A stretch of 15,768 nucleotides of DNA from Clostridia bacterium (lineage in GTDB: Bacteria > Bacillota > Clostridia > TANB77 > CAG-508): assembly GCA_022795675.1 (NCBI GenBank), contig JAAWHY010000020.1, positions 1 to 15,768 on the forward strand, read 5' to 3'. Each line of letters starts with the position of its first letter. The stretch's first letter is position 1. This document shows, piece after piece, positions 1-15,768 of this stretch. The translations under genes and the position numbers were made by a program. The notes below the pieces were generated by a model. That model made no database searches. It was not told the DNA's origin and saw only the letters and a list, made by a program, of their open reading frames with translations.

Positions 1-18
1 ATACATATTAATATGTAT
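1..18. repeat. Perfect 18-bp palindrome ATACATATTAATATGTAT at the window edge, followed by a T-run (TTTTTTTATTTTT). Possible weak terminator of an upstream plus-strand gene, or an operator.
   Basis: The 18-mer read directly is its own reverse complement. A T-tract follows at 23-37. Confidence 0.35.
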
Positions 19-69
19 ATGCTGTTTTTTTATTTTTAGAACTCTATTTTTTTGTTTTTGAAATTAACA

Positions 70-97
70 GAAGCACTCACCTAAGCAAGTGCTTCTC
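70..97. other. Stable hairpin of unknown function in a non-coding region: AGAAGCACT / AGTGCTTCT, 9-bp stem with a 10-nt loop.
   Basis: Inverted repeat read directly. Neither strand has a U-tract after it, so it is not a classical terminator. Confidence 0.3.
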
Positions 98-420
98 ATT
101 AACGTAAGTTTGACATATGTGCCCTTTCCTGTATTTCTTTTGACCTTATTTCTAAGGTGCGTAGCAGTACAAATCTCCACTTTAAATCCTATGTTCTTAT
201 TGTATCTTTATTATAACATTTTTATTCCTTTTTGTAAACACATTTATTCCTTTGCACACGGCAATTTCATCTATTATTACAAAATTATAACATTTAAATA
301 ACTAAATTTTATAGAGATATGGGATATCTATTTTTCGTAAAAAACCTTGTTACTTTGTATCATGTTTTTCAGCTCTGTCGCTTTTCCCGAAAAAATGGAA
401 AAGAGAACCGTCCCCATTTC

Positions 421-458
421 CACAAATAAAAAGAGGGGACCATATTGTTGGTACCCTC
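421..458 (-). terminator. Rho-independent terminator downstream of the flotillin gene.
   Basis: Minus-strand RNA reads GAGGGTACCAACAATATGGTCCCCTC followed by TTTTTATTTG. The stem is 10 bp with one mismatch. It lies about 75 nt after the floT stop. Confidence 0.55.
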
Positions 459-530
459 CAAAAAGAATGTAGTGGATTAGTAACTAACCTAAAAGTTTAT
501 GCTGTGGATTTTATTCAGTTTTGATTTTTC

Positions 531-2240
531 TCAACCTTGGAAAGCGTCTTCTGTGGTGTTTTTCAAAGCACCAAGACCACTGAAAGTTGCATCAGAGAGC
601 TCCTTAATTTCGTCAGCCATGGACTGTCCGTTAAGCGCCTGATTTTCAACATTGAGCACTTTCATGATTCCAGGAATGGACATGATAGTGTCTAAAAGAG
701 CATTTCCACCTCCTCCCGTACCATTAAGTCCAGCGAGGTTACCGCCGCCAATATTGACGAACTCTGCATTCTGACCGATATTGGCCATAATTTCTGCAGT
801 GCTGGTAGCAATCTTAATCTGAGCGTCAGTCTGAATTTTCAACTTTTCAATTTCGAAGTTTACATTATTACAAGCAGCCCGTGCTTCAGCAAGTGCACGT
901 TCACCTTCTGCTTCAGCAAGCTTCTTAGCTTTAATACCTTCTGCTTCTGCAAGCTGCTGAGCTTTAGTACCTTCTGCTTCTGCGAGAAGCTGGGCCTTAC
1001 GACCTTCTGCTTCTGCTACCTGCTGAGCCTTAGCAACATCTGCTGCTGCGCTACCTTCTGCACGAGTCTTGGCAGCAGTAGCTTCTGCTTGTAATTTGAC
1101 TGCTTTTGCATCCTTCTCAGCAACAGCAACACGTGCTTCAGCCTGAGTCTTCTGAACATCTGCGCTACCTTCTGCTTCCTTGCGCTTAGCATTAGCCTTA
1201 CGCTCAGCTACCTGAATTTCATTGTCAGCCTCAATAGAGTTAACTTCAGCAATAGCCTCTGCGTTAATGCGCTTAGTAGCCTTTTCAGACTCAGCACGAG
1301 TAACCATAACTGCTCTTTCCTTCTGTGCTGCGAGATTCATCTGCTCCTGCTTCATAATCTCAACAGCACCACGCTGTTCTTCAACTTCTTTCTGTCTTAT
1401 AGTCGCCTGAAGTTCCTTTGCAACTTCGGCATTTGCCTGGGCAGTGTCGGTCTCAATACGGAACTGAGCAATTTTCATATCAGTTTCCTTTCTCTTTTCC
1501 TTTTCTGCCTGTTCAGCATCCATGCGAGCAACTTCAGAATCACGGTTTGCTTCAGCTTCAGCTCTTTCTGCTACAAGACGTTCATTAGCCTGACGTTCAC
1601 GGGTGATACGATCAGTCTCAGCAGCCTTGATATCAGCAGCTTTCTGCTTCTCGGATTTATCGAGGAATGCAATGTTCGCAAAATAATCATTGCTGTCGGT
1701 AATATCCTGGATGTTGAGGGAAACGAGTTCAAGCCCCATCTTGTTCATCTCATCATCAACAGATTCCTGAACGTTTCTCTTAAATGCCTCTTTATCAGCA
1801 AGAACCTCCTCAGGTGTCATACTTGCAACAACGTCACGAACGGCACCCATAAGGGTAAGACGAACATCCTCGATTATACCTGCTTTCCCCCTTTCTTTAA
1901 AAGAGATAATGGCAGTTTCGAGCTTCTCCTCGTTGTGTCTGTCAGGACGAATCTGAGCTGTCCAGTCAACAATAATTGGAACTGCTGTCTTGGTCATAAT
2001 CTCATCTTCATCTGCCGGAACAGTGAGCATACAAAGGTCAAAGAAATCTGCTTTCCTAATAATAGGAATCACGAAGGCACCGCCAGAGATAATGATCTTA
2101 GGCTTCTTACCACCTGTAATGATAAGAGCTTTGTCAACGTCAGCAATGCGATACATGCTCTTCGCAAGCAGAACAAGTGCCAGAAGTACAAAAAGTCCAA
2201 TGATAATAGGGATAGTAATGGATAAAATCGTTCCTGTCAT
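531..2240 (-). CDS. floT: Flotillin (SPFH/band-7 family, FloT/YuaG-like), 569 aa.
   Basis: Domain order is an N-terminal TM helix, an SPFH core, a long Ala/Glu-rich coiled coil with AEAEGxKAxxL repeats, and a Gly-rich C-terminus. It starts at ATG, with AAGGAG 10 nt upstream. Codon usage (CGT, CTG, CTC, ATC, GGT/GGC) and G+C are clearly different from the neighbouring genes. Confidence 0.9.
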   Translation of the reverse strand: MTGTILSITIPIIIGLFVLLALVLLAKSMYRIADVDKALIITGGKKPKIIISGGAFVIPIIRKADFFDLCMLTVPADEDEIMTKTAVPIIVDWTAQIRPDRHNEEKLETAIISFKERGKAGIIEDVRLTLMGAVRDVVASMTPEEVLADKEAFKRNVQESVDDEMNKMGLELVSLNIQDITDSNDYFANIAFLDKSEKQKAADIKAAETDRITRERQANERLVAERAEAEANRDSEVARMDAEQAEKEKRKETDMKIAQFRIETDTAQANAEVAKELQATIRQKEVEEQRGAVEIMKQEQMNLAAQKERAVMVTRAESEKATKRINAEAIAEVNSIEADNEIQVAERKANAKRKEAEGSADVQKTQAEARVAVAEKDAKAVKLQAEATAAKTRAEGSAAADVAKAQQVAEAEGRKAQLLAEAEGTKAQQLAEAEGIKAKKLAEAEGERALAEARAACNNVNFEIEKLKIQTDAQIKIATSTAEIMANIGQNAEFVNIGGGNLAGLNGTGGGGNALLDTIMSIPGIMKVLNVENQALNGQSMADEIKELSDATFSGLGALKNTTEDAFQG

Positions 2241-2326
2241 AATAAAAAACTCCTTTTCTTTTTGATTTTAATCAATATTCTCCACTACATTATTCTTTTA
2301 TTGTACAACATAAACTCTATCTCTAT

Positions 2327-2355
2327 ATTATACCACACATCTATACTTATGTAAA
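2327..2355 (-). promoter_or_regulatory. Sigma-A-type promoter for floT (TTTACA-17 nt-TGGTATAAT, extended -10).
   Basis: The plus strand reads attata (2327-2332), then a 17-nt spacer, then tgtaaa (2350-2355). That is a consensus -10 with an upstream TG, and a 5/6 match at -35. It sits about 95 nt upstream of the floT ATG. Confidence 0.5.
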
Positions 2356-2499
2356 CATTTTTGACGATTAAATTAGGGGTGCTTCATCAAATATTGCAAT
2401 AGTCCTATAATTTTTGAGCTTGCAATCATTAACATTTATTGGAAATATCACAATTTTGTAACAAATAATGAAATGCCCCCTATCCTTTGCATTAATTTT

Positions 2500-3384
2500 C
2501 TAAAACTCCCAATTTGGAACATATTCTTCTTCATGTTCTCCTAATTCTTGAATATATCCATTTTCTAAGTCTAATTTATATAAATAATTTTCTATTTCTT
2601 TATATTCCTCTTTTGTTAATTTTCTGTTTAAGTCGCTTTGCATTGCATTATATGTTGGAAAGTATTGTGCCATTACACTTACATAGACTTTATTTCCTAA
2701 ATTAGTTTTTATCCACTTTAAGATTCTTTTTGAGTTTTCAATATGATTTGGAAGTACTAAATGTCTTATTATAACTCCCTTTTTTATGATTCCTTTTTCA
2801 TCTATATTTGGACTTCCAACTTGTTTATACATTTCTTTTATAGCTTTTGTAGATATATCAAAATAATTATTTACTTTTGAATATTTTTCCCCTAATTCAT
2901 TATAATAGTATTTTAAGTCTGGTAAGTAAACATCAATATAGCCTTCTAATATTTTTATGGTTTCTATGTTTTCATATCCATTTGAATTATATATTATTGG
3001 TATATTTAATCCATTTTCCTTTGCGATTTTTATTGCCTCTATTATTTGATAAGCATAGATTGTAGGTGATACTAGGTTTATATTATTTGCTCCCTTTTCT
3101 TGTTGTTTTATAAATATATCTGCTAATTCATCAATGCATATTTCTTTACCTCTTCCAGTTTGACTTATTTCATAATTTTGGCAAAATATACAATTTAAAT
3201 TACAGTTAGAAAAAAATACTGTTCCTGAGACTTTTTCTCCACTAATACATGGTTCTTCAAATTTATGTAATGAATATAATGCAATTTTGATTTTATCTGT
3301 TCCCTTACATCTCCCTAATTTTTCTTTTCTATTAATATTACATTTATGTGGGCATGTGTTACAATTTTCTAGTTCTTTTAACAT
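2500..3384 (-). CDS. Radical SAM protein, PflX-like (COG1313-type homolog of pyruvate formate-lyase activating enzymes), 294 aa.
   Basis: It carries a CNLNCIFC motif (CxxxCxxC, the radical-SAM [4Fe-4S] cluster) and an extra N-terminal CNTCPHKC cysteine cluster. Size and layout fit the PflA/PflX activase family. It starts at ATG 3382-3384. Confidence 0.8.
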   Translation of the reverse strand: MLKELENCNTCPHKCNINRKEKLGRCKGTDKIKIALYSLHKFEEPCISGEKVSGTVFFSNCNLNCIFCQNYEISQTGRGKEICIDELADIFIKQQEKGANNINLVSPTIYAYQIIEAIKIAKENGLNIPIIYNSNGYENIETIKILEGYIDVYLPDLKYYYNELGEKYSKVNNYFDISTKAIKEMYKQVGSPNIDEKGIIKKGVIIRHLVLPNHIENSKRILKWIKTNLGNKVYVSVMAQYFPTYNAMQSDLNRKLTKEEYKEIENYLYKLDLENGYIQELGEHEEEYVPNWEF

Positions 3385-3413
3385 TTTGATATATTGTCCC
3401 TTTCTTAATTTTT

Positions 3414-3441
3414 ATATGCAAAAGAGGCTCATGGGAGCCTC
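3414..3441 (-). terminator. Rho-independent terminator of the rpsF-ssb-rpsR operon.
   Basis: The minus-strand RNA reads GAGGCTC-CCAT-GAGCCTC (7-bp GC-rich stem) followed by TTTTGCATAT. It begins 13 nt after the rpsR stop. Confidence 0.6.
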
Positions 3442-3453
3442 CTTACTTATTTA

Positions 3454-3732
3454 TTAATTTTGTGAATAAGGTAATAATGCTATTTGTCTACATCTCTTTA
3501 CTGCTAATGTTATATCTCTTTGATGTTTTGCACAAGCACCTGTAGCTCTTCTTGGTAGTATTTTTCCTTTTTCATTTATGAATTTTTTTAATTGTTCTGG
3601 ATTTTTATAATCTAAAACTAAGTTCTTATCACTACAAAGTAAGCATACCTTTTTTCTCATTCTTTTGAATTTAGGATTAAAATCTTCATCATTATTGTTA
3701 TTATTTCTTCTATTATTTTTCTTGTCTGCCAT
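3454..3732 (-). CDS. rpsR: 30S ribosomal protein S18.
   Basis: The C-terminal signature [23 protein letters not shown] is classic S18. The size is 92 aa and the gene is last in the S6-SSB-S18 operon. Confidence 0.95.
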
Positions 3733-3755
3733 TCTTCTTTCCCCCTATCTAATTT

Positions 3756-4187
3756 TTAAAATGGTAAATCATCACTAGGTGTAACCTCAAAATCAGGATT
3801 TGGATTTGGGTTTGATGCAACATTTCCAAATGTATCTTCAAAGTTTGAAGAAGTTCCTTCTGAGTCTCTTTTTCCATCTGCAAAGTATGCTTCTTCTGCA
3901 ACAACTTCAGTAACATAGTGTTTTTGTCCTTGTTCATCATCCCATGTTCTTGTTTGTATTCTTCCTATGATACCTACTTGTTGACCTTTTTTGAAATATT
4001 TACTACAAAATTCTGCAAGTTTACTCCATACTACAATATTTATAAAATCTGCTTGTCTTTCTTCCCCTTGTCTTACAAATCTTCTATTTACTGCTAAGCT
4101 AAAGCTTGCTACCATAGTATTATTAGTTTGTGTATATCTAACCTCTGGGTCTCTTGTTAATCTTCCCATTAAAATTACTTTGTTCAT
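3756..4187 (-). CDS. ssb: Single-stranded DNA-binding protein.
   Basis: The N-terminus reads MNKVILMGRLTRDPEVRYT. There is an OB-fold core and an acidic C-terminal tail ending DDLPF. The gene sits between rpsF and rpsR. Confidence 0.95.
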   Translation of the reverse strand: MNKVILMGRLTRDPEVRYTQTNNTMVASFSLAVNRRFVRQGEERQADFINIVVWSKLAEFCSKYFKKGQQVGIIGRIQTRTWDDEQGQKHYVTEVVAEEAYFADGKRDSEGTSSNFEDTFGNVASNPNPNPDFEVTPSDDLPF

Positions 4188-4236
4188 ATCTAATTCCTTC
4201 TTTCTATCTCAGATTTTGGCTCCCTAGTTTTAACAA

Positions 4237-4521
4237 TTAATCTTCTACTCTTACAGTTATAAATTTTATAACTTCGTCTGTTATTCTGTAGTTTCTTTCT
4301 AGTTCTACTATTAGTTCTGGTTTTGCTTCAAAATTAAATACTACATAGTAACCTTCTGTGTTCTTTTTTACTTCATAGGCTAATTTTTTTCTTCCTACTT
4401 CTTGAACATTCTCAATTTTTCCATCACTATTAATCAAATCAGTAAATCTAGCTATAAGAGCTTTGATTCCTTCTTCTGTAACATCTTGACCAATAATGAC
4501 AACACTTTCGTATTTATTCAT
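4237..4521 (-). CDS. rpsF: 30S ribosomal protein S6. The true start is the internal ATG at 4519-4521, not the longer ORF in the track.
   Basis: MNKYESVVII... is the S6 N-terminus. AAAGGAGGTGG lies 9 nt upstream of this ATG. The track ORF extends upstream only through an alternative start codon. Confidence 0.9.
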   Translation of the reverse strand: MNKYESVVIIGQDVTEEGIKALIARFTDLINSDGKIENVQEVGRKKLAYEVKKNTEGYYVVFNFEAKPELIVELERNYRITDEVIKFITVRVED

Positions 4522-4607
4522 TATTTTCCACCTCCTTTTGGATATATATCCCGTAAACTTGTTACGAGAAAGGATGAAAAAAGTTATTTCTCTTTTCAAA
4601 CATGGTT

Positions 4608-4636
4608 ATTCTACCATATTTTACATGTTTTTTCAA
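4608..4636 (-). promoter_or_regulatory. Sigma-A promoter of the rpsF operon (TTGAAA-17 nt-TAGAAT), leaving a 5'UTR of about 86 nt.
   Basis: Plus-strand tttcaa lies at 4631-4636 and attcta at 4608-4613, with an exact 17-nt spacer. The leader contains the GGATATATATCC palindrome just before the RBS. Confidence 0.5.
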
Positions 4637-4684
4637 GTGGTTTTATAAAAAATTTTAACGTTCTGCAAATTATTACTCTCTGTA

Positions 4685-5260
4685 TTAATCACATAATTTT
4701 ATACCAGCTTGCTCCATTAGCTTAAATGCTATTTCATTATATTCATCTCTGTTATGTATAGGCGAATCATATGTTTCAACTGCATTTTTAGGTACCTTAA
4801 TCACTATATTTCTATCTTTTTGGTCAAAGTAATTCTGCAAAGGAATTGCTAAATTTATGATACATATATCTGTACAACATCCTATTATAATTACTTCTTG
4901 TAGATTAACCATTTTATCTATATCTTCTAAAAAATTAGGTGCATAAATTGTACTTGTAGAATTTTTATTATATACTAATGCTCCTGTTTCAAATTGTACT
5001 AATTCTTCTACTAATTCCGCTTCTTCTGTTCCTTCTACACAATGCACAGGGTACCTATTAAACTCTCTACAATTTTCTTTGTGAGTGTCTTTTATTATAG
5101 CTATTTCTCCATTTTCTTTTTCCTGCATTTCTGTCATTAATTTAATGTGTTCTGGAATTATATGTTTTATATATGTATCCGCCATAGCTCCTTTTTTTAC
5201 AAATCCATTTACCATATCAACATTAACTAATAACTCTCTTACTGTTTTTAAATCTTTCAT
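4685..5260 (-). CDS. Isochorismatase-family cysteine hydrolase, probably a nicotinamidase (PncA-like).
   Basis: The N-terminal VNVDMVNGF matches the D-box of the isochorismatase family. YPVHCVEGT matches the nicotinamidase WPxHCVxGT motif. The catalytic Cys sits in GCCTDICI. AAGGAG lies 7 nt upstream of the ATG. Confidence 0.75.
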   Translation of the reverse strand: MKDLKTVRELLVNVDMVNGFVKKGAMADTYIKHIIPEHIKLMTEMQEKENGEIAIIKDTHKENCREFNRYPVHCVEGTEEAELVEELVQFETGALVYNKNSTSTIYAPNFLEDIDKMVNLQEVIIIGCCTDICIINLAIPLQNYFDQKDRNIVIKVPKNAVETYDSPIHNRDEYNEIAFKLMEQAGIKLCD

Positions 5261-5278
5261 GATATTTCTCCTTTTATT

Positions 5279-6799
5279 TTACATTAATGGTGCACCTAAT
5301 TTTAATACTGCTTGAAATATGGATTTTATAAATCCTGGGTTACTTTCTTTTTCTGAAATTAAATGACTTTTTTCCATTGTATCTAAAGCATCTCTTTTTA
5401 TTTCTTCTATTACTTTTGATTCATAAATGTATATTCCACATTCAAAATGTAAATATAGACTTCTATAATCTAAATTAAGAGTTCCTACTGTGGCTATATT
5501 ATCATCACATACAAATACTTTTGAATGTAAGAATCCTGGTGTATATTCATATATCTTTACACCATCTTTTTTTAGCATTTTATAATATGAACGTGTTAAT
5601 GTGAATACAATCTTTTTATCTGGAATTCCTGGTGTTACAATTCTTACATCTACTCCCCTTTTACTTGCTAAGGTTATTGCAGATAACATTTCACTATCTA
5701 TAATAAGATATGGTGTAAATATATACACATATTTTTTTGCTTGATTTATTATGTTTAAATAAACATTTTCTCCAACAATTTCATCATCTAATGGATTTTC
5801 TCCATATGGTAGTATATATCCATCTGCTTTTACATCTTTTATTGTTGGTCTAAATTTCTCAAATGTGTCATCATCTTCTCTATATGCATTCCAAATTTTC
5901 AAGAACATAACTGTAAAGTTCCATGTTGCTTCGCCTTTTATCATTATTCCATTATCTTTCCAATGTCCATATTTTTCTTTTTTATTTATATATTCATCTG
6001 CAATATTAATTCCTCCACTAAATGAAACATTTCCATCTATTACCATTATTTTTCTATGATCCCTATTATTCATAATAACTGCAATTATTGGCTTTAATTT
6101 ATTAAATACAACACATTTAATTCCTTTAGATTCTAAAAATCTGTCATATTTATTGGGCAATGAACTTATACTTCCAACATCGTCATATATTACTCTAACA
6201 TCTACACCCTCTTTTACTTTTTGTTCTAGTATATCCAATATTCCTTGCCACATTTTTCCTTTCCCAATTATAAAATATTCTAAAAATATAAATTTTTTTG
6301 CTTTTTTTAGTTCCTCTATCATTACTGGATATACATCTTCTCCTAGAGGAAAATATTTTATTTCAGTATTATCATATATTGGATATCCTACATAATTTGA
6401 AATATATTGAACTTGCCCATATATCCCTAAATCCTTATTAGATATATTCTCCATTATTTTTGAATCTTGTACTAAATATTTCTTTGCTTTTTCTCTATTT
6501 CCATTTATCTTTTTTAACATTGGTGTAGAGTATAAATTTGCACCTACAAATACATACAATAATCCTCCAAAAAAAGGAACTAATATTATTAATATTATCC
6601 ATGGTAATTTATTATCTAGATGTCTTTCATTTTTTATTATTGTTAATGCTATTAATATACTTAAAATAGTTAATATTACATTTAAAGGTATATAACCTCT
6701 AAAATTTGCGACTATTAATAATAACCAAACTATTTGTACTACTATACATATTGCAATAATTCCTATTCTACTAAATATTAATTTTAATATGTTCCCCAT
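5279..6799 (-). CDS. cls: Cardiolipin synthase (phospholipase-D superfamily).
   Basis: There are two HKD motifs, HRKIMVIDGNVSFSGGINIADEY and HSKVFVCDDNIATVGTLNLDYRS, and two N-terminal TM helices. The start is 13 nt from the preceding stop, with AGAGG 8 nt upstream, so the genes are translationally coupled. Confidence 0.9.
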   Translation of the reverse strand: MGNILKLIFSRIGIIAICIVVQIVWLLLIVANFRGYIPLNVILTILSILIALTIIKNERHLDNKLPWIILIILVPFFGGLLYVFVGANLYSTPMLKKINGNREKAKKYLVQDSKIMENISNKDLGIYGQVQYISNYVGYPIYDNTEIKYFPLGEDVYPVMIEELKKAKKFIFLEYFIIGKGKMWQGILDILEQKVKEGVDVRVIYDDVGSISSLPNKYDRFLESKGIKCVVFNKLKPIIAVIMNNRDHRKIMVIDGNVSFSGGINIADEYINKKEKYGHWKDNGIMIKGEATWNFTVMFLKIWNAYREDDDTFEKFRPTIKDVKADGYILPYGENPLDDEIVGENVYLNIINQAKKYVYIFTPYLIIDSEMLSAITLASKRGVDVRIVTPGIPDKKIVFTLTRSYYKMLKKDGVKIYEYTPGFLHSKVFVCDDNIATVGTLNLDYRSLYLHFECGIYIYESKVIEEIKRDALDTMEKSHLISEKESNPGFIKSIFQAVLKLGAPLM

Positions 6800-6812
6800 T
6801 TTTACCTCTTTA

Positions 6813-8126
6813 TTATTCCTCTATTTCATCATTTTCTATTTGTTCAACCTTACATGCTTTTACTTTTGAAATATGCCTATCTTTTACATTTTCAATTTTG
6901 TATGCTACTTTTTCTGTTTCTATTACTACTCCTTTATCTTTCTCAGTTGGAATTCTTCCTAATTCTTCTACTAAATATCCTGAAAGTGTATCATAATCTC
7001 CTTCTTCAATATCTATTCCTAAAATATCTTCAACTTCATATATTGCTAATTTTCCATTTAGTACAAATGTATTTTCATCTATTTGGTCAATTAATTTCTC
7101 TACTTTGTCATATTCATCATAGATGTCTCCAACTATTTCTTCTAGTATATCTTCCATTGTGACAATTCCTGATGTTCCACCATATTCATCTATTACTATC
7201 GCGATTTGTTTTCTATTTTTTCTTAGTTCTTCAAATAATTCATTTACTGGTTTTGTTTCTGATACAAAAAATACTTCTTTCATTAGATTTTTTATTTTTG
7301 TATTTTTATTTTTTGTAGATAATAAAATATCTTTTATATATACTATTCCTTTTATTTTATCTATTTTTTCATCATATACTGGAACTCTACTATATCTTAA
7401 ATCTTCTGATAATTCTTCGATTACCTCTGAAATTGACATATTCATATCTAAAGCAAATATCTCTGTTCTAGGTATCATAATTTCTGATACAACTTTGTCG
7501 TTGAATTCAAATACATTGTTAAGCATATTTTTTTCTTCTTCATCTATTGTTCCTTTTTCTTTTCCAACATCTATCATCATTCTAATTTCTTCTTCTGTTA
7601 CAGTTTCTTCTTCACTTTCTGATACTCCAAATAATTTTGAGACTATATTTGTAGAAAGTGTTAAAAATTTAACAAATGGTGATGTTATTACAGATATTGT
7701 TTTTATGATTCCAATAGAAGCAAAAGCTATTTTTTCACTATTTTTCATTGCTAGTCTTTTTGGTACTAATTCCCCAAATATTAACGTGAAATATGATAAT
7801 ATAATTGTAATTACTATAATTGCGATATTATTCCATGCTGTTAAACTTATTGCTGGAATCCATCTATTTAATATTGGTGCTAATTCACTTGCAAAAGTTT
7901 CTGATGCAAAGGCACTTGATAAAAATCCCGCAAGTGTTATTCCTATTTGAATTGTTGCTAAGAACTTACTTGGGTTTACTAACATTTCCTTAATCTTTTT
8001 CGCTTTTTTATTTCCTTGTTTTGCTTGTAAATCTATTTTTGCATCATTTAATGAAATAAAAGCTATCTCTGCTGCTGCAAAAAAGGCATTTAATAATATT
8101 AAAATTATAATTACTAATATTTGCAT
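6813..8126 (-). CDS. Hemolysin-family / CNNM (DUF21)-CBS-CorC_HlyC transporter-associated protein. The start is revised to the ATG at 8124-8126.
   Basis: Multi-TM DUF21 N-terminus, then a tandem CBS region, then a CorC/HlyC C-terminal domain. AAAAGGAG lies 8 nt upstream of MQILV. The track's longer ORF adds 14 residues with no RBS. Confidence 0.85.
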   Translation of the reverse strand: MQILVIIILILLNAFFAAAEIAFISLNDAKIDLQAKQGNKKAKKIKEMLVNPSKFLATIQIGITLAGFLSSAFASETFASELAPILNRWIPAISLTAWNNIAIIVITIILSYFTLIFGELVPKRLAMKNSEKIAFASIGIIKTISVITSPFVKFLTLSTNIVSKLFGVSESEEETVTEEEIRMMIDVGKEKGTIDEEEKNMLNNVFEFNDKVVSEIMIPRTEIFALDMNMSISEVIEELSEDLRYSRVPVYDEKIDKIKGIVYIKDILLSTKNKNTKIKNLMKEVFFVSETKPVNELFEELRKNRKQIAIVIDEYGGTSGIVTMEDILEEIVGDIYDEYDKVEKLIDQIDENTFVLNGKLAIYEVEDILGIDIEEGDYDTLSGYLVEELGRIPTEKDKGVVIETEKVAYKIENVKDRHISKVKACKVEQIENDEIEE

Positions 8127-8284
8127 ATATATTCTCCTTTTTATTTTATATAATTTGTAGTTTACCACAATATATAAAATTTATCAATAATTTCTAATTT
8201 AATTTTATGATAAATTATTACCAATATCTCTAAGTAATTTTTATTTTTGTTTTTATGAACTTTGCTTTTAATACCCTACTATAT

Positions 8285-8323
8285 CTATATAAACAATTTA
8301 GAGCAGACTTATATTGTCTGCTC
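8285..8323 (-). terminator. Probable rho-independent terminator after zupT.
   Basis: The minus RNA reads GAGCAGAC-AATATAA-GTCTGCTC (8-bp stem) followed by TAAATTGTTTATATAG (moderately U-rich). It lies 9 nt after the zupT stop. Confidence 0.5.
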
Positions 8324-8331
8324 TATGAATT

Positions 8332-9093
8332 CTATCCTAACGCAATATCTAATATCATCATTACTGCAAAACCTATAGTTACACCTATTACACCTAGCAT
8401 AGATTTTTTTCCACTATGCATTTCTGGAATTAATTCCTCTACTACTACAAATATCATAGCACCTGCTGCAAAGGCTAATAAATACGGTAAAATTGGTACC
8501 ACTATATTTGTTAATAATACAGTTATAATAGCCGCAATTGGTTCAACTATACCTGACATTACACCATATAAAAATGATTTTCCTTTACTTATTCCTTTCA
8601 TCTTTAAAGGCATTGAAATTATTGCACCTTCTGGAATATTTTGAATTGCTATCCCTATAGCTAGAACAACTGCTTCTAGAAAACTTATTCCTGCATTTCC
8701 TGCTAAAAATCCTGCAAAACATACACCTACTGCCATTCCTTCTGGAATGTTATGTAGTGTAACTGAAAATAATAACATGTTTAATTTTTTACCATTTGGT
8801 TTATTTTCAAACCTTTCAGCCATTTTATTTATGAAAAGTAAAAATATAACTCCTAATAATAATCCAACTGTTGCTGGTATCCAAGATATTACTCCTTGAT
8901 TTTCAGCCATTTCTACAGCTGGAAGTATAAGCGACCATACACTTGCTGCAATCATAACTCCTGAAGCAAAACCTATAATTATCTTTTGAAAATTTTCACT
9001 CATGTTTTTTTTCATGAAAAATACAAAACTACTTCCAAAACTTGTTCCAATAAATGGAACTAAGATTCCTCCAATACTATATAATATATTCAA
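8332..9093 (-). CDS. zupT: ZIP-family zinc/metal transporter (ZupT-like).
   Basis: Eight predicted TM helices with duplicated HNIPEG and QNIPEG motifs. It uses a TTG start, with AGGAGG 9 nt upstream. Confidence 0.85.
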   Translation of the reverse strand: MNILYSIGGILVPFIGTSFGSSFVFFMKKNMSENFQKIIIGFASGVMIAASVWSLILPAVEMAENQGVISWIPATVGLLLGVIFLLFINKMAERFENKPNGKKLNMLLFSVTLHNIPEGMAVGVCFAGFLAGNAGISFLEAVVLAIGIAIQNIPEGAIISMPLKMKGISKGKSFLYGVMSGIVEPIAAIITVLLTNIVVPILPYLLAFAAGAMIFVVVEELIPEMHSGKKSMLGVIGVTIGFAVMMILDIALG

Positions 9094-9188
9094 TGTTTTT
9101 GTCCTCCTATATTATATAATATTCTATTTTTGTTATTATGTTAATTTAGTTTTTTTAATAATTTAAAAATTTTTCATAACCATTGACA

Positions 9189-9425
9189 CTAAGTATCATA
9201 TTTATACTCCTTCTCTTCCATAAAATTATAAATTTCACTTAAATATTTTTTTGTTATCATTGCTAGCTTGGCTGGCGGATTTTTTGAGCCTTGATATATT
9301 AACTTTTTTGTGTAACAGTTTTCTGTTGTCTTAAATACTAGATACCTATTTTCAAGATATGTGAAATATACCTGATATCCTTTGTCTAATATCTCTTCAA
9401 ATTCATCAAATGTATTGTCTTGCAT
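9189..9425 (-). CDS. Small hypothetical protein (78 aa), translationally coupled to ligA.
   Basis: Its ATG lies 11 nt after the ligA stop, and AAGGAG overlaps the ligA stop codon. I recognise no motif. Confidence 0.5.
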   Translation of the reverse strand: MQDNTFDEFEEILDKGYQVYFTYLENRYLVFKTTENCYTKKLIYQGSKNPPAKLAMITKKYLSEIYNFMEEKEYKYDT

Positions 9426-9435
9426 TTTTTTCTCC

Positions 9436-11430
9436 TTATTTTATCATATCTTCAAATTCTTGTTCTGATATTACTATTATTCCCAAATTTTCTGCTTTTG
9501 TGAGTTTTGAGCCAGCCTCTTCGCCTGCTAGTACATAACTTGTCTTTTTTGATACAGAACTTGAGGTTTTGCCTCCAAATTTTTCTATTATTTCACTTGC
9601 TTCATCTCTTGTGTATTTTTCTAGCGTTCCTGTTAGTACAAAGGTTTTTCCGGCAAATCTATCATCTCGTAATTCTACATCTTCATGACTTTCCATGTTT
9701 ACACCTGCATTTTTTAGTTTTTCTATTAAGTCTATTGTTTGTTCTTGGTGAAAAAATTCATATATGCTTTTTGCTGATATTCCCCCTATTGTATCTATTA
9801 AGTTTAGACTTTCTATACTTGCATTCATTACACCTTCTATATTTCCATATCTTCTTGCAACAATTTTTGCTGCTTTATTTCCAATATGTCTTATTCCTAA
9901 TGCACATATTAGCCTTTCTAAATCATTGTTTTTGCTCTCATTAATAGCATCTATTAAGTTCTGCGCAAATTTGTCTCCACTCTTTTTTAATGAAGCTATT
10001 TCTTCTTTTTTTAGATAGTATATGTCTGCAATATTACTTAGATATCCTCTTTCTATAAGTTGCTCTATTACAGATATTCCTAGTCCTTCTATGTCCATTC
10101 CTGATTTAGAGGCAAAATGGACTAAATTTTGTAAATTTCTTGCACTACATTCTATTCCTATACAATACCACGCTGCTTCTCCTTCTTCTCTTACAACTGC
10201 TCCTCCACATACTGGACATACTTTTGGCATTTCAAATTCTATTTCTTTTCCATTTCTTTTTTGTTTTAAAACATCTACTACTTCTGGTATTACATCTCCT
10301 GCCTTTTGAATTACTACATGGTCTCCTATCTTTATTCCTTTTTCTTTTATAAAGTCTTCATTGTGTAATGTTGTTTTAGATATTGTTGACCCTGCAAGTT
10401 CTACTGGTTCTAATATTGCAACTGGAGTAATTGCTCCTGTTCTACCTACTTGACATTGTATTTCTTTTAGTATAGTTTCTTTTTTCTCTGGTGGATATTT
10501 ATATGCGATCGCCCAACGTGGTACTTTAAATGTTGTTCCAAGCTTTTCTCTATAATCCAAATTATCAACTTTGATGGCTGCTCCATCTGTTCCAAATGTT
10601 AGACTTTCTCTTCTTTTTCCTATGTCTTCTACCGCTTCTATTGCTTCTTCAATTCCATGACATAGTTTTTTTTCTGGATTTACATTGAATCCTAATTTTT
10701 CTAAGTATTTTAATTGTTCATAGTGTGAATTAAATTTATTTCCTGTTAATCTTTGAATATTAAATATATAGATATCTAATGGTCTTTTTTCTGTCATTTT
10801 ACTGTCTAATTGTCTTAATGAACCTGCTGCTGCATTTCTTGCATTTGCAAAGGTTTTCTCTCCTAAAATTTCTTGTTCTTCATTCATTTTTTCAAAGTCT
10901 TTTTTAGATATAAAAATTTCTCCGCGAACTATTAGATTAACAGGTTCCTTTAATTTTTTAGGTACATTTTTTATTGTTCTTATATTTTCTGTAACATCTT
11001 CTCCTTCTGTACCATTTCCTCTAGTTGCTCCTGTTACATATTCTCCTTTTACATATTCTATTGCTGAAGATAAACCATCTATTTTGGCTTCTACAGTATA
11101 ATCTATTTCTTCTATTCCTAACTGTTTTTTTACTCTTTCATCAAAACTCCTAAGTTCTTCTATGGAAAATACATCTTGTAGACTTTGAAGTGGTATTTCA
11201 TGCTCTATTTTATTAAAGCCTTCTTTTACAGTTCCACCAACTTTTTGAGTTAATGAATCTTTATCTATGAATTCTGGAAATTTTGCTTCTAAATTTCTAA
11301 GATCTACCATTAGCATATCATACTCTAAGTCACTTATTTCTGGTGCATCATCATCATAATATTTTTTTGCATAATATGAGGTTTTTTCTCTTAACTCTTT
11401 TATTCTCTTTTCTGCTTCTTCTTTATCCAT
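9436..11430 (-). CDS. ligA: NAD+-dependent DNA ligase.
   Basis: KxDG adenylation motif (KIDGLS), a four-Cys zinc finger (CPVCGG...CIGIEC), HhH region and C-terminal BRCT. The size is 664 aa. Confidence 0.95.
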   Translation of the reverse strand: MDKEEAEKRIKELREKTSYYAKKYYDDDAPEISDLEYDMLMVDLRNLEAKFPEFIDKDSLTQKVGGTVKEGFNKIEHEIPLQSLQDVFSIEELRSFDERVKKQLGIEEIDYTVEAKIDGLSSAIEYVKGEYVTGATRGNGTEGEDVTENIRTIKNVPKKLKEPVNLIVRGEIFISKKDFEKMNEEQEILGEKTFANARNAAAGSLRQLDSKMTEKRPLDIYIFNIQRLTGNKFNSHYEQLKYLEKLGFNVNPEKKLCHGIEEAIEAVEDIGKRRESLTFGTDGAAIKVDNLDYREKLGTTFKVPRWAIAYKYPPEKKETILKEIQCQVGRTGAITPVAILEPVELAGSTISKTTLHNEDFIKEKGIKIGDHVVIQKAGDVIPEVVDVLKQKRNGKEIEFEMPKVCPVCGGAVVREEGEAAWYCIGIECSARNLQNLVHFASKSGMDIEGLGISVIEQLIERGYLSNIADIYYLKKEEIASLKKSGDKFAQNLIDAINESKNNDLERLICALGIRHIGNKAAKIVARRYGNIEGVMNASIESLNLIDTIGGISAKSIYEFFHQEQTIDLIEKLKNAGVNMESHEDVELRDDRFAGKTFVLTGTLEKYTRDEASEIIEKFGGKTSSSVSKKTSYVLAGEEAGSKLTKAENLGIIVISEQEFEDMIK

Positions 11431-11486
11431 TATAATTATCTTTCCTTTCTTGCATGAAATAGGGTGGAAAAGAATTTTTCACACTT

Positions 11487-12134
11487 CTAGTCTTTTAATA
11501 AATCTTTTCCGCCTCTTAAGTAATCCCATCCCGAAAAAATTGTTGCTATTACACATATTACTAAAAGCGATGTTGATAAAATGTTAATTCCAAATTGCAT
11601 ATTATTCATGTATATACTTGCACTGTTTTCCATCATTGCTTGTGTATTTGAAACTCTAAAAATAAATTGTCCAAAGCTAAATTTATCAGCAAAACAACAA
11701 ATTACTGCAAGCATTTGTGTTACTGTTTTTATTTTCCCCCAAATTGATGCTGGTATTACTTTTCCGCCTTTCTCTACTGCAATTAATCTATACCCTGATA
11801 CCATAAATTCTCTTATTAATATTATTATAGGTATCCATGCTGGAATTCTTGAATATTCTACTAAAATAACTAGTGCTGCTATTACTAGAATTTTATCTGC
11901 TATTGGGTCTAAAAATTTCCCAAAAGTTGTAACTTGATTCCATTTTCTTGCAAGTGTTCCATCTAATTTATCTGTAAGTGCTGCTATTATAAAAATTATA
12001 TTCATTATCCAAAATGAAGTAGTTATTCCTAAAAATTCCCCTGGTATTCCAACTATACTATCAATTATTGGAATAATCATCATTATTATAACCAAAATCA
12101 TTCTAAAAATCGTAAGTTTATTAGGTAAATTCAT
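11487..12134 (-). CDS. pgsA: CDP-diacylglycerol--glycerol-3-phosphate 3-phosphatidyltransferase.
   Basis: CDP-alcohol phosphotransferase motif DKLDGTLARKWNQVTTFGKFLDPIADK. The N-terminus MNLPNKLTIFR matches the PgsA type. Multi-TM. Confidence 0.9.
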   Translation of the reverse strand: MNLPNKLTIFRMILVIIMMIIPIIDSIVGIPGEFLGITTSFWIMNIIFIIAALTDKLDGTLARKWNQVTTFGKFLDPIADKILVIAALVILVEYSRIPAWIPIIILIREFMVSGYRLIAVEKGGKVIPASIWGKIKTVTQMLAVICCFADKFSFGQFIFRVSNTQAMMENSASIYMNNMQFGINILSTSLLVICVIATIFSGWDYLRGGKDLLKD

Positions 12135-12237
12135 TATTACTCACATTCCTTTCTAAGTACAAACTTTCTTCCTCATTGTTCTCTTATTATATTAGAAAAA
12201 ATTAAAAAAATAAATAGTTTTACTAAATTTTTATAAT

Positions 12238-12266
12238 TTGCAATTTTATGTAAAATCATTTATAAT
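12238..12266 (+). promoter_or_regulatory. Sigma-A promoter (TTGCAA-17 nt-TATAAT) for the plus-strand membrane-protein gene.
   Basis: ttgcaa at 12238-12243, a 17-nt spacer, and tataat at 12261-12266. GGAGGAGG follows at 12284-12291. Confidence 0.5.
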
Positions 12267-12299
12267 ATTACATATAAAAATTTGGAGGAGGAAGCAGTA

Positions 12300-13025
12300 A
12301 TGCAAACAGAATTTAGAATTCTACATTCTCGGGTTATAGAAAATGGAATCATGTTTTATTCTAACTCTAATGAAGATTATGCTGCTATATCTACTATTGA
12401 TAAAAATGGTAATATAAAAGCAGAATGGACTTCAGTACAGAAATACAGAAAGGAGCATAAAAAAGAACAAATAATAGTAGACTTTAAAAATTTTTTACTT
12501 TTTTTACCACTTATTATATTTTTAGTAATTCCTTTTGTTATATTACTTTTTAGTGGAGCTTTTACAAGTAGATATGCTATTAAAAATCTTTTACAGTTCG
12601 CTTTAATTTGTAATTTAGTTATTATTTTAACAGTTCTATTATATAGACCCAAAAACATGTTAAAACTTAAAGCAGCTTCTGATATGCTCGTTAATGCATA
12701 TCGAGAACTTAGAAGTCCACCATCTCTTGAAGAACTTTCTACATATTCTTACTTGGATAATTTTAGTGGTAGTAATTCACTAATGCTAACAGCTATTATT
12801 GATATATTACTTCTTTTTTGTACTTGCATTAACAATCCATTTATTGCAATTATAGTATCTTTAATTGTAGTAGTGCTTATTAAACCAAAGCTTGAAATAT
12901 TATCTTATACTTACGGTTTTCTTAATTTTTCTCAGGCATTTTCTAAAACATCACCAACAGATACAGAATTAATGGTTGCAATTTCAGCACTGGAAGTTTG
13001 GATTAAAAACGAAGGATATAAATAA
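12300..13025 (+). CDS. Hypothetical membrane protein (241 aa from the ATG at 12300). It has a soluble N-terminal domain of about 65 aa followed by two pairs of TM helices.
   Basis: The track ORF starts at TTG 12282, which overlaps the SD GGAGGAGG, so ATG 12300 is the likely start. It is the only plus-strand gene in the window and is divergent from pgsA. I recognise no motif. Confidence 0.55.
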   Translation: MQTEFRILHSRVIENGIMFYSNSNEDYAAISTIDKNGNIKAEWTSVQKYRKEHKKEQIIVDFKNFLLFLPLIIFLVIPFVILLFSGAFTSRYAIKNLLQFALICNLVIILTVLLYRPKNMLKLKAASDMLVNAYRELRSPPSLEELSTYSYLDNFSGSNSLMLTAIIDILLLFCTCINNPFIAIIVSLIVVVLIKPKLEILSYTYGFLNFSQAFSKTSPTDTELMVAISALEVWIKNEGYK

Positions 13026-13090
13026 GACTAAATATAGTTTTTTAGTATTCTTCAATTAGCTTTTTCCGTGAGTTTTTATTTAAAACTCTT

Positions 13091-13130
13091 CCCCCAGTAA
13101 TTGTAAAATTACTGGGGAATTTCTTATATA
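13091..13130 (+). terminator. Rho-independent terminator of the membrane-protein gene. Possibly bidirectional, since the thrS transcript also reaches it.
   Basis: CCCCAGTAATT-GTAA-AATTACTGGGG (11-bp stem) followed by AATTTCTTATATA. The minus-strand reading is followed by GAGTTTTAAATAAAAAC. Confidence 0.55.
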
Positions 13131-13133
13131 CTT

Positions 13134-13156
13134 GGGGCAGACACAAGGCCTGCCCC
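13134..13156. repeat. G+C-rich hairpin element GGGGCAGAC-ACAAG-GCCTGCCCC. It shares the minus-strand GTAGGGGCA 5' motif with the thrS-flanking elements.
   Basis: 9-bp stem with one G.U pair, read directly. It ends in ..GCCCCTAC, as do elements A and B. Confidence 0.4.
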
Positions 13157-13205
13157 TACAAATTAACAATTTCATTATTAAATGATACAGAAAATATTTA
13201 AACAT

Positions 13206-13257
13206 AGGGCACAGTGGTGTCACGAGTTTTGGGTATTCCCGCAAATGGTGCCCCTAC
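13206..13257. repeat. Copy A of a G+C-rich structured repeat element (AGGGCACAGTGGTGTCAC-8 nt-GGTATTCCCGCAAATGGTGCCCCTAC), immediately 3' of the thrS stop.
   Basis: Near-identical arms recur at 15065-15155. On the minus strand, 5' GGGGCAC can pair with 3' GTGCCC. The element ends 4 nt before the thrS stop codon at 13262-13264. Confidence 0.6.
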
Positions 13258-13261
13258 GGTT

Positions 13262-15034
13262 TTATTTTCCTAATTTGTTTGCTTCTTCTTTTATTTTTGA
13301 AAGGAATTCTTGTTTATCCATTGCTCCAATGTCTCCTTCTGCTCTTGAACGAACTCCTACTGTTCCTGTTTCTTGTTCTTTTTTACCTATTACTAACATA
13401 TATGGTACTTTTTCTAATTGTGCTTTTCTTATCTTGTACCCTATCTTTTCGTTGGAATCATCTAATTCAACTCTTATACTTTCTAATTTTAATTCTTCTA
13501 CCAAGTTTTCTGCATATTCTTTGTTATCATCTGATATTGGTAATACTTTTACTTGTACTGGTGATAACCATACTGGAAGTGCTCCTTTTGTTTCTTCTAT
13601 TAAGAAGGACATAAATCTATCTAATGTTCCAAGTATCGCTCTATGAATTACTACTGGTCTATGCTCTTTTCCATCTTCTCCTATATATTCTAGTTCAAAT
13701 TTTTGTGGTAATAAGAAATCTAATTGACAGGTTGAAACAGTTACATCATGTCCCAATGCTGTTTTTATTTGAACATCTAGTTTTGGTCCATAGAATGCTG
13801 CTTCTCCTTTTGCTTCATAGAATTCAACTCCTAGTTCTTCTAAAATTTCCCTTAGCTGGCTTTCTGCATTGTCCCACATTTCGTCATCATCATAGTATTT
13901 TACTTTGTCTTCTTTATCTCTTAGAGAAAGTCTAAATGAATAGTCTTTAAATCCAAAGTCTTCATATACAGATAAAATTAATTCTACAACCTTTCTAAAT
14001 TCTTCTTTAATTTGGTCTGGTTTTACAAAAAGGTGTGCATCGTTTTGACACATTTCACGTACCCTTTCTAGTCCACAAACTGAGCCACTTGCTTCATATC
14101 TAAAGTCATGTGCAAGTTCTCCTATTCTTATTGGTAATTCTCTATATGAATGCATTTTATTTTTATATACTAACATGTGATGAGGGCAATTCATTGGTCT
14201 CAAAACTAATTGCTCGTTTTCCATTTGCATTATTGGGAACATATCATCTTTATAATGTGCCCAGTGCCCACTTGTTTCATATAATTTTACATTTGCAAGT
14301 GATGGAGTATATACATGTTTATATCCTAAAGCTATTTCTTTGTCTTGAATATATCTTTCTAATATTCTTCTTATTGTGGCACCATTTGGTAAATACATTG
14401 GAAGTCCAGAACCTACTAATTCATGTGTCATGAAAAGTTCTAATTCTTTTCCTATTTTTCTATGGTCTCTTTGTTTTGCTTCTTCTAGTTTTGCTAAGTA
14501 TTCATCTAGTTCAGATTGTTTTGGGAAAGAAATGCCATAAATTCTTTTTAGCATTTTATTATGCTCATCCCCTCTCCAATATGCTCCTGATGTAGATAAT
14601 AATTTTATACATCTAACACATCCTGTTGATGGTAAATGTGGCCCTCTACATAAATCTATAAATTCTCCTTGTTTATAGAAAGATATTGTTTCTCCCTCTG
14701 GTAATTCTTTTATTAATTCTACTTTATAGTCTTGTTTTTGTTCTTCCATTAGTTTTATTGCTTCTTCCCTTGGAAGTTCAAATCTTTCAATAACTAGATT
14801 TTCTTTTTCGATTTTCTTCATTTCTTCTTCTATTTTTATTAGGTCTTCTTCTGAAAATGATTGTTCAAGGTCAAAGTCATAATAAAATCCATTTTCTATT
14901 GATGGTCCAATTGCCATTTTTGCTTCTGGAAATAATCTTTTTACTGCTTGTGCCATAATGTGTGATGTTGTATGCCAATATACACTTTCTTCTACTTCTC
15001 TTGTTTTTCCACCTTCTAATTTAATTTTAAACAT
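13262..15034 (-). CDS. thrS: Threonyl-tRNA synthetase (590 aa from the ATG at 15032-15034), with a truncated N-terminal TGS domain.
   Basis: HxxxH editing-domain start (HTTSHIMAQAVKRL), the class-II motif HRKIGKELELF, and a C-terminal anticodon-binding domain. AGGAGG lies 8 nt upstream of MFKIKLEGG. The track ORF is extended through non-coding repeat DNA by an alternative start. Confidence 0.9.
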   Translation of the reverse strand: MFKIKLEGGKTREVEESVYWHTTSHIMAQAVKRLFPEAKMAIGPSIENGFYYDFDLEQSFSEEDLIKIEEEMKKIEKENLVIERFELPREEAIKLMEEQKQDYKVELIKELPEGETISFYKQGEFIDLCRGPHLPSTGCVRCIKLLSTSGAYWRGDEHNKMLKRIYGISFPKQSELDEYLAKLEEAKQRDHRKIGKELELFMTHELVGSGLPMYLPNGATIRRILERYIQDKEIALGYKHVYTPSLANVKLYETSGHWAHYKDDMFPIMQMENEQLVLRPMNCPHHMLVYKNKMHSYRELPIRIGELAHDFRYEASGSVCGLERVREMCQNDAHLFVKPDQIKEEFRKVVELILSVYEDFGFKDYSFRLSLRDKEDKVKYYDDDEMWDNAESQLREILEELGVEFYEAKGEAAFYGPKLDVQIKTALGHDVTVSTCQLDFLLPQKFELEYIGEDGKEHRPVVIHRAILGTLDRFMSFLIEETKGALPVWLSPVQVKVLPISDDNKEYAENLVEELKLESIRVELDDSNEKIGYKIRKAQLEKVPYMLVIGKKEQETGTVGVRSRAEGDIGAMDKQEFLSKIKEEANKLGK

Positions 15035-15064
15035 ATGATTTTTCCTCCTTTTTGAATATGACAA

Positions 15065-15155
15065 AGGGCACAGTGGTGTCACAGTTCTCTTCGAGCCCAG
15101 ATAAATTTGGCAATGCCAAATTTATCGTAGGTATTCCCACAAACGGTGCCCCTAC
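15065..15155. repeat. Copy B of the G+C-rich repeat element, located in the thrS 5'UTR between the T-box terminator and the RBS. It carries a 47-nt internal insert.
   Basis: The arms AGGGCACAGTGGTGTCAC and GGTATTCCCACAAACGGTGCCCCTAC match copy A with two substitutions. Confidence 0.6.
15100..15126. repeat. Perfect 27-bp palindrome GATAAATTTGGCAATGCCAAATTTATC inside element B. It is an operator-like dyad as DNA, or a 13-bp hairpin as RNA.
   Basis: Read directly. The 13-nt arms are exact reverse complements around a single central A. Confidence 0.7.
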
Positions 15156-15161
15156 ATATAT

Positions 15162-15400
15162 AATAAACAAAAAATCCCTATGGGATTTTTTGTATCCCAT
15201 AGGGGTATATTTTCATATACGGTTCCACCCTAAGATTTCACTTCATTTTAGATTTTAACGCTAATCCTAAACGCTAGCATTTCTGCTAGAAACTCCGAGG
15301 TAGTTTTTCAAATATGTTTACTAAAATTAGCTTTCAGCCACGACTAATTATCTCTACTAGCAACCTTTATTTTACTTCCGTCCTCTTCACAGTTTACTTA
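15162..15400 (-). promoter_or_regulatory. T-box riboswitch leader of thrS, with a threonine ACU specifier.
   Basis: On the minus strand, the Stem I base GAGG...ACU-A-CCUC gives the specifier. A CTAGCA-GAAA-TGCTAG hairpin follows. The T-box sequence AAATCTTAGGGTGGAACCG is the reverse complement of 15220-15237. The terminator is CCCTATGGGAT-ACAAAAA-ATCCCATAGGG followed by ATTTTTTGTTTATT (15162-15204). The TSS is assumed to lie about 7 nt past the -10 element. Confidence 0.8.
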
Positions 15401-15410
15401 AATTAATATA

Positions 15411-15439
15411 ATTATATTATTTTCTATACAGCTTGTCAA
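15411..15439 (-). promoter_or_regulatory. Consensus sigma-A promoter of the thrS leader (TTGACA-17 nt-TATAAT).
   Basis: Plus-strand tgtcaa at 15434-15439 and attata at 15411-15416, with an exact 17-nt spacer. Confidence 0.6.
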
Positions 15440-15477
15440 GGGAAAAATATGTATATTTTGTAACTATTCATTTAAAC

Positions 15478-15501
15478 GGACGCCCAAAGGAAAGGGCGTC
15501 C
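15478..15501 (-). terminator. G+C-rich hairpin GGACGCCC-AAAGGAAA-GGGCGTCC. It is the probable terminator of the partial gene entering from the right edge and lies just upstream of the thrS promoter.
   Basis: 8-bp perfect stem. The minus-strand reading is followed by GTTTAAATG, a weak U-tract. On the minus strand it is preceded by GTAGGG, like the other G+C elements. Confidence 0.4.
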
Positions 15502-15544
15502 CTACAATGTATATTTATATATAATCATCCATACAATATAGATT

Positions 15545-15768
15545 TTATATCATTGGAAAATTTGGTCCTCCTGGGAAATTTGGTCCAGGTCTCATTGGTG
15601 GCCTTCCTGGTCTTCTTCTTAATAATTCTTTTATTATTAAAATTCTTATTAAATCTCTTAATAGGAAATTGTTTTGTCTTGGTTCCTCCACAATCTCCGA
15701 CTGGATGCTTCCGTCTTTGTTCACGGTAATAAATGTGCCGGTGTCTTCTTCTTTCTCATTTCCACAGG
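15545..15768 (-). CDS. Partial 3' end of an unidentified ORF that starts beyond the window. The C-terminus is Pro/Gly-rich (..RRRPGRPPMRPGPNFPGGPNFPMI*).
   Basis: The frame is open from the window edge to a TAA at 15545-15547 (74 codons) and a hairpin terminator follows. It is not in the supplied track, which appears to list only ORFs that begin at a start codon. Codon usage is mixed and the identity is unknown. Confidence 0.3.
   Translation of the reverse strand, partial: CGNEKEEDTGTFITVNKDGSIQSEIVEEPRQNNFLLRDLIRILIIKELLRRRPGRPPMRPGPNFPGGPNFPMI

Follow-up and report, generated by a model that had tools for sequence, protein, structure and literature searches.

The flotillin-family gene in the window (the whole stretch of 15,768 nt that was analysed, from a Clostridia bacterium) is best explained, at a probability of roughly 60%, as a mobile, self-contained cassette of AT-rich gut Clostridia whose GC-rich codon usage is intrinsic to it. 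The segment at 424-2374 would be a monocistronic expression cassette, composed of a promoter close to the consensus, a structured 5'UTR, a strong ribosome-binding site, the coding sequence (CDS), a 3'UTR and a terminator, and it would be common to, and exchanged among, gut Clostridia with genomes of 25-31% GC. It arrived recently within a 2.46-kb piece that carried about 500 nt of AT-rich flanking DNA, presumably from another low-GC genome, and landed between a radical SAM (rSAM) gene and the spoIIIA operon. The preference for T-ending codons, CAG and CGT would then be a property of the cassette, at equilibrium in its hosts, rather than the residue of a GC-richer donor, and it may be upheld by selection linked to high expression or long mRNA life.

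It is tempting to go further, and a fuller version is offered tentatively. A cassette that lacks a recombinase and runs from promoter to terminator might move between very AT-rich gut Clostridia, with its GC3 kept some 20-30 points above that of its hosts by selection and its codon usage unlike that of their genes for ribosomal proteins, and with its mRNA closed by pseudoknot-like, covarying 5'-3' helices that sequester the 5' end. If this is true, the gene is a transferable one that brings its own high-expression, high-stability package. Atypical GC content and codon usage are the standard signal of recent transfer from a compositionally different donor. Here the recent insertion is real, yet the composition points to no such donor, which calls for caution with composition-based calls of horizontal gene transfer. 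It would also be an example of a single gene whose synonymous sites are kept well away from the equilibrium of the genome. The features that are discussed below are collected in Table 1.

Table 1. Features of the flotillin locus (W) and of its junctions; positions are those of the window.
Feature	Position	Strand	Basis or remark
Palindromic rSAM terminator	1..31	.	contig ends within the palindrome; 31..1 matches L030 in both orientations
Right direct repeat, GAGTTCTAAAAAT	32..44	-	identical to empty-site sequence
Inserted DNA relative to close relatives, ~2.46 kb counting one repeat copy	45..2494	-	empty-site comparison
AT-rich co-inserted DNA, 379 nt, GC 0.30	45..423	-	second strong promoter at 238..210
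Flotillin transcription unit (promoter, 5'UTR, CDS, 3'UTR, terminator)	424..2374	-	1951 nt, GC 0.428; blastn
Intrinsic terminator: GGAGGGTACC, loop, GGTCCCCTC, TTTTT	428..459	-	conserved in relatives
Helix B, 3' arm, TCCACTACATTCTTTT	461..476	-	directly before the terminator
Helix A, 3' arm, ACAGCATAAACTTT	492..505	-	26 nt past the stop codon
Flotillin-family CDS, 569 aa	531..2240	-	ORF and translation, Pfam, phmmer
Shine-Dalgarno sequence AAAGGAG	2250..2256	-	9 nt before ATG
Helix B, 5' arm, AAAAGAATAATGTAGTGGA	2281..2299	-	mid 5'UTR
Helix A, 5' arm, AGAGTTTATGTTGT	2305..2318	-	predicted mRNA 5' end, 7-9 nt past the -10 box
Sigma-70-type promoter TTTACA-17-TATAAT, extended -10, TGGTATAAT	2327..2355	-	11 of 12 matches
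AT-rich co-inserted DNA, 120 nt, GC 0.31	2375..2494	-	absent from other flotillin loci
Left imperfect direct repeat, GAGTTTTAGAAAAT	2495..2508	-	3 differences from right repeat; includes the rSAM stop TAG (2502-2500)
Radical SAM gene, host flank	2500..3384	-	in relatives, followed directly by its own terminator and spoIIIAA

A Flotillin of Atypical Composition

The protein belongs to the flotillin family. It matches PF01145 (Band_7/SPFH) over residues 38-210 (E = 9.6e-24; 84.8 bits against a cut-off of 23.6). In the translation, this domain is preceded by a hydrophobic N-terminal anchor (residues ~5-27, ILSITIPIIIGLFVLLALVLLAK). The C-terminal part consists of an Ala/Glu-rich coiled-coil region with four copies of AEAEG, its Glu-Ala repeat reading AEAEGRKAQLLAEAEGTKAQQLAEAEGIKAKKLAEAEGERALAEA, and then a Gly-rich stretch; Ala makes up 94 and Glu 65 of the 569 residues. 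All five sequence matches in the PDB are flotillin-1 or flotillin-2 (best E = 1.1e-26), and the flotillin-1 match found by phmmer reaches residue 386. The closest solved structures are those of human flotillin-1/2, and not of stomatin, prohibitin or HflK/C. The anchor, the SPFH/Band 7 domain and the Ala/Glu coiled coil with EA-type repeats are common to FloT (YuaG) and FloA of Bacillus subtilis and Staphylococcus aureus and to eukaryotic flotillin-1/2. The NCBIfam equivalog for FloT, NF058507, is matched only in part, at 145.7 bits against a cut-off of 700, so that the protein is not a FloT orthologue, even though it is a flotillin. At 569 aa, it is also longer than FloT (~509 aa). Like other flotillins, it is presumably a membrane-microdomain scaffold, in this case without an adjacent NfeD partner.

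The preliminary description had noted codon usage unlike that of the neighbours and a raised GC content in this ORF, and both are confirmed. The gene has a GC content of 0.451 and a GC3 of 0.360, while the GC3 of the 12 other genes in the window ranges from 0.114 to 0.162 (mean 0.137, sd ~0.015), which by our own arithmetic places the flotillin gene at a z of about 15. Sliding-window GC is 0.40-0.50 over approximately 450-2250 and 0.20-0.35 elsewhere in the window. The difference extends to individual codons: CAG encodes 93% of Gln in the flotillin gene against 8% in the remaining genes, AAG 66% against 11% of Lys, and CGT 55% against 3% of Arg, while ATA falls to 4% from 65% of Ile, and TTA to 8% from 63% of Leu. 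With a codon log-likelihood score of +0.565, the gene lies about five standard deviations above 197 ORFs of the flanks (mean -0.428, sd 0.198).

Neighbours such as rpsR had been said to use other codons, which also held: in rpsR, rpsF and ssb together, CGY is used for 0 of 24 Arg codons, and ATA for 13 of 21 Ile codons. Since the signature is missing from these genes, it is not simply the optimal codon set of the host. Classical translational selection was rejected as an explanation for this reason; under such selection, it is odd that genes for ribosomal proteins do not share the preference. GC-biased gene conversion was judged insufficient as the sole cause, because the signature is largely one of T-ending over A-ending codons (GGT, GCT, GTT, ACT, CCT, ATT), which is GC-neutral.

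A Conserved Unit from Promoter to Terminator

The flotillin gene is part of a conserved unit. By blastn, a unit with shared ends (2360-2374 to 424-428) is found in the loci L001-L009 and L041-L047 at 82-90% nucleotide identity, and in the alignments similarity is lost immediately before the -35 box and a little beyond the T-tract. The same ends are common to the window locus, L001-4, L005/8/9/45/47, L006/46, L007 and L041-44, which amounts to at least six flank contexts. The -35 and -10 boxes are unchanged in all seven aligned loci. The promoter had been regarded as native host DNA that captured the gene; as it is part of a 1.95-kb unit that occurs elsewhere, this view does not stand. The feature had also been drawn from position 330, which is non-coding DNA beyond the terminator; the CDS stops at 531, and the conserved unit extends to 424.

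Comparisons between closely related loci place the breakpoints at the ends of the unit. L046 and L006, which are 98.8% identical, lose homology 28 nt past the unit, while L045 and L009 are 99.0% identical in the unit and 93.9% in the flank. L001 and L002 encode an identical protein, and their upstream flanks are 99.8% but their downstream flanks only 85% identical. As all of these sequences are metagenome assemblies, some of the one-sided changes of context could be chimeric joins through the shared unit. At the window locus itself, the insert is flanked by host DNA at either end.

The Insertion Site and Its Junctions

In close relatives, the site is empty. Genomes at 96.5-97% nucleotide identity (L030-L037, from at least 8 samples) have the rSAM gene, its terminator and spoIIIAA-AH with no flotillin gene, and the same order without flotillin is found at 86% identity (L038-L040). 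Homology to both groups ends at 2492 and restarts at 44..1. The flotillin gene was thus inserted recently in the window genome, as the preliminary description had proposed. The protein cluster of the window flotillin has one member, with no other match above 90% amino acid identity, while the cluster of the window rSAM protein has 23 members.

A chimeric join, or a contaminant within the contig of a metagenome-assembled genome (MAG), could also place a GC-rich segment in AT-rich DNA, and the setting is open to this: the window makes up an entire MAG contig of 15.8 kb, which ends in a palindrome, and the gene lies 530 nt from the end. However, host sequence lies on both sides of the insert in one contig, and a GC-rich flotillin gene in low-GC flanks is found in more than 25 independent assemblies, including within a contig of 365 kb, which makes an artefact extremely improbable.

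The junctions give some indication of how the DNA was inserted. No inverted repeats are present at the ends of the insert, the best pair (264-295/2443-2474, 78%) being internal and AT-rich. There is no clean target-site duplication either, as the two copies of the direct repeat differ at 3 of 13-14 nt. No recombinase is visible, and none is adjacent to flotillin in any annotated context. A left crossover by homologous recombination within the rSAM gene was considered and rejected, given that mismatches to L030 are evenly spread along the gene, with a deviation confined to its final 13 nt. The lack of a recombinase, together with an imperfect repeat of 13-14 nt as the one mark of insertion, points to illegitimate, microhomology-type or trans-acting site-specific recombination as the probable route.

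Horizontally acquired genomic islets, and mobile insertion cassettes or cis-mobilisable elements without a recombinase of their own, are similar in being discrete segments of atypical composition that are missing from close relatives, are bordered by short direct repeats, occupy varied genomic contexts and bring no recombinase with them. The window insert differs in that its ends lack terminal inverted repeats and its direct repeat has mismatches; a transposase or integrase that would match it was not found. Its atypical composition seems to be maintained rather than decaying, and the hosts of all its close relatives are as low in GC as the recipient.

Hosts of the Cassette

The preliminary description had envisaged a transfer from a mid-G+C Firmicute, in which the CDS and terminator came to lie under a strong native promoter and have not yet ameliorated. 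Some of the evidence above is what such a transfer would leave behind, namely the strong compositional contrast, the empty site in close relatives and an AT-rich promoter region. The codon style, with T-ending codons, CAG and AAG, may also be like that of mid-GC Clostridia.

The distribution of homologues is different from what this model expects. All homologous loci with at least 63% amino acid identity have flanks with a GC of 0.25-0.31 and genes with a GC of 0.38-0.48; the gene GC3 is 0.18-0.42, against 0.12-0.24 in the flanks. Every homologue at 63-90% identity for which DNA was fetched is in a Clostridia assembly of 25-31% GC, and nearly all are GC-rich islands there. The nearest hosts that are themselves GC-rich (0.55-0.57) have proteins that are only 52-53% identical. 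The 499 nt of co-inserted flanking DNA have a GC content of 30%. In other genomes and at other sites, the gene is accompanied by the same conserved promoter and 5'UTR, which largely refutes the promoter part of the model. A plasmid or phage vector was also considered and rejected, as no close relative was found in PLSDB, INPHARED or IMG/VR: tblastn against PLSDB and INPHARED gave matches of at most 30% identity, and IMG/VR yielded only proteins of ~50% identity, which lack the UTR helices described below. No mid-G+C donor was found among these sources, the genome scan having covered sequences that have 8-residue peptides in common with the query. Taken together with the pattern of substitution described in the next section, this makes a recent transfer from a mid-G+C Firmicute very unlikely. 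An unsampled mid-GC reservoir might nevertheless exist.

Apparent Maintenance of the Codon Bias

If the codon usage were an un-ameliorated scar of transfer, synonymous sites would be expected to drift towards AT. This is not seen. Among polarised synonymous singletons on terminal branches, 52 changes are AT->GC and 30 are GC->AT (binomial p = 4e-14 against the 3.2:1 excess of S>W changes expected for a gene decaying to a GC3 of 0.13; p = 1e-4 with a conservative rate ratio). Within the syntenic trio L014/15/16, there are 20 AT->GC and 18 GC->AT changes, a marginal result (p = 0.054) after calibration on the rates of the flanks. The substitution pattern is thus one of equilibrium, and without AT-ward drift the codon anomaly does not look like a fading scar; it is apparently maintained. 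A preference for CGY, CTY and GGT and an avoidance of ATA are also seen across lineages between which dS is saturated. On these parsimony counts, selection may lie behind the codon usage, tied either to high expression or to a long life of the mRNA.

Another way to account for a GC-rich gene in many low-GC genomes is a single ancient acquisition in an ancestor of low-GC Clostridia, followed by vertical descent and slow amelioration, with contexts varied by rearrangement and loss, and with the gene lost from the relatives of the window genome. Synteny is indeed kept within L014/15/16 and within L013/22/11, and the spread of GC3 from 0.18 to 0.42 looks as if lineages were at different stages of decay. 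In L013/22/11, AAG and GAG are at the level of the host, while CGY and CTY persist. Several observations speak against this history. Firstly, the relatives at 97% and 86% identity share an empty site that is intact and collinear and still has the rSAM terminator, so that loss would need two identical precise deletions. Secondly, all lineages are still GC-rich in spite of saturated dS, and there is no excess of GC->AT changes. Thirdly, identity is mosaic, with breakpoints at the unit ends between strains that are 98-99% identical. Finally, the window allele is at most 90% identical in amino acids to anything in the database, although the species is well sampled. Ancient acquisition with vertical descent is thus unlikely, and an exchanged cassette that is intrinsically GC-rich is preferred.

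Absence of an Adjacent nfeD

Nearly all bacterial genomes are reported to have flotillin as the second gene of an nfeD operon (PMC11222466). The window flotillin differs from FloT in this respect, since it is monocistronic, has a promoter and terminator of its own, and has no nfeD upstream. The gene upstream is that for the radical SAM protein, 259 nt away, and the gap contains the promoter of the cassette. No NfeD-like ORF is present in the window, and the observation that flotillin stands alone here was therefore correct. It had been taken as a sign of transfer, which is not supported: an adjacent NfeD is missing from the window locus and from nine other annotated or scanned contexts. NfeD (PF01957) is absent from the precomputed annotations of L001, L002, L005, L041 and L045, and was not found in nine flanking proteins of L001, L010, L012, L013 and L015. 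As the neighbourhood is free of nfeD in every context annotated or scanned, this is a trait of the family and not a result of the transfer in the window. In one group of gut Clostridia, flotillins with no nfeD next to them are thus common, a finding relevant to the question of whether flotillins always need NfeD as a partner.

Complementary Segments in the Untranslated Regions

An unexpected observation was that the extreme 5' end of the mRNA and a segment in the middle of the 5'UTR are complementary to two segments of the 3'UTR, with the transcript ends taken from the predicted promoter and terminator (5' end at about 2318-2320, 3' end at about 428). The first pairing, helix A, has 14 bp, including two G.U pairs, and shows compensatory changes in L017, L001 and the window locus. 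In the second, helix B, the sequences of the arms vary by lineage and complementarity is kept. Complementary arms with lineage-specific sequences are present in all 16 loci tested. Both helices occur in every lineage except L013/22/11, which lack helix A and have a local 5' hairpin instead. When the L013 and L014 groups are compared, cognate arms form helices of 14-17 bp, against 7-11 bp for cross-clade combinations. The helices are absent from homologues at ~50% identity.

The arms might be DNA elements rather than parts of an RNA, either recombination sites of an invertible, phase-variable segment that would turn the CDS around relative to its promoter, or the ends at which a transposase would act in trans, as in a mobile insertion cassette. 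The arrangement is compatible with this, in that the arms flank the Shine-Dalgarno sequence and the CDS with the promoter outside; covariation is also expected of recombination sites that are kept identical, and the unit is clearly mobile. The pattern ATGTRGTGGATTAGTAAYTAAC, with which metagenomes were scanned, lies within an arm and reads the same as the ordinary 3' junction in reverse complement; its matches, two ordinary ON-state loci, are neutral between the two readings, and an inverted-state junction that crosses the whole arm would read, for example, CAACAAAAGAATAATGTAGTGGATTAGTAACTAAC. Against a DNA role, the promoter and CDS have the same orientation in all of ~27 loci, and the conserved unit reaches ~50-75 nt upstream and ~35 nt downstream of the arms. 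The arms follow one another as A,B...A',B', where a terminal inverted repeat would give A,B...B',A'. With unbiased scoring, mismatches between arms are G.U in 14 cases and A.C in 3. In annotated contexts, no recombinase gene is adjacent, and the replacement of helix A by a local 5' hairpin in the L013 clade can be understood if the arms act in RNA, but not if they are recombination sites. A role of the arms as DNA elements is therefore improbable, and a function in RNA is preferred.

The covariation suggests that helices A and B close and stabilise the mRNA. As they tie its first nucleotides and the middle of the 5'UTR to the 3'UTR, they should shield the 5' end from decay of the RNase J/Y type. 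Pairing between the ends of bacterial mRNAs has so far been found by experiment in a few cases, hbs among them. If real, the helices would add a comparative example that spans multiple lineages. In the hbs mRNA of B. subtilis, an interaction of the 5'- and 3'-UTRs modulates cleavage by RNase Y and, hence, the access of RNase J1 (Braun, Durand and Condon 2017, PMC5737220). The likeness lies in the pairing between the 5'UTR and the 3'UTR. The flotillin mRNA differs in having two crossing helices, one of them at the very 5' end, over a span of 1.8 kb; its helices are predicted from covariation across lineages, and it encodes a presumed membrane scaffold, where hbs encodes a nucleoid protein.

There are no tRNA genes in the window, and nothing in Rfam matched at gathering thresholds; a skipping-rope match scored 25 bits against a threshold of 36.7, with many non-canonical pairs. 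This weak skipping-rope-like match (~110 nt; 190..105) lies in the longer co-inserted flank, which also contains a 12-bp hairpin at 96..69.

A flotillin gene of deviant composition

The flotillin locus is best read as a self-contained expression cassette that circulates among very AT-rich gut Clostridia, with a GC-rich codon usage that appears to be maintained and an mRNA that is probably closed by two long-range helices. In the lineage of the window, this shared cassette was inserted recently beside a radical SAM gene (rSAM). The protein belongs to a known family; the packaging is a new variant.

The ORF carries an SPFH/Band 7 domain (profile search, PF01145, E 9.6e-24). Its predicted product is an SPFH protein of the flotillin family, in which an N-terminal hydrophobic anchor is followed by the SPFH domain and then by an extended Ala/Glu-rich stretch where AEAEG occurs four times. 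Each of the five sequence matches among solved structures is to flotillin-1 or flotillin-2 (best E 1e-26). Nearly all bacterial genomes are described as having flotillin in second place in an nfeD operon (PMC11222466). The preliminary description had proposed an orphan floT without nfeD; FloT orthology is ruled out by the NCBI criterion (145.7 bits, cut-off 700), while the lack of an adjacent nfeD stands. No NfeD was found next to the gene in the window, in five precomputed annotations of homologous flotillin loci, or among nine flanking proteins scanned from five such loci. This makes the stand-alone state a trait of this flotillin family, not a by-product of transfer.

The deviant codon usage and raised GC noticed previously are real. 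The CDS has a GC content of 0.451 and a GC3 of 0.360, about 15 sd from the window's 12 other genes (0.114-0.162), and in a sliding window GC is 0.40-0.50 from ~450 to 2250 against a background of 0.20-0.35. Codon shares are high, relative to the neighbours, for CAG (93% against 8%), AAG (66% against 11%) and CGT (55% against 3%), and low for ATA (4% against 65%) and TTA (8% against 63%). The signature was not found in the window's rpsR, rpsF and ssb, where CGY accounts for 0/24 Arg codons and ATA for 13/21 Ile codons.

Features of the flotillin locus and of loci compared with it (L handles, other assemblies)
Feature	Position	Strand	Sequence or remark
Flotillin unit	424..2374	-	promoter to terminator
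Promoter	2355..2327	-	TTTACA-17-TGGTATAAT
Helix A, 5' arm	2318-2305	-	AGAGTTTATGTTGT; elsewhere GAGTTTTATT...
Helix A, 3' arm	505-492	-	ACAGCATAAACTTT; elsewhere AATAAAACTC
Helix B, arms	2299-2281 and 476-461	-	AAAAGAATAATGTAGTGGA and TCCACTACATTCTTTT
Helix B, L012			AAGTTAGTGAT / ATCACTAACTT
Helix B, L013/22/11			TGTCGGAAAATATAT / ATATATTTTCCGACA
Helix B, L014-16			AATAAGTAGTTTGTA / TACAAACTACTTATT
Shine-Dalgarno			AAAGGAG
Flotillin CDS	531..2240	-	569 aa; only long ORF within 330-2240
Terminator hairpin	459..428	-	flotillin unit
Left boundary	2508-2495	-	GAGTTTTAGAAAAT; includes rSAM stop codon
Right boundary	44-32	-	GAGTTCTAAAAAT; identical to empty-site sequence
rSAM terminator palindrome	1-31		AGCATATACATATTAATATGTATATGCT in relatives; perfect palindrome
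Second promoter	238..210	-	TTTACA-17-TGTTATAAT
Skipping-rope-like match	190..105	-	in ~110 nt after second promoter, which end with 12-bp hairpin 96..69
GGGGACG sites, or elements containing one	409-415; L030:1449-1455; L007:9727-9793 and 11753-11816		five in L006
beta-CASP (RNase J/CPSF-like) genes	L016:675-2189; L015:88-1338; L018:3582-5090		~500 aa
Membrane protein gene	12282-13025	+	247 aa; only plus-strand gene

Insertion at the rSAM site

The cleanest result of the analysis is that the flotillin DNA, as judged by comparison with relatives, is an insertion at the rSAM site. Contigs from at least eight independent samples, whose rSAM proteins are 96% and 86% identical to that of the window, have the order rpsF-ssb-rpsR-...-rSAM-spoIIIAA-AB-AC-AD-AE-AF-AG-AH, and in all of them flotillin is absent between rSAM and spoIIIAA. 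The closer relatives are 96.5-97% identical at the nucleotide level to window 8084..2492, where homology breaks off, to restart at 44..1, the rSAM terminator; window 45-2494 is thus extra DNA. Since two relatives at unequal distances have the same intact site, loss would require the same exact deletion twice, and a gain in this lineage is by far the more parsimonious reading. The proposed recent acquisition is therefore borne out, and close relatives lack the gene at this locus.

The left copy of the boundary repeat departs from the empty-site sequence at three positions, which rules out a newly made target-site duplication. Along rSAM, mismatches to the relatives show a uniform spread, which argues against a long homologous crossover within this gene. 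No recombinase is visible at the insert, only this imperfect 13-14 nt repeat, and the transfer mechanism is one that we infer. The window is an entire contig, of 15,768 bp, from a MAG that bears the label 'Clostridia bacterium'. It stops within the palindromic terminator of rSAM, so spoIIIAA is not seen; the palindrome probably caused the assembly break.

A unit with constant ends

Only window 424..2374 is common to the homologous flotillin loci, at 82-90% nucleotide identity (blastn), and its ends are nearly constant (2360-2374 and 424-428). In alignments, similarity fades a few bases before the -35 box and directly after the terminator T-tract. The promoter is thus part of the unit, conserved in other genomes, and the proposed capture of a host promoter is rejected.

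The unit occurs in six or more contexts with unrelated flanks: between rSAM and spoIIIA (the window); an HD-domain ORF and a 130-aa ORF (L001-4); a phosphoribosyltransferase or GIY-YIG gene and GDT1, LeuRS or another gene (L005/8/9/45/47); a fourth context in L006/L046; a tRNA with palindromic repeats (L007); and LysM and DUF6512 genes (L041-44). Even between near-identical strains, similarity breaks at the ends of the unit. Homology between L046 and L006 (98.8%) ends 28 nt past it, and that between L047 and L009 stops exactly at its end. L045 and L009 share 99.0% identity within the unit and 93.9% in the upstream flank, while L001 and L002 encode identical proteins with upstream flanks 99.8% and downstream flanks only 85% identical. 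Some of these breaks could be chimeric assemblies joined via the shared unit, but such joins would still need near-identical units in co-resident genomes.

Many database contigs with close flotillin homologues measure only 1.8-3 kb, roughly the length of the unit, as expected if assemblies break where sequence common to several genomes of one sample ends, although short contigs are common in the collection anyway. On the 365-kb contig of L001, which has an 85% identical flotillin, the region 8-10 kb upstream (L001:1-1922) encodes TnpV, a NikA-like protein and a relaxase, and a mobilisable element is thus nearby; GC is low, as is normal there, in the intervening genes.

Origin and maintenance of the codon usage

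All fetchable homologous loci at 63-90% amino acid identity were compared. They come without exception from uncultured Clostridia assemblies with a flank GC of 0.25-0.31, and in nearly all of them flotillin stands out as a GC-rich island (GC of the gene 0.38-0.48, GC3 0.18-0.42; flank-ORF GC3 0.12-0.24). The only GC-rich hosts (0.55-0.57) have proteins 52-53% identical, with a GC3 matching their own genome. No close relatives were found on plasmid or phage records. The remainder of the insert, 120 nt (2375-2494) and 379 nt (45-423), matches no other locus compared; its GC is 30-31%, so the immediate donor context was also AT-rich. Of the model in the preliminary description, the observation and the recent acquisition stand, whereas, on the loci compared, its mid-G+C donor and captured host promoter are rejected.

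The preference for CGY, CTY, GGT and CAG and the avoidance of ATA recur across lineages with saturated synonymous divergence. Synonymous changes were polarised on the terminal branches of the window's clade, at sites where seven other sequences agree, giving 52 AT->GC and 30 GC->AT changes. Decay to the host GC3 of 0.13 predicts ~3.2 GC->AT per AT->GC (binomial p 4e-14; p 1e-4 with a conservative flank-gene rate ratio). The trio L014/15/16, syntenic and evidently of vertical descent, gives 20 and 18 at GC3 0.42, only marginal when calibrated on its own flank genes (p = 0.054). Because there is no GC->AT excess, the composition looks like an equilibrium rather than a fading scar. Biased gene conversion alone is insufficient, since much of the signature is a preference for T-ending over A-ending codons, and an ordinary optimal-codon set is rejected, since ribosomal protein genes lack the signature. 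As the force holding the bias we infer gene-specific selection, for expression or mRNA properties.

Among 197 flank ORFs, only one other real gene type has a flotillin-like codon signature, a metallo-beta-lactamase/beta-CASP/RMMBL gene 3-8 kb upstream of flotillin (GC 0.43, GC3 0.45; host genomes GC3 ~0.19). In L015, a Bro-N (phage-type) gene lies immediately upstream of flotillin.

Complementary untranslated regions

Sequence comparison revealed that the 5'UTR and 3'UTR of the unit are complementary at two places. In helix A, the very start of the predicted transcript pairs with a segment 10-26 nt past the stop codon; in every lineage, the 5' arm begins 7-9 nt past the -10 box. Compensatory changes occur in L017 (GGGTTTTATT / AATAAAACCC) and L001 (TAGTTTT / AAACTA), and a position with a U.U mismatch in the window's relatives is a G-C pair in the window itself. 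In helix B, the middle of the 5'UTR pairs with a segment immediately before the terminator; its sequence varies by lineage, with complementarity kept. Cognate helices are 14-17 bp long, against 7-11 bp for cross-clade pairs (L013 and L014 groups) and an average of 9 bp in shuffles.

Arms acting at the DNA level, as an inversion switch or as ends recognised in trans, are an unlikely explanation: all ~27 loci are collinear, which speaks against inversion, and the arms are ordered A,B...A',B', a crossing, pseudoknot-like arrangement, where a terminal inverted repeat would be A,B...B',A'. With unbiased scoring, transition mismatches comprise 14 G.U and three A.C. In the L013 clade, a local 5'-terminal hairpin takes the place of helix A, and complementarity above background was not found in homologues of ~50% identity. 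Together, these features favour pairing at the RNA level, with hiding of the 5' end as a putative function. The nearest documented case is the hbs mRNA of B. subtilis, in which a 14-bp 5'/3'-UTR interaction modulates RNase Y cleavage (PMC5737220).

Other DNA at the locus

For the product of the only plus-strand gene in the window, a predicted membrane protein, Pfam and NCBIfam gave no match. The AT-rich DNA that was inserted together with the flotillin unit, on its downstream side, contains a second near-consensus promoter. The region that follows has a fold z-score of -2.25 and a sub-threshold, full-length Rfam match to skipping-rope (25 bits against 36.7, with many non-canonical pairs); a 4-codon ORF (MSNL) follows GGAAAGGG. 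This part of window 45-423 could be a small RNA gene brought in with the cassette.

At window ~3452, in the rpsR-rSAM gap, the 97%-identical relatives have ~1.3 kb (L031:4697-5911) that is absent from the window and from the 86% relative L038; it contains an 81-aa ORF and a gene for a PBECR3-domain protein of 137 aa. The intergenic regions of rpsR-rSAM-spoIIIA appear to be a hotspot for small insertions.

The heptamer GGGGACG occurs repeatedly in hairpins between genes of these AT-rich genomes, mostly within or beside the loop, with one site in the window against 0.05 expected. In L007, a palindromic element of ~64-70 nt containing it lies on both sides of the flotillin unit, beside a tRNA gene; the copies are 92% identical and could represent a REP- or MITE-like repeat.

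Follow-up and report, generated by a model that had tools for sequence, protein, structure and literature searches.

Both repeats at thrS in the window, by which we mean the whole 15,768-nt stretch of Clostridia DNA analysed here, are most probably (about 85%) copies of a GTAG-tagged repetitive extragenic palindrome (REP) that is dispersed genome-wide in uncultured gut Clostridia and associated with a RAYT, and not signals specific to thrS. Members of the family are scattered over dozens of unrelated sites across several related Clostridia genomes of low GC, and inverted copies of the very element seen at thrS flank a RAYT gene. The thrS copies are recent and strain-polymorphic; they are passengers in the thrS mRNA, where any effect that they have is a side-effect and not conserved control of the gene.

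The two repeats and their setting at thrS

The thrS gene lies on the minus strand (ATG at 15034, stop codon at 13262-13264) and encodes a ThrRS identical to a protein of an NCBI MAG named ‘Clostridia bacterium’. The sequence-only reading had described two repeats in the same orientation bracketing a single gene, with near-identical arms around cores of 8 and 47 nt, and the coordinates on the minus-strand gene and both core lengths were confirmed (Table 1). On the thrS strand the element reads GTAGGGGCACCGTTTGNGGGAATACC-[8 nt]-GTGACACCACTGTGCCC, whilst on the plus strand AGGGCACAGTGGTGTCAC is located at 13206-13223 and 15065-15082 and GGTATTCCCRCAAAYGGTGCCCCTAC at 13232-13257 and 15130-15155. 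The 17-nt arm does not differ between copies A and B and the 26-nt arm differs at two positions, and neither arm pattern occurred in 200 dinucleotide-preserving shuffles, even when up to three mismatches were allowed.

Table 1. Features of the window, and the RAYT gene of a related locus, with their positions and strand.
Feature	Position	Strand	Remarks
Simple GTAG-REP, GTAGGGGCAGGCCTTGTGTCTGCCCC	13134..13159	-	47 nt downstream of copy A, same orientation; fold -18.1 kcal/mol, z = -3.4
Copy A, short 51-nt compound GTAG-REP	13207..13257	-	GTAGGGGCACCATTTGCGGGAATACC-CAAAACTC-GTGACACCACTGTGCCC; starts 4 nt past thrS stop codon
thrS CDS	13262..15034	-	590 aa + stop; Pfam tRNA_SAD, tRNA-synt_2b, HGTP_anticodon
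Copy B, long 90-nt form of the same REP as copy A	15066..15155	-	thrS 5'UTR, between T-box terminator and SD
Copy B, parts	5' arm 15155-15130; 47-nt insert 15129-15083; 3' arm 15082-15066	-	
AT-rich 12-bp hairpin, centre of copy B	15100..15126	-	GATAAATTTGGC-ATT-GCCAAATTTATC; like AT-rich palindromes beside REPs in related MAGs
T-box terminator hairpin + T-run	15168..15204	-	hairpin itself 15204-15176; copy B starts 12 nt downstream
thrS T-box leader	15198..15399	-	RF00230, full length 1-219, E = 9.5e-17, 78.9 bits, below the Rfam gathering score of 93 and surfaced in permissive E-value mode
Promoter of thrS leader, sigma-70-type consensus	15411..15439	-	TTGACA-17-TATAAT, 12/12 matches
Simple GTAG-REP, GTAGGGACGCCCTTTCCTTTGGGCGTCC	15478..15505	-	downstream of preceding gene, upstream of thrS promoter; z = -4.4
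144-aa RAYT gene	L065:244-675	-	

The element has the anatomy of a REP, with an unpaired GTAG head, a 6-bp GC stem (GGGCAC/GTGCCC), a conserved, largely non-palindromic interior and an 8-nt variable centre. The proposal that it is a structured element closed by a stem held in so far as the GGGCAC/GTGCCC terminal stem is predicted, on both strands, but the whole-element fold of copy A is no better than that of shuffled sequence (z = -1.27) and the score of copy B (z = -4.05) comes largely from the AT-rich 12-bp hairpin within its insert. The long form of copy B also occurs at three other loci (L038, L041 and L062), and a bare form of the element, GTAGGGGCACCACTGTGCCC, is present in L041.

Two simple relatives of the element, each consisting of GTAGGG and a GC hairpin (13159-13134 and 15505-15478), were overlooked in the sequence-only reading. 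Both carry a GC-rich palindrome right after the tag, in contrast to the 6-bp closing stem and 35-nt, mostly non-palindromic interior of the thrS-type unit, and the one nearer to copy A is kept in strains with 98% ThrRS identity. The motif GTAGGGRC occurs four times in the window against 0.17 expected, and other families built of GTAGGG and a GC hairpin are numerous in the same genomes (87 in the loci examined). Mismatches in the stems of simple REPs comprise 14 G.T and five A.C, a difference that is no more than suggestive, since many of the G.T pairs are inherited within families.

In fact thrS is regulated in cis by an ordinary T-box leader, which lies upstream of copy B; the repeats are outside it. 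Copy B was rejected as a part of the T-box, since the match at 15399-15198 is complete (model positions 1-219) and copy B is downstream of the terminator. The repeats were likewise rejected as intrinsic terminators: a terminator scan flagged the T-box terminator and 13092-13117 but neither repeat, and the bases directly 3' of the element are mildly T-rich with no consistent T-run. Rfam, searched both at gathering thresholds and in the permissive mode, gave the T-box and chance matches and placed no family on the repeats, whilst a tRNA/tmRNA scan of the window returned nothing and the element has no resemblance to tRNA-Thr. Copy B would add a stable structure to the 5'UTR, with the SD (15048-15044) left unpaired in the prediction, and copy A would place a hairpin just past the stop codon. 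REPs after stop codons in E. coli serve in 3'-end protection or translation attenuation, and Liang, Rudd and Deutscher reportedly described, in 2015, a side-effect of E. coli REPs close to stop codons.

The distribution of the two copies among relatives is patchy. Strains whose ThrRS is 100% or 98% identical carry an orthologue of copy A, and those at 95% or below lack it. A comparison of thrS leaders from related species, as suggested with the sequence-only reading, found copy B to be absent from a strain with an identical ThrRS (L002), and relatives with 91% and 90% ThrRS identity have empty sites, with no REP on either side of thrS. Relative to its sister strains, copy B resembles a replacement more than a clean insertion.

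A dispersed family and the RAYT gene that it bounds

Exact matches to the 17-nt 3' arm number 49, spread over 11 MAGs of uncultured Clostridia/Eubacteriales with 26-34% GC, and nearly every one of these matches is connected to the 5' arm. MAG CATKWX01 contains at least 23 exact-arm copies and CAPZDM01 at least 13, such per-MAG counts being lower bounds because repeats are under-assembled in MAGs. The remaining 27 loci matched come from unrelated genomes, most of them of high GC, and are without the remainder of the element, and a profile search added further, diverged copies. The genes neighbouring some 50 copies are unrelated to one another. Intergenic positions account for 39 of 51 copies, 27 of these 39 lying between co-directional genes in sense orientation, and a T precedes 42 of 48 copies. 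Copies also occur in-frame inside ORFs (L037 and L038), the lengths of 51 and 90 nt both being multiples of three. The suggestion that a REP-like family happens to cluster at thrS thus agrees with what was found, the core being present at dozens of unrelated intergenic sites and missing from the thrS flanks of sister strains and species, which is the pattern that the sequence-only reading had itself named as counting against a role specific to thrS. For the window's own genome, of which the 15.8-kb contig was available, multi-copy support is indirect and consists of the four GTAG elements and of breaks inside copy A in three independent assemblies, which a repeat with many copies in that genome would be expected to cause.

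Several searches around the family were negative. A scan of viral contigs for the element gave no matches and so no sign of phage carriage, probing metagenomes with its conserved middle gave three, too few to assess variation at the ends, and a literature search for the literal sequence of the element returned unrelated primer matches only. The idea that the variable centre is a captured target or a guide, either copied from the flanking DNA or complementary to it, was discarded, as the longest shared substrings were no better than in shuffled pairings.

In alignment, the GTAG head is found in 51 of the 52 distinct 51-nt copies, the other having GTAA. The closing stem is 99% paired and all nine one-sided changes in it produce G.T wobbles on the GTAG strand, but the check for covarying stems put forward with the sequence-only reading came out against covariation, with no double-sided compensatory change in this stem among the distinct copies. 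An alternative register, pairing position 17 with 28, is only 63% paired. The 3-bp mini-hairpin of the centre shows 13 double changes and its score was reached in none of 500 shuffles, although this signal is weak and confounded by ancestry. The arms are nearly invariant across species whilst the 8-nt centre is hypervariable and drifting, and it tolerates nested inserts that yield 90-nt and 125-nt forms and REP-in-REP composites. Three traits of this REP are unusual: its 51-nt body is compound, its hypervariable centre takes up insertions and its copies keep to a single orientation. Counter to a classical REP it is not a 20-40-bp palindrome, 6 bp closing the element around a 35-nt interior that is conserved without self-complementarity, and counter to the alternating REPs of E. 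coli BIMEs or Pseudomonas REPINs its copies are oriented near-uniformly, which would also fit selection at the RNA level.

A REPtron layout was found in four independent related loci (L065, L082-85, L086 and L087/88), each with a gene of 144-169 aa whose ATG is preceded, at a distance of about 15 nt, by the element and whose stop codon is directly followed by an inverted copy. The inverted repeats around the gene are 42-71 nt long and 87-95% complementary; the upstream copy in L082 is the long form, as in copy B, and in L078-81 the upstream copy alone is kept. These RAYT genes come from related MAGs and metagenome contigs, the window's own genome being represented by its one contig. On sequence grounds, the protein encoded between the inverted copies is a Y1 HUH enzyme of the RAYT clade. 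It scores 67.2 bits (E = 1.3e-18) on the NCBIfam model NF047646, ‘REP-associated tyrosine transposase’, below the equivalog cut-off of 80 for that model, compared with 20 bits on the IS200 model, and is barely over the cut-off of 23 bits for Pfam Y1_Tnp PF01797 with 23.6. The closest solved structure is PDB 4ER8, E. coli TnpArep (E = 4e-8), and homologues carry the JGI name RayT. The WQ..YEHxIRN and YIxxNP motifs are invariant in the aligned proteins and the HUH histidines are present in seven of eight. An initial transposase screen with an IS200 sequence had given one marginal match (E = 0.004), which was then confirmed by Pfam, NCBIfam and PDB.

By analogy with the biochemistry of E. coli and other TnpA-REP proteins (PMC3479197, PMC8266576), from which the mechanism is taken, this family would be mobilised by the RAYT. 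The enzyme would act on single-stranded DNA, recognising the GTAG strand in its folded state, probably where it lies on the lagging-strand template, and by cutting and joining that strand could spread copies.

Weighing the alternatives

It is possible, though we think it unlikely, that the element is maintained chiefly as an RNA module (a 3' stabiliser, an attenuator by stop codons or a 5'UTR stabiliser) with spread by the transposase secondary, a reading compatible with a REP/RAYT origin and one argued for GTAG REPs generally by Di Nocera et al. (2013; PMC3733652). In about 43 of 49 copies GTAG stands on the strand that is sense for the gene upstream, and 76 of the 81 REPs between co-oriented genes follow those genes, as such a module would, but replication direction is a confounder here: with 90% of genes co-oriented, the local GC skew following gene orientation and only one REP lying between two minority-strand genes, orientation by replication and orientation by transcription are inseparable. 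Many copies lie 1-35 nt past a stop codon, yet most have no following U-tract and others sit in-frame inside ORFs. That every one-sided change in the closing stem is compatible with G.U pairing speaks for RNA, whereas G.T pairs are tolerated in single-stranded DNA hairpins too, and that stem lacks compensatory change. The near-invariant arms around a drifting centre also point towards a module, as does the mini-hairpin, although its covariation may reflect two subfamilies; the short form folds like shuffled sequence, and the thrS copies are strain-polymorphic and hence dispensable. A related and more doubtful proposal is that the 51-nt unit is a structured RNA or single-stranded DNA module selected at each site, beyond its being a transposase substrate, which we raise on account of the invariant arms across species, the insertion-accepting hypervariable centre and the near-exclusive sense orientation. 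Such a unit might be a modular mRNA-end element with its stability tuned by the centre, or a docking platform with arms that are read by the RAYT or by a host factor and a centre dedicated to receiving further REPs; if so, it would be a new functional class of REP in Firmicutes and not a passive repeat.

The remaining readings fare worse. A conventional MITE derived from a DDE-type insertion sequence, which would have terminal inverted repeats and a target-site duplication, is very improbable: the element is short, non-coding and multi-copy with complementary ends, but the terminal complementarity extends over 6-7 bp only, there is no fixed-length target-site duplication (flanking direct repeats are inconsistent, with a mean of 2.4 nt against 2.1 in shuffles), the GTAG head is typical of REPs and the only gene found bounded by inverted copies encodes a Y1 HUH RAYT. 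The original label ‘MITE/REP-type’ therefore stands for its REP half, whilst MITE is imprecise for an element with a 6-bp terminal complement, no target-site duplication and a Y1 HUH rather than a DDE enzyme. Cis-acting RNA signals specific to thrS, namely ThrRS autoregulatory operators or RNase processing sites, were also proposed from the sequence, and the bracketing of one essential gene by repeats in the same orientation, both within the full-length thrS mRNA, is what one would then see; E. coli ThrRS, moreover, binds its own leader. We consider this extremely improbable, as the element lies beside about 50 unrelated genes, copy B is missing where ThrRS is identical and copy A at 95% identity or below, relatives closer to the ancestral state are empty, and thrS already has a complete T-box leader whilst the repeats lack likeness to tRNA-Thr. 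Only the proximity of the two copies would favour a chance resemblance, or a scar that recombination or duplication left locally at thrS, and with no matches in shuffles and identical arms at unrelated loci in many genomes the likelihood of either, including the recombination scars once suggested, is close to nil.

Significance and comparison with known systems

To our knowledge, REP/RAYT systems have been described almost entirely from Proteobacteria. The loci described here add a clear REPtron, a RAYT with its cognate GTAG REPs, in uncultured low-GC Clostridia, for which the literature consulted notes only the occurrence of Group 1 RAYT genes. The tempting reading of a novel thrS regulatory RNA is removed in favour of an ordinary T-box with repeat passengers in the UTRs. 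Given its non-palindromic interior, its centre open to nested elements, its in-frame copies and its near-unidirectional orientation, the family may inform RAYT substrate recognition and REP diversification. Such repeats also break MAG assemblies and may pass for riboswitch-like leaders in automated scans.

With the Rickettsia palindromic elements (RPE) the family shares short repeats in-frame within genes, here in L037 and L038; RPEs are longer and without a GTAG tag, and we know of no RAYT partner for them. The GTAG-REP superfamily of 24 families (Di Nocera et al., 2013; PMC3733652) has in common with it the GTAG terminus, stems of 6-13 bp, G.T stem pairs, large complex loops (GTAG-3, -14 and -15), intragenic copies and sites between unidirectional or convergent ORFs, whilst a head-to-tail arrangement in single orientation is the rule here and reported as rare there; the word Firmicutes is absent from the text of that survey. 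The REPINs of Pseudomonas fluorescens, with Group 2 and 3 RAYTs, are likewise RAYT-associated short repeats forming within-genome populations, but they are inverted REP doublets folding into one long hairpin, whereas the units here are singlets; Bertels et al. assigned Clostridia RAYTs to Group 1 only, with low-copy 16-mers (PMC5581495).

IS200/IS605 elements and their palindrome-associated derivatives share the Y1 HUH family, the lack of target duplication and, by analogy, the probable recognition of a folded single strand, and from their use of the lagging-strand template a strong strand bias is expected (PMC6006769). The protein described here fits the RAYT model far better than that of IS200 (67 vs 20 bits), however, and both ends of the element are of one GTAG-hairpin type, whereas the left and right ends of IS200/IS605 are distinct.

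The E. coli REP/BIME system with TnpA-REP (RayT/YafM), the ‘REPtron’ (PDB 4ER8; PMC2817692, PMC3479197, PMC8266576), has in common with that of the Clostridia a 5' GTAG tag followed by a GC-rich stem, repeats that are of high copy, mostly extragenic and usually downstream of genes, and a transposase-like gene between two inverted REPs; the two proteins share HUH, WQ..(Y/W)EHxIRN and the YIxxNP catalytic Tyr motif. In contrast to E. coli, the hosts here are low-GC uncultured Clostridia, the RAYT is about 28% identical to TnpA-REP and without its C-terminal tail, the REP is a compound unit of 51 nt whose interior is conserved but non-palindromic and whose centre is hypervariable, and its copies are single and nearly all in one orientation, whereas the REPs of BIMEs alternate.

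Repeats and regulatory elements around thrS

Both G+C-rich repeats that the sequence-only reading had placed on either side of thrS proved to be correctly positioned and described, and their arms were absent from shuffled sequence at a tolerance of up to 3 mismatches. The thrS-type unit consists of a 26-nt 5' arm, a variable centre and a 17-nt 3' arm; copy A is the short 51-nt form, and copy B, the 90-nt long form, sits past the T-box terminator and ahead of the Shine-Dalgarno (SD) sequence of thrS. Two simple REPs (repetitive extragenic palindromes, here GTAGGG plus a GC hairpin) of other families are found close by. The motif GTAGGGRC occurs four times in the window (0.17 expected), each within 2.4 kb of thrS. 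Four same-orientation REPs (copies A and B and the two simple ones) fall within 2.4 kb and none in the other 13 kb. The default Rfam scan was empty because the T-box score lies below the Rfam gathering score of 93, and default annotation overlooks this full-length thrS leader in the Clostridia lineage of the window.

Coordinates of features in the window and in related loci (L numbers, loci from related MAGs and metagenome contigs)
Feature	Location	Strand	Details
thrS CDS	ATG at 15034, stop 13262-13264	-	590 aa
Copy A	13257-13207	-	GTAGGGGCACCATTTGCGGGAATACC-CAAAACTC-GTGACACCACTGTGCCC; starts 4 nt past thrS stop codon
Copy B	15155-15066	-	26-nt and 17-nt arms as in copy A, around 47-nt insert
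thrS promoter	upstream of copy B		perfect TTGACA-17-TATAAT
thrS T-box leader	15399-15198	-	full length, 78.9 bits, E = 9.5e-17; downstream of promoter
Simple REP, other family	13159-13134	- (thrS strand)	GTAG plus GC hairpin
Simple REP, other family	15505-15478	- (thrS strand)	GTAG plus GC hairpin
247-aa ORF	12282-13025	+	no Pfam match; between thrS and pgsA-like gene
SPFH/Band-7 gene	531-2240	-	569 aa
33-nt tandem repeats	903-1067		within SPFH/Band-7 gene
Assembly ends inside copy A	L001 4328-4375; L002 4029-4076; L003 3401-3448
Composites with complete simple REP inside thrS-type centre	L056 323-252; L064 1206-1135; L057 about 1033		GTAGGGAACGACGCCCTCGTCGTTCC
125-nt forms	L051 7655-7779; L060 1147-1271		second AT-rich palindrome within long form's hairpin
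In-frame copies in giant RCC1-like ORFs	L037 7621-7671; L038 1084-1173		51 nt; 90 nt
RAYT gene call (P0010)	L087/L088 1124-1633		begins within upstream REP

The 5' and 3' thrS flanks of relatives were compared, graded by ThrRS identity. At 100% identity copy A follows the stop codon in the window and in L001, L002 and L003, and the 5'UTR site after the T-box terminator holds copy B in all of these except L002, which has a simple GTAG hairpin (GTAGGGGCGCCCTTTGGGCGTCC). The 98% relatives (L092-95) carry copy A with 2/51 nt changed and a different composite GTAG element in the 5'UTR, and those at 95% (L096-98) a degenerate simple GTAG-like element 5' and a different simple GTAG-like hairpin 3'. 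No element is present on either side at 91% and 90% (L099 and L100/101), where the SD almost directly follows the terminator and the next gene is close, or at 80% (L102/103), where the 5' spacer is longer and free of GTAG elements. Copies A and B are therefore recent, independent arrivals in a REP-prone neighbourhood and are dispensable for thrS, the outcome that the sequence-only reading had named as the mark of a generic REP.

Two further genes of the window stand out. The 247-aa ORF separates thrS from the pgsA-like gene only in the clade with ThrRS identity of at least 98%, and in the 95% and 91% relatives the CDP-alcohol phosphatidyltransferase gene directly follows thrS; the inserted gene therefore occupies one interval with copy A and the simple REP. 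The SPFH/Band-7 gene has 43-50% GC, against 20-35% elsewhere on the contig, and its tandem repeats mean that it may have a repetitive Ala/Glu/Lys-rich tail or be foreign DNA.

A dispersed, strain-polymorphic repeat family

Scanning one genome per species for the exact 17-nt arm returned 74 loci. Eleven uncultured Clostridia/Eubacteriales MAGs with a GC content of 26-34% account for 47 of them (49 matches); the remaining 27, in unrelated genomes that are mostly high in GC, do not have the other parts of the element. CATKWX01 holds at least 23 matches and CAPZDM01 at least 13, these MAGs being fragmented. In the low-GC loci the 5' arm nearly always precedes the 17-mer, giving 43 short 51-nt copies, six 90-nt copies whose insert is that of copy B, and two of 125 nt, and a profile search recovered further, diverged copies. 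Most copies are intergenic, as a rule in gaps flanked by co-directional genes, and many lie 1-35 nt past a stop codon; in about 43 of 49, the GTAG strand is the sense strand for the gene upstream. The base preceding GTAG is T in 42/48 copies, and no fixed target-site duplication was found at the copies. A further 87 repeats in the same loci, from several families, combine GTAGGG with a GC hairpin; one of them (GTAGGGGCACCACTGTGCCC, L041) equals the thrS-type unit minus its 31-nt interior. Three independent Logan assemblies with identical ThrRS end 48 nt into copy A, as assemblies tend to do at a repeat of which the genome has many copies. The thrS-specific interpretations of the repeats are refuted by this dispersal at unrelated loci, together with the variable thrS flanks.

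In many CATKWX01 loci (e.g. L012, L013, L036, L039, L040, L072) AT-rich motifs precede the copies (GAATGAATAGTGAATAATGAATAGTGAA... and the palindrome CAAAATTTGC..GCAAATTTTGAT) and other GTAG hairpins follow them, forming BIME-like mosaics with all REPs in one orientation. The in-frame copies in RCC1-like ORFs add 17 and 30 codons (...NPDD-VGAPFGGIPETRDTTVP-V...) and resemble the REPs and RPEs that lie within genes in other bacteria.

The arms are nearly invariant, and position 17 and the 8-nt centre highly variable. In the closing stem (positions 5-10 with 46-51), 99% of cells are paired; all nine one-sided changes are G.T/G.U wobbles on the GTAG strand, with no A.C mismatch, and there was no compensatory double change in this stem. 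In the centre, positions 27-29 and 33-35 form a 3-bp hairpin that is 74% paired and has 13 double changes; 0/500 shuffles reach the observed score, though the existence of two subfamilies, and not selection, may account for these changes. Folded as RNA or as DNA, the short copy is no more stable than shuffled sequence, the long copy owes most of its stability to a nested AT-rich 12-bp hairpin, and in the predicted 5'UTR fold with copy B the thrS SD stays unpaired. All nested material sits in the variable centre, which suggests that this centre is an exposed, unconstrained loop of the substrate; the material includes the 47-nt insert, a further AT-rich palindrome (L051, L060) and a whole simple REP (L056, L064, L057). 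Since the nested composites recur at different loci they propagate as units. No relation between centre and flanking DNA was found.

A RAYT gene bounded by inverted copies

Among 318 ORFs from the low-GC loci, a crude screen picked out a single marginal match, a 144-aa ORF (from its ATG) in L065. It passes the Pfam Y1_Tnp cut-off (23.6 bits, cut-off 23) and scores 67.2 bits (E = 1.3e-18) against the NCBIfam 'REP-associated tyrosine transposase' (RAYT) model, short of the equivalog cut-off of 80, as against 20 bits for the IS200 model. In the PDB it has a single relative, E. coli TnpA-REP (4ER8, E = 4e-8). A thrS-type element lies 15 nt 5' of the ATG and an inverted copy directly past the stop. 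Homologues number 1028, several carrying the JGI name RayT, and genomic contexts were fetched for four close ones: inverted copies lie on both sides in three (L082-85, L086, L087/88; 42-71 nt, 87-95% complementarity), with a long-form upstream copy, as in the thrS 5'UTR, in L082, and the fourth (L078-81) has the upstream copy only. The REPtron is defined by this layout, in which two inverted REPs enclose a RAYT gene (PMC2817692, PMC8266576). WQ..YEHxIRN and YIxxNP (catalytic Tyr, Asn four residues on) are invariant in the alignment, including the E. coli enzyme, and all homologues except one have the HUH histidines. The window genome is represented by one 15.8-kb contig, a whole NCBI MAG contig, and the RAYT comes from related MAGs and metagenome contigs; RAYT contigs and the 98% thrS contigs share metagenome samples (e.g. 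ERZ14651011).

A phage-integrase-family gene lies near the RAYT gene in L078-L085, and in L078-81 a second, opposite-strand Y1_Tnp gene (246 aa) overlaps it and the downstream REP is lost; these loci may be decaying or rearranged REPtrons or part of an integrative element. As the L087/L088 gene call starts inside the upstream REP, its N-terminus (MGIPVRHDTTVP...) is spurious, translated repeat.

Mobility, orientation and comparison with known REP systems

The data show a GTAG-tagged repeat that is multi-copy and strain-polymorphic, together with a cognate RAYT gene that lies between inverted copies of it. By analogy with TnpA-REP and IS200/IS605 enzyme biochemistry (PMC3479197, PMC8266576, PMC6006769), the RAYT would recognise the GTAG head and hairpin foot on folded single-stranded DNA, and would cut and rejoin that strand, disseminating copies. 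The G-rich strand carries 48-49 of 51 copies, and REPs in convergent or divergent gaps are on the majority-gene strand in 10/10 cases; use of the lagging-strand template would yield this bias. Selection at the RNA level for sense-strand copies is a possible alternative source of it, and is compatible with the bias given that 90% of genes point the same way and that local skew goes with the orientation of the genes.

In its GTAG tag, its many dispersed and mostly extragenic copies, and its RAYT-clade gene bounded by two inverted copies, the thrS-type repeat behaves like a GTAG-REP/RAYT system, the superfamily being defined by a GC stem behind a GTAG head (PMC3733652). It differs from classical REPs in its host, a low-GC Clostridia lineage: the text of Di Nocera's survey never mentions Firmicutes (PMC3733652), and for Clostridia Bertels et al. 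note solely the occurrence of Group 1 RAYTs (PMC5581495). Its unit is compound, 51 nt long, with an interior that is conserved and non-palindromic. It occurs as single copies in one orientation, unlike the alternating or inverted REPs of E. coli BIMEs (PMC2817692) and Pseudomonas REPINs (PMC5581495). Nested elements occupy its centre, and 51- and 90-nt copies lie in frame within giant RCC1-like ORFs. These five differences are variations within a known kind.
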